From the NCBI GenBank assembly GCA_963847705.1, contig CAWKBC010000030.1:224001-288000 (forward strand): a DNA stretch of 64,000 bases. The letters run 5' to 3'. The position numbers were made by a program, and so were the translations under genes. This document shows positions 1-64,000 of this stretch, in pieces; position 1 is the first letter of the stretch; each line of letters opens with the position of its first letter. Origin of the DNA: an uncultured Pseudomonadota bacterium (GTDB taxonomy: Bacteria > Myxococcota_A > Polyangia > Fen-1088). The notes below the pieces were generated by a model. That model had not been told where the DNA came from and did no database searches. It saw only the letters and a list, made by a program, of their open reading frames with translations.

Positions 1-1
1 C

Positions 2-1423
2 GAGTTCGACGTCATCTCGATCCACCGCTATCCGTTCGAGGCGAAGATGGCGACGCTGCCCGCCGCCGAGAACGACGCCCGCACCAGCTTCCGTCAGGCG
101 ATGACGTCGGTGCAGGGGATCCTGCAGGCGACGGGGCAGGGGGCGAAGCCGCTCGCGCTCACCGAGATGAACGTCGCCTACGACAACACCGGCTGCGTCC
201 TCGAGGCGACGCCCGGGACGGTCGGTTCGGCGCTCTGGATGGCCGACGTCCTCGGCGCCGCCATCGAGCTCAACCTCTGGACCTCGGCGGTCTGGGACAT
301 CAGCGACGACGACGACTATTCGCTGGGGCTCATCGGCCTGCCGCCGGGGCACGTGCCCCGTCCCGAGTACTACGCCTATGCGCTCTACGCCAGCCACTTC
401 GGGCCGACCGTGCTGCCGGCGCCGACGGGGTTGCCGGCCGGCGTCTCCGCCTACGCCAGCCGCGATCAGGCCGACGACGCGACCGAGGTCATCGTGGTCA
501 ACTGGAACGAGACGCCGGTGGCGCTGAGCTTCCAGATCTCCGGGCTGGCCTCGGCGCCCGCAGCGCCGACCTATCTGGTGCCGGCGGTGGCGATGGCGGC
601 GGTCGAGGTCAAGGACAGCGGCAGCGCGACGGCTTGGCTCTACGGCGACGCCGAGCGGCGCGCGTCGGTCGGCCCGCAGGTCATCGCCGCGGGGACCGCG
701 CCCGCTGCGGGCGTCGACGGCGGCGCGGGGAGCGCCCCGGCGGGACGGACGGTCGGGACCAACTGCCCGACCACCACCGACGGCGGCGCGGTTTGCCCGG
801 CGTTCGCCGCCACCAGTCCGGTCATCACCAGCAATGGGATGAACCACACGACGGCGCCGCTCTTCACCTTCGGCTCCGGTCAGGACGCCTGGGGCTCGTA
901 CAGCTACGCGGCGACCGGGCAGACCGCGCCGGCGGCGATGGCCACCAGCGACGGGAACGGTATCCAGGTGAGCGGCGGCTTCGTCCCGCCGGTCACCTCG
1001 AGCAACAACTACATGGGGGTCGGGCTCTACTACGACAGCACCAGCTGCCTCGACGCCACGGCCTACACCGGGGTCCAGTTCGACTTCTCGGGGTCGCTGG
1101 GCGGCTGCGCCATCCAGCTCGGCGCGTCGTTCAGCGGTGACGCCTCCAGCCAGGGCAATCCCGGGCGGGGCACCTGCGCGGGGACCAGCTCCACCTGCTA
1201 CGGCTCCTCCTACGACGTGACGACCGCGGCGCTGGCGGCCACGCCGTCGTCGCCCACCATCCAGGTGCCGTTCACCGTCCTCGGCGGCGGGATGCCGATC
1301 TCGTCGATCGATCCGCACACGCTGCTGACCGTCCAGTGGCAGCTCTCGTCACCCGCCGGCGCGACCGACGGTGGCGCCTGCTCGGCCAATTTCACCGTCG
1401 AGAACGTGAGGTTCTACAAGTAA
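2..1423 (+). CDS. Clan GH-A glycoside hydrolase (GH44/GH79-like, 5'-truncated by window) with C-terminal carbohydrate-binding-like beta-sandwich
   Basis: Frame is open from base 2 (EFDVISIHRYPF). Has ALTEMN nucleophile-like motif, PRPEYYAY, a Pro/Gly linker and a Cys-containing CBM11-like domain ending ANFTVENVRFY. Confidence 0.6.
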   Translation, partial: EFDVISIHRYPFEAKMATLPAAENDARTSFRQAMTSVQGILQATGQGAKPLALTEMNVAYDNTGCVLEATPGTVGSALWMADVLGAAIELNLWTSAVWDISDDDDYSLGLIGLPPGHVPRPEYYAYALYASHFGPTVLPAPTGLPAGVSAYASRDQADDATEVIVVNWNETPVALSFQISGLASAPAAPTYLVPAVAMAAVEVKDSGSATAWLYGDAERRASVGPQVIAAGTAPAAGVDGGAGSAPAGRTVGTNCPTTTDGGAVCPAFAATSPVITSNGMNHTTAPLFTFGSGQDAWGSYSYAATGQTAPAAMATSDGNGIQVSGGFVPPVTSSNNYMGVGLYYDSTSCLDATAYTGVQFDFSGSLGGCAIQLGASFSGDASSQGNPGRGTCAGTSSTCYGSSYDVTTAALAATPSSPTIQVPFTVLGGGMPISSIDPHTLLTVQWQLSSPAGATDGGACSANFTVENVRFYK

Positions 1424-1557
1424 AGGACCCTCGGAGGGTGCTTTAGATCCCCCGCGGGCAAGCATCGCCGGGCCGAGCCCCTCGACGCTCACGCGACGAC
1501 CAAGGCGCCTTCGGGCGACAGGTGATCATTAGTCCCGGGACCGGGAATTCTGCTGGG

Positions 1558-3201
1558 ATGCCCCTTTCTCTCCGTCGTGGCTGCTGTCTGGTCGTTGGAT
1601 TTACCAGCGCGCTCGCGCTGTCGGGCTGCGGCTCGGGAGGCACCGGGGCCGGGACCGGCACCGGTGGAAACCCGGGCAGCGGCGGCGCGGCCGGGCGCGG
1701 CGGCACGGTGGGGACCGGCGGCACAGGCACGGGCGGCGGCGCGGGTGGCAGCACTGGTGGGTCGGCCGGCACGGGCGGCGGGCCCGGCACGGGCGGCGGC
1801 GCCGGAGGCTCGGGCGGTCAGGCGAGCGGCGGACCCACAGGCGGCGCGGGCGGAACGGGCACCGCCGGCGCGGGCGGCGGCGCCGCCGGCGGTCGCGGCG
1901 GCGGGTCGGGTGCCGCGGGCACGGCCGGAGCCTCCGGGACAAACGGGAGCGGCGGCGGCGGCGGGGCCACCTCGATCTGCGGCGGCGGGACCGCGGCGGG
2001 CACCGACGTCACCGTCCAGCTCGGTTCGTTCGCTCAAACGATGGACGGCTTCGGCGTCTCCAACACCTACCAGAGCACCGCGATCTCGGACGCGACGGCG
2101 GACCAGTTCTTCGATCAAACCAAGGGGATCGGCCTGTCGATCTTCCGTCTGGGCATCAAGTCCGACGGCACCAGCTGGGGACCCATCGGCGACGCCAAGA
2201 AGGCCGCCGATCGCGGCGCCATCGTCTGGGCGGCGCCCTGGACGCCCCCCTCCAACTGCAAGTCCAACAACAGCCCCGACAACGGCGGCACCCTCAACAC
2301 CAGCTGCTACGACTCCTGGTCGAGCACGCTGGCGGCCTTTCCAGCGCTGGCCAAGCAGAGCGGCGTGACCGTCATGGGGATCTCGGCGCAAAACGAGCCC
2401 GACAACTCGACGCGGTACGAATCGACCCTCTACAGCGGGGCGCAGATGGTGGCGTTCGTGAAGGTGCTCGGACCGAAGCTCAAGGCGCTGAACCCGCCGG
2501 TCAAGCTGCTGGCGCCCGAGTCGACGCGCTGGGAGCGCCTCTGGGGGGCCGATGAAGACTACGGCGACGCGATCCTCGCCGACCCGCAGGCCTCCGCCCA
2601 GGTCGACATCTTCGCGACGCACATGTACGAGACGCAGGACGCGGTGGCGCCCCCCGCGGGCTTCACGAAGCCGCTCTGGGTGACCGAGATGTCCGGAGTG
2701 CAGGGCTATCCGGAGGCCGGTCCCAGCTCGGACATCGCCGACGGTCTGGTCTGGGCCGACTGGATCTACCAGGCGTTCGTCGTCGGCAGCGCCAGCGCCT
2801 GGCACGCCTGGTGGATGACCTCGCTGAACAACGACAACGAGGGGCTCCTGCTCATGGGCGGCGGCACGACGAAGCGCCTCTACACCGTCGGGAACTACAG
2901 CAAGTTCATTCGGCCCGGCTACCGCCGCGTGACCCTCTCCGGCACGCCCCCGACCGGCGTGGAGCTGACGGCCTACCTGAACCCGACCGACGGAACGGTG
3001 GTCATCGTGGCCCTCAACAGCGGCGCGTCGGCGGTCTCGCTCCCGCTTTATCTCTCGGGGCGGGCGCCCTGCACGATGACGCCCTGGGTGACCTCGGCCA
3101 GCGACAACCTCGCCGCCAAGACGGCCGTCAGCGTCAGCGGCTCGCGCCTGGCGCCGATGCTCGCCGCGATGAGCGTGACGACGTTCGTCGGAAAACCGTA
3201 G
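1558..3201 (+). CDS. GH30 xylanase-like lipoprotein with Gly/Thr-rich linker
   Basis: Lipobox LSGC, GTGG-rich linker, QTMDGFG, QNEPD (acid/base), LWVTE (nucleophile), GNYSKFIRPGY. ATG 1558 preferred over GTG 1522. Confidence 0.85.
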   Translation: MPLSLRRGCCLVVGFTSALALSGCGSGGTGAGTGTGGNPGSGGAAGRGGTVGTGGTGTGGGAGGSTGGSAGTGGGPGTGGGAGGSGGQASGGPTGGAGGTGTAGAGGGAAGGRGGGSGAAGTAGASGTNGSGGGGGATSICGGGTAAGTDVTVQLGSFAQTMDGFGVSNTYQSTAISDATADQFFDQTKGIGLSIFRLGIKSDGTSWGPIGDAKKAADRGAIVWAAPWTPPSNCKSNNSPDNGGTLNTSCYDSWSSTLAAFPALAKQSGVTVMGISAQNEPDNSTRYESTLYSGAQMVAFVKVLGPKLKALNPPVKLLAPESTRWERLWGADEDYGDAILADPQASAQVDIFATHMYETQDAVAPPAGFTKPLWVTEMSGVQGYPEAGPSSDIADGLVWADWIYQAFVVGSASAWHAWWMTSLNNDNEGLLLMGGGTTKRLYTVGNYSKFIRPGYRRVTLSGTPPTGVELTAYLNPTDGTVVIVALNSGASAVSLPLYLSGRAPCTMTPWVTSASDNLAAKTAVSVSGSRLAPMLAAMSVTTFVGKP

Positions 3202-3212
3202 TCACCCACGCG

Positions 3213-3608
3213 TCATCCCAGGAGCGCTGGTGGGCGCGGCGGGATCGCCTCGGCCAGCGCCCGGTCGATCGTCGAGGTGAGCTTCTCCAGCGGGAACGGC
3301 TTGGTCAGGTAGTAGGGGGTGCCGAGCGCCTTGGCGATCTGGCAGAGGTCGGGCGCGCCGCTGGCGACGATGATGGGGACGTTCTCGCGCCCCAGATTCT
3401 CCACGAACATCCGGTAGACCATGGCGCAGCCGTCGAGGACCGGCATCTCCACGTCGGTCAGGACCAGCTGTGGGATGCGATCGTCGAGCGCCTGCAGACC
3501 CTCGACGCCGTTGCGGGCGGTGCGAACCTCGTGCCCTTCGATCTCGAGCAGGTCCGCCATCGTGTCGCGCATGTCGTCGTCGTCGTCGATGAGGATGATG
3601 CTTGCCAT
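3213..3608 (-). CDS. Single-domain response regulator (receiver only)
   Basis: ILIDDDD, LTDVEMP (phospho-Asp), VASG, LTKPF; no output domain. Confidence 0.9.
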   Translation of the reverse strand: MASIILIDDDDDMRDTMADLLEIEGHEVRTARNGVEGLQALDDRIPQLVLTDVEMPVLDGCAMVYRMFVENLGRENVPIIVASGAPDLCQIAKALGTPYYLTKPFPLEKLTSTIDRALAEAIPPRPPALLG

Positions 3609-3614
3609 GGCGAC

Positions 3615-5039
3615 CTACGGGGACGACCACTGCTCGCCGGAGGCGGAATGCACCGTCGCCGAGTGCGGCTCCGAATCGGCCTCGGCCTGGGTCAGCCCGC
3701 GGGGCAGCGTCGCCTGAAAGGTCGCACCCTGACCGTCGGAGGAGGTGACCTCGATTGAGCCGCCGTGGGCTTCGAGTATCCGCTTGGAGACGTAGAGGCC
3801 GAGCCCGATCCCCTCGACCTCTTCGTGCTCGCTCGGGCCGCGGACAAACGGGCGGAAGATCTGGTTCTGGAGCGCCGAGGAGATGCCCTGCCCCTCGTCG
3901 CTGACGGCGATGGACAGCCAGTCGTCCTCACCGATGACGGTGACGCGCACCAGGCTCCCGTGCGGCGAGTACTTGACGGCGTTGCCGACCAGATTGTTGA
4001 GCACCTGCTCGAGTCGCGTCGCGTCGGCCCGAAGGGTGGTCGACCCGGCGCAGGAGAGCTCGAGGCGATGGTAGGGGGACATCGATTGAAACAGCGCCAC
4101 CGCCTCCTCCGCCAGCTGCCGGAGATCGCAGACCGTCTTGCGAAGGACGATCTGGCCGGCGTCGATCTGAACCGCGTTGAGCACGTCGCCGACCAGCGAG
4201 TTGAGGCGGCGGAGCTGGCGGCCGATCATCTCGAAGATCTCGCGGATCCGCCCCTCGGCCGGCAGCGGGCGCTTGGGCGTCACGTACCCGACCGCCAGCT
4301 GCACGGCGGCCAGCGGGTTGCGCAGGTCGTGGACCACGGTCGCGACGTAGCGGAGCTGGTCCTCGCGGGTCCGCGCCAGCGCGTCGGCCATGGTGTTCTG
4401 CGCGATGGCGATGCGGCGGATCTCCTCGGCCCCCACCACCTCGGCCCGGGCGGTGGTGTCACCGGCGGCGAATCGATCGACGCTTCTCGACAGCAGCTTG
4501 ACGGGACGGAACACGAACTGATTGATGGTCCAGAGGAAAAACAGCACGCCCGCCGCGAGCAGCACCGCGATCGCGACGCCCAGGATGTTCGCCGTCATGT
4601 CGATCGTGCCGGCGCGACGGCTCTCGGCGTCGGCCTTGGCCGCGAACAGCTCGTCCAGACGGACGAGCGCGCTCACCAGCTCCGGGTGGAGGCTCACGTC
4701 TCCCTTCGCCCCCGAGCGCCAGTGCCTTTCCAGCTGCGGGGCGAGGTTGTCGAGCGCCTGTCGCTCGTCCGATGAGCGGGTCATCGCGGTCGCGCGGGCC
4801 AGGAGCACCCGCCCCTGCGCCTCCGAAAGGGCGCGGCCGAGGGGCGAGCTCTCGAGCTCATAGCGGATCGACTGGTGGGCCAGGTTCGAGGCGAGCCGGG
4901 AGACCTGGTGCGCGCGGTCGAGCTCGTTCACCGTTCGCCGCAAGAGCGTCGTGGAGAGCACCAGGGCGACGCAAGCGGTGAGCGTGATCAGGCCAAGCCC
5001 GACCGCGGTCCAGGTCAGAGTCCGGCGAAGCTGCATCAT
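3615..5039 (-). CDS. Membrane HAMP-domain sensor histidine kinase
   Basis: Two TM segments, HAMP, H-box VVHDLRNPL, N-box NLVGNAVKY, DEGQG, GIGLGL. Confidence 0.93.
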   Translation of the reverse strand: MMQLRRTLTWTAVGLGLITLTACVALVLSTTLLRRTVNELDRAHQVSRLASNLAHQSIRYELESSPLGRALSEAQGRVLLARATAMTRSSDERQALDNLAPQLERHWRSGAKGDVSLHPELVSALVRLDELFAAKADAESRRAGTIDMTANILGVAIAVLLAAGVLFFLWTINQFVFRPVKLLSRSVDRFAAGDTTARAEVVGAEEIRRIAIAQNTMADALARTREDQLRYVATVVHDLRNPLAAVQLAVGYVTPKRPLPAEGRIREIFEMIGRQLRRLNSLVGDVLNAVQIDAGQIVLRKTVCDLRQLAEEAVALFQSMSPYHRLELSCAGSTTLRADATRLEQVLNNLVGNAVKYSPHGSLVRVTVIGEDDWLSIAVSDEGQGISSALQNQIFRPFVRGPSEHEEVEGIGLGLYVSKRILEAHGGSIEVTSSDGQGATFQATLPRGLTQAEADSEPHSATVHSASGEQWSSP

Positions 5040-5100
5040 TCCTAGATGGCGACCGGAACCCGCTGCGGCAAGCGCGAATCGCCCAGGCCCAGGCCCAGGC

Positions 5101-7461
5101 TCAGGCCGGTCCGGGGGCGGGCGCGTCCAAGCCGCCGGTTTCCAGGTGATCGCGGTGAGGCGTCATCGGCAACGTGAAGTGAAAGCTGGTCGATTCGCCC
5201 GGCACGCTCTCCGCCCAGATGCGGCCGCCGTGCGCCTCGACCAGGCCGCGGGCGATGTAGAGGCCGAGGCCGATCCCCGGCGTGCGGTGGGCGCGCGCTC
5301 CGCGCGTTCGACCGAAGCGGCTGAACAGCTGGGGCATCTCCTCGGGCGGGATGCCGGCCCCCTGGTTGGTGACCACCACCTCCAGGCGCTCGCCCCGGTC
5401 GAGCCATTCGATCTGGATCTCGGCGTCCGGCCGCCCGTATTTGACGGCGTTCGAGAGCAGGTTGTCGAGCACCTGGTGAACCCGGTCGGGATCGACCGAG
5501 ACGCGCAGGTCCGGGTCACCCTCCAGGCGAATCGCGTTGGTTCCGCGCTGGCTCTCGACGACCGCATCGATGATCGCGCCGAAGTCGACGTCGCGCGGTC
5601 GAACCGACAACCGCTTGGCCTCGATGCGTGAGAAGTCGAGCAGATCCTCGATCATCCGGGCCAGCCGCTTCGAGGCGGAACCGATCCGTTCGATGGCCCG
5701 CCGTTCCTGGCTGGAGAGCCCGTCGCTGCGCGGTCCCAGCAATGACTCGGCGGTCAGGCTGATCGCTCCGACGGGCTGGCGCAGATCGTGCGCGATGACG
5801 GAGGCCCACTCTTCGCGCAGGCGGTCGAGCTCCTTGAGCGCGGTGATGTCCCGAACGACCGCCACCGCGCCCGTGATCCGCCCGGCGCCGTCCCGGACCG
5901 GCGCGGCGCTGGCCAGGATGGGAACCAATCGCCCATCCTTGAACCGGACCTGGAGCTCCTGGTCGGTGGTGATCTCGCCGTCGGTGAGCGCCAGGACCAC
6001 GGGAAATTCGTCGGATGAAAGCAGTCCTCCGTCGGGCTTGCGGACCTCGAACATGGCGGCCAGCCCGTCGGCATCGACGGCGTTGGCGTTGGTGGGCGAC
6101 AGCGAGAGCACAGCCCGATTCATCGCTTCGATCCCGCCGTGCTCGTTCAGCAGGATGACGCCTTCGGGCATCTGGTCGATGATGCTCATCAGCCAGGCGC
6201 GCCGGGCCGCCTCGTCGGTGTAGCGGCGGTGATCGGCTTCGAGCGCACGCTCCAGCTCCGTCTGGTTGTGCCGGCGCTCGGTGATATCCCTGACGAAGGC
6301 GAGCCAGCGGCCGTCGGGGAGAATCTTCATGCTCAGCTCGACGGCGATCCGGACCCCGTCCCCGCGCTGGATCGTCCACTCGGAGACCTGGGTTTGGCCG
6401 GCCCGCAGAGCCTGCCGCGCCCGGGAGAGCCGCTCGAGCTCCTCGGGCGCGACGAAGCTCTGGACCAGTCGCCCCACAATCCGCTCGCGTGGGAGGCACA
6501 GCAGGCGACAGGCCGCTCCATTGACGTCGGTGTAGCGGCCGTCGACGTCGGCGATCATGATCCCCTCGGCGGCCTGCTCGAACATCTCGCGGGCGTGCGC
6601 CTCGCTGGCGCGCAGTCTCTCCTCGGCGCGCCCGCGCTCCCGGTCGTCCAGGTCGAGGCGGGCGCAGGTGAGGAAAATGACGGCCACCCCTTCGACCAGG
6701 GCAAAAAATGCCAGGAGCGCAGAGACGCCTCCCTCGTCATAGAAGCCGATGCGCTCGCCGAGGACGATCAAGAAGGCCACCGGCAAGAACGCGAGCAGGC
6801 CAAGCAGCAGGCGCCGCGCGGTGATCCCGCCTGCGTGCCTCGAGGTGAGCAGCGCCATCGGGCCGACGTCGGGGCGCGCGGCCAGAATTCCCGCGCTCAG
6901 GATCAGGATGCCGGTCGCGGTCAAGATCGCCAGGCCGTTCGACGGTTGACGGGGGGCCCGGTAGAGCTCGGGGATGTCGAACGCGAAGCCCAGGAGGCTG
7001 ACCGTGGGGATCGATCCGGCGACCAGCGCCAGGACCTGAGCCTGGCTGGCGTGGCCATTGGCTCTCCGTTCGAGGACCAGCAGCGCGACGGCGGCCAGCA
7101 GCGCCGAGGTGGCGACCTGGGGGGAGGCGCGCCCACCGAACCGACCGGCCGGCAGCGGACCGCCCTGGACCGAGACGTACGCGAGCATCGTCGCTCCGGC
7201 CAGGACCAGGGCCGACATCGCGCAGAGCCGCGCCGCCCAGATCGCCCAGCGGGGAGGGGCCAGGGGTGCGGAGAGAACGAGCGAGGCGCCGCAGAGCACC
7301 AGGAGCCACCCCGGAAGGGGCGTCGATACCTCGACGTCCCGCCAACAGGCGCCGAGGGTCGCGAGGCCGATGAGCACCACCAGCGCGCCCGCAACCGGGG
7401 CCGCGTCGCGGACGGCGGCGCGGACCTCGGTCGCGTCGGGGCGTGAGCGCGGAGGGCGCAT
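5101..7461 (-). CDS. Multi-TM, double-PAS sensor histidine kinase
   Basis: Hydrophobic N-terminus, two PAS-like repeats (FVRDITE, VVRDITA), H-box IAHDLRQP, NLLSNAVKY, GIGLGL. Start ATG 7461 or 7521. Confidence 0.92.
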   Translation of the reverse strand: MRPPRSRPDATEVRAAVRDAAPVAGALVVLIGLATLGACWRDVEVSTPLPGWLLVLCGASLVLSAPLAPPRWAIWAARLCAMSALVLAGATMLAYVSVQGGPLPAGRFGGRASPQVATSALLAAVALLVLERRANGHASQAQVLALVAGSIPTVSLLGFAFDIPELYRAPRQPSNGLAILTATGILILSAGILAARPDVGPMALLTSRHAGGITARRLLLGLLAFLPVAFLIVLGERIGFYDEGGVSALLAFFALVEGVAVIFLTCARLDLDDRERGRAEERLRASEAHAREMFEQAAEGIMIADVDGRYTDVNGAACRLLCLPRERIVGRLVQSFVAPEELERLSRARQALRAGQTQVSEWTIQRGDGVRIAVELSMKILPDGRWLAFVRDITERRHNQTELERALEADHRRYTDEAARRAWLMSIIDQMPEGVILLNEHGGIEAMNRAVLSLSPTNANAVDADGLAAMFEVRKPDGGLLSSDEFPVVLALTDGEITTDQELQVRFKDGRLVPILASAAPVRDGAGRITGAVAVVRDITALKELDRLREEWASVIAHDLRQPVGAISLTAESLLGPRSDGLSSQERRAIERIGSASKRLARMIEDLLDFSRIEAKRLSVRPRDVDFGAIIDAVVESQRGTNAIRLEGDPDLRVSVDPDRVHQVLDNLLSNAVKYGRPDAEIQIEWLDRGERLEVVVTNQGAGIPPEEMPQLFSRFGRTRGARAHRTPGIGLGLYIARGLVEAHGGRIWAESVPGESTSFHFTLPMTPHRDHLETGGLDAPAPGPA

Positions 7462-7551
7462 CGGTCGTGGAATAAGGCCCGGAGTCCGCTTCCGCCAGAG
7501 CAGTGCGTCGACGGAGAGCATTTTGCGGTCAACGGCCTGCCCGATCCCCCG

Positions 7552-8745
7552 TCAGGACCCGTAGATCGACTTGCGATGCAGCGGCCGCGACACGGCGGTC
7601 GCCGTGGCGGTGGCGATGAAGAGCGGCAGCACGATCGCGTAGTCGCCGGAGAGCTCGAAGCCGAGGACGCTGGCCATGATCGGCGCGCGCGTCGTCGCGG
7701 CGATCGCGCCGGCCATCCCGCACAGGACGTAGCCGCCGGGAAATCCGGACCGGTGCCAGACCACGCCCGCGGCCGCGCCGACGATGCCCCCCATCGCGGC
7801 TCCCAGAAACAGCGACGGGGTGAAGACGCCGCCCGGGCTGCCCGACGAGACGGTGGCGGTCGTTCCCAGGGCCTTCACCAGCAGCAGGAGCGCCATCAGC
7901 GCCAGGCCGACGCGCGCGTCGAGCATGAGCTGGATCGTCTCGTAGCCGTTGCCCGTCACCTCCGGGAAGCGAAGCGCGCAAAGACCGACCAGCAGACCGC
8001 CGAGCGCGCCGCGTGCGGCGGGGGGCGCGGTGAGCCGGGCGAACCAGCGGCGTCCGACGTCGAGCAGCGCCATGAACCCGGCGCCCCCGATCCCCGTGAC
8101 GATCCCGAGGACGGCGTACCCCACGAGCTCGCTGCGGGCCTCGAGGGTGAACGTTCGCAGCCCGTAGAGGGGCCCCGCGCCCAGCGCCCAGCGGGTGAGG
8201 AGCGTGGCGATCGTCGTCGACGTCAGCGCCGGCAGCGTGAGCCCGAGCGCCGGCGTCTCGGCGACGATCTCGACCACGAACAGCACGGCGGCGATCGGTG
8301 TGTTGTAGGCGGCGGCGAACCCGGCCGCGGTGCCGGCGGCGATGAGGGTCCGGGTGCGGCGCGGATCGAGGCGCGCGCGCCGGCCCACCGCCGAGGCGAT
8401 CGCCGCCCCGAAATGCACCAGAGGGCCTTCGCGGCCCAGCGAGCCTCCGGTCGAGATGGCGGCGAACGAAGCGCCGGCCTTCACCACCGCTCCAGGCACC
8501 GAGATCCGGCGCCCGGCCACGGCGACCGCTTCCATGATCTCGGTCATGCTGCGCCCGCCGCCGCCCCAGGCCGCCACGGTCGCCGCCACCGCGCCGCCCG
8601 CCGCGGGGAGCAACAGGCGCAGCGCCGGCGGCAGCGCCCCGAACGCCCGCAGGACATCGGGCGCGCGGTAGAGATGCACGAAGACCGCCGTCTGGGCGGC
8701 GCGAAAACTGATGGCGAACCCGCTCGCCAGCACGCCGACGATCAC
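7552..8745 (-). CDS. ClC-family chloride channel/antiporter (ClcB-like, no CBS domains)
   Basis: GSLGREGP, AAAYNTPIA, GSPGGVFTPSL, C-terminal SIYG. Start uncertain: first in-frame GTG is 8745, and the long upstream extension of the ORF overlaps the next gene. Confidence 0.85.
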   Translation of the reverse strand: MIVGVLASGFAISFRAAQTAVFVHLYRAPDVLRAFGALPPALRLLLPAAGGAVAATVAAWGGGGRSMTEIMEAVAVAGRRISVPGAVVKAGASFAAISTGGSLGREGPLVHFGAAIASAVGRRARLDPRRTRTLIAAGTAAGFAAAYNTPIAAVLFVVEIVAETPALGLTLPALTSTTIATLLTRWALGAGPLYGLRTFTLEARSELVGYAVLGIVTGIGGAGFMALLDVGRRWFARLTAPPAARGALGGLLVGLCALRFPEVTGNGYETIQLMLDARVGLALMALLLLVKALGTTATVSSGSPGGVFTPSLFLGAAMGGIVGAAAGVVWHRSGFPGGYVLCGMAGAIAATTRAPIMASVLGFELSGDYAIVLPLFIATATATAVSRPLHRKSIYGS

Positions 8746-8891
8746 CGCCGCCGCCCCGACGTGGAGCGGAACCCGCAGGGAACGGAGAACGGCTCGGAGC
8801 TGCGCGCGCGTGTCCGGAATCTGCGCTCCCTGGGCGCACCGGTCAATCCATGGGCGCGGTTTTTGCGCTTCGCGGGGCTGCTTTCGCCCTG

Positions 8892-9779
8892 TCAGCGGGC
8901 GGCGACGCTCTTGCTGCCCCAGCTGGCCAGCGCTTTGCGGATATCCGCCTCGGGGAACAGCGGATCGCCCGCCTTCAGTCCCAGCTCCAGCGCATGCTCG
9001 GCGCTGGTGCCGGCGTCCTTGTAGTTGGCCTTCGCCGCCAGCAGCAGCGCCTTGATCCAGACGTTGTACCAGTCGTCCTTCAACGCCAGCGACTGGTCGA
9101 CGTAGCGCAGGCCGAGATCGTAGTTCTTCTTGGTCTCCAGCATGTAGCGGGCGGCGTTGGCGTAGGCGCGCCAGGTGTTGTCGAGCGAGCTGATGTTGGT
9201 CAACACCTCCTCGGTGGTGTTGACGCGGATGGGGACGGAGACCTTCAGGTTGTCCCAGGCGATCTCCAGCGTCGCGCCGTCGTCGCTGAAGTCGGGGATG
9301 GCGAACGCCAGCCGCTCCCGGTGCGGTGCCGGCTTGGGGTGAACCTCGACGCGCGCGACGTCGAGCTCGCTGCGGTAGTCGTGCCCGCTGCCCAGCTGGT
9401 CGGCGTTCTTGTTGAGGATCAGCGTCCAGCTGGCCTTGCCCGGGATGGCAAACAGGGCGTAGCTGCCAGCAGGGACCTTGGCGTCGCCGAAGCTGACGTC
9501 GCGGCTGAAACGAATCTTCGTGGCCTGGTAGGCGCCCAGCGACCAGAGCTTGTCGAAGGGGACGAGCGCGCCCCAGATTCTGCGCCCGGCGACCGCCGGG
9601 CTGCCGTATTCGACGGCAATCTCGGTCAGGCCGACCTGCTGGGAGAGCTTGCCGACCGGGCTCTCGCGCGGCAGCTCGAGATTTGCGACGGCGAGCCCGC
9701 TGGCGGCCCGCACCTCTGCGGGAGCCAGAGCAAGCGCGACGATCGCCGCTGACAGGGCGAGGGCGGGTGCGGTGCGCAT
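8892..9779 (-). CDS. DUF2911-family secreted protein with C-terminal TPR-like helices
   Basis: Signal peptide, LPRESP..QQVGLTEIAVEYGSP..GRRIWGALVPFDKLWSLGA, VPAGSYALFAIP. Confidence 0.85.
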   Translation of the reverse strand: MRTAPALALSAAIVALALAPAEVRAASGLAVANLELPRESPVGKLSQQVGLTEIAVEYGSPAVAGRRIWGALVPFDKLWSLGAYQATKIRFSRDVSFGDAKVPAGSYALFAIPGKASWTLILNKNADQLGSGHDYRSELDVARVEVHPKPAPHRERLAFAIPDFSDDGATLEIAWDNLKVSVPIRVNTTEEVLTNISSLDNTWRAYANAARYMLETKKNYDLGLRYVDQSLALKDDWYNVWIKALLLAAKANYKDAGTSAEHALELGLKAGDPLFPEADIRKALASWGSKSVAAR

Positions 9780-9865
9780 GACGGGCGAGCCTACGGCCCA
9801 CCCGGGTGAGCGACACGTTTCAGTTGCGTGACGAACTGATGACAGCGGCAAAACCCGCTGCGAAT

Positions 9866-11116
9866 TCAGCGAACGCAGCGGACCAGCGCGGCGGTCTGGT
9901 TGTACTCCGTGAAGCCGTCTTCATAGTTGATGACCCATGGATCGTGGGCCGTCGCGCTCATCCCGCCGTACAGCGAGGACGACCAGTAGGGGGTCGTCGC
10001 CGCGGTTCCGGCGAACGTCGCGGTGTCGATTGCCGGCGAGACCTTGCTGATCGGCGGGACCTCGTCGACCAGCGTGGAGAGCTCCTTGATGCTGGGCGTC
10101 CGCCAGGTGTGGCCGTTGAGGCCGAGGCCGCTGCAGGTGGTCTGCGCGGTCGCGAAGTCGGTCGTCGTCGTGGTGGCGGTCGTCGCCCAGATGAGCTTGG
10201 TGTCGACGTCCTGCACCTCGCCGGTGGCGACCGAGACGTAGCGGGGGCTCGGCAAGGCCCCTTCGTCTGGTGCGGAGACGCAGCGCGCGTACTCGGCGGC
10301 GGTGCGGTCGCCCGCGTTGCTGGTCAGCCCCTCGGAGAAGTTCACGATCCAGGTGTCCTGAGGCTTGGTGGCGATCTGCGACACGACCCAGGGGGACGAG
10401 GTCCAGTGGTACTTGCCGCCGGGGACGCCGGGGAACGCCGTCGTGTCGATCGCCGGCCCGGTGCGCGTGAAGTCGACCAGCGACAGGAGCTCGATGCGCG
10501 TCGGGAGGCGCCAGGTCCGTCCGGCCAGCGTCAAGGTCGCACAGTGGGTGATCGCGTCGCACCAGGCGTACGCCTGCGACGAGGTGACCGCCTTTTGCCA
10601 GACCAGCTTGGTGACGTTGTCGGTGACGGTGCCGTCGCCGTTGTCGGTGTAGCTGGCTGGGTTGGGGAGCCCCGAGCTCGCCGGGTTGGGCATCGGCCAG
10701 CGCGCATAGATGTACGCACTCGGCGGCTGGTAGCTGCAGGTGGCGCCCCCATCCGTGGTGGTGCCGCCGCCGGTGCCGGTGGCGCCGCCCGTTCCCGTCG
10801 TCCCTCCCGAGGCTTTCGCGCCGGCCGCTCCCGCGGCGCCACCGGTCCCGATCGCGCCGCCTGCACCGGTCGCCCCACCGGTGGACGTTCCACCGCCTGT
10901 GCCAGTCGCCCCGCCGGTGGACGTTCCGCCGCCTGTGCCTGTCGCCCCACCGGTGGACGTTCCGCCGCCTGTGCCTGTCGCCCCGCCGGTGCCCGACGCC
11001 GACGATCCGCCCGTGGCGCCGCTCCCGCCGGCGCCGGGACCACCACCTGAGCCGCCACAGGCGCCGAGCACGACCAGGGACGCGAGCGCGACGAAACGAA
11101 CGTGGGGCGTTGCCAT
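9866..11116 (-). CDS. Lipoprotein with two DUF1566 (Lcl C-terminal) domains
   Basis: Lipobox LGAC, Gly/Thr linker, DNGDGTVTDNVTKLVWQ, WRLPTRIELLSL and WRTPSIKELSTL, ARCV/VRCVR. Confidence 0.85.
   Translation of the reverse strand: MATPHVRFVALASLVVLGACGGSGGGPGAGGSGATGGSSASGTGGATGTGGGTSTGGATGTGGGTSTGGATGTGGGTSTGGATGAGGAIGTGGAAGAAGAKASGGTTGTGGATGTGGGTTTDGGATCSYQPPSAYIYARWPMPNPASSGLPNPASYTDNGDGTVTDNVTKLVWQKAVTSSQAYAWCDAITHCATLTLAGRTWRLPTRIELLSLVDFTRTGPAIDTTAFPGVPGGKYHWTSSPWVVSQIATKPQDTWIVNFSEGLTSNAGDRTAAEYARCVSAPDEGALPSPRYVSVATGEVQDVDTKLIWATTATTTTTDFATAQTTCSGLGLNGHTWRTPSIKELSTLVDEVPPISKVSPAIDTATFAGTAATTPYWSSSLYGGMSATAHDPWVINYEDGFTEYNQTAALVRCVR
10869..10990 (-). repeat. 36-bp coding tandem repeat (about 3.4 copies) encoding TGGATGTGGGTS linker
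   Basis: gtcgccccaccggtggacgttccgccgcctgtgcc-like units start at 10869, 10905, 10941 and 10977. Confidence 0.85.
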
Positions 11117-11183
11117 CGGGCCTCCAGGCAGGGCACGGCCCAGCGCCGCGCGTGGGGCGAGTATATATCTGGAGCACCGAATA

Positions 11184-12260
11184 TTACGGAGGTTCGGTTC
11201 CTGTGACTTTCCCGGCGATCGTGGAGGCCGAAAGGGACGCGGGCGCGGGCAAAACCACCGGCTTCGCGTCGGCGGTCGCTGCGCGTTCGTTGCAGACACA
11301 GGCCGGGCAGGTCGGCGCCGGTCGTGCGGCGAGCTCCCTGACCGAACCGGCCAGGGTCGCCAAGGCGGCGCTGGTCTCGATCAGCCTGTTGTCGGCGGCG
11401 GCGAGCTTCTCGTTCGTGGTCGCCACCCGTCCGTCCACCTCGCCGAGTACGCCAGCGAGGGCATGCACGTCGGCGGGGAGCTCCTTCATGCTCCCGACCG
11501 CGGTCTCGAGCCCGCTGAGCCCACGGGAGATCGACTGGGCTTCGGTGCTGAGCGCCAGCGTGGTCTCCTCCGAGCGCTGGAGACGCCCCGTGATCACCCG
11601 CCGCTCACGTCCGACGGCGTCGTCCATGTGGTTGATGATGTCCGAGGCCTTGGCCTGTTCGGCCGGCGGCAGCTTGTCGATGAGCTGCCGGATGGCGCCG
11701 GCGGTGTCGTGGATCGACGACAGGTTCTGGCGCTGGTCGTCGAGCGCCTGCTTCTCCTCGGCTGTCCGCAGCGCCAGGTGACAGAACTGCAGCGCGCCGA
11801 GGGCCCGCTCGCTGGAGCGCTTGTCGGCGTCGCAATAGATATAGAAGCTGCCGGCGGCGATCAGCATCCCGACGCTGCCGGCGAGGAGCGCGAAGTAACG
11901 CACCGGATGCGAGCGATAGCGATCGACGACGCCATGCAACCGTTCGCCCATCCCGCGCGCGTCGCGCCTCGCGGAGAAGAGCATGATGAGCCGCTCGACG
12001 TAGCCGATCCCCCCCAGCGAGACGATGGCCACCGTGATCGCCACCAGCCAGGGCTGGCGATGCGCGATGCGGTGCTGAACCGCGGCCTCCCGCGCCTCGA
12101 CGCGTGGCAGATCGGCGGCCTGTCCGTCGAGCGTGCATCCCCCCTGGTTGAACCTCACCTCGCCGGGGCCGCCGCAGCCCGATGTGATGGCGATCAACGC
12201 GCCGCCGAGGAGGAGCCTGAGCGCGGCGTTCGTTCCGGATCTGCTCGGAGGGCAGCTCAT
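11184..12260 (-). CDS. Hypothetical membrane protein (lipobox-like N-terminus, two further TMs, long coiled coil)
   Basis: LIAITSGC, two hydrophobic segments, heptad-rich C-terminal half, CPACVC near the end; GC3-rich codons. Confidence 0.7.
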   Translation of the reverse strand: MSCPPSRSGTNAALRLLLGGALIAITSGCGGPGEVRFNQGGCTLDGQAADLPRVEAREAAVQHRIAHRQPWLVAITVAIVSLGGIGYVERLIMLFSARRDARGMGERLHGVVDRYRSHPVRYFALLAGSVGMLIAAGSFYIYCDADKRSSERALGALQFCHLALRTAEEKQALDDQRQNLSSIHDTAGAIRQLIDKLPPAEQAKASDIINHMDDAVGRERRVITGRLQRSEETTLALSTEAQSISRGLSGLETAVGSMKELPADVHALAGVLGEVDGRVATTNEKLAAADNRLIETSAALATLAGSVRELAARPAPTCPACVCNERAATADAKPVVLPAPASLSASTIAGKVTGTEPP

Positions 12261-12281
12261 GAGTCTCTTGGAGACCCATCT

Positions 12282-12297
12282 TGCAGGGAACGTTCCG
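12282..12297 (-). promoter_or_regulatory. Putative sigma-54 -24/-12 promoter for the 11184-12260 gene
   Basis: Minus strand CGGAACGttccCTGCA (GG-N10-GC), 22 bp upstream of the ATG. Confidence 0.55.
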
Positions 12298-12426
12298 GCG
12301 GAAGCAGCCCGCGCGCGCCGGTGGCGGGGGGGCCCGCCGTTCGCAAAATCACCGCCCGGCGCAGCGCACGATCAGATTTTGTTCGGGCGCCGAGACCGGT
12401 TGCGCGCCGCCGCCCGGGCGCCAGCC

Positions 12427-12442
12427 CGGCACGCCGATTGCG
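12427..12442 (+). promoter_or_regulatory. Putative sigma-54 -24/-12 promoter for the 12456-12956 gene
   Basis: CGGCACGccgaTTGCG versus consensus TGGCACG-N4-TTGCW. Confidence 0.7.
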
Positions 12443-12455
12443 TTTGCGGCCTCAC

Positions 12456-12956
12456 ATGTCGACCTGTCGAACGATCCGAAGCCATGCGCCGCTCGTCGTT
12501 GTCGGGGCGCTGCTCGCTGCGGGGTGCGCGCCCGAGGTGCTGGCGATGCGCGTCGGGAACCCTGCGCGCGGCGGGGACGTCGCCGGCGCGATGCAATCGT
12601 ACGAGCTCCCGCCGTACCGGCAAGATCACAGCTACGAGGCGACGCTGGAGACCTGGTCGCCTTCGTCGTTGATGTTCCGGATCCATCTGGTCAACGCGGA
12701 CCGCTGCGGCCTGCCCTCGAGCTACTCCTTCGAGCTGGTCGACGATTGCGGGCGCCGTTACCCGTTCCAGCCTGCCGGCGGGGTCCAGGAGACCACCAAG
12801 CGGGGGCACCTGGGCGCCACGCTGCACGACGACTCGGTCGAGGGGGCTTTCGCCGTTCCGGTCGCTGCCGACACCCGGTTCGTGGTGCTGCAGATCCGTC
12901 CGGTCGCCGATCGTGGCTGCACGGCCGTCGACTTCCGCTGGGATTTCCAGGCTTAG
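12456..12956 (+). CDS. Hypothetical lipoprotein (beta-rich)
   Basis: ATG 12456 lies within a long ORF; lipobox LLAAGC; globular mature region with several Cys. Confidence 0.7.
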   Translation: MSTCRTIRSHAPLVVVGALLAAGCAPEVLAMRVGNPARGGDVAGAMQSYELPPYRQDHSYEATLETWSPSSLMFRIHLVNADRCGLPSSYSFELVDDCGRRYPFQPAGGVQETTKRGHLGATLHDDSVEGAFAVPVAADTRFVVLQIRPVADRGCTAVDFRWDFQA

Positions 12957-12970
12957 TTGACGATGACCAG

Positions 12971-13645
12971 CTACGCGCGGGGGGATCCCAGGAATGCGAC
13001 CCCGCGCTCCGTCCGGGTCGGAGCCTCGGGGAAGTGGGCGCGCGCGGCTCCAGCGTAGAGCTCGAGCATGGCGGGGCTGGAGAGCACGAAGCGCACCGCC
13101 AGCGGGGCCGCGTGCGCGCGAAGCTCGGCCACGACGGCTCCGACGGCGATCTTGGCCGCCAGCGCCGGGGGATAGCGATGGATGCCGGTCGCGATTGCCG
13201 GAAACGAAATCGAGGCCAGGCGGTGCTCTCGCGCCAGCCGGAGCGCCTCGGTGTGGGCCGACGCCAGGTTCTTGGCCGCTGCAACCGCGTCGTCGGCGTA
13301 GACGGGCGGGTCGACGTGGATCACCCGGCCCGCGGCCAGGTCGAACCCGGGTGTCGAGATCGCGTGTCCCGGGGAGAGCTTGCCGGTCGGAAGCTTCGAC
13401 GCGCTCTGGTGAAATGCCTCCAGCAGCTCCGGTCCGGCGGCGCGCCGGATGGAGAGATCGACCAGGCCCGCACCGGCCGGGTTGACGATCGCGTCCGACT
13501 GTTCACGCGTCAGGTCTCCCACCACGAACTCCAGCACCGGACCGCGTCCCGCACGGGTGCGGGCGCCCTCGATGAAAGCGCCCGAGCGGACGGTCGTCTG
13601 GAGGAAGGGCGGAAGATAGTCCGAGCTGAAGGCGGTTGCGCTCAC
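12971..13645 (-). CDS. Macro domain protein (YmdB/MacroD-like, degenerate)
   Basis: VVGDLT..DAIVNPA, IRRAAGPEL, VIHV.PP, SISFPAIATGIHRYP. GTG start follows an AGGAG RBS. Confidence 0.85.
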   Translation of the reverse strand: MSATAFSSDYLPPFLQTTVRSGAFIEGARTRAGRGPVLEFVVGDLTREQSDAIVNPAGAGLVDLSIRRAAGPELLEAFHQSASKLPTGKLSPGHAISTPGFDLAAGRVIHVDPPVYADDAVAAAKNLASAHTEALRLAREHRLASISFPAIATGIHRYPPALAAKIAVGAVVAELRAHAAPLAVRFVLSSPAMLELYAGAARAHFPEAPTRTERGVAFLGSPRA

Positions 13646-13899
13646 GTTGGTCTCCTTGTGTAGTTTTCTACTATAATAGACACGTCGATGCAATAGCGAA
13701 TATCGGCCGCAGGCCCGTTTGGGTCCGATGAGTGCGGCATTTCACCGCCTCACCCTCTATGTGTGCTCCGGGGCCGCGGCCACGGGCCGGGGGTGCGCCC
13801 GGTCGTCAGCACTCGGACGGGTGTCTTGAGTGAAAGACAGATGATCTCTCGGGCGGGCCCGGACCAGGGCTGGCCGGGCGCGGGTGGGGTCGACGCCGC

Positions 13900-13915
13900 T
13901 TCACACTTCTTCACA
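13900..13915 (+). promoter_or_regulatory. OmpR/CpxR-type direct-repeat operator upstream of the CpxP-like gene
   Basis: TTCACA-cttc-TTCACA with a 10-bp period; reverse complement GTGAA-N5-GTGAA resembles the CpxR box GTAAA-N5-GTAAA. Confidence 0.55.
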
Positions 13916-13998
13916 GAGGCCCGTGAACGTTCTTAACGGGCGGTGCGTACGGTTGTCTCCGCGGGGCAACGAAGCCCCGCACCAACAAGGAGACGACA

Positions 13999-14622
13999 AT
14001 GATTGGATGCTTGATTTTCGGGAGCCTGGCGGCCATGGGCATTGCCCGGGCGATTCATTTCCGGCGCTTTTACGGGGGCTGCCATGGGGGTGGCTACGGG
14101 GGCGGCTGGCACGGACACCGGCACTGGCATGGCTGGCACGGCGGCGGGCCCGAACCGCGCGAAGGATGGGGCGGGTTCGACCACGAGGACCACGGCGATT
14201 TCCGTTCGCCCTTCGCCGACGCCGACTTTCGCGGCCTGGGCGGCTTCGGGCCGGGGCGCTCCGGGGGCGGTAAGCGGTTCATCGTTCGCCGGATCCTGGA
14301 GCACGTCCGGGCCACCCCGGCGCAGGAGCGGGTCATCAGCGCGGCGGCCGAGGAGTTCCGCGAGGAGCTGAAGAAGAACGTGGGCGGCGAGGGGCGTCGC
14401 ACCCGCAAGGAGATCGTGGAGGCGCTGCGCCGCAGCACCTTCGACGGCGTGCTGCTCGGCGAGCAGTTCGCGCGCCACGACACGATCTTGGAGAACGGCC
14501 GCAAGTCCTTCGTCGGCCTGATCGCCAAGATTCACGACGCGCTCGAGCCGGAGCAGCGCGAGCGGCTGGCCGACCTCGTCGAGAGGGGCCCGCGCCTCGG
14601 TTGGATGCGCGGGGGCTGGTAA
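13999..14622 (+). CDS. Spy/CpxP-like (heavy-metal-sensor family) helical protein with His/Gly-rich N-terminus
   Basis: AAGGAG RBS; ATPAQ and IHDALEPEQRERLADL (LTxxQ-like) motifs; lies directly upstream of an RR-HK pair. Confidence 0.75.
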   Translation: MIGCLIFGSLAAMGIARAIHFRRFYGGCHGGGYGGGWHGHRHWHGWHGGGPEPREGWGGFDHEDHGDFRSPFADADFRGLGGFGPGRSGGGKRFIVRRILEHVRATPAQERVISAAAEEFREELKKNVGGEGRRTRKEIVEALRRSTFDGVLLGEQFARHDTILENGRKSFVGLIAKIHDALEPEQRERLADLVERGPRLGWMRGGW

Positions 14623-14650
14623 TCCCGCAACACTGGTAAGATCGACGGCT

Positions 14651-15358
14651 GTGGCGTTGCGGGTCCTTTGCATCGACGACGACGTCCGCCTGTACGAGCT
14701 GCTGGCGGCCTACCTCGAGCCGAATGGCGTGACGCTGGTGCACGCCGCCGACGGCGCGAAGGGGCTGGCGGCGCTCGGGGCGGACGTCTTCGATGCGGTG
14801 CTGCTCGACGTGATGATGCCGGGGATGGACGGCCTGGCGGTCTGCCGGCGGATCCGCGAGACCAGCCGAGTGCCGATCATCATGCTGACCGCGCGCGGCG
14901 ACGAGGCGGATCGGGTGGTGGGGCTCGAGCTCGGGGCTGACGATTACGTCCCCAAGCCGTTCTCCCCGCGCGAGCTCCTGGCCCGTCTGCGGGCGGTGAT
15001 GCGGCGAGCGCAACCGGCGGCCAGCGGCGCCGAGATCGTCGTCGGCCGCGTGGCGATCGACGTCGCCGCCCGGCAGGTGCGCGTCGGCGCGCAACTGGCC
15101 GACCTGACCGGGCTCGAGTTCGACATCCTGGTGGCGCTGGCGCGGCGCCCGGGGCGGGTGGTCCCGCGCGAGACGCTGCTCGGCGAGGCGGGGCGCCAGG
15201 ACGTCACGGTGAACGATCGCACCGTCGACGTTCACGTCTCGCACCTGCGGCGAAAGCTGGGCGACGACCCGAAGACGCCACGCCTCATCAAGACGGTGCG
15301 CGGCGTCGGCTACGTCCTGTCGCCCGAGGCGGCGCGCGACGCGGGCGGTGGCGCATGA
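14651..15358 (+). CDS. OmpR/CpxR-family response regulator
   Basis: LLDVMMPGMDG, GLELGADDYVPKPFSPRELLAR, winged helix DRTVDVHVSHLRRKL..IKTVRGVGY. Confidence 0.95.
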   Translation: MALRVLCIDDDVRLYELLAAYLEPNGVTLVHAADGAKGLAALGADVFDAVLLDVMMPGMDGLAVCRRIRETSRVPIIMLTARGDEADRVVGLELGADDYVPKPFSPRELLARLRAVMRRAQPAASGAEIVVGRVAIDVAARQVRVGAQLADLTGLEFDILVALARRPGRVVPRETLLGEAGRQDVTVNDRTVDVHVSHLRRKLGDDPKTPRLIKTVRGVGYVLSPEAARDAGGGA

Positions 15359-16617
15359 GGCACCGGGGCCGTCCCCCTGGCGCTGGCGGCGGCCCAGGCT
15401 GGCCCCCTTGGCGCGGTCCCTGGGGCTTCTGGGCCGGGCTCGATCCCGCGGCGCGCGAGCGGATCGTGGGCGAGATCCGGAACGCCTACGGCCAGCGTTT
15501 CGGCCGCCGGCATCCCTGGGACCGGGTTTTTCACGAAGCGGTCGGGCGCCGCCCGGGCTGGCACCACCGCATCCGCTGGGAGCTGCGGCTGCACTACGGC
15601 GCGCACCTGCACCGGCGGCTCTTCCTCTGGTTCGGGGCCACGATCTTTCTCGCCGTGGTGGCGACCGCGGTGGCGGCGCACGTGGGACACGGCTGGCTGG
15701 CGGCCCACCCGCTGCGCGCAGTCCTGCTGTTCGGGGTGCCGGCGGTGACGCTCTGGACCGCGACCGGGCGGGTGGCCCGGCGGATCGCGCAACCGCTCTA
15801 CGAGCTGACCCGCGCGGCGCAGGAGCTGGGGGGCGGCAACCTCAAGGCGCGCGTCTCCGCGGCGGGGTTCGGGTTCGACGAGACGGCGGTCTTGTCTTCC
15901 GCCTTCAACGACATGGCGGCCCGGCTCGAGCGCCAGCTGGCCGAGGAGCGCGAGCTCCTGGCCTCGGTCTCGCACGAGCTCCGCACGCCGCTGGCGCGGA
16001 TCCGGCTGCTGGTGGAGATCGGCCGGCAGGCGCGCGACGGCCAGGGGGGAGGGCCAGGGCAGGGAGGCGATCCGCGGACCCTCGACGAGATCGAGCGCGA
16101 GGCGATCGAGATCGACGCGCTCGTGGGTGAGCTCCTGGCCAGCGCGCGGATCGAATTCCAGGCGGTGACGCCAAAGCCGCTCGACGCGGTCGAGGTCGCG
16201 CGCCGGGCGCTCGAGCGCGCCGGCGAGGACGCCGCCAAGCTGGTCTCGGCGCCGCCGCCGATCCCCTTCGCCGCCGATCCGACGCTGATCGGGCGCGCGC
16301 TCGCCAACCTGATCGACAACGCGCGCAAGCACGGCAGCGGGCTCGTCCGGCTGGCGGTGCACGCCGACGCCGCCGGCGTCACGTTCGAGGTCGTCGATCG
16401 GGGACGTGGCTTCGCGCCCGGCGATGAGAGCCGTGTGTTCGAACGCTTTTACCGCGGGGCCGATCCCGACGCTGGCTCGCACGGATCGCTCGGTCTGGGG
16501 TTGGCCCTGGTCAAACGCATCGCCGACGCCCACGGCGGCCGCGTTCACGCGGCCAACGAGCCGGGGGGCGGCGCCCGCGTGGTCCTCCAGCTCCCGCTCT
16601 CGCCGGCGCGGGCTTAG
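15355..16617 (+). CDS. HAMP sensor histidine kinase with minimal periplasmic loop
   Basis: ATGA overlap with the RR; two closely spaced TMs, HAMP, SVSHELRTPLARI, NLIDNARKH, DRGRG, LGLGL. Confidence 0.93.
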   Translation: MRHRGRPPGAGGGPGWPPWRGPWGFWAGLDPAARERIVGEIRNAYGQRFGRRHPWDRVFHEAVGRRPGWHHRIRWELRLHYGAHLHRRLFLWFGATIFLAVVATAVAAHVGHGWLAAHPLRAVLLFGVPAVTLWTATGRVARRIAQPLYELTRAAQELGGGNLKARVSAAGFGFDETAVLSSAFNDMAARLERQLAEERELLASVSHELRTPLARIRLLVEIGRQARDGQGGGPGQGGDPRTLDEIEREAIEIDALVGELLASARIEFQAVTPKPLDAVEVARRALERAGEDAAKLVSAPPPIPFAADPTLIGRALANLIDNARKHGSGLVRLAVHADAAGVTFEVVDRGRGFAPGDESRVFERFYRGADPDAGSHGSLGLGLALVKRIADAHGGRVHAANEPGGGARVVLQLPLSPARA

Positions 16618-16732
16618 CCCCGGCTCAGCCCGCGACCGGGTGCGGATTCAAGCCGGCTGAGCCCGTTGGTCTCGGCTCGGGCGGCGCGACCGCCGACGGC
16701 GGGGGCTCGGCGGCAGCAGCGCGACTCGACTG

Positions 16733-16760
16733 AGATCCGCTTCGCCGTTTCGGGCGTATC
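16733..16760 (+). promoter_or_regulatory. Putative sigmaE/ChrR (ECF11-type) autoregulated promoter
   Basis: AGATCC-N16-CGTATC, close to the TGATCC-N18-TATC promoter of Rhodobacter sigmaE; sits just before the sigma gene. Confidence 0.6.
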
Positions 16761-16781
16761 AAGGGCGAGGGGATCTCGCCC

Positions 16782-17426
16782 GTGGAAGCCGCACCGTCGC
16801 CGTCATGCCCCGCGCGCCCGCGCCGTTTCGACCGTGCTAGCGTCCACTGGTTGCAGCAGGGCCGTACAGACGAGGTGGACGACGTGGAGTGCATGGCGGC
16901 GATCGCCACGCGCGCCGATCGCGCCGCCTTCGCGCAGCTGTTCCGCCGCTACGCGCCGAAGGTCAAGGCGCACCTGCTGGCGCGCGGCGCCGCAACGGGT
17001 ACCGCCGACGAGCTGACGCAGGAGGTGATGCTGATCGTCTGGCGAAAGGCGGGGCTCTACGACGCCTCGCGCGGGAGCCTGGCGGCCTGGCTCTACACGA
17101 TCAGCCGGAACGCTCTCTTCAACACGACGCGCGGCGAGCGCCGCCGCAAAGAGGAATCGGTGATGGAGACGGCGTTTCCCGAGGCGGCGCCGGCCCCGAC
17201 CAGCGAGCAGGCGCTGCTGGCGGCCGAGCAGGGTCGGGCGCTCTCCGCCTCGCTGGCGCAGCTGCCGCCGGAGCAGCGCGAGATCCTGGAGGGGACCTAC
17301 TGGCGCGGACAGACACTGCAGGAGTGCGCCGAGGAGCGCCAGCTCCCGCTCGGCACGGTGAAGACGCGCGTGCGGCTGGCGCTCGAGCGGCTGCGCGGGC
17401 TCATGAAGATCAGGAGCACAGAATGA
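16782..17426 (+). CDS. rpoE: ECF sigma factor (ChrR-associated)
   Basis: DRAAFAQLF, ADELTQEVMLIVWRKAGLYD..WLYTISRN, LPLGTVKTRVRLAL; coupled to chrR. Start may be a later GTG. Confidence 0.88.
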   Translation: MEAAPSPSCPARPRRFDRASVHWLQQGRTDEVDDVECMAAIATRADRAAFAQLFRRYAPKVKAHLLARGAATGTADELTQEVMLIVWRKAGLYDASRGSLAAWLYTISRNALFNTTRGERRRKEESVMETAFPEAAPAPTSEQALLAAEQGRALSASLAQLPPEQREILEGTYWRGQTLQECAEERQLPLGTVKTRVRLALERLRGLMKIRSTE

Positions 17427-18115
17427 CGCCGCCCGCCACCGGTCAGCTCTCTCTGCCGACCCACCACGTGCCGGAGCACGGTCTCGTCGAGTACGTGGCT
17501 GGCGCCGCCAGCGACGGCGCGGCGCTCGCCTTCGCCTGCCACGTTTCGCTCTGTGGAGCGTGCGCGGCCGAGGTGGCGGCGCTGGAAAACGTGGGCGGCT
17601 CCCTCTTGGAGGCGAGCCCGGGGCAGGAGCTCGCTCCGGGTGCGCTGGAGTCGGTCCTGGCCCGTCTGGAGACGACGCCGCAGCTCGCGGCGCCGGCAGC
17701 CGAGACCCTCGCCGTTCCGGCTTTTCTGGCCGGTTGCGATCTGCCGGCGCCGCTCTTGCGCGCGTTGCCGAGCACGCAGGGGTGGCGCACGGTCGTCCCG
17801 GGGATGCGGGTGGTCGATCTTCCCTTCGCCGTGCCGGGCGGCGCCGTCCGGCTGGTTCGCTTCAAGGGTGGGGTGACGATTCCGTTCCACGATCATGGAG
17901 GCCCCGAGTACATCGTGGTGTTCAGCGGGGCGCTCGAAGAGAAGAGCGACGGACTGCGGTTCGGGCGGGGCGACGTCTCGATCCGACTGCCCGGCGAGCG
18001 CCACGAGCAGCGCGCGACCCCCGGTGAGCCCTGCGTCGCCCTGGTGGTGAACGAGGGGGCCCTGCGACCCCTCACCCTGCGCGGGCGTCTGCTCCTGGCG
18101 ATTGCCCGCGATTGA
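17423..18115 (+). CDS. chrR: ChrR-family zinc anti-sigma factor with C-terminal cupin
   Basis: ATGA overlap; HH...HVSLCGAC (HxxxCxxC ZAS motif); cupin IPFHDHGGPEY...RHEQ. Confidence 0.88.
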   Translation: MTPPATGQLSLPTHHVPEHGLVEYVAGAASDGAALAFACHVSLCGACAAEVAALENVGGSLLEASPGQELAPGALESVLARLETTPQLAAPAAETLAVPAFLAGCDLPAPLLRALPSTQGWRTVVPGMRVVDLPFAVPGGAVRLVRFKGGVTIPFHDHGGPEYIVVFSGALEEKSDGLRFGRGDVSIRLPGERHEQRATPGEPCVALVVNEGALRPLTLRGRLLLAIARD

Positions 18116-18144
18116 GGGTTTTCCCCAAGATTCGGAGCACCGAC

Positions 18145-18172
18145 AGATCCAATTGGCCATTCCGCACCTACC
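18145..18172 (+). promoter_or_regulatory. Second putative ECF11-type promoter, upstream of the globin gene
   Basis: AGATCC-N16-CCTACC: same -35 and spacing as the promoter at 16733. Confidence 0.45.
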
Positions 18173-18213
18173 TTCGGGGTCATCTGTATTCCAAACAAAG
18201 CCTGGAGGGTGTG

Positions 18214-18831
18214 ATGAAGAGATCGATGGGATTCAACGGCGGCTGGTTGGTGGGCGCGCTGGCGGTGTCGCTGTTCGGCGCTTGTAGCTCGAGCTCGAAC
18301 AGCTCCGGAACTGGAGGTTCCGGGGGCGGCGCGACAGGCGGGACGGGCGGCGGGGGCGGGCTGGCTGCCGGTGGGGCGGGCGGTGCCGCCGGCGAGGGGG
18401 CGCTCTACGTGAAGTACGGCGCAGCGATCCCGAAGGTCGTCGACGACGCGGTGGCCGGCCTCACGGCCGACTGCGAGCTGGCGCCCTACTTCGCCGTGGT
18501 GGGGACGACCGGTCACGACTCGGTGGCGCGTCTCAAGAGCTGCCTGCGGCTCCAATTCACCGCGCTCTTTGGCGGCCCGGCCACCTATCCGGGCGTGAAC
18601 GACGAAGGGGACACCTGCGTCTCCATGACCGTCATTCACACGGGGCTGGAGATCCCGGCCGACAAGTTCGATCGCTTCGTGACCGACTTCGGCGCGGTGC
18701 TCAAGGCGGACGGCGTCGCGGACGCGGATATCACGACCATCGCCACCGCGGTCACGGGCCTGCAGCCGCAGATCGTCTCCAGCGCGCCGGTCGAGAAGAG
18801 CTCCTGCACCGACGCCGCGGTGGGGCAGTAA
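18214..18831 (+). CDS. Lipoprotein with group I truncated hemoglobin domain
   Basis: GGAGG RBS; lipobox LFGAC, Gly linker, LY.KYG, ELAPYF, FGGPATY.G, SMTVIHTGLEI (proximal His), FGAVLKADGV. Confidence 0.8.
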   Translation: MKRSMGFNGGWLVGALAVSLFGACSSSSNSSGTGGSGGGATGGTGGGGGLAAGGAGGAAGEGALYVKYGAAIPKVVDDAVAGLTADCELAPYFAVVGTTGHDSVARLKSCLRLQFTALFGGPATYPGVNDEGDTCVSMTVIHTGLEIPADKFDRFVTDFGAVLKADGVADADITTIATAVTGLQPQIVSSAPVEKSSCTDAAVGQ

Positions 18832-18832
18832 C

Positions 18833-19561
18833 ATGACCGCCGCCGTCGGAGAAGCGCGGGTTCCGCCGCCCCCTCTCGGGCGGCGGCGTGTGGTGCGCGC
18901 GGTCGCCACGCTGGCCGGCCTGGCCGGCGCGTTCGTGGCCGTGATGGGATTTCTGCACACGCCCTACGGTCGCCCGCTGATGCGGCGCCTCGGAATGTCC
19001 TGTCCGGCGATGAAGGTTTCGCCGGCGGCGGCCGAGGCGGTGCGTCTGCGCGCCGTGGCTTCGTTGCGGACGGCGGTGTCGTCGCCCGCGCGTCCGGCGC
19101 TGGGGCAGGCGCTCGACGTCAGCCGCGCGATCGACGTGAACGCCTGGACCCACGCGCGCGGTCTCGCCTGCGTCGAGGAGATGCGCCCCTCGCACGCGAT
19201 CCGATGCGCTGGGTTGGTGGGGCAGCCGGCGCCTGACCCAAAGGCGCCGCCGGCCGAGCAGATCGTCTTCTCCTTCGCGCCGGACGGTCGGTTGGTCAGC
19301 GTCGATCGGTTGCGCAGCACGCTGACCGCGTCGGAGGCCTCGCGCCTTTTCTCGCTGGCCGCCGGCGAATTGACCGCCGCCCTCGGTCCCGGTGGTCAGA
19401 TGATCGGCGACGCAGACCCGGCCTATCTCGCCGGCGGCTCGATGCACACCGCGCGGCTGCAGTACCGCTACTCAGACTACCTGGCGACGATCACGGCCAT
19501 GAACATCTCCGGCCGCGTGGTGATGCACGAGCAGTACGAATCGGCGCGCGGGCCTATCTAA
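18833..19561 (+). CDS. Hypothetical membrane-anchored protein
   Basis: 1-bp gap after the globin gene; N-terminal TM, three Cys, GC3-rich codons. Confidence 0.65.
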   Translation: MTAAVGEARVPPPPLGRRRVVRAVATLAGLAGAFVAVMGFLHTPYGRPLMRRLGMSCPAMKVSPAAAEAVRLRAVASLRTAVSSPARPALGQALDVSRAIDVNAWTHARGLACVEEMRPSHAIRCAGLVGQPAPDPKAPPAEQIVFSFAPDGRLVSVDRLRSTLTASEASRLFSLAAGELTAALGPGGQMIGDADPAYLAGGSMHTARLQYRYSDYLATITAMNISGRVVMHEQYESARGPI

Positions 19562-20606
19562 ACGACTTCTGGAGCTCGTCGAGGGCGGCGCTGCCGGGGC
19601 AGAGCTTTTCGTAGGGGACCTGCGACAGCGGGACCTCGGTGGTGCCGCTGATGTCGTGCATGTCGCGCGAGTTGGTGTCGACGAAGAAGAGGCCGGTCGG
19701 GACCTCACCCTTGGAACGGTGACGCACGACCTCGTCGGCGGCCGACTGCCGATTGCCCGTGTCGTAGTCCTCCGCCAGCTTGCGCAGCCGGACGGTGCTG
19801 CCGTCGTGCAGCTTCACGCTGACCGCCGAGCCGGGGGCGTACTCGGTGGTGATCTCGGCGGCCGGCGGCACGAAGTCGGCGCTGATGATGGGCAACATCT
19901 TCTTGCGCGTGTTGAGGTAGCTCTTGGTCGACCCCTCGTGATCGTTGAAGGTCACGCAGGGGGAGATGACGTCGATGATGGCGAACCCCTTGTGTGAGAG
20001 GCCCGCCTTGAGGATGGGGACCAGCTGACCCTTGTCACCGGAGAAGGCGCGCGCCACGAAGCTGGCCCCCAGCTCCAGCGCCAGCGAGACGGGGTCGATG
20101 GGGCTGTACTGGTTGGCCTCGCCGCGCTTGCTCTTGGTGCCGATGTCGGCCGAGGCGGAGAACTGCCCCTTGGTGAGGCCGTAGACGCCGTTGTTCTCGA
20201 TCACGTAGAGCATGTCGAGGTTGCGGCGGATGGCGTGCACCAGCTGGCCGACGCCGATCGACAGCGAATCGCCGTCGCCCGAGATGCCGAGGTAGGTGAG
20301 CTCGCGGTTGGCGGCGTTGGCGCCTGTTGCGATGGAAGGCATGCGGCCATGGGCGGAGTTGAAGCCGTGCGCCCCCCCCACGAAGTAGGTGGGCGTCTTC
20401 GAGGAGCAGCCGATGCCGGAGAGCTTGGCGATCATGTGGGGCGGCGTCTCCAGCTCGTAGAACGCGCGGACGATGGCGGCGGTGACCGAGTCGTGGCCGC
20501 AGCCGGCGCAGAGGGTCGAGGGCGCCCCCTCGTAGTCACGGATGGTGAGCCCCAGCTTGTTGGGGCGCAGGTGGGGATGGATGACGGCTGGCTTCAACGA
20601 CGGCAT
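19554..20606 (-). CDS. korB: 2-oxoacid:ferredoxin oxidoreductase beta subunit
   Basis: STLCAGCGH, SGIGCSSK, HGRM, GDGD..NNGVYGLTKGQ (TPP motif), SPCVTFN. Confidence 0.95.
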   Translation of the reverse strand: MPSLKPAVIHPHLRPNKLGLTIRDYEGAPSTLCAGCGHDSVTAAIVRAFYELETPPHMIAKLSGIGCSSKTPTYFVGGAHGFNSAHGRMPSIATGANAANRELTYLGISGDGDSLSIGVGQLVHAIRRNLDMLYVIENNGVYGLTKGQFSASADIGTKSKRGEANQYSPIDPVSLALELGASFVARAFSGDKGQLVPILKAGLSHKGFAIIDVISPCVTFNDHEGSTKSYLNTRKKMLPIISADFVPPAAEITTEYAPGSAVSVKLHDGSTVRLRKLAEDYDTGNRQSAADEVVRHRSKGEVPTGLFFVDTNSRDMHDISGTTEVPLSQVPYEKLCPGSAALDELQKSFR

Positions 20607-20608
20607 GG

Positions 20609-22453
20609 CTAGATGTTTCCTTGCTCCCGCTGGGTCCGCTCCCGCTGGGTCCGTTCGAGCTGGGCGGTGATTCCGTCGATCACGTGGCGGGCCGACAGTG
20701 GAAACCCGCCGTAGATCAGCACCGACGAGAACTTCTCCTTCGGCGCGCTGGTCTCCATCGTCAAGAGCGTGCGCAGCTGGGCGTCGCGGTTCTGCTCGAT
20801 GACGAAGACGCGCTCGTGGGCGGCCAGGAAGGACTCCACCTCGGCGCCGAACGGGAAGCCGCGCACGCGCAGGTAGTCGGCGATGATCCCCCGCTCGGCC
20901 AGCGCCTCGACCGCCTCGCGCACCGCCGGGTCACAACCGCCCAGCGAGATGATCCCGAACGCCGCGTCGACCTGCTTGTGCAGGATCGGCGCCGGGACGG
21001 CCGCCGCGGCCGCCTTGTGCTTCTTGGCCAGGCGGTCCATCACCTCCTGGTACTCGTCGGGGACCTCGGTGTAGCCGCCCAGCTTGTTGTGCCCCGAGCC
21101 GCGCGTGAAGAAGGCGCCCTTGCTGTGGACGCCCGGCAGCGTGCGGGCGGCGACGTGGTCGGCGTTCTCCGGCGAGTAGCGGAAGAACTTGGTCATCTTC
21201 TCCAGCTCCGCCGCGGCCAGGACGCGCCCGCGGTTCGGGCGGTAGCTGTCGTCCCACTTGAGCCGCGGGCAGACCCAGTCGTTCATCCCGATGTCGAGAT
21301 CGGAGAGGAGAAACACCGGCGTCTGGAAGCGCTCGGCCAGGTCGAAGGATTCGACCGCCATGGTGAAGCACTCGGCCGGGCTCGAGGGGAAGAGCAGGAT
21401 GTGCTTGGTGTCGCCGTGCGAGGCGTAGGCGCAGGCCAGGATGTCCCCCTGCTGCGTGCGGGTCGGCATCCCGGTGGAAGGTCCGGTGCGCTGGACGTCG
21501 ACGATCACCGCGGGGATCTCGGCGTAGTAGGCCAGGCCGATCAGCTCGCCCATGAGCGAGATGCCGGGGCCGGCCGTGGAGGTGAAGGCGCGGGCGCCGT
21601 TCCAGGAGGCGCCGATCACCATCCCGATCGCGGCCAGCTCGTCCTCGGCCTGGACGATGCAGTAGTTGTTCTTGCCCGTCTCGGGATCCTTGCGGTACTC
21701 CGCGCAGAGCTCCTTGAACGAATCCATCACGCTGGTGGCCGGGGTGATCGGGTACCAGGCGGCCACGGTGGCGCCGGCGTAGACGCAGCCGAGCGCCGTC
21801 GCGGTGTTGCCGTCGATCAGGATTCGATCGTCGGTGGCGTGCATCTTCTCCAGGCGAATCGGCAGCGGGCACTCGAAGTTCTCGATGGCGAAGTCGTAGC
21901 CCGCGCGCAGCGCCTTGTGGTTCGAATCCCTCAGCGCCTTCTTTTTAGAGAACTTCTCCTCGAGCAGCTCGTCGATGACACCCATGTCGATGTCGAGCAG
22001 CGCCACCAACGTCCCGAGGTAAGCGATGTTCTTCATCAGGATCCGCTCGCGCGAATCGGTGAAGATCTCGTTGCACATCCGGGCCAGCGGCACGCCCAGG
22101 AAGGTGACGTCGGGGCGTGCCAGCGCGGCCTCGAGCGGCCAGCTCGAATCGTAGAGCAGCGCGCCGCCCGAGCGGACCTCCTTGACGTCGCGGGCGTAGG
22201 TCTCGACGTTCATGGCGATGACCAGGTCGTAGTCGAGCGCGCGCGCCGTGTGGCCGGCCTTGCTGACCCGCACCTCGTACCAGGTCGGCAGCCCCTGAAT
22301 GTTGGAGGGGAACAGGTTCTTCCCCGAGACGGGGATCCCCATCCGGAAGATCGCCTGCATCAGCAATCCGTTGGCGCTCGCCGACCCGGTCCCGTTGACG
22401 TTGGCCAGCTTGAGCGCGAAGTCGTTGGTTCTGATCACCTGCCGCTGATGCAC
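20609..22453 (-). CDS. korA: 2-oxoacid:acceptor oxidoreductase alpha subunit (gamma-alpha fusion)
   Basis: NVNGTGSASAN, WYPITP, QAEDELAA, QRTGPSTGMPTRTQQGD, EQNRDAQL. Confidence 0.95.
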   Translation of the reverse strand: MHQRQVIRTNDFALKLANVNGTGSASANGLLMQAIFRMGIPVSGKNLFPSNIQGLPTWYEVRVSKAGHTARALDYDLVIAMNVETYARDVKEVRSGGALLYDSSWPLEAALARPDVTFLGVPLARMCNEIFTDSRERILMKNIAYLGTLVALLDIDMGVIDELLEEKFSKKKALRDSNHKALRAGYDFAIENFECPLPIRLEKMHATDDRILIDGNTATALGCVYAGATVAAWYPITPATSVMDSFKELCAEYRKDPETGKNNYCIVQAEDELAAIGMVIGASWNGARAFTSTAGPGISLMGELIGLAYYAEIPAVIVDVQRTGPSTGMPTRTQQGDILACAYASHGDTKHILLFPSSPAECFTMAVESFDLAERFQTPVFLLSDLDIGMNDWVCPRLKWDDSYRPNRGRVLAAAELEKMTKFFRYSPENADHVAARTLPGVHSKGAFFTRGSGHNKLGGYTEVPDEYQEVMDRLAKKHKAAAAAVPAPILHKQVDAAFGIISLGGCDPAVREAVEALAERGIIADYLRVRGFPFGAEVESFLAAHERVFVIEQNRDAQLRTLLTMETSAPKEKFSSVLIYGGFPLSARHVIDGITAQLERTQRERTQREQGNI

Positions 22454-22486
22454 GTTTTTGTCCCTGCTTTGCCTTGCCTGCTTGGC

Positions 22487-24328
22487 CTATTGTCCGGAGG
22501 CGGGGACGTGGGGCGGGTGTTCGCCCCCTTTGGCGAGAGACGCAGCCGGGATGACCCCGGTTCCGTTCGGACGTTGCCCGGCCTTGGGAAGAATGAGCTC
22601 GACCCGCGCCATGTCCCAGGCCGCCGTGGGGCAGCGCTCGGCGCAGAGGCCGCAGTGGACGCAGACGTCCTCGTCCTTGACCATCACCCGGCCGGTCTGG
22701 GGCAGCCCGCCCGACACGAAGATCGCCTGGGTGGTGTTGGTCGCCGGCACGGTCAGTCGCTGGCGCAGCTCCGGCTCCTCGCCGTTGGCGGTGATGGTCA
22801 GGCAGCTGGTCGGGCAGACGTCGACGCAGGCGTCACACTCGATGCAGCGCTTGTCGGTGAACGCCGTCTGCACGTCGCAGTTGAGGCAGCGCTCGACCTC
22901 GCGCGCGGTCTGCTCGTGGTCGAAGCCCATCTCCACCTCGATCGAGAGCTGCTTGAAGCGCTCCTTGAGGTCGACGTGCTTCATCTTCGCCCGGTGGGCG
23001 GTGTTGTAGTCGTTGCTGTACGACCACTCGGTGAGCCCCATCTTCTGCGTGACCAGGTTCATGTGCGCGGCCGGCCGCTCGGTGAGCGCGAGCCCCTGGC
23101 AGTGGTTGTGGATCGAGATCGCCGCTTCGTGCCCGTGCGCGACGGCCCAGATGATGTTCTTGGGGCCCCAGGCCGCGTCGCCGCCGAAGAAGACCCCCGG
23201 CCGCGTCGACGACATCGTCTTCTCGTCGACCTTGGGCATGTCCCACTTGCCGAACTCGATGCCGATGTCGCGCTCGATATAGGGGAAGGCGTTCTCCTGG
23301 CCGATGGCCACGATGACGTCGTCGGCCGGGAGAATCACCTTCTCCGTTCCCGAACCGCTGGCGGCCGGCCGCTCGAACTCCATGCCGACCAGCTTCCCCT
23401 TCTCCAGGACGAACCGGGTCGGGACGTGATTGACCAGGATGTCGACCTGCTCTTCTTCCGCGTCCTCCAGCTCCCAGGGCGAGGCCTTGAAGTGCTGGCG
23501 GTCGCGGCGGGCCATCACCTTGACGTCCTTGCCGCCCAGGCGCCGCGCCGTGCGGCAGCAGTCCATCGCGGTGTTGCCGACGCCGATGATGAGGACGTGC
23601 TCGCCGATCGAGCCGATGTGGTCGAAGGCGACGCTCTCCAGCCAGTCGATGCCGATGTGGATCCGCTCGGCCGCTTCCTTGCGTCCGGGCAGATCGAGAT
23701 CCTTGCCGCGCGGCGCGCCGGAGCCGATGAAGACCGCATCGAAGCGTTCGGAGTTCCCTGGCCCGAGCAGCGCCTTCAGGCTCTGCACGGGTGTGCCGTA
23801 GCGGACGTCGACGCCCTGGTCGACGATCATGGCGATCTCTTCGTCGAGCACGTGGGCCGGTAACCGGAAGCTGGGGACGTTCGTCCGCATCAGGCCACCC
23901 GGTCGCGTGTTCTTCTCGAACACCACGACCTCGTAGCCGAGCGGCATCAGATCGTTGGCCACCGTGAGCGAGGCTGGACCGGCGCCGATGCAGGCGACGC
24001 GCTTTCCGTTCTTCGTCGCCGGCGCCTTGGGGAGCCGCGCGCTGATGTCACCCTTGAGGTCGGCGGCCACCCGCTTGATGCGGCAGATGGCCACCGGCTT
24101 CTCCTCGACGCGCACCCGGCGGCAGGCCGGCTCGCACGGGCAATCGCAGGTGCGCCCGAGAATCCCCGGGAAGACGTTGGAGTCGCGGTTGAGCAGATAG
24201 GCGTCGTCGTAGCGCCCCTGCGCGACCATGCGGATGTACTCCGGCACGTTGGTGTGCGCGGGACAGGCCCACTGGCAGTCGACCACCTTGTGAAAGTAGT
24301 CGGGGTTGCGAACGTCTGTAGGCTTCAC
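22487..24328 (-). CDS. GltD-like FAD/NAD(P)H oxidoreductase with N-terminal Fe-S and C-terminal 2x[4Fe-4S] domains
   Basis: CQWACP, GRTCDCPCEPAC, IGAGPA, IGVGNTAMD, CIECDACVDVCP, CVHCGLCAERCP; first gene of the kor operon. Confidence 0.9.
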   Translation of the reverse strand: MKPTDVRNPDYFHKVVDCQWACPAHTNVPEYIRMVAQGRYDDAYLLNRDSNVFPGILGRTCDCPCEPACRRVRVEEKPVAICRIKRVAADLKGDISARLPKAPATKNGKRVACIGAGPASLTVANDLMPLGYEVVVFEKNTRPGGLMRTNVPSFRLPAHVLDEEIAMIVDQGVDVRYGTPVQSLKALLGPGNSERFDAVFIGSGAPRGKDLDLPGRKEAAERIHIGIDWLESVAFDHIGSIGEHVLIIGVGNTAMDCCRTARRLGGKDVKVMARRDRQHFKASPWELEDAEEEQVDILVNHVPTRFVLEKGKLVGMEFERPAASGSGTEKVILPADDVIVAIGQENAFPYIERDIGIEFGKWDMPKVDEKTMSSTRPGVFFGGDAAWGPKNIIWAVAHGHEAAISIHNHCQGLALTERPAAHMNLVTQKMGLTEWSYSNDYNTAHRAKMKHVDLKERFKQLSIEVEMGFDHEQTAREVERCLNCDVQTAFTDKRCIECDACVDVCPTSCLTITANGEEPELRQRLTVPATNTTQAIFVSGGLPQTGRVMVKDEDVCVHCGLCAERCPTAAWDMARVELILPKAGQRPNGTGVIPAASLAKGGEHPPHVPASGQ

Positions 24329-24602
24329 TCGGACGAGCTCACGAGCAAAAAACAGAGAAGAAATGACCAGGCATGCGACCAGCGTTCATGGGGAGCGGGG
24401 CCGGATCTACGCCTATGGAGGCGCGAACGCAAGCGGGCGGCAATTCGTTGCAAGGGTACCACGACGGTCATCCAGAGCCATTCTTGGAGGTCCGACGTCC
24501 GCTCCCCGGCGGCTCGACCGTGGCCGCTGGCGCGCCGGCCGATTCCCGCGCAAGCTTCGCCCCGAAAACAGGAAGTTCAACGGTACGGAAAAGGAGAACG
24601 TC

Positions 24603-25241
24603 ATGGCGCTTCACATTGGCAGCTTGGCCCCCGACTTCGAGCAAGACTCGACCGAGGGGAAGATCAACTTTCATCAGTACCTGGGCGACAAGTGGGGGGT
24701 GCTGTTCTCGCACCCGGCCGACTTCACGCCGGTCTGCACGACCGAGCTCGGCCGCGTCGCCAAGCTCAAGCCTGAGTTCGACAAGCGCAACGTGAAGGTG
24801 ATCGCGCTCTCGGTCGATCCGCTCGCCTCCCACAAGGGCTGGGTGGGGGACATCGAGGAGACGCAGGGCACCAAGGTGAACTTCCCGATCCTGGCCGACG
24901 GCGACAAGAAGGTCGCGACGCTCTACGACATGATCCACCCCGAGGTGAGCGACACGTCCACCGTCCGCTCGGTCTTCGTGATCGACCCCAAGAAGAAGAT
25001 CCGCCTCATCATCACCTACCCGGCCAGCGCGGGCCGCAACTTCGACGAGATCCTGCGGGTCATCGACTCGCTTCAGCTGACCGACAGCCATTCGGTCGCC
25101 ACGCCGGTCGACTGGAAGGACGGCCAGGACGTGGTGATCGTCCCGTCGCTGAAGGACCCGGAGATCATGAAGCAGAAGTTCCCCAAGGGCTGGAAGGAGA
25201 TCAAGCCCTACCTCCGGATGACCCCGCAGCCCAACAAGTAA
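24603..25241 (+). CDS. 1-Cys peroxiredoxin (Prx6 family)
   Basis: AAGGAG RBS; FSHPADFTPVCTTELG, GRNFDEILRVIDSLQ, ATPVDW, KPYLR. Confidence 0.96.
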   Translation: MALHIGSLAPDFEQDSTEGKINFHQYLGDKWGVLFSHPADFTPVCTTELGRVAKLKPEFDKRNVKVIALSVDPLASHKGWVGDIEETQGTKVNFPILADGDKKVATLYDMIHPEVSDTSTVRSVFVIDPKKKIRLIITYPASAGRNFDEILRVIDSLQLTDSHSVATPVDWKDGQDVVIVPSLKDPEIMKQKFPKGWKEIKPYLRMTPQPNK

Positions 25242-25328
25242 GCCTCTCCGGCTCAGGGAGGCGGCCGCTGCCACGAGCGCACGGCCGCCGCGGGGCGCAG
25301 GCCCTCGTCGTCCCGGAGGCGCGCGCGG

Positions 25329-27113
25329 TTACTTGCAGACGAACGACGTGACCGTCGTCGCGGCGAGGGCAGCGCTGAAGCTCCCGCCGTTCACCGTGAC
25401 TGCAGTCCCGGAGGTGAGGTTGGCGCTGGCCGACGTCACCCAGGGGGTGCACGACGCCGGCGCCGTGCCGCCCGCGATGGCGATCGGCACGGTCTGCGAC
25501 CCGGTGCCGTTGTTGATGGCCACGACGACCACCGTGCCGTCCGACCCCTTGTAGGCCGAGAGCAGGACGCCCGATGGCGCGCTGCCCGTCACGTCCACCC
25601 GGGTGTAGCCCGGGCGGACGAACTTGCTGTAGTTGCCGAGCGTGTAGTGGCGCTTGGTGTCGGTTCCGCTCTTGAGGTACAGGCCCTCGTTGTCGTCGGT
25701 TCCGCTCGCCTGATACCACCACCAGAGCCAAGCCGACGCATTGCCGTCCACCAGCGCCGAGTGAATCCAACCGGCGACCGCGACCCCGTTGTTGATGTCG
25801 CTGCTCGGCCCTTGCTCCGGCCACCACTTCACGCCGGACATCTCGGTCTGCCAGACCTCTTTGTTGGGCTTGCCGCCGTTGACGTCGCTCGGCCAGGGCA
25901 TCGCCACCTGAGAGTCGTACTCGTGCACGCCGAGAATGTCGAAAGCCGCCCAGGCCGTCGCGTCCTTGGCCAGGTAGTGGCCATAGTCGTATCCCATGCC
26001 GGAGGTGCACGTGGAGGCGCAACTGTTGGTGTTCTTGTCCGGGAAGCAGCCGCACTTCAAAGGATCCGAGCTCTCGTGGCCGGCGACATCGGGTCCGGCG
26101 GAGACGTTGGACCAGGTGTGGAGCCACTCCGAGGCCTCGGGCGCGATGACCTTGACGCCCTTCGCTTGCAACTTCGGCCCGGCCACCTTCACCCAGGCCA
26201 CCGTCTCGGTGGCGGTGAACAGCGTCGTGTCGTAGTCGCCGTTGCAGGGATCGGAGGTTCCACACGAAGCGAAATCGGGCTCGTTGCCGATCGACATGGC
26301 GTAGAAGCCGTTGCTGCCCGCGAAGTTGGCGATCGTCGTCGACCAGGAGTCATAACAACTCGACAACAAGTGTCCGCCGTCGTCGATGCTGTTGTTGGTC
26401 TTGCAGTTCGCGGGCGGGCTCCAGACCGACCCGATGAGCTTTGCGCTCGAGCCGGCGTTGGTCTTCAGGGCGGAGATGTTGCTCGACTCGAAGCTGTTGT
26501 AGAAGGCGCCCGAGGGGTTCATGCCGGTGCGCAGGATGGTCAAGCCCAGGCCGCTGCCCGACGTGCTGAAGAGCCCGCTCGCCTGCGAGCTGGTAAATTG
26601 CGTACCCCAGTTGTCGTTGATGCCGAAGCCCTCGATCGTCTGCTCCGTCTGAGCAAGCTGCACCGTCACGCTGGACGACGAGCCCCCACCGACGCCGCCG
26701 GTCGCGCTGCCGCCGGTCCCCGTGGTGCCGCCCGTTGCGGAGGAGCCGCCGCTGCCTTGTCCCGCCGCACCGCCGGTGCTGGTCGCGCCGCCTGTTCCGG
26801 TCGCGCCGCCCGTCGCTGCGTTCCCACCCGTTCCGTTGGAGCCGCCGGTCCCGGTCGTTCCGCCGGTGGCGTGTCCGCCTGTTCCCGTGGAGCCGCCCGT
26901 CGCCACGTTTCCACCCGTTCCGTTGGAGCCGCCGGTCCCGGTCGTTCCGCCGGTGGCATGTCCGCCTGTTCCCGTGGAGCCACCTGTCGCCGAGTTACCG
27001 CCCGTTCCAGTTCCGGTGGAGCCGCCCGTTCCCGCTCCGCCGCTGCTTGTGCCGCAGCCGCAGGCAAAGATTGCGCTCGCCAAAATTACGCTGCCAAGTC
27101 TGGTCTTGCCCAC
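25329..27113 (-). CDS. GH30 xylanase-like lipoprotein with long Gly/Thr linker and Cys-rich loop insertions
   Basis: GGAGG RBS before GTG 27113; lipobox FACGC, QTIEGFG, GNEPD, VWQTE, GNYSKFVRPGY; clear paralog of 1558-3201. Confidence 0.85.
   Translation of the reverse strand: MGKTRLGSVILASAIFACGCGTSSGGAGTGGSTGTGTGGNSATGGSTGTGGHATGGTTGTGGSNGTGGNVATGGSTGTGGHATGGTTGTGGSNGTGGNAATGGATGTGGATSTGGAAGQGSGGSSATGGTTGTGGSATGGVGGGSSSSVTVQLAQTEQTIEGFGINDNWGTQFTSSQASGLFSTSGSGLGLTILRTGMNPSGAFYNSFESSNISALKTNAGSSAKLIGSVWSPPANCKTNNSIDDGGHLLSSCYDSWSTTIANFAGSNGFYAMSIGNEPDFASCGTSDPCNGDYDTTLFTATETVAWVKVAGPKLQAKGVKVIAPEASEWLHTWSNVSAGPDVAGHESSDPLKCGCFPDKNTNSCASTCTSGMGYDYGHYLAKDATAWAAFDILGVHEYDSQVAMPWPSDVNGGKPNKEVWQTEMSGVKWWPEQGPSSDINNGVAVAGWIHSALVDGNASAWLWWWYQASGTDDNEGLYLKSGTDTKRHYTLGNYSKFVRPGYTRVDVTGSAPSGVLLSAYKGSDGTVVVVAINNGTGSQTVPIAIAGGTAPASCTPWVTSASANLTSGTAVTVNGGSFSAALAATTVTSFVCK
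26821..27007 (-). repeat. 87-bp coding tandem duplication (29-aa Gly/Thr linker unit, about 2 copies)
   Basis: ccacccgttccgttggagccgccggtcccggtcgttccgccggtggc occurs at 26824 and 26911. Confidence 0.85.
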
Positions 27114-27188
27114 GTCGGCCTCCGGTCGGTGCCTGGTTTGGTTTCTCTCTAACGACCTAATCAATTCCCTCAATCACACCCGCGGATC

Positions 27189-27217
27189 GCCGCGACCGCG
27201 CTGTTCGCGGTCGCGGC
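27189..27217. terminator. Perfect 12-bp GC stem-loop between the two GH30 genes (terminator or mRNA-stabilising hairpin)
   Basis: GCCGCGACCGCG-ctgtt-CGCGGTCGCGGC; no U-tract. Confidence 0.5.
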
Positions 27218-27228
27218 CTGGTTCGCTC

Positions 27229-29205
27229 TCACGGCGCGACGACGGTCGCCCATCCGTTGCTCGGCATCGAGAACGAGAGCTTCTGGCCCTTGATCTGGAC
27301 GACGTAGGTCGACGCGCTGCCGGAGTTGTACATGACCGCGACCTCGCTGCCGTCCGGGTTCTTGAAGGCGATGGCGTCGCCGCCGCTGGTCGTCACCACC
27401 TTCGCGCCGATCTGGACGTACTGCGCGCAGTGCCGGAACACGTAGTAAGCCGGCGTGATGATCAGCGCCTTCGAGGAGGTGTTCACCGTCAGCAGCGCGT
27501 CCTGCGCCCACGACCGGGTCGTGTCGTTCCCCTTGCCGACCGTGTCGAGCACCATGTTCCAGGCGTTGTAGGCGGTCACGCCCGCCTTGGTGATCGCGTT
27601 GCGGATGTAGTCCCAGGACTCGACGCCGTAGGCCTGATCGTTGGGCGCCGGCTCCACGTACTTCGCGAAGGGCAGGCCGGTCCCCGAGTTGGTCCCGGTC
27701 GGGTTCCACGGGTAGTTGCCGCACTTGTGCTCGGTCGCCCAGACCGGGAGGCCGCTGGTCATGAAGTTCGACTGACCGACGCCGCTGCTGAGACCCTCAT
27801 AGAGGTCCAGCATGCCCCACTGCAGGCCCATCACCTTGGGGATCGCCTTGGCGGCCGAGTCGGCCTCCACGGCCTGGACCACCTTCAGATCGAAGCTGGT
27901 GGCGCCATTGTCGCCGTTGGACATCGTGCCGAGCATGATCTTGGTGCTGCCGGAGCTGGGGAACGCCGTCGCCAGCGGGCCCTTGAAGAAGGAGACGTAG
28001 TCCGCGGTGTTCCACAGGCAAGACGGATAGCCCTGCGCGTAGTTGGGCTCGTTCTGCGGCGCGAGCGTGTCGATGGTGATCCCCTGCCCGCCGTAAGCCG
28101 TCACCCACTTGGAGAGATAGGTGGCGAGGGCCGTCAGGTTCGCGCTGGTGGCGTTCATGCAGCCGCCATCGAAGTTCGTGCTGCCCACCTTGGCGCACGA
28201 GGTGCCGTTGGAGTTGCTGCCGCTGAACGTCTTCATCCAGGTCGGCGGGGTCCACGGGCTGGCCCAGAACCGGAGGCTGGGATTCACCTTCATCGCCGCC
28301 TTGACGTACGGGATGAGGTACTTCTGGTCCTGGGTGATGGAGAAGCTGCTCAGGCTGGTGTCGCCCGAGGTCTCGTCGTCGGTGTAACGCGCGAGCGCGT
28401 AGTCGCTGGCGCCGATCGGGATGCGCCCGATGCCGAAGTGGGCGGCGTCCGTACCGAACAGCAGGTCGAGCGCCTTGGCCTGATCGCTCGCGCTGAGCTC
28501 CAGCAGGTAGTTCCAGCCCATCTCATTGAAGGCCCCGCCGAAGCCCTCCCAGGTCTGCATCGTCGACGAGTCATTGACGGTCACGGTCGCGCTGCCGGTC
28601 GAGGTGGTCAACGTTCCGGTCTGCCAGTAGGTGCTGGCGCCGGTCGCGCCGTAGGAGGTGATCACAAGAGGCTGGGCCGGTGCCGTGCCGCCCGTTCCCG
28701 GCGCCGATCCACCGGTTCCGGTGCTGCTGCCACCCGTACCGGGGGCGCCGCCAGTGGCGCCGCCACCGGAGCCGCCAGTGGCGCCGCCGGTTCCCGGCGA
28801 TGATCCGCCGGTTCCGCTGCCACCCGTACCATGGGAGCCGCCGGTGGAGCCGCCGCTGCCGGGCGTGCCCCCGGTTCCGCTGATGGCGCCGCCGGTCCCG
28901 GTCGTCCCGCCGGTGGAGCCGCCACAGCTCTGGCCGCTCGGACACTGGCACTGGCTGTTCTGACAGGTTTCTCCGTTCGAACAGGGGCTGCCGCAGCCGC
29001 CGCAGTTCGCCGAGTCCGACGCGGTGTCGACACAGGTCGAGCCACAGAGCGTCTGGGTGGCGGAACAGGCGTTCCCGCTGTTTCCACCCGTGTTGCCCGG
29101 GCTTCCCCCGGTGCTGGAGTTACCGCCCTGCGAGCTGCTGCAAGCGGCGGTGAGGATTGCCAAGCCAAGACCCAAGAGCGATACGCGTGCGTTAGTCATC
29201 ACCAC
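27229..29205 (-). CDS. GH30 (beta-1,6-glucanase/glucosylceramidase-like) lipoprotein with myxobacterial Cys-rich module
   Basis: Lipobox LTAAC; CGSTCVDTASDSANCGGCGSPC; EGFGGAF, GRIPIGASDYA, ASPWTPPTWMK, QNEP, ATE, YYVFRH. Confidence 0.88.
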   Translation of the reverse strand: MVMTNARVSLLGLGLAILTAACSSSQGGNSSTGGSPGNTGGNSGNACSATQTLCGSTCVDTASDSANCGGCGSPCSNGETCQNSQCQCPSGQSCGGSTGGTTGTGGAISGTGGTPGSGGSTGGSHGTGGSGTGGSSPGTGGATGGSGGGATGGAPGTGGSSTGTGGSAPGTGGTAPAQPLVITSYGATGASTYWQTGTLTTSTGSATVTVNDSSTMQTWEGFGGAFNEMGWNYLLELSASDQAKALDLLFGTDAAHFGIGRIPIGASDYALARYTDDETSGDTSLSSFSITQDQKYLIPYVKAAMKVNPSLRFWASPWTPPTWMKTFSGSNSNGTSCAKVGSTNFDGGCMNATSANLTALATYLSKWVTAYGGQGITIDTLAPQNEPNYAQGYPSCLWNTADYVSFFKGPLATAFPSSGSTKIMLGTMSNGDNGATSFDLKVVQAVEADSAAKAIPKVMGLQWGMLDLYEGLSSGVGQSNFMTSGLPVWATEHKCGNYPWNPTGTNSGTGLPFAKYVEPAPNDQAYGVESWDYIRNAITKAGVTAYNAWNMVLDTVGKGNDTTRSWAQDALLTVNTSSKALIITPAYYVFRHCAQYVQIGAKVVTTSGGDAIAFKNPDGSEVAVMYNSGSASTYVVQIKGQKLSFSMPSNGWATVVAP

Positions 29206-29677
29206 CCTATATTCCCGGGCAGACCGAAACGGCCGCTCCGTGTTGCGAACTCTAGTGCGATCTGGCCGGGCGCGAACAGCACGAAGTCGTCTCGAAAGTG
29301 GCGCATCCTCTCATTATTGGCTGACGCGACCGTTACACCCCAATCGCGTTTGCACAGCAATTATCTACGCTTCCATTAATTGGAACGAGCGTTCCCACGA
29401 CTTGCAATCACGCGATAACGCGATCACGCGCGCGGTTCATCGCGGAGGATCGGCGGTGAGGACATCGGCGAAAACGGCGCCGCCGAGCGACCGGGCGCCT
29501 GGCCTCGCTGCCGCTGGTTGCGCGATCGGGCGTCGCTCAGGCAGGCAAACAGGCGGAAGTGATTCGGACCACGATCGGGGCCGCCGGGCAAGCTACCAGC
29601 GACGCAGGAACGAGAGCACGCACGGCTGAGCCGCGACCAGCGCGGCGAGCGCAAGGGGAGAGCGACCTCGGGAGGTT

Positions 29678-29824
29678 TTAGACGTGCGTCATATCGCCGG
29701 GCGACGAATCCTTCTGCGTCGCGCCGTCGTTATTGATGTTGTCGCTGCTGCTGCAGGCGATCGGAACAATCACGACCGCCAGGCCCAGAAGAATCCAGAA
29801 CGCGAAACCAGAAATTTTCCGCAT
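29678..29824 (-). CDS. Unannotated 48-aa small lipoprotein
   Basis: Translated by hand: MRKISGFAFWILLGLAVVIVPIAC-SSSDNINNDGATQKDSSPGDMTHV*. GAGGGG RBS and TATACT -10-like element upstream; below the ORF-track cutoff. Confidence 0.7.
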   Translation of the reverse strand: MRKISGFAFWILLGLAVVIVPIACSSSDNINNDGATQKDSSPGDMTHV

Positions 29825-29903
29825 GTTTCCCCTCACTTGCTTACCGGGGAGTATAGCGTCGCGAAAATGACCGTCTAGAGCAATCGTTTGCCGAATGCTG
29901 GGC

Positions 29904-31406
29904 TCAAACTCTGCGCGCGCTCAGAGCTCGTGGAAAAAGCCGGGCCTGGCCGGCAAGCCAGATCGGCAGCTCGGCGAGCCCCCCGAGCGCCTGAAGCCCT
30001 GCGGCCATCGTCGTTCGACCGTCGGTCAGCGGCCCGGCGGCCATCGCTCGGAGCGCCCTCAGCGCGCGCCGCGACCGGAACTCGGCGTGCACGGTGCGCG
30101 ACAGCGTCCGGTAAAAGGCGCGCGAGAAAGGGCCGGGGAACAGCGGATCCAGGTCGTCGCTCTCGCGCCAATTGCGCTTTTCTCCCAGCTGCGCCCGCAC
30201 CCGTTCGTGGAAACGGGTTCCGGGCAGCGGATAGCTGACGGAGATCCCGATCTCGTCGGGGGCGAGCTCGCGGATGAGCTGCCGGGTCATCTCGATCTCG
30301 CGCCAGCCCTCTTCGGGATAGCCAAACTGCAGGAAGAAGCCGACGCGAACTTCGGCGGCGCGCAGGCGGGCCACGGCGCCGCGCACGTGGGCGATGGTGA
30401 TCCCTTTGTCCATCGCGTCGAGCACCGCCTGCGAGCCCGACTCGACGCCCATCCAGGCCTCGGCGCAGCCGGCGCGGCGGAGGGCAGCGACGTTCTCCTC
30501 GGTCATCAGATCGGCCCGCGTCTGGCAGAGAAACGGCGTGGTCAGGCCGGCCGCCGAGATCTTCTCGGCGAACGGGAGCAGCCAGCGGGCCTTGAGGCCG
30601 AAGATGTCGTCACAGAACCAGAGGTGATCGGGCGCGTAGCGCTCGCGCAGGAGTCGGATCTCGGCGACGACGCTCTCGGGCGTTCGCGTGTGGTACGTGT
30701 TCCCGTAGACCGGCTTCGCGCACCAGTTGCAGAGATAGGGGCAGCCGCGCGTGGTGACGACGTTGAGCGAGAAGTAGCCGTGGCGGCGCCGCCAGAAGGC
30801 GCGGTAGCGCTCGACCTCGACCAGATCCCAGGCGGGGAGCGGCAGCTCATCGAGGTTCTTCAGGAGCGCGCGCGGGCCGGACTTGCGCTTCATCCCGAGC
30901 TGCTTCCAGACGAGACCCGGGATGTCGTCGACCTTGGCGGGCGCGGCGTGAGGAGCCGCGCCGGGCGCGGCGTCGAGGCGCGCCGCCAGCTCGCCCAGGG
31001 TCAGCTCCCCCTCGCCGACGATGATGTAGTCGGCGCCGGCGGCCAAATAAACGTCCGGGGCGTCGGCAGCATCATGCCCGGCGACGATCACCCGGGCTCC
31101 CGCGGCGCGCGCCTGGCGGGTCATCGCCAGCGCCGCCTCGCGCATGCGGCCCAGGCACATCTTGGTGAACCAGTTGAAGACGTCGTCGTAGATGACCACC
31201 AGCGTCGGCGAAAAACGCCTCAAGGCAGCCTCAAAACCGCTGATGTCGTCGTCGAGCATCGGATCGAAGAGCGCCACGTCGTGGCCGGCGGCGCGCAGAT
31301 GCGCCGCGGCGGTGATGGTCCCGAGCGGTGGATACGGCTTGCCGATCGCGTGCTGCTTGCGATCGAACCGCAAGAGGTGACCGTGCGTGAAGAGGACGCG
31401 CGCCAT
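29904..31406 (-). CDS. Cobalamin-binding radical SAM protein (class B methyltransferase-like)
   Basis: N-terminal B12-binding domain (YPPLG, GEGE, LDELPLPAWDL), TTRGCPYLCNWC, FCDDIF, GVESGS, YPLPGT. Confidence 0.9.
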   Translation of the reverse strand: MARVLFTHGHLLRFDRKQHAIGKPYPPLGTITAAAHLRAAGHDVALFDPMLDDDISGFEAALRRFSPTLVVIYDDVFNWFTKMCLGRMREAALAMTRQARAAGARVIVAGHDAADAPDVYLAAGADYIIVGEGELTLGELAARLDAAPGAAPHAAPAKVDDIPGLVWKQLGMKRKSGPRALLKNLDELPLPAWDLVEVERYRAFWRRRHGYFSLNVVTTRGCPYLCNWCAKPVYGNTYHTRTPESVVAEIRLLRERYAPDHLWFCDDIFGLKARWLLPFAEKISAAGLTTPFLCQTRADLMTEENVAALRRAGCAEAWMGVESGSQAVLDAMDKGITIAHVRGAVARLRAAEVRVGFFLQFGYPEEGWREIEMTRQLIRELAPDEIGISVSYPLPGTRFHERVRAQLGEKRNWRESDDLDPLFPGPFSRAFYRTLSRTVHAEFRSRRALRALRAMAAGPLTDGRTTMAAGLQALGGLAELPIWLAGQARLFPRALSARRV

Positions 31407-31443
31407 GATGTTTGTGTGTCCGCCTCACCTGGCGGGCGGGGCG

Positions 31444-32274
31444 ATGAGTATACTCCGCGACGTGACGGTACCCGGCGGCGGCGCGGACGCGTTCGACGCG
31501 CTCGCCTCTCGTTACGACGCGCTGTTTTCCCCGGCCGCGAATCCGCTGATTGCGCTCGCGCGCGCACGGGTGCACGCGGCGCTGGCGCGGCACTTCGCTC
31601 CCGGCAGCGCGCTCCTGGAGGTGGGCTGCGGCACCGGGGAGGATACCCATGCGCTGGCCGAGCGCGGTCACACGTTGGTGGCGTGCGATCCCGCACCCCA
31701 GATGCTCTCCCGGGCCGAGGCCAAGCTGACCGCGGCCGGCCGCGGCGCTGCGGTGCGCTTCGTGCGTGGCAGCGCCGCCACGCTGGCCGCAGACTGGCCG
31801 ACGCTGGGCGTGCGCGTCGACGGCGTTTTTTCGAACTTCGCGCCGCTCAACTGCGAGCTCTCGCTGGCTCCGGTCCGCCGGCTCCTGGAACAGGCGCTCT
31901 TGCCGGGGGGACGTTTCGTCGGCGTCGTGCTGCCCAGGATCTGCCCGCTCGAGATCGCGCTCTTTCTTGCGCGCGGCGAGCCGCGCACGGCGTTCCGGCG
32001 GTTTCGGTCTGCGCCGGTGGCCGACGTCGATGGGCGGACCTTCCCGATGCGCTATTACGGCCCGCGGGATTTCGATCGGGCGCTCGGCACCGGATTCCGC
32101 CGGGTCGAGACCAGGAGCCTGGGGCTCTGCTTGCCGCCGCTCAGCTTCGGTCCAGGTATGGCGCGGACGCCGAGGTTGCTCGACGCGCTGGCGGCCCTCG
32201 AGGATCGTCTGGCGGGGTTGCCAGGCCTTTGCCACCTCGGCGATCACGTCATCGTCGTGTACGAGCGGGTCTGA
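31444..32274 (+). CDS. Class I SAM-dependent methyltransferase
   Basis: FDALASRYD, LLEVGCGTGED, DGVFSNFAPLNC, LLPGGRF. Start ATG 31444 or leaderless GTG 31462. Confidence 0.9.
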   Translation: MSILRDVTVPGGGADAFDALASRYDALFSPAANPLIALARARVHAALARHFAPGSALLEVGCGTGEDTHALAERGHTLVACDPAPQMLSRAEAKLTAAGRGAAVRFVRGSAATLAADWPTLGVRVDGVFSNFAPLNCELSLAPVRRLLEQALLPGGRFVGVVLPRICPLEIALFLARGEPRTAFRRFRSAPVADVDGRTFPMRYYGPRDFDRALGTGFRRVETRSLGLCLPPLSFGPGMARTPRLLDALAALEDRLAGLPGLCHLGDHVIVVYERV

Positions 32275-34073
32275 TGTCAGGGGCGCCCGCCGTGGAGCGA
32301 CTCCGGGCGTGCGGGCGCGCCGCGCTGATGCTTCTGGCGGCGCTGCTCCCCTTCGAGAAGCTCGAGCCGCTGGCGCGCATCGGGCCGCTGCAGCTCTCCA
32401 GCGTCGAGCTGTTTCTCTATCTGGCGCTGGCGGTCTGGGGCCTCACGCTCGTCGCCGGCTGGTGGGCGGGCGACCGCGATGTGCTGGAGCGGCTGGAGCG
32501 GGCGCCGCTGGCGCACTGGGCCGTCGCGCTGTTCGGCCTGGTGCTTCTGCTCTCGGCGGCGCTCGCGCCCGCCCTGCGTGGGACGGCGCTCAAGTTCGCG
32601 CTCCGCAGCCTGGGGGGAATGTTGCTCTATGCGGCGGCCGCCGATCTGCTGCGCGCACCCGGGGCGACGGCGCGGGTGGCGAAGGCGCTGGTCGGCGGGG
32701 CGCTGGTCGCCGCGCTGCTGGCCGTCGCAGAAGCGCGCTCGGCCCAGGTCGGGGCGCTGCTTCACGCGTTCCACCTCAAGACCTTCGAGGCGCTCGGCCG
32801 CCCCCGCGCGAGCGGCCCGTTTCAATATCCCAACATCGCCGCCATGTACCTGGAGGCGGTGGCGCCGCTGGCCGCCGCGCTCGGCGCGGCGGCGTTCGCG
32901 GCCCACCGATCCCGATCCCATTTGGGGCTGGTCGGCCTCATGCTGGTGCTGTCTCTGTTGCTCGACGGTGTTCTGGCCACCGCGTCGCGCGCCGGCCTGG
33001 TCGGCGGCCTGGCGGCCGTCGCCGCGCTGGCGGTTTTCTACGGCCGGCAGCGCGAGACCCGCGCGGTCGCGCCCGCGCTTCTGGCGACCATGGTTCTGAT
33101 GACGGCGCTCGCCTCGGGCTCGGCGCTGGGCGGGCGGTTTCGTTTTTGGCAGGACGAGGCCTGGTACCGCGCGGTCATCACGCCGGCGGCCGGGCAAAGC
33201 GGGCAAGTCGGGCGGCTGCCGCGGGAGCTCGCCCCCGGCGGCACGGCGACGGAGCTCCTGGAGGTCGAAAACCGCGGGGCGCTCCCCTGGCTGCGCGTAC
33301 CGCCGTGCCCGGTGGCGCTCTCGTACCACTGGCTCGATGCGGGAACGGGCGCCGTGGTGGTGCGCGACGGGCTGCGCACGGTCTTACCGAGCGATCTCAC
33401 CACCGGCGAGCGCGTCCAGGTCCGGGCCCGGCTCCGCGCGCCCTCTCAGCCGGGCCGCTACATCCTCTGGTGGGACCTGGTGCACGAGCACACCACCTGG
33501 TTCAGCGAACGGGGCAACCCCGGGCTGCGTGAGCCGATCGTCGTCAACGACCGGGGTGGCCTCGCAGCGATCGTGCCAGCGCGGCCCGCGGTCGTCTCCG
33601 GCCGGGACGTTCCGGCGAGAGCGGCGCAGTTTCCGATCGTTCAGCCGGGCACGCCCGACGAGAACTCGCGCAGAACGCTCTGGCGGGGCGCCATCGCCGC
33701 CTGGCGCGCGCATCCTCTCCTGGGGATCGGCCCCGACAACTTCCGGCACCTCTCGGGACAGTTCCTGGGGCGCGACCACACCGACGAGCGGATGCATGCC
33801 AACAGCCTCTACTTCGAGATCCTGGCCGACCTGGGGATGGCGGGCGTGCTGGCATTCTTGGCGATGGTCGCCGCGTTCGGGGGTGCTGCCCGCCGGGCGG
33901 TCGCGGCGCCGGTCAGTCGAATCCTGGCGCTCGGCGTGGCCGCCGGGCTGGCCACCTATCTCTTGCACGGCCTGCTCGACTACTTCCTGGACTTCACCCC
34001 GACCTACGCTCTGTTCTGGCTGCTGGCGGGGATGGTGGTGGCGATGGACAGGTCGCCGGAGACCGCCGCATGA
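32274..34073 (+). CDS. O-antigen ligase/Wzy_C-family membrane protein with inserted Ig-like domain
   Basis: TGATG overlap; many TMs, RASGPFQYPN, TASRAG, HPLLGIGPDNF, HANSLY, HGLLD; soluble insert ENRG..W...PGRYILWWDLVHE..TWF. Confidence 0.85.
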   Translation: MSGAPAVERLRACGRAALMLLAALLPFEKLEPLARIGPLQLSSVELFLYLALAVWGLTLVAGWWAGDRDVLERLERAPLAHWAVALFGLVLLLSAALAPALRGTALKFALRSLGGMLLYAAAADLLRAPGATARVAKALVGGALVAALLAVAEARSAQVGALLHAFHLKTFEALGRPRASGPFQYPNIAAMYLEAVAPLAAALGAAAFAAHRSRSHLGLVGLMLVLSLLLDGVLATASRAGLVGGLAAVAALAVFYGRQRETRAVAPALLATMVLMTALASGSALGGRFRFWQDEAWYRAVITPAAGQSGQVGRLPRELAPGGTATELLEVENRGALPWLRVPPCPVALSYHWLDAGTGAVVVRDGLRTVLPSDLTTGERVQVRARLRAPSQPGRYILWWDLVHEHTTWFSERGNPGLREPIVVNDRGGLAAIVPARPAVVSGRDVPARAAQFPIVQPGTPDENSRRTLWRGAIAAWRAHPLLGIGPDNFRHLSGQFLGRDHTDERMHANSLYFEILADLGMAGVLAFLAMVAAFGGAARRAVAAPVSRILALGVAAGLATYLLHGLLDYFLDFTPTYALFWLLAGMVVAMDRSPETAA

Positions 34074-35413
34074 CGCGCGACGAAGCGCTGGAGGCGTTGC
34101 TGCTCGTGCAGTACGTCGCGCTGATCATCGGAGCGCTCCTGCTGGCGCGGCTGGCCCACGTTGGTGCAGCGCACCTCTTGCGGTCGCTCAAGCCGCCGCT
34201 GGCGCCAGGTGAGTACGTCCATCTGCTGGTGGTCTTCCTGCCGATCTGGATGTTCGCCGCCGAGCGGCTGGGGATCCATCGCATCCACGTCGTCACCGGG
34301 CCGCGCACCGAGCTGGCGCGCCGGCTGATCCTCACCCAGGCCTGGGGGTTGGCGGCGGTCGCGTTGATCCTGGTGGCCGCGCAAACCTCGCTCAACCGCT
34401 CGCTGATCGGCATCTTCTTTCTTCTCTCCACGACGTTTCTCCTCGCCGCCAGCTCGCTCCAGCGTCGTTTCGTGGCCCGCCGCCGGGGCGATTCGCTGGT
34501 GCTGGTGATCGGCGAGGTGGCCGACGAGGCGCTCGGCGAGATCGAGCGGGCCCGCGGCCGGCGCGTGGCCCGCCGCCCGTTCTCGGGACCCGCGGAGCTG
34601 GAGGAGCGGCTGCGCCGGGATCCCGTCGACGAAGTCGTGCTGTCGGCGTCGCTGTCGGCGGACGACACGCGCGGCCTGGTCGAGCTGATGTCGGAGCACG
34701 GGATTCCGGCGCTGGTGCCGCTCACCCGCGGTGTCGACGGATTTCCGCCGCCGCAGGTGGAGCCGGTCGGCCTCGCGCAGTACCTCGTCTACCAGAGGCG
34801 CCGCCCGAGCGTGCCGTCGCTGGTCATCAAGGCGATCTGCGATCGGCTGCTCGCCGCGCTGCTGCTGGTGCTCCTCTTGCCTTTTCTGCTGCTGCTGGCC
34901 CTGGTCGTGCGGATCTTGGTGGGGAGCCCGCTGCTCTACGTCCAGCGGCGCGGCGGCCTCTACGGGCGCCCGTTTTCGATGCTGAAGTTCCGGACCATGC
35001 GCCTGGGCGCCGAGGCAGAGCGGGCGGCGCTGCTGCCGCAGAACGAGATGGACGGACCGGTCTTCAAGCTGACCAACGATCCGCGCGTCACCCCCTTCGG
35101 GCGGTTCCTGCGGCGCTTCAGCCTCGACGAGCTGCCGCAGCTCTTCAATGTGCTGGTGGGCCAGATGAGCCTGGTCGGCCCGCGCCCGCTGCCGGTCGAG
35201 GAGACCGCGGCGCTGGTCGGTGGACACCGGCGCCGCCTCTCGATGCGCCCGGGGCTGACCTGCTCCTGGCAGGTGGGGGGGCGGAGCGAGCTGCCGTTCA
35301 ACGAGTGGATGGCGCTCGATCTCGCTTACGTCGACCGCTGGAGCCTGGGGCTCGACCTGGCCATCCTGCTCCGGACGCTCCCGGCGATCGTCAGAGGGCG
35401 GGGGGCGCGCTGA
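34070..35413 (+). CDS. Polyprenyl-phosphate glycosylphosphotransferase (priming sugar transferase, WcaJ/WbaP-like)
   Basis: [60 protein letters not shown]. Confidence 0.93.
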
Positions 35414-36566
35414 GCCGGGATTCCGCCAACGTCTCCAGGGAAGAGTCGACGAAGGCGCCGAAGCGCCGCTCGAAGCTGGTGCGATCGAAACGCTGGGCCG
35501 CGGCGCGCAGCCGCGCGGGCTCGAACGCCAGCCGTTCGAGCCGATCGAGGGCGGCGGCGAGCGCCTCCGGCGTCGGTTCGGCGAAGAGCACGCCGGTCTC
35601 CCCGTCGCGCACGGAGTCGAGCGAGCCGCCCGCGGCGAAGGCGACCACCGGCCGCCCGGCGGCCAGCGCCTCGACGGGAACGATGCCAAAGTCGTCGAGC
35701 GCCGGGTGGACGACCGCGCGGCAGGCGGCGTAGAGGCCGAGCAGCTCGTCGTCGTCGACGCGGCCGCGCAGCTCCACGTTCGGACCGGCCAGGCGGGTCA
35801 GCGCCGCGCGTTGGGGCCCGTCGCCCACGACGACCAGGCGCCTGCTCAGCCCGGGTCGCCCCGGTCGAGAAAAGGCGCGCACCGCCAGCTCGACCCGCTT
35901 GTAGGGGACCAGCGCCGAGACGCAGAGGTAAACGCCTTCGCCTGCCGGTGACGGCAGGGGGTCGGGGACCCGCGCGAACCGCACGGCGTCGACCGGCGGC
36001 TCGATCACCTGGGAGTCACGGCCATACACCCGGCGGATGCGCGCCTGCGTGTAGACGCTGTTGGCCGCCATCGCGTGCACCCGCGCGGTCGAGGCGACGT
36101 CCCACCGGCGCAGGCGCCGCGAGAGCGCCGCGAAGGCCGCGCGACCGAGGAGGCCGCCGGGCACCGCCGGCGCGTAGTCGTCCGCCGCCTCCCAGATGTA
36201 ACGCATCGGCGAGTGGACGTACGACAGGTGCAGGGCGCGGGGGGCGGCGATCGCCCCTTTGGCCACGGCGTGGCTGCTGGAGATGATCAGATCGAACTCG
36301 CCAAGCGGCAGCGATTCGATCGCCTTTGGAAAGAGCGGCAGCAACATCCGGAAGCCGGCGGCGCCGAGCGGGAGGTGTCGGGCGAGCAGATCGGTGAAGG
36401 CGGTGCGCACGTCGTGCGCGGCGATCGTGGCGGAGACGGCGCGCCGCTCGTAGCGCAGGGTGAACACGGGGGCGCGCGGGTAGAGGCGGCAGAGCGATTC
36501 GAGCACGCGCTCGCCCCCCCGCATGGAGACGATCCAGTCGTGCACGATTGCGATCCGCGGCGCCAT
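35391..36566 (-). CDS. GT4 glycosyltransferase (WbaZ-like mannosyltransferase type)
   Basis: IVHDW...[51 protein letters not shown]. Confidence 0.92.
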
Positions 36567-36578
36567 GACGGAGGTAGG

Positions 36579-38543
36579 TTAGCGCGCGGGAGCGCCGAGG
36601 GTGGTCAGCAGCCGGCGTGCGTCGTCGTCGGTGACGGCCAGCGCGCTCAAGCGGGCGCGGGCGCCGTCGGCGGTCGCCGCGTCGCCGAGGCGTCCCGCCG
36701 CCTGCGCGCGGGTGGCGAGCGCGCCCGGATAGTCGTGCAGGATCCCCAGCGCACGTGCGGCCGCTGCCGCCGCGCCACGGGGGTCGTCAGCGGCGAGGCG
36801 CGCGCGCGCAAGCGCCTCCCAGGCGTTCGCAGAATAGAGCTCCACCGCGAGCGCCCGCTCGGCGGCGGCGCCGGCCTCGGGCGGGTGGCCGGCCTCGAGC
36901 TCGGCCGCCGAGGCGCGCAGCGCCACCTGAAAGCTCCCGGGCGTGGCGCGCTCGGCGCGCGCCAGGAACGGCAGCGCGCGCTCGGCGTCGGCGGGGGTGT
37001 TGCCGGCACGGAGGGCGGCGTCGAAACGCGCGATGAAGTACGACGCCTCGAGCTGGCGGGCCGACCACCAGGTGACGAAGATGATCAGACCGACGGCGAT
37101 CGGGGCGAGCACCAGCCGGCGCGCGCCGGCCCGTTTGATGGCGGTCGCCGTCGTCGCCACCGCGCGCTCGGGCTCGGTCGGCGCGCCGGCAGCGAGGAGT
37201 CCCACCGCGACGCCGAACAGAAAGACGGTGGCGGGCATGGCGAAGGGAAATCCGGTCAGGCCGCAGCCCACGAAGGCAGCCAGGCTGCCAGCACAGGCGG
37301 CGGCCGTGTCGCCTTCGCCGGGGAGGTCTGCGCGCCGTGCCGCGCGCACCCGGCGGACCGCGGCGGCGCCCAACGCGACGTAGAGGGCCAGCAGCGCGGC
37401 CAGACCGAACGGCCCCGTCTCGGCGAGCCGCTCCAGGAGATCGTTGTGGGCACGCCGCGGGACAGCCGTCGGTGACAGCACGCCGTCCTCGGTCGCGTTC
37501 GGCTCGGCGTAGAGGGGGAAGAGCACGGGAAAGTTCCCCGGGCCGATCCCCGTCAGCGGCTGCGAACGGTAGAGCGCCCAGGTCCGGCGCCAGAGCGCCA
37601 GGCGGGTGCGTGCGACCGGCGAGCTCGGATCGACGGCGTCGCGGACCACGCGCGTGGCGGGCTCGAACCGTTTGACGTCGAGCGCGTCGTGGGCGGTCCA
37701 GCGGCCGGGGATCGCCGCCCCGGCGAGGGCCAGCATCGCGACCGCGGCCACGGCGCCGACGGCCGCGCGTGACAGGCGAGGGCGGCGGAGCGCGAAGAAG
37801 ACGCCGATCCCGAGCGCCCCGCCCATCCAGGCCCCCCGCGCGCGGGCCACGGCCAGGTAGCCGATCTCCAGCACCAGAAACAGCGCCATCATCCGGCGAT
37901 GCCCCCGCGACGTCGCGGGGCCTCTCGTTTCGCCGAATCCGAGCAGACCAAAGCCGAACGGGATCGCCATCGCCACCGCCTCGGCGGCGACGTTGCGGTT
38001 GCCGAACGTCGAGCCGGGGACGCTGATCGACGGGATCGGCAGCGGCGAAAGACGGAGGTGCTGGGCGAGGCCGAGCAGCGCCACCAGGCCCGCGCTGGCG
38101 TGAATCGCCTCGCAGAGCCTGCGCGCGTTGCGGACCTCGGTGCGCGCCGCGTGGGCCGCGCCGACGGCCACCCCCAACATCGCCCCGATGCGGATGAGCT
38201 CGACAGGGGCGTACGGGGCGCCGGGCGCACCCCTGCCGGCCGCGCGCATCGCCGCGAGGACGGACAGAAGCCCGAACGCGGCGGCGGCGCCCAAGATCCT
38301 TCGGTCGCAGGCGCGGTCGCCTGGGACGCCCCCTCGGTCCTCGGGCGCCGCTCGCGGCGGCCACGATCCGGCGGCCCATCCCAAGAAGCCGCAGCCGCCG
38401 GCCAGCAAGAGAATGGCCAGCTTCGGGGCGACGAACGGCGAGTTGAGCGCCGGGAGGTACCCCAGCATGATCGCCACGGTTGCGACGGCCAGCGCGTTTC
38501 CGACCAAGGCGGCAGAGCGATCGCTGTCGCGGGCTGCGCTCAT
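36579..38543 (-). CDS. O-antigen ligase-family protein with C-terminal TPR (oligosaccharyltransferase/polymerase-like)
   Basis: Many TMs, STFGNRN, RARGAW, RLALW, PLTGIGPGNF, AHNDLLERLAETG, helical TPR-like tail. Confidence 0.85.
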   Translation of the reverse strand: MSAARDSDRSAALVGNALAVATVAIMLGYLPALNSPFVAPKLAILLLAGGCGFLGWAAGSWPPRAAPEDRGGVPGDRACDRRILGAAAAFGLLSVLAAMRAAGRGAPGAPYAPVELIRIGAMLGVAVGAAHAARTEVRNARRLCEAIHASAGLVALLGLAQHLRLSPLPIPSISVPGSTFGNRNVAAEAVAMAIPFGFGLLGFGETRGPATSRGHRRMMALFLVLEIGYLAVARARGAWMGGALGIGVFFALRRPRLSRAAVGAVAAVAMLALAGAAIPGRWTAHDALDVKRFEPATRVVRDAVDPSSPVARTRLALWRRTWALYRSQPLTGIGPGNFPVLFPLYAEPNATEDGVLSPTAVPRRAHNDLLERLAETGPFGLAALLALYVALGAAAVRRVRAARRADLPGEGDTAAACAGSLAAFVGCGLTGFPFAMPATVFLFGVAVGLLAAGAPTEPERAVATTATAIKRAGARRLVLAPIAVGLIIFVTWWSARQLEASYFIARFDAALRAGNTPADAERALPFLARAERATPGSFQVALRASAAELEAGHPPEAGAAAERALAVELYSANAWEALARARLAADDPRGAAAAAARALGILHDYPGALATRAQAAGRLGDAATADGARARLSALAVTDDDARRLLTTLGAPAR

Positions 38544-38554
38544 CCCAACCTACG

Positions 38555-40654
38555 CTACGCCGAGATGACGTCGGCCGTCGACCGGGGGCCCTGGGCGAGC
38601 CACTTCGCGCGCAGCTCGTCGAGCCGCGTCTCGAACCGCCGCAGCACCCGCCGGCGATGGTCGGAGAGGTGCAGCTTCAGAATCCCGCCCGACACCACCA
38701 CGTCGGCGCGCGGCGCCCGGGCGGCGCGCCGCCCGAGATGAAACCGCCAGGCGGTCCCCAGGAGCTGCTCGACGGCCGCCCCCCCGAAGGCGAGCGCGCG
38801 CTCCCCGAGGCGCTGGACGCCCGAGCTGTCGATGGCGTTGGTCGCGGGGCGCGGTTCGTAGGCAGGGTAGAAATCGCGCACCCAGTCGCGGTTGGCTTCG
38901 ACGAAGCGCTCGAAGGTGTCGAGCCCGGCGATGGGGACCAGCGACAGCGCCTGGTGGGCGGTGAAGAGATCGTGGTGATAGGCGATCTGCAGGTTGTTCT
39001 CGTCGACGAGGTAGTTCGGGCAGACCACGCCGCGCGTGCGGGTGAGGCGGCTGGCCAGGAAGAGCAGCGTGTAGGTGGTGAAGATCCTCCCCGCGGCGGT
39101 CACCACGAAGAGATCGATGTCGTCGCCGCCACGCGAGTTTCGGTGGGCGGTCCCGCCCGACAGCGCCAGCGAGCGAACGAACGGCAGCGCCGCCAGCGCC
39201 GCGATGACCCGCCGGTGACGCTCCAGGAGCTCGGCGGTCCGTCGGATCCCGTCGGTGCGCCGGACCACCAGCGCTTCTCGCCCGCGCAAGGTGAGATGAC
39301 CCTGGGGGTCGAGCGCCAGCAGGTCGCGGAGCGGGAGCGCGGCGGCGCGGCGCGCCACCTCGGCGGCATCGAGGCGCTCACCCAGACACGAGCGCGCCAG
39401 ATCGTCGACGGTGACGGCGGCGTCGAACAGATCGGCGTAGGCGACGGTGGCGGCGATGGCCCAGTCGCGCGCGTCGGCGCCGGCCGGCGGCGCGACCACC
39501 GCGCCCGCGCTGGCGGCGCGCCGCGGGGTCGTGCGGCGCGCCCGCGTCTCGTGGGCCAGCGCCCACAGACGCTCGGCCGCCGTCGACCAGGAGAACGTCG
39601 CCGCGCGCGCCAGTCCCCGCTCCCGCGCCGCCGCCCGGGCGATCGGGCTCTCCGCCAGCACCCTCAGCTCCGCGGCCAGCGCCGCGTCGTCGCCGGGGGG
39701 GACCAAGACGGCCGCGTCGCCGCTCACCTCTCGCAGCGCCGCGACGTCGGTCGCCACCACCGGCGTCCCGCAGGCCATCGCCTCCACCACCGGCAGCCCG
39801 AACCCCTCGAAGTGCGAGGGGTAAGCCATCGCCACCGCGCCGCCGTAGAGCGCCACCAGGTCGTCCTCCGGGACGTAGCCGAGCAGGTGCACGCGCCCCG
39901 TCCCGATGCGCAGCGCCAGCTCGGCGCGCAGCTCGCGGTCGCGCCAGCCCTTGGCTCCGACGGTCACCAGATCGAGCTCCGCGGCCGGCGAGCCGGCTGT
40001 CGCGCGCAGCCGGTCGAACGCCTTCAGCAAGAGCGGGAGGTTCTTGCGCGGCTCCAGCGTCCCGACGGTCAAGATGTAGGGGCGGGCGATCCCGTAGCGG
40101 GCGCGCACGCGCGCGATCGCCACGTCGTCGGGTGGACGGCAGGCGGGGTGGGGCGCGCCCGGCAACATCAAGATGCGCTCCTCCGGGACGCCGAGCAGCG
40201 TGACGACGTCGCGCCGCGAAGCCTCGGAGACGGTGCCGACCGCCACCGCGCCGCGCGCCACGACCGGAAGCAGGGGGCGCATGAGCGCGCGTTTGCGGGC
40301 GTTGAAGAACTGCGGCGTCCGGATCAGCGCCAGATCGTGCACGACGTTGACGTAGGGGCAGGGCGGAGCGAGCGGTGCCAGGTAGTTGGGGAAGAGCGCG
40401 AAGTCGGCGCCCGCCTCCTCGAGCATCCGGCCGGCGTCCCGTTGCATCCAGAGGTAGCGGAGCCGGACGCCGCCGGTGCGCAACCGACCGGCCCACTTGC
40501 GGGCGGCGGTCGGCGCCAGCTCGCGGTTGCCGATCAGCGTGACCTCGTCGCCGGGCGGCGCGCTGGCGATGAGCGCGTCGACCAGGTGCTCGGTGTAGTA
40601 GCCGACCCCGGTCCGTTCGGCGGTGCAGGTGGTGACCTCGACGGCGAGCTTCAT
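38555..40654 (-). CDS. GT4 glycosyltransferase fused to a C-terminal nucleotidyltransferase-like domain
   Basis: GT4 part: TGVGYY, VHDL, VGTLEPRKN, EGFGLPVVEAMACG. C-terminal part: YADLFD, LPFVRSLALSGG..DDIDLFVVT, CPNY, DLFTAHQ. Confidence 0.88.
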   Translation of the reverse strand: MKLAVEVTTCTAERTGVGYYTEHLVDALIASAPPGDEVTLIGNRELAPTAARKWAGRLRTGGVRLRYLWMQRDAGRMLEEAGADFALFPNYLAPLAPPCPYVNVVHDLALIRTPQFFNARKRALMRPLLPVVARGAVAVGTVSEASRRDVVTLLGVPEERILMLPGAPHPACRPPDDVAIARVRARYGIARPYILTVGTLEPRKNLPLLLKAFDRLRATAGSPAAELDLVTVGAKGWRDRELRAELALRIGTGRVHLLGYVPEDDLVALYGGAVAMAYPSHFEGFGLPVVEAMACGTPVVATDVAALREVSGDAAVLVPPGDDAALAAELRVLAESPIARAAARERGLARAATFSWSTAAERLWALAHETRARRTTPRRAASAGAVVAPPAGADARDWAIAATVAYADLFDAAVTVDDLARSCLGERLDAAEVARRAAALPLRDLLALDPQGHLTLRGREALVVRRTDGIRRTAELLERHRRVIAALAALPFVRSLALSGGTAHRNSRGGDDIDLFVVTAAGRIFTTYTLLFLASRLTRTRGVVCPNYLVDENNLQIAYHHDLFTAHQALSLVPIAGLDTFERFVEANRDWVRDFYPAYEPRPATNAIDSSGVQRLGERALAFGGAAVEQLLGTAWRFHLGRRAARAPRADVVVSGGILKLHLSDHRRRVLRRFETRLDELRAKWLAQGPRSTADVISA

Positions 40655-40765
40655 GCTGAAAAAGGCCTCGGTTGTCGCGTCGGATCGAGCATGTCAGAGT
40701 CCGCTGGCGGCCGCGTTGCCGACGGGGATCGGAAAAGAATGCTCTGCGCTCGGCCGTCTTTCCAT

Positions 40766-40793
40766 GCGCTTTTTTGCCGGGCGCTTTTTTGCC
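40766..40793 (+). repeat. Exact 13-bp direct repeat in the divergent GT/flippase intergenic region
   Basis: GCGCTTTTTTGCC at 40766 and 40781 (15-bp period). Confidence 0.6.
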
Positions 40794-40824
40794 TGCCCGG
40801 CCGGCGTTCGCGACGGACCGCCGC

Positions 40825-42087
40825 ATGACGGTGTCGCTCGGGCAGCTGGGCAAGCTGGGCAAGGACGGACGAACGGCGCTCGGCAACGTGGTCGTCAAGG
40901 CGCTCTCCGTCCCCGTCGAGAAGGCCTGCCGGCTGCTCCTCATGGTGGTGGCGGCACCGATCCTGGGCGCCGCGGCCTTCGGCAGCTACCAGTTCGCGTT
41001 TGCCACGACGACGATGCTGGCGCTCTGCACCGATCTGGGAATGGGCGTCTGGACCACGCGCGCGCTGGCCCGCGATCGGACGCGCGCCCCGGTCATCGTG
41101 GCCACCGCGCTCCGGCTGAGGTACCTGGCGTCGCTCCCCTACCTGGCGGTGGTGGCGCTCGTCGCTGCGCTGGCCGGGCCGGGCGACACCCGGTGGGCGC
41201 TGGCGCTGCTGGGGCTGGCGGCGCTGGTCAACGCCTTCGTCGATTACCTCCTCTCGATCTTCCGCGGGTTCGAGCGGCTCGTCGACGAGGCGCATCTGAA
41301 CGTGGCGCGCGCCCTGTTCATCGCGGCCGGCGGCCTGGCGGCGCTGGCGGTTCACCGCACCGTCGGCGCGCTCGCGGCTGGGCTGCTTGCCGGCGTGGTG
41401 GGGAGCGGCCTTTACGGCCGGCGCCTCTTGAGACGCGGCTACGGGCTCGACGCGAAAACCAGCAAGTTCGATGGCGAGCTCTGGCGCGCCGCCGCGCGGG
41501 AGGCGCTGCCGCTCTGGCTGGCGACGCTGTTCTCGCTGCTCTATTTCAAGGGCGACGTCGTCATCCTCAAGGCCTTCGCCGGCGACGCGGAGGTCGGCGC
41601 CTACAGCGCGGCCTACAAGATCTTCGAGGGCCTGATGATCGTCCCGTCGGTCGTGCTGGCGGCGACCTTTCCGCCGCTGGCGCGGGCCAAGGGCGATCCG
41701 CCGCGCCAGCGCCGCTGGGAGCTGGCGCTGGCGGCGCTGCTGCTGACGCTGGGCACCGCCCTCGCGCTGGGCCTCTATCTGGCGAGCGATCGGGTCGTCG
41801 CGCTGGTCTACGGCGCCGGGTTCGTGCGGGCCGCGCCGTCGCTGCGGGTGCTGGCGCTCGCGCTGCCGATCCTCTTCCTGAACTACGGCCTCACGCACTT
41901 TCTGATCGCGCGCGATCTGGAGCGGCGCAACCTGCTGTTCGCGGCGCTCATGCTGGTCGTCAACGTGAGCGCCAATCTCCTGTTGATTCCCCGGCTCGCC
42001 GGTCCGGGCGCCGCCTGCGCCACCCTCCTCACCGAGGTGGCGCTGACGCTCTGCTGCGCGATCGCGCTGCGGCTGCGCAGCGGCTAG
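40825..42087 (+). CDS. Wzx-type oligosaccharide flippase
   Basis: About 12 TMs; ILGAAAFGSY, DLGM, IFRGFER, YFKGDVVIL, EVGAYSAAYK, NLLLIPRL..GAACAT. Confidence 0.9.
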   Translation: MTVSLGQLGKLGKDGRTALGNVVVKALSVPVEKACRLLLMVVAAPILGAAAFGSYQFAFATTTMLALCTDLGMGVWTTRALARDRTRAPVIVATALRLRYLASLPYLAVVALVAALAGPGDTRWALALLGLAALVNAFVDYLLSIFRGFERLVDEAHLNVARALFIAAGGLAALAVHRTVGALAAGLLAGVVGSGLYGRRLLRRGYGLDAKTSKFDGELWRAAAREALPLWLATLFSLLYFKGDVVILKAFAGDAEVGAYSAAYKIFEGLMIVPSVVLAATFPPLARAKGDPPRQRRWELALAALLLTLGTALALGLYLASDRVVALVYGAGFVRAAPSLRVLALALPILFLNYGLTHFLIARDLERRNLLFAALMLVVNVSANLLLIPRLAGPGAACATLLTEVALTLCCAIALRLRSG

Positions 42088-43010
42088 AACCAGCCCCCGA
42101 GCGTGCTCTCCGCGCCCAGGTACGCCCGCCGGTTGTCGATGGTGTTGGCGGTGTGGACGATGTCGACGTAGCCGTCGGGGCCGAAGCCGACGAAGAAGTG
42201 CTGGGCCAGATGCAGCAGGACGGGGGCGTAGATCTGGACGAAGGCCGCGTTCTCGGTGATCACGGTGTCGGGGCCGATGGGGAAGGACGTCCCGTCGACG
42301 CTCACGGAGCCCCCCATGGGAGCCGACAGCGTCGTTCGGCTCTGCCAGACCCCCAGCGAGAGCTTGGGCCAGAACGAGACCCGGTCCCCCAGCCAAAAGT
42401 TGCCGCCCAGCGCGACGGTCGCCCCGAACGTGAGGGCCTTGTCCCCGATGTCGATGCCGGAGGTGCTGTCGGTGTAGCGAAAGAACGCCGAGACCCCTTC
42501 CGAGAAGCTCGGGGCCGAGAAGTAGTCGAACGCTGGCTGGATGCTCACCGAGGTGCTCGAGCTGCCGCCGGAGCTGTAACCGAGGTGGCCGAAGCTGGCG
42601 CTGAGGGCGCCCGTGAATGCCATTGCCCCCGCGTCGCCGAAGCGAACCGGTGGCTTGGACGCAGCTTCCTCGTCGGCGCTGGGAAGCTCCGGCGTGACGA
42701 CAGGCTTGCTCGCGCCGGTCGAAGTGGGCTCGAGGAGCAGCGGGGCCGGGGCAGCTGGCGGCGCGGGCGCTGCTGGAGCGGTCACCAGCGATGACGATGG
42801 GGGCGCCACCGGTTCGGCCGCCGGTTCGCCCGTGGGTGCGGCCGCCGGCCCGCCCGCGGGTGCGGCCGCCGGCTCGCCCGCAGGTGCGGTCGCCGGCCCG
42901 CCCGTGGGTGCGGTCGCCGGCCCGCCCGCAGGTGCGGTCGCCGCGACGCTGGCGCGAGGGTCACCGGCCAGGAACGCCGCGACCATCAGGGCTGTCAGCA
43001 AACCGCTCAT
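42084..43010 (-). CDS. Outer-membrane beta-barrel protein with Pro/Ala-rich repeat linker
   Basis: Signal peptide, 8-aa G(G/E)PA(T/A)AP(T/A) repeats, amphipathic strands, C-terminal GGWF. Confidence 0.7.
   Translation of the reverse strand: MSGLLTALMVAAFLAGDPRASVAATAPAGGPATAPTGGPATAPAGEPAAAPAGGPAAAPTGEPAAEPVAPPSSSLVTAPAAPAPPAAPAPLLLEPTSTGASKPVVTPELPSADEEAASKPPVRFGDAGAMAFTGALSASFGHLGYSSGGSSSTSVSIQPAFDYFSAPSFSEGVSAFFRYTDSTSGIDIGDKALTFGATVALGGNFWLGDRVSFWPKLSLGVWQSRTTLSAPMGGSVSVDGTSFPIGPDTVITENAAFVQIYAPVLLHLAQHFFVGFGPDGYVDIVHTANTIDNRRAYLGAESTLGGWF
42810..42945 (-). repeat. 24-bp coding tandem repeat (about 5 copies)
   Basis: ggtgcgg(c/t)cgccggc(c/t)cgcccg units encoding GGPATAPT/GEPAAAPA. Confidence 0.8.
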
Positions 43011-43046
43011 CGTCGAGTCTCTGTATCACGATCGCTGCCGCGAGAG

Positions 43047-43523
43047 CTATCGACGCTTTGTTGTCGGCGTGGCCCGCGGGACGCCCCTGAGGAGCGCCGC
43101 GATCTCGGCGATCCCCAGCCGGCTGCCGGCGACGGTGAGCGGGGCCAGCGTCCGGGCGAGGAAGGCCAGCTGCCCGGCGTCTTCGAGGTCCGCGAAGAGG
43201 ATGGCGGGGAGCGCGACGCCGGAGGCGCGAAGCCGTCGCAGGATCAGGATCCCCTGCGTCTCGGCCAGCCGCGTGCGTGTCCCGGCGTCCATCGCCGCGG
43301 GCGCCGGTCCCTGCTCGTCGACCAGCCGGTCAGCCGGCGTGCGGCGAAAATCGAGATCGAGCAGGAGCGCGTCGGCGTCCGCCGCGGCGTCGCGCGCTTC
43401 GCCGAAGTCCTGCGCCGGGAGAAAATCGAACGACTCGCCCAGGAAGCGCCGGAAGCGCTCCAGGTACTCGGCGCCGTCCTCGCAGACGACGAAGCGGAGG
43501 CGGGCCTCGGCCGGCGAGGTCAC
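43047..43523 (-). CDS. Atypical stand-alone receiver-domain protein
   Basis: GTGA overlap with the upstream kinase; FVVCEDG, ALLLDLDF, QGILILRRLR, LPAILFA. It is the C-terminal part of the 799-aa ORF in the track. Confidence 0.7.
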   Translation of the reverse strand: MTSPAEARLRFVVCEDGAEYLERFRRFLGESFDFLPAQDFGEARDAAADADALLLDLDFRRTPADRLVDEQGPAPAAMDAGTRTRLAETQGILILRRLRASGVALPAILFADLEDAGQLAFLARTLAPLTVAGSRLGIAEIAALLRGVPRATPTTKRR

Positions 43524-46474
43524 AGCGGAAACGACGCCCCCACCAGCTTGACCAGCGGCGCCGGCTCGGGACGCACCACCAGATGCCCGCGCCAGGCGCG
43601 CACCAGATCGCGCACGATCGCCAGGCCCCGCCCGCTCTCGCGCGCCTCGATCGACTCCAGCGTCAACGCCGCGGGCGCCGAGTCGCCGACCAGCAGCGTG
43701 ACCCACTGGCGCCCGGTCACGTCGCGCTCGCGATCCGCGCGGATGACCACCCGAGCCTCGGGCCTGCCGTCGACGGCGGCCTGGGCGTTGCGCAGGAGGT
43801 TGCTGAAGACGGCTGCCAGCGCGTCGAGCTCGACGGGAAAGTCGAGATCGAGATCGGCCAGGGAGAGACCGGGGGCGGCCCACCCGTGTCCCCCCTGTCG
43901 CCGCTCGGCCTCGACGGCGCCGACCCAGCGCGAGAGCGCCCCGGCGTCGAGGCGGGTGCGTGGGCCCATCTTCAGCAGGGCGTCGAGCGCGTCGGCGTGC
44001 AGGCCGCGCAGGCGGCGATCGATCGCGGCGAGCTCGTCGCGGCCGTCGCGCGGCGCGCGCGTGGCCAGGAGCTCGGCGCGGGCCAGCTCGCGGGTGAGCG
44101 CGCCGAAGACCGGCTCGCGCGCCAGCGGCCGCAGCGGCGCCCCCGCACCGCGCGCCGCCCGCACCAGGCGCTCGTAGATTCCGGTCACCACCAGCGAGGT
44201 GGGGCGTGGCTCGGTCAGCGCGCGGGCGATCTCCTCGGGGGCCACCCGCGGATCGAGCGCGGCGCCGATCACCCCGGCCCGGTGCTTGAGGACGTCGTGG
44301 CGCAGCTCGGCGACGGCGCCCGCCACCTCGGGGAAGAGAGCGGGCCGCTTGCGCAGCGCCGCCTCGACGGTCCGACCGCCCCAGCGGCGTCGGGCCAGGA
44401 GCGCGAGCGCCGTCAGCGCCAGCGCGAAGGCGGCCAGCTCCATGCGCCGCCGCCGCGCGCGCCGGGTCTCCTCGGCGGCGTGCCACGACTGGGAGAGCTC
44501 CCGCTCGGCAGCCTCGGCCGCCGGAATCCAGCTGTCCGCCGGGACCGGAGCTCTCGCGGCGAGGGCGAGCGCCTTGCCCACCCGCGTCCGGGCCGCGGCG
44601 GCGTCGCCTGTCGCGCTCGCCGGGAGCTCCAGCCGGGCCAGCGCCCACCAGGCTGCGGCGACATCGAGATTGGCCGCCTGCTCGAGCCTCCGGCGATCGA
44701 CCAGACGCAGCTCGCTGTCGGGGAGCCTGGCCGCCAGGCGCGCCAGCCGGACCAGCGCGCCGCGGTCTCCGGCGGCGCCGGCCATCTCGTAGCAGTCGCG
44801 CGCCGCGGCTCGCTGATCGGCGTATTCGTAGACCATCCCGATCGCCACCAGCCGCTCGGTCGGCAGCTCGCGCGTGCAGGTCCCCCCGAGCGCGCGCAGC
44901 GCCGCGTCCGGTCGATCTTCGATCAATCGAATGCGGGCCAGCAGGCGAGGAGCGAGGTGCGCGTCGTCGCTGCGTCCGTCGCGTTCCGAGGGGTCGGTCT
45001 TCTCGCCGAGCCCGGCGCGGAGCGCGCGTGCCTCGGCCAGGTGCTCCGGGTTGGGCTCGCGCGCCACGTAGGCGACCAGATCCGCCAGCGCACCGGCGCG
45101 GTCGCCCGCCACGGCGCGGGTGGCCGCCCGCGCGAACCGCGCCTCCTGCACGTCGAGCGCCACGGCACGATCGATCCAGGGGGCCACCAGCGCGTCGCTG
45201 TCGGCCACCAGCGGGCCGGTTTTGTCGGCCTGGTCCGTCTTGTCGACCTTGCCCAGCTTGCGCACCCCGTCGGCCAGCATCCACAGCCCGGGGCCGTCGT
45301 CGTGGAGCGCATCGATCGTCGCCTGCGGCACGGTGCCGCCGAGCGCGTAGAGCGACACCGCGGCGGCGGCGAAGCCGGGCGAATCGGCCAGGGCCGCTTC
45401 GACCAGGTCGCGCCCCATGCCGATCGGATCGCCGACGTCGATCCACTCCTCGGCCTGCTGATAGAGGGCGCGCGCGTGCTCCGAGGGCGCGGCGCCTCGC
45501 GGCGCAGGCGCGCTGACCACGGCGCGCCGGCGGGCGATCTGGGCGCGCAGCTCGCGCAGATCCGACCAGGCCGGCTCGAGCGTGAGCGCCTGGCGCAGGG
45601 CCTCGTCGGCGCGATCGAGCTCCAGCGCCCCGCCGTGCGCGGCGAGCAGCCGCCCGAGCGCGCGCCAGGCCTCGGCGTTCGACGGCGCCAGGTTGACGGC
45701 GATCTCCAGATCTCGAATCGCGTCGTCGACCCGCTCGGCCGCCTCGAAGCGCTCCGCCTCCGCCGCCAGCCGCCGGGCCGTCGCGGGCGCGGGCGCCGGC
45801 CAGTCCTCGAGCGCGCGGGCCCGCTCGTCGAGGGCGATGGTGTCGAGCAGATCGAGCACCCGCTTGCGCTGCGCGCGCGACAGCGGCGGCGCCTCCGGGG
45901 CCAGCAGCGGTTGCAGCCGGGCCCGCGCCGCGGCCGTCCGCCCGACCGCCCGCTCGAACCCGGCCAGGCCGAGCAGCAGGTTGAAGCGCCCCTTGCGATC
46001 GTCCTTCAGCGCCTCCAGCCCCTTGTCGAGGAAGGCGACCACGGCGTCGCGCCGTTCCCAGCGCGCCGGATCCTCCGCCAGCAGGTCGGCCAGGTTCACG
46101 TAGGCGTAGTAGCGGCGCGGGTCTTTTTCGATCGCGCCGCGCAGGACCGCCTCCGCCTCGGCGCGGCGCCCCGCGCGCCCGAGCGCGAACCCCAGATCGG
46201 TCGCCAGCGCCGCGTTTCCCGGCTCGCGCGCGGCGGCCTTGGCGAAGAGCTCCGCCGCCTCGGCGTAGCTCCCCGCGCGCAGCCGCGCCATCGCCTGCGC
46301 GTGCTCGCCGCGCAGCGCCGCGCGCGCGTTGGCCGGCGCCAGCGACGGTGCGGCGGATTTGGAGGGAACCAGAGGTACGGGGGGCGCTTCCGTCGACGGC
46401 GGCGCGGTGCCGCCATCGAGCGCCCCGAGCGCCAGAACGACGGCCGTCGTCACCGCGCCGAGCGCCGCGATCAC
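43520..46474 (-). CDS. Large extracytoplasmic-TPR membrane protein with atypical histidine-kinase module
   Basis: GTGA overlap; signal-like N-terminus, many TPRs, one TM (MELAAFALALTALALLA), ELRHDVLK H-box, NLLRNA N-box, VGDSAP (degenerate G1), SGRGLAIV (G2). Confidence 0.78.
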   Translation of the reverse strand: MIAALGAVTTAVVLALGALDGGTAPPSTEAPPVPLVPSKSAAPSLAPANARAALRGEHAQAMARLRAGSYAEAAELFAKAAAREPGNAALATDLGFALGRAGRRAEAEAVLRGAIEKDPRRYYAYVNLADLLAEDPARWERRDAVVAFLDKGLEALKDDRKGRFNLLLGLAGFERAVGRTAAARARLQPLLAPEAPPLSRAQRKRVLDLLDTIALDERARALEDWPAPAPATARRLAAEAERFEAAERVDDAIRDLEIAVNLAPSNAEAWRALGRLLAAHGGALELDRADEALRQALTLEPAWSDLRELRAQIARRRAVVSAPAPRGAAPSEHARALYQQAEEWIDVGDPIGMGRDLVEAALADSPGFAAAAVSLYALGGTVPQATIDALHDDGPGLWMLADGVRKLGKVDKTDQADKTGPLVADSDALVAPWIDRAVALDVQEARFARAATRAVAGDRAGALADLVAYVAREPNPEHLAEARALRAGLGEKTDPSERDGRSDDAHLAPRLLARIRLIEDRPDAALRALGGTCTRELPTERLVAIGMVYEYADQRAAARDCYEMAGAAGDRGALVRLARLAARLPDSELRLVDRRRLEQAANLDVAAAWWALARLELPASATGDAAAARTRVGKALALAARAPVPADSWIPAAEAAERELSQSWHAAEETRRARRRRMELAAFALALTALALLARRRWGGRTVEAALRKRPALFPEVAGAVAELRHDVLKHRAGVIGAALDPRVAPEEIARALTEPRPTSLVVTGIYERLVRAARGAGAPLRPLAREPVFGALTRELARAELLATRAPRDGRDELAAIDRRLRGLHADALDALLKMGPRTRLDAGALSRWVGAVEAERRQGGHGWAAPGLSLADLDLDFPVELDALAAVFSNLLRNAQAAVDGRPEARVVIRADRERDVTGRQWVTLLVGDSAPAALTLESIEARESGRGLAIVRDLVRAWRGHLVVRPEPAPLVKLVGASFPL

Positions 46475-48189
46475 CCGCGGGCTCCGCGCAGATCGCGCAG
46501 CCGCAGACCGAGCTGGTTGAGACGCAGGTGGACCTGTCGGGCGGCGCCGCGCGGGCCCAGGAGCTCGCGCGCCATCCGCTCGAGATCGCCGTCGCAGGCG
46601 TCGAACATCGCGCGCAGGTACTGCCGCTCCACGTCGGCCGACAGGCGCGCGAAGCTGGCGGCGGCGCCGATCGCCACCTCGACCCGGCGGACGCCGCCGC
46701 GCTGCGCCGCCGCCGAGGCGCGTGCCCTGGGGGTGGTCACCGCGCCGAGCAGGCGCGCGATCAGCGGGTCGGGGACGTCGAGCACCGCCGGGCCGCGCGC
46801 GGCCGTGGCCGCCGGCCCGGCGTCGAGATGCTGGGTGAGCGCGAAGACCAGCGCGTTGGCGGCGAAGAGCCGCAGCTCGCGGTGATTGCCGGGCCATTCG
46901 TGCGCCACCAGGCGCTCCAGCGCCTCCCGGCTGATGAAGACCGAGAAGGCGTCGCGCCGGGCGGCGGTGGCGCGCGGACGGCCGAACACCACGACGTTCT
47001 CGCCGTCGGCGAAGTCGTCAGGCGTCGGGAACCGGGCCAGGTAGGCGCGGGCCAGCGGCCGCAGCGGCTCCGAGCGCAGCGCCTCGAGAAACGCGAAGCG
47101 GACCAGGTCGGGGAGATCCTCGCGCCGCTCGCGCAGCGCCGGCACCCGCAGCCGCGTGGCCGGGTTGAGCCGCATGTAGAGATCGGCCCGGAAGCGCCCG
47201 GCGTGCACCAGCGCCTCGACGTCCTCGTGCGTGGCGGCCACCAGCTTGGGGGCGGCCGGCCGGGCCCGCGTGTCGCCGAGCCGCGTGACCGTGCCCCGCT
47301 CCAGCACCAGCAGGAGCTGCCGCTGCAGATCGAGCTCCAGGTTGGCGATCTCGTCGAGGAACAGCGTCCCGCCGTGCGCCTGTTCGAACACGCCGGCGTG
47401 ATCCTCGACGGCGCCGGTGTAGGCGCCGCGCCGCGCCCCGAACAGGTGCGCCGCCAGCAGCGCGGGCGGCACCGTCGACAGATCGGTCACCACCAGCGGC
47501 CCCTTGGCGCCCGAGCGTGGGTGGATCACGTGCTCCGCCAGGAAGCTCTTGCCGGTGCCGGTCTCACCCTCGACCAGGAGCGGCAGCGGTGACCGGACCA
47601 GCGTCTCGATCTGGCGCCGCAAGTCGGTCATGGCGGGCGCGCGCCCCCAGAAGATCGGTCCCTCCTGCGCGCTGTGCGACAGGGCCAGCGCGCGCGAGAT
47701 CTCGGCGGCCAGGCTGCGGCTGTCGACCACCTCGTTCTCGCACAGGTAGACCAGGGGATCGGCCGGCCGCTCGGCGCCGAGGTCGGAGCCGGTGGTGGTC
47801 AGCATGACCACCGGCAGCGTCGGATAGGTGGCCCGCAGCTTCTCCAGAATGAGCAGGCCCTGCCGGCGCCGCAGCTGCTCCAGCGCCGCGCGCCGCAGCT
47901 TGGCTTCGACCGGCAGCTCGGACTTGTCCTCGGGGAGCAGCCGCTCCTCCGGCAGCGCGAAGTGCAGATCGAGCACCACCAGATCGGGCAGCGCCGGCTG
48001 CCGCCCCAGCGCCTCGGCCGCCTCGGCGTAGTCGTGCGCGCAGCGCAGCGGGCAGCCGCGCGTCCGCTCCTCGCAGACCTGGCAGGGGATGCGGCGGTCG
48101 CAGCGGGTGACGGTCTCGAACTGCGGCATCTGCCGGTGGACCATCTCCACCGTCTGGTCGCGATCGTCGATCACCAGGAGACGCGGCAT
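46471..48189 (-). CDS. Sigma-54 enhancer-binding protein (NtrC-like) with Cys-rich insertion in the receiver
   Basis: LLVIDD, VVLDLHF, Walker A GETGTGKS, GAYTGA, LFLDEI, RFRADLYMRL, WPGNHRELR, Fis-like C-terminus. Confidence 0.92.
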   Translation of the reverse strand: MPRLLVIDDRDQTVEMVHRQMPQFETVTRCDRRIPCQVCEERTRGCPLRCAHDYAEAAEALGRQPALPDLVVLDLHFALPEERLLPEDKSELPVEAKLRRAALEQLRRRQGLLILEKLRATYPTLPVVMLTTTGSDLGAERPADPLVYLCENEVVDSRSLAAEISRALALSHSAQEGPIFWGRAPAMTDLRRQIETLVRSPLPLLVEGETGTGKSFLAEHVIHPRSGAKGPLVVTDLSTVPPALLAAHLFGARRGAYTGAVEDHAGVFEQAHGGTLFLDEIANLELDLQRQLLLVLERGTVTRLGDTRARPAAPKLVAATHEDVEALVHAGRFRADLYMRLNPATRLRVPALRERREDLPDLVRFAFLEALRSEPLRPLARAYLARFPTPDDFADGENVVVFGRPRATAARRDAFSVFISREALERLVAHEWPGNHRELRLFAANALVFALTQHLDAGPAATAARGPAVLDVPDPLIARLLGAVTTPRARASAAAQRGGVRRVEVAIGAAASFARLSADVERQYLRAMFDACDGDLERMARELLGPRGAARQVHLRLNQLGLRLRDLRGARG

Positions 48190-48191
48190 CG

Positions 48192-48542
48192 TTACTTCCC
48201 TTCTCCCTGTTTCTCTTCCAAGGAGCGCGCCAACGCGTCGAAGGCGGGCTCCAGCGCCAGGACGCCGTCGACGTCGCCCGCCGCGCCCGCCGAGACGGCG
48301 CGGGTCAGCGCCGCTTCGAAGCGCCCGAGCGCGCCGCCGCTGGCCGCGCCGTGCGGCCCGTCGGCGGCGAGCGCGCGCCACAGAGCGTGCGGGGTGGTGG
48401 GGGCGCCTTCATCGTCGACGAGATGGGCGACCAGCTCGCCCGGGGCTGGCACACCGCCCAGGTCGCGCCGATCGCGCGCCGGCCAGACCAGCCGCTTGAC
48501 CAGATCGTGCCGGACGCGGGCCAGCCAGCGGTCGTTCTCCAC
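48192..48542 (-). CDS. Small helical protein with H-box-like motif (putative phosphotransfer protein)
   Basis: RVRHDLVK motif; ends 2 bp before the EBP start; TACAAT 7 nt before the GTG suggests a leaderless mRNA. Confidence 0.68.
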   Translation of the reverse strand: MENDRWLARVRHDLVKRLVWPARDRRDLGGVPAPGELVAHLVDDEGAPTTPHALWRALAADGPHGAASGGALGRFEAALTRAVSAGAAGDVDGVLALEPAFDALARSLEEKQGEGK

Positions 48543-48560
48543 GCTCTCGATTGTATAGAG

Positions 48561-48572
48561 TTAAATATTTAA
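48561..48572. promoter_or_regulatory. Perfect all-AT palindrome (candidate enhancer or bending site)
   Basis: TTAAATATTTAA in a GC-rich context, about 90 bp upstream of the predicted sigma-54 start site. Confidence 0.5.
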
Positions 48573-48630
48573 AAGGTAGAGCCACGGCTCGGGTGGGGCG
48601 CGGGGGGCTCGCTGGCGCGCGGGGCGGCCC

Positions 48631-48646
48631 CGGCACGGCGGCTGCA
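48631..48646 (+). promoter_or_regulatory. Sigma-54 -24/-12 promoter of the SPFH operon
   Basis: CGGCACGgcggCTGCA (consensus TGGCACG-N4-TTGCW), followed by AAGGAG RBS and ATG 48695. Confidence 0.72.
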
Positions 48647-48694
48647 ATTCGGACAGGCGTCGCCTTCTGACGTCCGTCGAACAAGGAGCCCGCC

Positions 48695-49981
48695 ATGGAA
48701 CCGTTCAAGCACCGCTTCAAACAGCTCGTCTTCAAGAGCTACGTCTTCACCCGCGCCGCCGGCGCCGCCGTCGTGCTGGGCTGCATCGAGGTCTTCGGCA
48801 GCCCGCGCGGCCGCCGCTACCTGGGCGGCGCCGCGCTGGTCGGCTGCGCGCTGCTGCTGGTGTTTCGCCCGCCCGTGCAGGTGGTCGCGCCCGGCGAGAT
48901 CGGCGTGCGCCTCAACCGCCTCACCGGCGGCGTCAGCGTGGTCCCTTCCGGGCCGACCTTGATGGTGCCGCTCGTTCACGAGCTGCGGCGCTATGACCTT
49001 CGCGATCAGGTTTACCGCCCGCAAGAGAGCGCCACCGCGGAGGGGGCGGCGCCGTTCCAGTCGCTCGAGGGGCTGTCGGTCGGGGTGGCGGTGACCGTGC
49101 GCTACGCGCTCGATCCGGCCCGCGTCGGTGAGGTGGCCAAGCGCCTGCCGGCCAACGTCGGCGCCGATCTGATCGAGCCGGTCGTCGACGGCGTCCTTCA
49201 CCACGCGCTGTCGCGGCACACGGTGCGCGAGATCTTCAGCGACAAGCGGGTCGAGATTCAGGACGACATCCAGGCGGAGCTGCGCGAGCTGCTCGGCAAG
49301 GATGGGATCACGGTCCGCTCCCTCTACCTCGGCCACATCGATCTGCCGGCGCAGTACCGCGCCGGCCTGGAGGGGATGCTCGCCGAGGAGCTGGCCAGCG
49401 AGAAGATGCGCTACACGCTGCAGCTCAAAGAGAAGAAGGTGAAGGAGTCGGAGCTGGAGGGCGACGCCGCCAAGGTGACGCGCGAGAGGGCTGCCGAGGC
49501 CGCCGCCTCCGAGGAGATCATCGCCGCCAAGGCGCGCGAGGAGGCGATGAAGCACGTGCTGCCGCTCAAGGAGAAGGAGATCGAGCAGCGGCGCCTGGAG
49601 GCCGAGGCGCGCAAGGTGCAGCGGATGAAGGACGCCGAGGGTGAGGCGGAGGCGCGCAAGATCGAGACGGTCGCCGAGGCCGACTCGCGCCGCAAGCTCT
49701 CCGACGCCGACGCTTACCGCATCGAGGTGACCGGCAAGGCCAACAACGCGCAGATGGCGCGCGAGTCGGCGCTCATCGCCAGGAACCCGCTGCTGATTCA
49801 GAAGACGCTGGCCGACAAGCTCTCCGACAAGATCCAGGTCATCGTGGCGCCGCCGTCGGCGGGCGGCTTCTTCGCGGGCGGCCTGCTCGGGATGCAGAGC
49901 CACACCGCCGGCGCGGCCACCTCACCCCCGGTCGCCGCCAACGTCACCCCGGCCAACGACAACGCCGCGGAGGGGGAGTAA
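48695..49981 (+). CDS. SPFH/band-7 (prohibitin/flotillin-like) membrane protein with long coiled coil
   Basis: VVAPGEIGVR, YDLRDQVY, QSLEGLSVGVAVTVRY, DGITVRSLYLGHIDLP, EA-rich coil, KLSDKIQVIV. Confidence 0.9.
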   Translation: MEPFKHRFKQLVFKSYVFTRAAGAAVVLGCIEVFGSPRGRRYLGGAALVGCALLLVFRPPVQVVAPGEIGVRLNRLTGGVSVVPSGPTLMVPLVHELRRYDLRDQVYRPQESATAEGAAPFQSLEGLSVGVAVTVRYALDPARVGEVAKRLPANVGADLIEPVVDGVLHHALSRHTVREIFSDKRVEIQDDIQAELRELLGKDGITVRSLYLGHIDLPAQYRAGLEGMLAEELASEKMRYTLQLKEKKVKESELEGDAAKVTRERAAEAAASEEIIAAKAREEAMKHVLPLKEKEIEQRRLEAEARKVQRMKDAEGEAEARKIETVAEADSRRKLSDADAYRIEVTGKANNAQMARESALIARNPLLIQKTLADKLSDKIQVIVAPPSAGGFFAGGLLGMQSHTAGAATSPPVAANVTPANDNAAEGE

Positions 49982-49983
49982 CC

Positions 49984-51432
49984 ATGACCCCCGCGGTCGT
50001 CTTGCTGGTCGCCCTGGTGGCGGAGGATCCGGCGGTCCTTCGCAACGCTCCCCGCGACAACGCCCCCGCGCAGGCCACCTTGTGGCGCGGGGACTGGCTG
50101 GAGGTGCGCGGCGAGAGCGCCGGGTTCCTCAAGGTCTACGACCACCGGCACGAGCGCCCCGGTTACCTGCGGCCCTCGCAGGTGCGGGAGTACCGGCTGG
50201 ATGAAAGCGCAGCGCCCGAGCTGGCCGCGGTCGTTCGCTTTCTGCGCGAGGCCAACGGCTCCGAGTCGCTGGGGATCGGGTATGCGGCGCTGGCGCTGCG
50301 GGCGGCGCCGGCCGGCACCGACACCAGCGAGCTCCTGGCCGCGATCGGCGGCATGGCCGACCGGCTGGCGCGGCGCGCTTCGGCGCGGCGGGCCGACGCC
50401 AGGGACGCCACGCTGGCGGCGCACGTCGCGGTCGCCGAGAGCTACGGCGTGAAGTTCGAGGTCACCGAACCGGAGGAGGTCGGCGGGCGCGCGCGGATCT
50501 GCTACGACGGCGAGGCCTGGGCGGCGGTGCTGGCGTCGCCCGTGGCGGCGCCGGCCGAGCGGGCCCGCGCGGCGCTGTTTCTCTCGGTGGACCCCTGCCG
50601 CGATCCGGTGCAACCGCCGGCCGAGGCACGGCTCTGGAACGATCGCCGCCTGCGGGCGCTGGAGACGGTCGACCTCGTGGCGGCGGGCGCGCTCCCCGCG
50701 TCGCTCGGGGGTCGGGTCCGGTTGCGCCACGCCGAGGCGCTGGCCTGGCGGGCGTTCGACGAGGCGAGGCAGGCCCACGCCGAGGCAGCATCGCGCGCCG
50801 AGGGGGCGGCGGTGCGGGAGCTGGCGCTCTGCGATCGCGGGGTGCTGGCGCCGGAGGATCTCGATCTCTACGACGAGACCGCGGTCCGCGTGGCTGCCTC
50901 GCGCTGGGCGGCCGAGACGCCACCCAAGGAGAAAGCGAGCCGCGCCCGCAAGACGGTCGTCTCCTTCGCGCCGCGCGCGCCCGGGGAGACCTGCGTCCGA
51001 CTGACCGACGGTGCGGCCGACAAGGCGCAGCTCCTGGGGGAGCGCTGCACGTTCGGCGTCGTCTGGCCGAGCGCGCTCCGCTGGGCCCCCTCGGGCGACC
51101 TCGCCACGCTGGCCGTTCAGCCGCTCCCTGCCTGGACGGAGCTCTGGGTCCTGCGCCGGGCCGCCGACGGCAGCTGGGGCTTCGACACCCTCACCGCCGC
51201 CGCGACCGATCCCGACGTCGGCTACGTCGAGTCAGCCGGGTTCTCACCCGACGGTGGCCGCCTGCTGGTCGTTCGCGAGGCCCGCGCCGCGGGCCACCTC
51301 TCCCGCCGGTTTCAGGTGCTGCTCACCGGGGCGCTCTCGGTCGAGACGTGGGCCAGCAGCGCCGACAAGCTGGTCGCCTTCAAGCGCTGGAGCGCCCCGT
51401 CCTGGCGGGCCGGCACGCTGGCGTTGAGGTAA
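49984..51432 (+). CDS. Hypothetical protein with N-terminal bacterial SH3-like domain, helical middle and beta-rich C-terminus
   Basis: 2-bp gap after SPFH; VLRNAP....ATLWRGDWLEVRGESAGFLKV...GYL is SH3b-like; C-terminal WAPSG and FSPDG strands. Confidence 0.7.
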   Translation: MTPAVVLLVALVAEDPAVLRNAPRDNAPAQATLWRGDWLEVRGESAGFLKVYDHRHERPGYLRPSQVREYRLDESAAPELAAVVRFLREANGSESLGIGYAALALRAAPAGTDTSELLAAIGGMADRLARRASARRADARDATLAAHVAVAESYGVKFEVTEPEEVGGRARICYDGEAWAAVLASPVAAPAERARAALFLSVDPCRDPVQPPAEARLWNDRRLRALETVDLVAAGALPASLGGRVRLRHAEALAWRAFDEARQAHAEAASRAEGAAVRELALCDRGVLAPEDLDLYDETAVRVAASRWAAETPPKEKASRARKTVVSFAPRAPGETCVRLTDGAADKAQLLGERCTFGVVWPSALRWAPSGDLATLAVQPLPAWTELWVLRRAADGSWGFDTLTAAATDPDVGYVESAGFSPDGGRLLVVREARAAGHLSRRFQVLLTGALSVETWASSADKLVAFKRWSAPSWRAGTLALR

Positions 51433-51704
51433 CGCCGTACGCACCGGCCTGGGTGAACGGCCGGGCGGACGATGAAGCCCGCCCCTCGCGCCGCTCGTGC
51501 GCGGTGACGACGCGGAAGATCTGGCCGGCGCCGTCGTTGACTCCAGCAGTCGCCATGTTTTCTCCCTAGGTATCGTTTCTGATGTGTGTGAAGCGCCCCT
51601 GGTTACACACCTGCTTTTTTCTGCGTCGAAAAACGAGACGGAAGAAGAGTCGGTCTTACAATGATTAAGTTCGAACGTGACTCAAGCGTGGTGAGGGACC
51701 GACG

Positions 51705-52208
51705 ATGCAATCAGTTATGAGCGACGTCGAAGCCTTGTTGAGCGTCGACGCCGGGCGCGTGCCGCCCGGGACGGTGGCATTTTTTGCGCGCGATCCGGAG
51801 CGGACCAAGCGGCGCGTCCTGGCGGTCTTTGCGGTGCTGGTGGGCAGCGCGGCGGTCGCCAGCCTGCTCGCCGGGCTGAGCCGGCCGCCGATCGCCCTCC
51901 TGGCGCTGGCGACCATTGGCCTGTTCGTCATGGCGCTGCCGCCCGAGCGCGATCCCGAGACGGCCGGACACAAGCGCGCGACGCTGGTGCTGACCCCGAA
52001 CGGAATGATCGTGCGCGACAACTCGGGCCTGCGGAGCTGGAGCTTCGACGACCTGGTCGACGTTCGGCCGTTTCTCCATCAGCAGCGGATCGGCCTGCTC
52101 ATCGCCCGGCGCGACGGCGGGCGGGAGTTCGTCGACACGCTGCTGTTCAAGCGGGGTGAGAAGGTCAACGAGCTGATCGGCCGCCGCCTCAAGCCGCGCG
52201 AGGCCTGA
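51705..52208 (+). CDS. Hypothetical membrane protein (two TMs, PH-like C-terminus)
   Basis: Two hydrophobic helices, then LVLTPNGMIV..WSFDDL; GAGGG RBS. Confidence 0.65.
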   Translation: MQSVMSDVEALLSVDAGRVPPGTVAFFARDPERTKRRVLAVFAVLVGSAAVASLLAGLSRPPIALLALATIGLFVMALPPERDPETAGHKRATLVLTPNGMIVRDNSGLRSWSFDDLVDVRPFLHQQRIGLLIARRDGGREFVDTLLFKRGEKVNELIGRRLKPREA

Positions 52209-52227
52209 CCCCACGCGGCGTCGCCCG

Positions 52228-52887
52228 TCAGAACGGGATCGCCAGACCGAAATCGGCGCCGAGCGTGGTGTACTTCTGGTTGGCGCTCCCCGCCTTCCCG
52301 CTCAGGCCGACGTTGGCGACGGGCGCGAAGGTGATCGCGAGGTGGGGCGAAACGACGATCACCGCGGCGAGATCGATCGTCAAGCCGAGATAGCTATAGA
52401 TCGTCGAGTTGATGTAGGTGACGCCGGCTCGTGGCCAGACGCCCAGCCACGGGCCTATCATCGTCCCATATCCGACACGGGGGGCGACCTCGAAGGCGTT
52501 GGTGGAGCTGTCGCCGCCGGTGGTGCGAGAGAAGGCCAGAGCGGCGCCCGCGCTGACCGACTTCGTCACGAAGTAGTCGAACCCGAGCCGGGGCCAATCG
52601 TAGGGGTTGACCTGAACCCCCAGGAACGGACTGCCCAGGATGCTGAATGTGCTCTGGTTGGTGCCTGGTGACGGATGGTCCCAGGTGTAGCCGAACAAGC
52701 GCTCCACCGAGAGGACGAACTGGCCGCCGTCACCGAAGCCGGTCGGGACGGAGGGTGACGTCGTGGGGGCGGCCTCCGCCGCGGGCGAGCCTGGGGTCTC
52801 GAGCGTCTGTGCGCGCACCTCCGCCGCCGACAGTGCGACCGCCAGACTCAACGCGCCGTGCAACATCCATTTCTGGTTGCTGAGCAT
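52228..52887 (-). CDS. Outer-membrane beta-barrel protein
   Basis: Signal peptide (VRA-Q), SVERLFG, PRLGFDYF, PRVGY, WPRAGVTY, C-terminal Phe. Confidence 0.72.
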   Translation of the reverse strand: MLSNQKWMLHGALSLAVALSAAEVRAQTLETPGSPAAEAAPTTSPSVPTGFGDGGQFVLSVERLFGYTWDHPSPGTNQSTFSILGSPFLGVQVNPYDWPRLGFDYFVTKSVSAGAALAFSRTTGGDSSTNAFEVAPRVGYGTMIGPWLGVWPRAGVTYINSTIYSYLGLTIDLAAVIVVSPHLAITFAPVANVGLSGKAGSANQKYTTLGADFGLAIPF

Positions 52888-53057
52888 TCTTGGGTCCTTT
52901 CTTGTTCCGGGTTTGGTCGGGTTAGAGCCGGACGCCCGGGCAAACCATCGCCGAAAGGGGAGGTTAGTCAACAGTTTGTCGACGGGGACGGGCCGGGGCG
53001 TCGGTTGTCGGCGACGTTGCTGTCGGCGAGCTTCGCGGTCAAGATCGCGCCCCCCAC

Positions 53058-55760
<2,703 letters not shown>

Positions 55761-55859
55761 CCGCGGGCGACGAGCTCGATCGAAGTTCGGGGCCCTCAAA
55801 GGGTCCCGTGCCTCGCGTGAGGTCGAGCCGGCGGAGCCGTCTCGAGCTCACGCGATTGG

Positions 55860-56777
55860 CTAGATGCGGGCGACGAGCGCTTCGGACTCTTGCCAGAGCC
55901 GCGCCGCCAGCGTCATGTCGCCCGCGATCGGCGTCGTCTCCGAGGGGTTGCAGTCGGCGTAGTAGGCGCCGGTGACCTTGGCGACCGCCGGGCTGGCGGC
56001 GAGGTAGCACTGGGTGGCGGCGCCCTGGGCGGGCGTCTTCAAGATGAGCGGGGAGGCCATCTTCATCGCCAGCTGCGCCACGGCCGGGATGGTGCGGGTG
56101 ATCCCGGTGGAGATGACGCCGGGGTGGAGCGTGTTGGCGGTCTGCGTTCCGTTGCCGAGGCGGCGCGCCAGCTCCCGGGTGAACAGGATGTTGGCCAGCT
56201 TCGAGGCGCCGTAGGCCTTCATCGGCTCGTACCCACGCTCACCCGAGAGGTTGTCGAACTCGATCCCGGCCGCGGGCGCGCGGCGGTGCGCGTTGCTGGC
56301 GGTGACGACCACGCGGCCGGCCGCGGCCAGCCGGTCGAGCAGGCCGGTGATCAAGATGAAGTGCCCGATGTGGTTGGTGAAGAGGTGCAGCTCCCAGCCG
56401 AACTTTTGCTGAGGCTTCGGGATCGCCATCACCCCCGCGTTGGCGATGATCGCGTCAAGCGGCGCCGCGCCGGCCTTCACGGCGGCGACGCAGGCGCGCA
56501 CCGACGCCGGGTCGGAGAGCTCGCAGGCGAGCGGCAGGAAGTCGCCCTTGAGCCCGAGGCAGGCGTCGCGCGCCTTTTCCACCGTGCGGGCGGTGGCCAG
56601 CACGCGGGCGCCGCGCAGGGCCAGCGCCCGGATCGTCTCCAGGCCCAGCCCCGAGTTGCAGCCGGTGACCAGCACCGTCTTGCCAGTGAGGTCGCACCCG
56701 GCGGTCGCCTCTTCGGCGGTCGTGCCGTAACCGAGCCCGTTCGCCCCTTTACCCTTCAGCGCCGCGACGATCGACAT
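55860..56777 (-). CDS. Short-chain dehydrogenase/reductase (retinol dehydrogenase/WWOX-like)
   Basis: TGCNSGLG, ANAGVM, NHIGHF, YGASK (YxxxK), HPGVI. Confidence 0.92.
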   Translation of the reverse strand: MSIVAALKGKGANGLGYGTTAEEATAGCDLTGKTVLVTGCNSGLGLETIRALALRGARVLATARTVEKARDACLGLKGDFLPLACELSDPASVRACVAAVKAGAAPLDAIIANAGVMAIPKPQQKFGWELHLFTNHIGHFILITGLLDRLAAAGRVVVTASNAHRRAPAAGIEFDNLSGERGYEPMKAYGASKLANILFTRELARRLGNGTQTANTLHPGVISTGITRTIPAVAQLAMKMASPLILKTPAQGAATQCYLAASPAVAKVTGAYYADCNPSETTPIAGDMTLAARLWQESEALVARI

Positions 56778-56795
56778 GCGCCGTCAGATACCACA

Positions 56796-57851
56796 TCAGA
56801 AGAAGGTTCGGCGACCGAAGGATCGACGGGCCGCCAGCGGCCGGCGCGGCGGCGGAGCACTGTGGACGAGATTTCCCTCCACCATCACCGGCCCGAGATC
56901 GCCCAGCAATTCCAGACCACCCGTGTTGGCTCCCCCGGTTCCCTCGACCACCACGCTGAACTGGCTTCCGCGCCCGTCGTTGAAGGTGACGACCGTGTTG
57001 CGCGCCCCCGGCGTGATCTCGGGCTCGTCGCAGCAGACGTTGGAGACCAGCACGCCGTCGCCGGTCGCGTCGGCGGCGGGGTTGTCGGGGATGGTGACGC
57101 GGTTGCGCTCCACCAGCGTGTCGTCGGCGGCGAAGACGAAGATGCCGGCCATCGAGAAGGCGTCGAAGGCGTCCGGGATCGCGCCGGTCACCTCGTTGCC
57201 GACCACCACGTTCCGCTGGGGGCGGTTGATCGCCGCGCCCGGCCCCCCGGGCGCCGCCACGTCGTCGCGCGCGATCTGGATGACGATGCCGTCTCCGCCG
57301 GCGCACAGATCGCCGGTGCAATCGAACAGCGCCAGCCCCTCGATGCGGTTGCGGGCGATCAACCACCCGTCGCCGGCGGTGTTGGTGATCGCCTGGACGG
57401 TGCCGAGGAAGAGATTGTCGGTGACCCGCACGTCGTCGGCGAAGCGGGCGAAGACCCCCACCGCCAGGGGCTCGAGGTTGCTCTCGCTGATCCCGCTGCC
57501 GTCGAAGGTGAAGCCTTCGATGCGGGTGCCGCTGGCGGCGTTCGCGCCGTCCGTGCCCGGAAGGTAGAAGCCGGCCCGCAGCTCGTCGCCGATCGTCGGG
57601 CCCTCCGGGCATCCGACGATCGTCGGGCTCCCCTGGCCGATCAGCGTCAGTCTGGTGGTGATGGTGGCGCCGCAGTGGCTGCCCGGCGCCACCTCGATGA
57701 TGTCGCCGGCGTTCGAGGCGTCGACCGCGGCTTGAATCGTCCGGTAGCGCTCGGGGACGCGCCTGACCCGCGCGTACGAGGCCGAGGCGGCCGAGGTCAA
57801 CAAGCTGCACACCACCACGACGCCGATCCCGATCACCCGCGCTTGGACCAT
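56796..57851 (-). CDS. Secreted right-handed parallel beta-helix protein
   Basis: Signal peptide, VPERYRTIQAAVDAS..GDIIEVAPG, IEGFTF, repeated V..N.. rungs. Confidence 0.75.
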   Translation of the reverse strand: MVQARVIGIGVVVVCSLLTSAASASYARVRRVPERYRTIQAAVDASNAGDIIEVAPGSHCGATITTRLTLIGQGSPTIVGCPEGPTIGDELRAGFYLPGTDGANAASGTRIEGFTFDGSGISESNLEPLAVGVFARFADDVRVTDNLFLGTVQAITNTAGDGWLIARNRIEGLALFDCTGDLCAGGDGIVIQIARDDVAAPGGPGAAINRPQRNVVVGNEVTGAIPDAFDAFSMAGIFVFAADDTLVERNRVTIPDNPAADATGDGVLVSNVCCDEPEITPGARNTVVTFNDGRGSQFSVVVEGTGGANTGGLELLGDLGPVMVEGNLVHSAPPPRRPLAARRSFGRRTFF

Positions 57852-57911
57852 CTTGCCCTCCAGATGTTGTGGCGGGCCTCGAAGCCCGACCGAGCGCCAA
57901 TATAGCGCCGA

Positions 57912-59309
57912 TTACCCCGCGCGGCGTTTGAGCGCGTTTCCGGTGAACGTCGCCGCGAGATCCCAGATGGCGCTGGGGAAGCGGTGGGCGTCGGCGAGGA
58001 CGTCGTCGACGGCACGGAAGATCCAGTCCTCGTCGCGCTCGCTGAGGCAGAGCGGCGGCAACAGCTTGATGACGTACATGTCGTGCCCCGCGACCTGGCT
58101 CAAGATGCGGTGGCGGCTGAAGAGCGGCAGCACCACCATCTGGCAGTAGAGACCCTTGGTGGCCTTGTCGACCAGCGCCCAGGCGGCCCGCAGCTTGAGC
58201 GACTTCGGCGGCCCGAGCTCGAGCGCGATCATCATGCCGCGCCCGCGCACCTCGGCGAGCAGCTCGTAGCGGCCGCAGAGCTCCTTCAGGCGGCGGATCA
58301 GGCTTTCACCGCGGCGGGCGGCGTTCTCGATCAGCTTCTCGTCGTCGAGCACCTGCAGCGTGGCCAGGCCGGCGGCCATGGCCAGGTTGTTCTTCCCGAA
58401 CGTCGAGCCGTGCACCACCGCGCGATCCATCCGGTCGAAGGTCCTGTCGAAGATCCACCTCTTGCCGGCGACCGCGCCGACGGGCACGTAGCCGCCCGAG
58501 AGCGCCTTGGCGATCAGCACCAGATCGGGATCGACGCCCTCGCCCTGCGTGGCCAGGAACGTCCCGGTGCGGCCCAGCCCCGTCTGCACCTCGTCGGCCA
58601 CGAACAGGGTCCCGTGCCGGCGACAGAGGCGCGCCGCCTCGGCGAGATAACCGGGCGCCGGCAGGTTGACCCCCTTGCCCTGGATCGGCTCGACGATGAA
58701 CGCGGCCACGTCGCCCCGGCCAAGCGCCGCTTCGAGCGCCGGCAGATCGTTCCAGGGGACGCGCACGGCGTCGGCCAGCAGGGGCCCGAACCCTTCGCGG
58801 AAGATCGCGTCGCCGTTGAGCGACAGCGCGCCCATGGTCAGACCGTGGAAGGCGTGGTCGCAGAAGATCAGCTTGGCGCGTCGGGTCGCCTGGCGTGACA
58901 GCTTGATCGCCGCCTCGACCGCCTCGGTCCCCGAGTTGCAGAAGAAGACGCGCTCCTGGCCCGGCATGCGGGCGATGAGCTTCTCCGCCAGCATGCCGGC
59001 CAGCGGCGAGACGTCCATCTGCACCAGATCGGCCAGATCGCCGGCCAGCACCTCGGCGAGCGCGCGCTTCACCGTCGGATGATTGCGCCCGATGGCGAAC
59101 ACGCCGAAGCCGGAGAGGAGATCCAGATAGCGTTGCCCCTCCTTGTCATAGAGGTAGGCCCCCTCTGCGCGCACGTAGTGGCGATCGAACCCGATCGTCT
59201 TCAGCACCTGCACCATCTTGGGGTTCAGGTACTTCTCGTGGAGCGTGAACTTCTCTCCCGCGCGCGCCTCCAGCGCGTCGAGGATTCCGTCCTTGTCGTG
59301 GTCGCTCAC
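57912..59309 (-). CDS. hpnO: Class III aminotransferase, aminobacteriohopanetriol synthase
   Basis: DLLSGFG, NSGTEAVE, EPIQGKG, DEVQTGLGRTG, AKALSGG, VHGSTF; GTGA-coupled to hpnG in a hopanoid cluster. Confidence 0.85.
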   Translation of the reverse strand: MSDHDKDGILDALEARAGEKFTLHEKYLNPKMVQVLKTIGFDRHYVRAEGAYLYDKEGQRYLDLLSGFGVFAIGRNHPTVKRALAEVLAGDLADLVQMDVSPLAGMLAEKLIARMPGQERVFFCNSGTEAVEAAIKLSRQATRRAKLIFCDHAFHGLTMGALSLNGDAIFREGFGPLLADAVRVPWNDLPALEAALGRGDVAAFIVEPIQGKGVNLPAPGYLAEAARLCRRHGTLFVADEVQTGLGRTGTFLATQGEGVDPDLVLIAKALSGGYVPVGAVAGKRWIFDRTFDRMDRAVVHGSTFGKNNLAMAAGLATLQVLDDEKLIENAARRGESLIRRLKELCGRYELLAEVRGRGMMIALELGPPKSLKLRAAWALVDKATKGLYCQMVVLPLFSRHRILSQVAGHDMYVIKLLPPLCLSERDEDWIFRAVDDVLADAHRFPSAIWDLAATFTGNALKRRAG

Positions 59310-60061
59310 GCGGCCCCTCGCGCGGCCAGGCAGGCGGGCAGCGCCGCTTCGGCCGCGCGCGCCAACACCAGGGCGCACTCGGTGACGCGCTTGCGCAGCG
59401 CCAGCAGGACCGGCAAGGCGCCGGGATCGCCGAGGAGGCCCCGCAGCACCCGGCCGCGGCTGACCGCGCCGCCCGCGTCGAGGCTGCGGTTGAGCAGCGC
59501 CGGGAGCGCCTCGCCGGCGGTGTCACTCACCGCCCGCAGGACGATCCAGGGGATCCCCGCCCCGACGGCCCCGGCGACGTAGCTGGCGGACTCCAGGTCG
59601 ACCACCGCCAGACCCACGCCCGCCTGCCGCGCCAGCCGCCGCTTCTCGTCGACGCTGTCGGCGATCCGCCGCGCGCTCACGATCACCGCCGCGCGACCGC
59701 CGGTGGCCCGCGCCGTCGCCGCCACCGATTCGACGTCCGCCTCGCGCACGCGCCCCTCCTCGTCGGTCACACGGCTGGCGACGATCAGATCCGCGGTGGC
59801 CAGCTCGGGGCTGAGCGCCCCGGAGACGCCGATGACGACCAGCGCCCGCGCGCCCGAGGCCCCCAGCAAGGCGGCGACCCCCTCGCGGGCGTTGCGGGCG
59901 CCGTCGCCGGTGGTGGCCAGCGCCACCTCGTGCCCGCCCAATCGCCCGCGCTCGACGACCACCGAGCGGAGCGACGTGGGCTGCGCGCGCAGCGGCCCCG
60001 AGAGCCGCGCCCGCAGGGGCGCAAGCTCTTCCGGCATCGCCGCCACGATGGCGATCGTCAT
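59306..60061 (-). CDS. hpnG: Hopanoid-associated nucleoside phosphorylase
   Basis: AAMPEEL, IGVSGAL, VDLES, LRAVSD (PNP/MTAN fold); lies between hpnH and hpnO. Confidence 0.8.
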   Translation of the reverse strand: MTIAIVAAMPEELAPLRARLSGPLRAQPTSLRSVVVERGRLGGHEVALATTGDGARNAREGVAALLGASGARALVVIGVSGALSPELATADLIVASRVTDEEGRVREADVESVAATARATGGRAAVIVSARRIADSVDEKRRLARQAGVGLAVVDLESASYVAGAVGAGIPWIVLRAVSDTAGEALPALLNRSLDAGGAVSRGRVLRGLLGDPGALPVLLALRKRVTECALVLARAAEAALPACLAARGAA

Positions 60062-60070
60062 CCCCTGCGT

Positions 60071-61072
60071 CTACCCCAGGAAGTTCCAGGCCGCCATACG
60101 CAGCATGTCCTTCGGGCTCTTGCGCAGGCCTCGCACGGCCGAGGCCTCGAACCCGCTGTGCATCGCGCAGTTCTGACACTTCTCGTCCTGGCGCGACTCC
60201 CAGTAGGCCCAGTCGGTCTTGGTCCAGAACTCGGTCCAGTCCTGCACGTACTCGTCGCCGATGAGATAGCAGGGCTTCTTCCACCCCTTGGGCGTGAAGG
60301 TCACCGTGCTCCAGGGGGAGCAGTCGTACTCGCGCATGCCGGCCGCGAACTCCAGGTACATCGGCGTCGACTGCATCCGGTACTGCTTGGAGAGCTCCAG
60401 CACGCGCCGGAACTTCCGCTGGATCTCCTGCTTGGTCAGGAAGATGTCGGCCTTCACCGATTCGTAGTGGTAGCCGGGCGAGACCAGCAGCCCGTCGACG
60501 CCCAGGCTCTTGACCAGCTTGCAGAGCTCCTCGATCTCCTCGACCGACGTCTCCTTGAAGACGGTGGTGTTGGTGGTGACGTGGTAGCCGCGCCGCTTGG
60601 CCTCCTTGATCATCGCGATCGCCTTGTCGAACACGCCCTCGCGCGCGCAGACCTTGTCGTGGGTCTCCCGCATCCCGTCGAGGTGGACGTTGATGGTGAG
60701 CCGCTTGTGCGGCGCGATCTTGCCGAACACCTTGGTGTCCAGCACCAGCCCGTTGGTGCACAGGTAGATGTGCTTCTTGCGCTCGATGATCCCGGCCAGC
60801 AGCTCGGCCAGCTCCGGATAGAGCGTCGGCTCGCCGCCGCAGATCGACACCGTGGGGGCGCCGCACTCGTCGAGCGCGCGCAGGCAGGTCTCGACCGGGA
60901 GGCGATCCGACAGCTTGCCGGTGTGCCGCTCAGTCGAGCAGCCCACGCAGGCGAGGTTGCAGGTATAAAGCGGCTCCAGCATCAGAACCAGCGGGTAGCG
61001 CGTCTCGCCCGCCGCCGCCTTCCGGAGCTGGTAGCCGACCTGGTCTGTCGTTATATGAATCGGAAACCGCAT
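60071..61072 (-). CDS. hpnH: Radical SAM adenosylhopane synthase
   Basis: YPLVLMLEPLYTCNLACVGC, SICGGEP, YLCTN, VHLDG, SPGY.YE, CSPW, PCYL, CQNCAMHSGFE. Confidence 0.93.
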   Translation of the reverse strand: MRFPIHITTDQVGYQLRKAAAGETRYPLVLMLEPLYTCNLACVGCSTERHTGKLSDRLPVETCLRALDECGAPTVSICGGEPTLYPELAELLAGIIERKKHIYLCTNGLVLDTKVFGKIAPHKRLTINVHLDGMRETHDKVCAREGVFDKAIAMIKEAKRRGYHVTTNTTVFKETSVEEIEELCKLVKSLGVDGLLVSPGYHYESVKADIFLTKQEIQRKFRRVLELSKQYRMQSTPMYLEFAAGMREYDCSPWSTVTFTPKGWKKPCYLIGDEYVQDWTEFWTKTDWAYWESRQDEKCQNCAMHSGFEASAVRGLRKSPKDMLRMAAWNFLG

Positions 61073-61086
61073 GGCTCTCTCCTTAG

Positions 61087-63069
61087 ATGACTGACACTGT
61101 CGTTACAACGGGACCCGGACCAAAAGGACCAATCGGACAAAGTCTGCTGGTGCCCGCGCCGCCGCGCGCGCGCCTCGACGCCGCCGTGGCCGCCGCGCGC
61201 GACTGGCTCTGCGCGCGGCAGACCCCGGAGGGGTTCTGGCAGGGGGAGCTGGAAGGGGACACCACCCTGGAAAGCTACCTCATCTTGCTGGAAGCGTTCT
61301 TCAATCGACGCGAGACCGACAAGGTGCGCGATCTGGCCCGGGTCATCCGCGCCGAGGCGCTGCCGGGCGGCGGCTGGAGCCAGTATCAAGGAGGTCCGCC
61401 CGAGCTGTCGGTGTCGTGCCTCAGCTACTTCGCGCTGAAGGTGGCGGGCGAGTCGCCGGAGGCGCCGCACATGCGCGCCGCGCGCGCCGCCATCCGCGCG
61501 CTGGGTGGCGTCGGGCGCGCCAACACCTACACGCGCCACCACCTGGCGATGTTCGGGCAAGTCTCCTGGGAGAGCGTCCCGGCGATCCCGCCCGAGATGC
61601 TCTTCTTCCCGCGGCAGGCGCCGTTCTCCGTCTATGACCTGTCGGCCTGGTCGCGCACTATCTTCGTTCCACTCTCCATCATCTGGGCCGAAAAGCCGGT
61701 GATCGCGCTCCCCGCGTCCTGCGGCGTCCCGGAGCTCCTCGACGATGCGCGCGAGCTCGGCCGGGTCGATCCTCCGCCGGCCGCCGACTGGAAGACCGTC
61801 TTCCACGGCATCGACAAGCTGCTCAAGGTCGGCGAGCGGGTTCCCGGCGCCGGCCTGTTGCGCCGGCGGGCGGTCAAGGGCGCGGGCGCCTGGATGATCG
61901 AGCGGCTGGCCGAGTCCGACGGCCTCTCCGCCATCCTGCCGGCGATGGCCAACAGCGCGCTGGCGCTCAGCCTGCTCGGCTACAGCGAGAAGCATCCGCT
62001 GCTGGCCGAGGCGCTCGGCCACCTCGACGGGCTCTTGCTTCGGGACGAGGACGGCCTGCGCGTGCAGCCTTGCCTCTCGCCCGTCTGGGACACCGTGCTG
62101 GCGACGCATGCGCTCCTGCAAGGGTCGGTCGCGCCCGACGATCCCGCCGTCGCCCGCGCCGTGACCTGGCTGCTCGGCAAACAGACGCGGCGCCCGGGCG
62201 ACTGGGCCGTGCGCAACCCGGCGCCGCCCGGCGGCTGGTACTTCGAAGGGCGGAACGAGTTCTATCCCGACGTCGACGACACCTGCATGGCGCTCATGGT
62301 GCTGGCGCAGGCGCACGCCGGCGGCACGCCGGAGGCGCGCGCCGAGGCGATGCGGCGGGGCCTGGCCTGGATGATGGGGATGCAGAACGACGACGGCGGC
62401 TGGGCCAGCTTCGACCGCGGCAACGACAAGCACTGGCTGACGGCCGTGCCGTTCGCCGACCACAACGCCATGATCGATCCCAGCACCGCCGACATCACGG
62501 CGCGCGTGCTGGAGAGCCTCAGCCACTTCCCCGGGTACCTGTCCAACCTGGGCGTCGCCCATCCGGCCGTCACCCGCGCGCTCGGGTTCCTGCGTCGCGA
62601 TCAGACCACCGAGGGGTGCTGGTACGGCCGCTGGGGGGTCAACTACCTCTACGGCACCTGGCAGGTGTTGCGCGGCCTCGCCGCGATCGGCGAGGACCTG
62701 GAGGCGCCTTACGTGCGGCGGGCCGTTCGCTGGTTGCTCGGACGGCAGAACGACGACGGTGGCTGGGGCGAGAGCATCGCCAGCTACGACCAGCCGGGGC
62801 AAAAGGGGGTCGGCCCCTCGACGCCCAGCCAGACCGCCTGGGCGCTCATGGGGCTCATCGCGGCCGGCGAGACGGCCAGCGCAGCGGTGAAGCGCGGCGT
62901 CCTCCACCTCCTCGATCGGCAAACCTCGGACGGCACCTGGGAGCAGCTCCACTGGACCGGGACCGGCTTCCCCAAGGTTTTCTACCTGAACTACCATCAT
63001 TACCGGCACTACTTCCCGCTGATGGCGCTCTCGCAGTACCGCGCGGGCGTGACGGCCCCGGCCCCCTAG
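61087..63069 (+). CDS. shc: Squalene-hopene cyclase
   Basis: GFWQGELEGD, QPCLSPVWDT, YPDVDDT (DxDD), QW repeats (QNDDGGW), WYGRWGVNY, TGTGFPKVFYL. True start may be GTG 61150. Confidence 0.95.
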   Translation: MTDTVVTTGPGPKGPIGQSLLVPAPPRARLDAAVAAARDWLCARQTPEGFWQGELEGDTTLESYLILLEAFFNRRETDKVRDLARVIRAEALPGGGWSQYQGGPPELSVSCLSYFALKVAGESPEAPHMRAARAAIRALGGVGRANTYTRHHLAMFGQVSWESVPAIPPEMLFFPRQAPFSVYDLSAWSRTIFVPLSIIWAEKPVIALPASCGVPELLDDARELGRVDPPPAADWKTVFHGIDKLLKVGERVPGAGLLRRRAVKGAGAWMIERLAESDGLSAILPAMANSALALSLLGYSEKHPLLAEALGHLDGLLLRDEDGLRVQPCLSPVWDTVLATHALLQGSVAPDDPAVARAVTWLLGKQTRRPGDWAVRNPAPPGGWYFEGRNEFYPDVDDTCMALMVLAQAHAGGTPEARAEAMRRGLAWMMGMQNDDGGWASFDRGNDKHWLTAVPFADHNAMIDPSTADITARVLESLSHFPGYLSNLGVAHPAVTRALGFLRRDQTTEGCWYGRWGVNYLYGTWQVLRGLAAIGEDLEAPYVRRAVRWLLGRQNDDGGWGESIASYDQPGQKGVGPSTPSQTAWALMGLIAAGETASAAVKRGVLHLLDRQTSDGTWEQLHWTGTGFPKVFYLNYHHYRHYFPLMALSQYRAGVTAPAP

Positions 63070-63161
63070 GAGGACGTCGCTGCAAGGCGACGGGGAGCGG
63101 AGCGAACGCGGTCGACCACTCGGCCCGACGACCTGCCGCCCGATAGGCGGCCGCGCGCCGC

Positions 63162-63998
63162 TCACGCCTCCACGGGGAGCGGGCGCACGTTCGTCATTCC
63201 GCTGGCGATCTCGGCGGCGATCTTCACCACCGTCGTGCGCGTCAGCTTGGCGCCCAGCCCCTGGTCGCGAAGGATCTGCAGGTTGGCCGAGGCCAGCTTG
63301 CAGATGAACGCGTTGAAGGCGACCAGCCCCGCCTCCGCGCCGCCGTCGCGCAGGAGATCGACGTACGTGACAGCGGCGGCGAGATCTTTGCGTGCCAGCA
63401 CGAACACCTCGGCCAGCGGTGCCTGGCGCGGAAGGAACGTGCGCCCCTCGGCGGCGTCCGGGCGCGCGTCCTTCAAGATGTTCACCAGCTGCAGACCCTC
63501 GCCGAACTCGGCCGCGTGGCTTCGCAGCTCGGCCGCCACGCGGGCCAGCGAGGGCCTTCCGATCAGGAACAGCTCGGTCAGCATCTCGCCGACGATGCCC
63601 GCCACGGCGTAGCAATAGGATTTGAGATCCTGGATGGTGTCGAGCTGCAGCGTGCCGGCCGGCTCGATCCGGGCGACGAAGGCCGCCATCCCCTCGGCGC
63701 TGCGCGCGACGTGCGTCCGCAGGACGGCCTGCGCCTCCGGGCGAAGCGCCTGGTACTGCGCCAGCACGTACGGGGTGCGGGCCAGCAGCTCCTGATAGCC
63801 CGCGTGCTCGAGCGGCGGCTCGCGCGTCCAGCTCTCCGCCAGGGCTTGCGACTCGGCGGCCGGGCGGTCGAGGAGCGCGGCGAACTCTCGGAGCGCCTTC
63901 TGGCGCACCGCCGGGGTCCAGAGGACGGCATCCTCGAAGGTGTCGATGATGCGGAAAAGCAGATAGGCGATTCCGACCTCGTCGCGGGTCGGCTGCGG
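63162..63998 (-). CDS. Squalene/phytoene synthase family protein (single-enzyme squalene synthase type; 5' end outside window)
   Basis: Frame is open to the window edge: VGIAYLLFRIIDTFED, YCYAVAGIVGEMLT, GLQLVNILKD..D. Confidence 0.88.
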   Translation of the reverse strand, partial: PQPTRDEVGIAYLLFRIIDTFEDAVLWTPAVRQKALREFAALLDRPAAESQALAESWTREPPLEHAGYQELLARTPYVLAQYQALRPEAQAVLRTHVARSAEGMAAFVARIEPAGTLQLDTIQDLKSYCYAVAGIVGEMLTELFLIGRPSLARVAAELRSHAAEFGEGLQLVNILKDARPDAAEGRTFLPRQAPLAEVFVLARKDLAAAVTYVDLLRDGGAEAGLVAFNAFICKLASANLQILRDQGLGAKLTRTTVVKIAAEIASGMTNVRPLPVEA

Positions 63999-64000
63999 CA

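What the first reader, a model, noticed from the sequence alone, without database searches (positions are those of the whole stretch)
48040..48102. Five-cysteine insertion inside the receiver domain of the sigma-54 activator
Seen: CDRRIPCQVCEERTRGCPLRC followed by AH, inserted between the acidic pocket (LLVIDD) and the phospho-Asp strand (VVLDLHF). The receiver has a second insertion after the Asp and no obvious beta-5 Lys. The AAA+ domain has GAYTGA and a roughly 45-aa insert before WPGN. Inference: a Zn or Fe-S site or thiol switch could gate activation by redox or metal, in addition to phosphorylation.
Basis: partly seen in the sequence, partly recalled or inferred. Interest (0 to 1): 0.7.

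Follow-up and report, generated by a model that had tools for sequence, protein, structure and literature searches.

The report
Cysteine metal module inside receiver domain
A gene-switching protein of soil myxobacteria carries a strictly conserved four-cysteine loop inside its phosphorylation domain that likely binds zinc and is probably an accessory structural part rather than the main sensor, because many relatives lack it yet keep the rest of the signalling system.

Summary
Residues C30-x5-C36-x2-C39-x6-C46-x3-C50-A-H52 form a 21-22 aa insert in the beta2-alpha2 loop of the receiver of a sigma-54 activator. Only four cysteines are universal: they persist in homologues down to about 35-45% identity. 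Position 50 is Cys or His and position 52 is His in three clades; both are mostly Arg in a fourth. Cys/His interchange and a weak match to the Cep3 Zn2Cys6 cluster favour zinc; [4Fe-4S] is not excluded. No metal or redox data exist.

The insert is accessory. In a phylum sample, 65 of 78 genomes with this activator show no insert, and the insert-less loci read mostly keep the same cassette (small His protein, activator, TPR kinase, lone receiver). D8, D9, D74 and T131 are invariant, and the whole subfamily lacks the beta5 Lys. The likely targets are envelope genes (DUF2914, SPFH, SH3 protein) behind a conserved enhancer and sigma-54 site, not redox genes.

The scan found this cassette before on other DNA (e1-1239949, e1-4517616). 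Verdict: a real, undescribed variant of NtrC-type regulators; gating by redox or metal is plausible but unsupported.

The parts
48040..48102 (-). Cys insert C30-x5-C36-x2-C39-x6-C46-x3-C50 in the beta2-alpha2 loop; core ligands C30 (48100-48102), C36 (48082-48084), C39 (48073-48075), C46 (48052-48054); C50 (48040-48042) is His in other clades
48034..48036 (-). H52, co-conserved with the insert in clades A-C; mostly Arg in insert-less orthologues and Arg in clade D; candidate sixth ligand
48136..48138 (-). H18 in alpha1, co-varies with the insert (13 of 15 clade A, 18 of 19 clades B/C); candidate ligand or packing residue
46471..48189 (-). sigma-54 activator, 572 aa: receiver (1-175), AAA+ (182-343, lid 417-456), C-terminal putative HTH
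48163..48168 (-). acidic pocket D8-D9, invariant
   Evidence: 62 of 62
47968..47970 (-). phospho-acceptor D74, invariant
   Evidence: 62 of 62
47866..47964 (-). second insertion (about residues 76-108, helix 96-108) after the phospho-Asp; shared by the whole subfamily and by the lone receiver
47797..47799 (-). switch residue T131, invariant
   Evidence: 62 of 62
47737..47751 (-). beta5 (147-151), ending in Glu where receivers have Lys
47410..47427 (-). GAYTGA sigma-54 contact loop (255-260)
46897..47115 (-). segment before WPGN holding an insert of about 38 aa
48192..48542 (-). small His protein (116 aa, H-box-like motif at H12); no Pfam family; fused to the activator in clade D
43520..46474 (-). 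membrane TPR sensor kinase-like protein (984 aa; His726, N-box 892, G2 box 948), start overlapping the activator stop
43047..43523 (-). lone atypical receiver (158 aa), closest paralogue of the activator's receiver in this genome; no Cys insert
48550..48581 (+). conserved AT-rich bipartite site, likely the activator's enhancer; overlaps the probable promoter of the cassette
48630..48646 (+). sigma-54 -24/-12 site facing the SPFH gene
48695..49981 (+). SPFH/Band 7 protein, likely target
49984..51432 (+). protein with a weak N-terminal SH3 match, likely co-transcribed target

Best explanation
The insert is a conserved four-cysteine loop in the receiver's beta2-alpha2 turn that likely binds zinc and would act as an accessory structural or docking mini-domain, while the activator is likely still switched on by phosphorylation of Asp74 and would then drive sigma-54 promoters of envelope genes. 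Shown: position, conservation, clade variation, loss in relatives, intact D8/D9/D74/T131, the cassette, and the enhancer plus sigma-54 site before SPFH and DUF2914. Inferred: C30, C36, C39 and C46 bind one Zn(II). In this clade and clades B/C the extra ligands C/H50 and H52 (perhaps H18) would make it a two-zinc site; clade D has the four-Cys core alone. The folded loop would sit at the sheet edge next to alpha1 and shape how the small His protein or the kinase docks, or how the receiver holds the AAA+ domain off. The signal itself would enter through the periplasmic TPR kinase.
For: Core Cys kept in 59 of 59 close loci, 118 of 118 parsed close proteins, 109 of 110 parsed clade B proteins and 9 of 9 clade D loci. 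Position 50 is C in clade A (117 of 118) and H in clade B (109 of 109), with H52 kept; Cys/His swapping is typical of zinc ligands (own knowledge), and six candidate ligands exceed what one Zn or one [4Fe-4S] needs. The best PDB sequence match of the insert profile is the Zn2Cys6 cluster of yeast Cep3, in register over four Cys (E 0.0067); it is again top with a re-weighted profile, followed by a zinc metallothionein domain (E 0.33 and 0.74). AF2 folds the insert confidently (pLDDT 85-87) as CxxC plus a short helix on an intact receiver (Z 13.8 to NtrX). Accessory: only 13 of 78 activator-bearing genomes have a strong insert hit, and insert-less loci mostly keep the small His protein, kinase and lone receiver. 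D8, D9, D74 and T131 are 62 of 62. Targets are DUF2914, SPFH and SH3 genes.
Against: The Cep3 match is weak (best domain E 0.43; full-length Cep3 E about 4) and Cys-rich strings inflate such scores. In clades B-D the core reads C-x5-C-x2-C-(P)-x4-C, one residue off the endonuclease III [4Fe-4S] loop (HHalign 28-39%). An element that is dispensable yet invariant where present fits a regulatory input as well as a structural one. The beta5 Lys is absent, so phosphorylation-driven activation is not assured. The SPFH/DUF2914 link was seen only for clade A (none in 20 wider loci apart from one clade A locus that also lacked it).
Confidence: 0.45

Rival explanations
1. The insert is a zinc-thiolate switch: oxidation or zinc loss unfolds the loop and changes docking or autoinhibition, giving a second input beside phosphorylation.
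For: Same ligand evidence as the best explanation. Precedent in the same phylum: PexR is autoinhibited by a Zn/Fe GAF site that releases metal with H2O2, and that paper cites Hsp33 and RsrA as Zn-Cys redox centres (PMC12754779, passages). The module is dispensable yet invariant where kept. The relocated DUF2914 target lies downstream of a LysR/ahpC/ahpD/MATE block in this genome.
Against: No redox gene follows either predicted promoter. The ahpCD block lies upstream of the enhancer; the adjacent MATE gene is seen in only 6 of 17 same-genus loci, which fits one relocation. No experimental data.
Confidence: 0.22
2. The four core Cys hold a [4Fe-4S] cluster that senses O2, NO or redox potential, as in OrpR, but inside a receiver domain.
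For: All four Cys lie within 16-17 residues. Pro follows the third Cys in 58 of 128 clade B/C and 7 of 10 clade D inserts, as in 24 of 27 endonuclease III loops. Clade D has only the four Cys. Weak hits: LRV_FeS in 1 of 29 members (E 0.033) and an NsrR segment (E 1.4). OrpR shows an Fe-S sigma-54 activator exists (PMC8359166, passages).
Against: The endonuclease III likeness does not clearly exceed Cys-fixed shuffles (29/60, 7/60, 2/60, 7/60). The Rrf2 likeness failed (8/50 to 26/50). It leaves C/H50 and H52 unexplained. The window's clade has Glu, not Pro, after the third Cys in 103 of 111.
Confidence: 0.2
3. The receiver is a pseudo-receiver that is not activated by phosphorylation, and the Cys module or partner binding is the main control.
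For: No beta5 Lys in 62 of 62; the active-site Lys is described as highly conserved (PMC5242315, passage). The kinase has a shortened ATP-binding region with only a weak HATPase_c match (E 0.0011, below cut-off).
Against: D8, D9, D74 and T131 are invariant, the kinase keeps its H-box, and Lys loss is shared by insert-less members, so the insert does not replace it.
Confidence: 0.08
4. The cysteines bind no metal and form disulfides or are merely structural.
For: No metal has been measured; no Pfam or NCBIfam family matches the insert.
Against: The protein is cytoplasmic, and Cys/His interchange at position 50 is not expected for a disulfide.
Confidence: 0.05

Closest known systems
NtrC-type receiver-AAA+-HTH sigma-54 activators (NtrC, NtrX, NtrC1)
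   Same: Receiver fold (Z 13.8, rmsd 2.2, 123 aligned to NtrX 5m7n), Sigma54_activat E 1.6e-50, acidic pocket, phospho-Asp, Thr, GAYTGA, cognate kinase and sigma-54 promoter
   Different: Cys4 insert, 29-aa post-Asp insert, no beta5 Lys, 38-aa AAA+ insert, extra small His protein and lone receiver; far below every NCBIfam cut-off
OrpR of Desulfovibrio vulgaris (PMC8359166)
   Same: sigma-54 activator with conserved Cys in its N-terminal regulatory domain
   Different: OrpR has three Cys (C52, C61, C65) and a [4Fe-4S] cluster in a PAS domain; here there are four to five Cys inside a receiver that keeps its phospho-Asp
PexR of Myxococcus xanthus (PMC12754779)
   Same: Myxococcota sigma-54 activator with a Cys/His metal site, divergent from its target, with binding sites over a second promoter
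   Different: PexR uses a GAF domain with one Cys and controls ahpC and katB; this protein has a receiver and likely controls envelope genes
Fungal Zn2Cys6 cluster (Cep3, PDB 7k7g)
   Same: The last four Cys of Cep3's cluster align in register with C30, C36, C39 and C46
   Different: The first two Cys are absent; the match is weak and probably convergent; no sign of DNA binding by the insert
Endonuclease III/MutY [4Fe-4S] loop (PF10576)
   Same: Four Cys in about 17 residues; Pro often follows the third Cys in clades B-D
   Different: First spacing is 5, not 6; similarity not clearly above Cys-fixed shuffles; no Pfam hit

Membership tests
NtrC-type sigma-54 activator | AAA+ domain with Walker A, Walker B and a GAFTGA-like loop | tested here: met
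   PF00158 E 1.6e-50; motifs at 208, 276 and 255
NtrC-type sigma-54 activator | N-terminal receiver fold | tested here: met
   AF2 pLDDT 90; top Foldseek and VIA-align rows are almost all receivers
NtrC-type sigma-54 activator | Acidic pocket, phospho-Asp and Thr/Ser switch | tested here: met
   D8, D9, D74, T131 in 62 of 62
NtrC-type sigma-54 activator | Conserved active-site Lys after beta5 | tested here: not met
   0 of 62 have Lys in residues 144-159; so an atypical receiver, not a canonical one
NtrC-type sigma-54 activator | C-terminal Fis-type HTH | tested here: inconclusive
   No HTH_8 hit at E 0.1; the conserved helical C-terminus looks HTH-like by eye
NtrC-type sigma-54 activator | Enhancer and -24/-12 promoter at target genes | tested here: met
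   34 of 37 divergent loci; second site in own genome; 17 of 17 DUF2914 loci. Sequence evidence only
NtrC-type sigma-54 activator | Activation by phosphorylation | not testable with these tools
   needs phosphotransfer and reporter assays
Zn2Cys6 binuclear cluster | Six Cys in two CxxC-led halves (pattern recalled; Cep3 segments seen) | tested here: not met
   Only one CxxC; four universal Cys; no Zn_clus Pfam hit in 29 or 16 members
Zn2Cys6 binuclear cluster | Two bound Zn ions | not testable with these tools
   complex prediction with ligands was not available; needs ICP-MS
Endonuclease III FCL [4Fe-4S] loop | C-x6-C-x2-C-x5-C spacing | tested here: not met
   Insert has x5-x2-x5/6 (x4 to x10 in outliers); natural loops
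Endonuclease III FCL [4Fe-4S] loop | Profile similarity beyond the Cys positions | tested here: inconclusive
   Shuffles reach the score in 29, 7, 2 and 7 of 60
Rrf2 (IscR/NsrR) Fe-S motif | Three-Cys motif after a winged helix | tested here: not met
   No Rrf2 domain; HHalign probability under 4%, shuffles 8-26 of 50
OrpR-type Fe-S activator | PAS domain with three conserved Cys | tested here: not met
   N-terminal domain is a receiver; no PAS hit
PexR/NorR-type metal-sensing activator | N-terminal metal-binding GAF domain | tested here: not met
   No GAF hit; receiver fold

The most novel reading that the evidence does not exclude
A receiver domain with its own built-in redox or metal sensor: an Fe-S cluster or labile zinc-thiolate site in the beta2-alpha2 loop gates phosphotransfer from a dedicated small His protein, so one domain integrates an envelope signal with the cytoplasmic redox state. 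The module would be ancestral to the subfamily and lost in later lineages.
Probability: 0.3. Interest if true: 0.78.

Novelty: new variant of a known kind. Interest (0 to 1): 0.5.

Why it matters
Metal and Fe-S sensing in the sigma-54 activators read about here sits in separate PAS or GAF domains (OrpR, PexR). A Cys4 site inside a phosphorylatable receiver was not found in the paper searches run (open-access library only). If the site is labile, it is a compact dual-input switch. If it is structural, it is still an unnamed metal mini-domain, with natural with/without pairs and a predicted promoter that make the test easy. A cultured carrier exists: Sandaracinus amylolyticus, WP_053235173.1.

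Tried and rejected
1. Rrf2/IscR likeness (a recalled lead, plus a weak NsrR hit): rejected, HHalign under 4% and within shuffles; 13 of 29 Rrf2 loci had three Cys and were used.
2. Endonuclease III loop likeness: not clearly above Cys-fixed shuffles.
3. Pfam and NCBIfam scans of the insert: no family. ESM Atlas: no usable hit for the insert, only generic receivers for the domain.
4. Folding the insert alone without an alignment: pLDDT 62, no Foldseek match; uninformative.
5. Complex prediction of receiver plus small His protein with Zn and Mg: tool not available, nothing folded.
6. Insert in other protein contexts: among 401 genomes the 20 strong hits are all in this activator. Of 12 weak hits (E above 6e-4), 10 were inspected and 3 showed a Cys pattern, in frames that do not look like genes.
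7. Gain against loss: both trees need three changes and group clade A with insert-less proteins (SH-aLRT 99), but the AU test does not reject one Cys4 clade (p 0.215). The careful tree did not finish.
8. Expression: three RNA runs hold only 5-7% of the words, as contigs of relatives; no evidence drawn.
9. A sigma-54 pattern scan of the window alone is not significant (45 matches against 50 expected); the site rests on conservation.
10. A redox link through ahpCD: discounted as a likely relocation in one lineage.
11. Small His protein against the kinase's His region: HHalign 33.6%, suggestive only; its His was used to pick the sequences.

Full report
OBSERVATION. The gene is window 48189..46471 on the minus strand, 572 aa, with a sigma-54 interaction domain (E 1.6e-50) and only a faint receiver match. 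An AF2 model of residues 1-175 on a 149-row alignment has pLDDT 90 and pTM 0.87, with beta2 at 25-27, short helices at 36-38 and 40-44, and alpha2 at 54-63. It matches receivers best (NtrX, Z 13.8, 123 of 175 residues aligned). The insert is 21-22 aa against insert-less orthologues. The post-Asp insertion is about 29 aa, the beta5 Lys is absent, and the AAA+ insert is about 38 aa.

CONSERVATION. Of the 120 closest proteins listed (480 found), 118 were parsed. All 118 have C-x5-C-x2-C-x6-C, then C (117) or G (1), then A-H; the two unparsed are N-truncated and show the motif by eye. In 59 genome loci (61 orthologous loci less two truncated) the four core Cys and H52 are 59 of 59 and C50 is 58 of 59, with synonymous codon variation. 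A search from a 43% identical relative gave clade B, which includes Sandaracinus amylolyticus. Of 120 listed, 110 were parsed and 109 have C-x5-C-x2-C-x5-C-x3-H-A-H; one has Ser for the first Cys, and the ten unparsed show the motif by eye. Clade C is alike. Clade D (9 loci) keeps the four Cys but has Arg at 50 (8 of 9) and 52 (9 of 9), and all nine have the small His protein fused in front. Outliers have spacings x4-x2-x4 or a third spacing of 10. So the universal unit is Cys4, and the fifth Cys is clade-specific and swaps with His. T28 (36 of 36) and H18 (13 of 15, 18 of 19, 1 of 2) go with the insert.

DISTRIBUTION AND HISTORY. The receiver matched one locus in each of 78 of 401 genomes of the phylum. 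The insert profile gave 20 strong hits in the same 401 genomes, all in this activator; 13 are among the 78 and 7 are divergent clade D copies below the first threshold. So 65 of 78 show no insert; 21 such genome loci were read directly. Trees built without the insert columns need three changes and place clade A with the insert-less proteins (SH-aLRT 99). Some insert-less proteins keep short remnants at the same spot, including a Cys or His at position 50. This suggests an ancestral module that was lost, but the AU test does not reject a single Cys4 clade (p 0.215). Either way one origin suffices. Rows dropped: 30 near-redundant sequences before and 24 more.

CONTEXT. The activator lies in a coupled cassette: small His protein, activator, TPR kinase, lone receiver. 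Among 63 loci (61 orthologues, many cut short) the partners were found in 56, 52 and 42, one of the 42 being a self-hit. Insert-less loci mostly keep the same parts. The lone receiver is the nearest paralogue in this genome, shares the post-Asp insert, keeps its Asp (57 of 57) and never has the Cys motif (0 of 57). D8, D9, D74 and T131 of the activator are 62 of 62, and Lys is absent in 62 of 62, with or without the insert.

TARGETS. A -24/-12 site at 48630-48646 faces the SPFH gene. It is not significant alone but is kept in 34 of 37 divergent loci and 36 of 50 loci overall. A bipartite AT-rich site lies 50 nt upstream. A matrix from 33 relatives' loci finds only two sites above 30 bits in this genome, each followed by a sigma-54 motif: this one and one on contig C32. 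The C32 site precedes a DUF2914 gene, the gene that is first behind the divergent promoter in many relatives. All 17 DUF2914 loci in the genus have the pair, one weakly. Six lie beside a MATE gene, away from the cassette and outside the training set; the other 11 overlap the training set. The likely regulon is therefore DUF2914, SPFH and the SH3 protein, an envelope set. This link was seen only in clade A; none of 20 wider loci showed it.

WHICH METAL. No family matches the insert. Against PDB sequences the best hit is the Zn2Cys6 cluster of Cep3, four Cys in register, E 0.0067 for a 48-aa chain but 0.43 for the best domain. A profile weighted to clades B-D gives Cep3 0.33, a plant zinc metallothionein domain 0.74 and NsrR 1.4. 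The endonuclease III loop aligns at 28-39% probability for clades B-D and pooled, and at 2% for clade A, but Cys-fixed shuffles reach those scores in 2 to 29 of 60 trials. The Rrf2 idea failed. I favour zinc (about 60%, Fe-S about 25%, other 15%), by inference from the Cys/His swap and the surplus of ligands.

MECHANISM. Most likely the TPR kinase senses an envelope cue and passes phosphate, perhaps through the small His protein, to D74, and the AAA+ domain then opens the sigma-54 promoters (inferred from conserved residues, gene order and the clade D fusion). The Cys4 loop would be a zinc-held mini-domain at the sheet edge near alpha1 that tunes docking or autoinhibition (inferred). A labile zinc switch or an Fe-S sensor remain real rivals, with precedents in PexR (PMC12754779) and OrpR (PMC8359166), where the site sits in a GAF or PAS domain. 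Of these two papers and PMC5242315 I saw keyword passages only; supplements were not read. All other papers were seen as search listings.

NOVELTY. Searches of the open library found no description of such a receiver insert or of this cassette; subscription papers are not covered. Two earlier scan reports describe the same cassette in other genomes (one of them again); I had reached the cassette and promoter reading before seeing them. Class: new variant of a known kind. Interest 0.5, and about 0.78 if the site proves to be a sensor.

Noticed in passing
G000:C32:166118-166622 (L209:6119-6623): Second copy of the enhancer plus sigma-54 site in front of a DUF2914 gene, moved away from the cassette and now downstream of LysR, ahpC, ahpD and MATE genes; the MATE neighbour is seen in 6 of 17 same-genus loci
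   Followed up: yes
window 48192-48542 (-); L130-L138; P0218: Small His protein with an H-box like the kinase's, fused to the activator in clade D; candidate dedicated phosphotransfer protein of no known family
   Followed up: partly
window 48550-48560, read on the minus strand: The left half of the enhancer reads as a -10-like hexamer about 7 nt before the small His protein's start, suggesting a leaderless mRNA and autorepression; this half persists in loci that lack the sigma-54 site
   Followed up: partly
window 43047-43523 (-): The lone receiver keeps the phospho-Asp but has Asp (53 of 57) near the end of beta4 where Thr/Ser is usual
   Followed up: partly
L101-L103 and L099, L100, L105-L107: The cassette's kinase changes architecture by clade: kinase domain N-terminal with a long C-terminal extension in clade C, a short TPR region in clade B, and different gene orders
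   Followed up: no
window 43520-43800 (-): The kinase's ATP-binding region seems to lack the usual glycine-rich G1 and F boxes while keeping N and G2 boxes (read by eye)
   Followed up: no
L044, L053, L057, L058: A variant -12 element (TGAA) at the divergent promoter in four loci
   Followed up: no
window 57912-61090 (-): Aminotransferase, nucleosidase-like and neighbouring genes that look like a hopanoid biosynthesis cluster (recalled resemblance, not tested)
   Followed up: no
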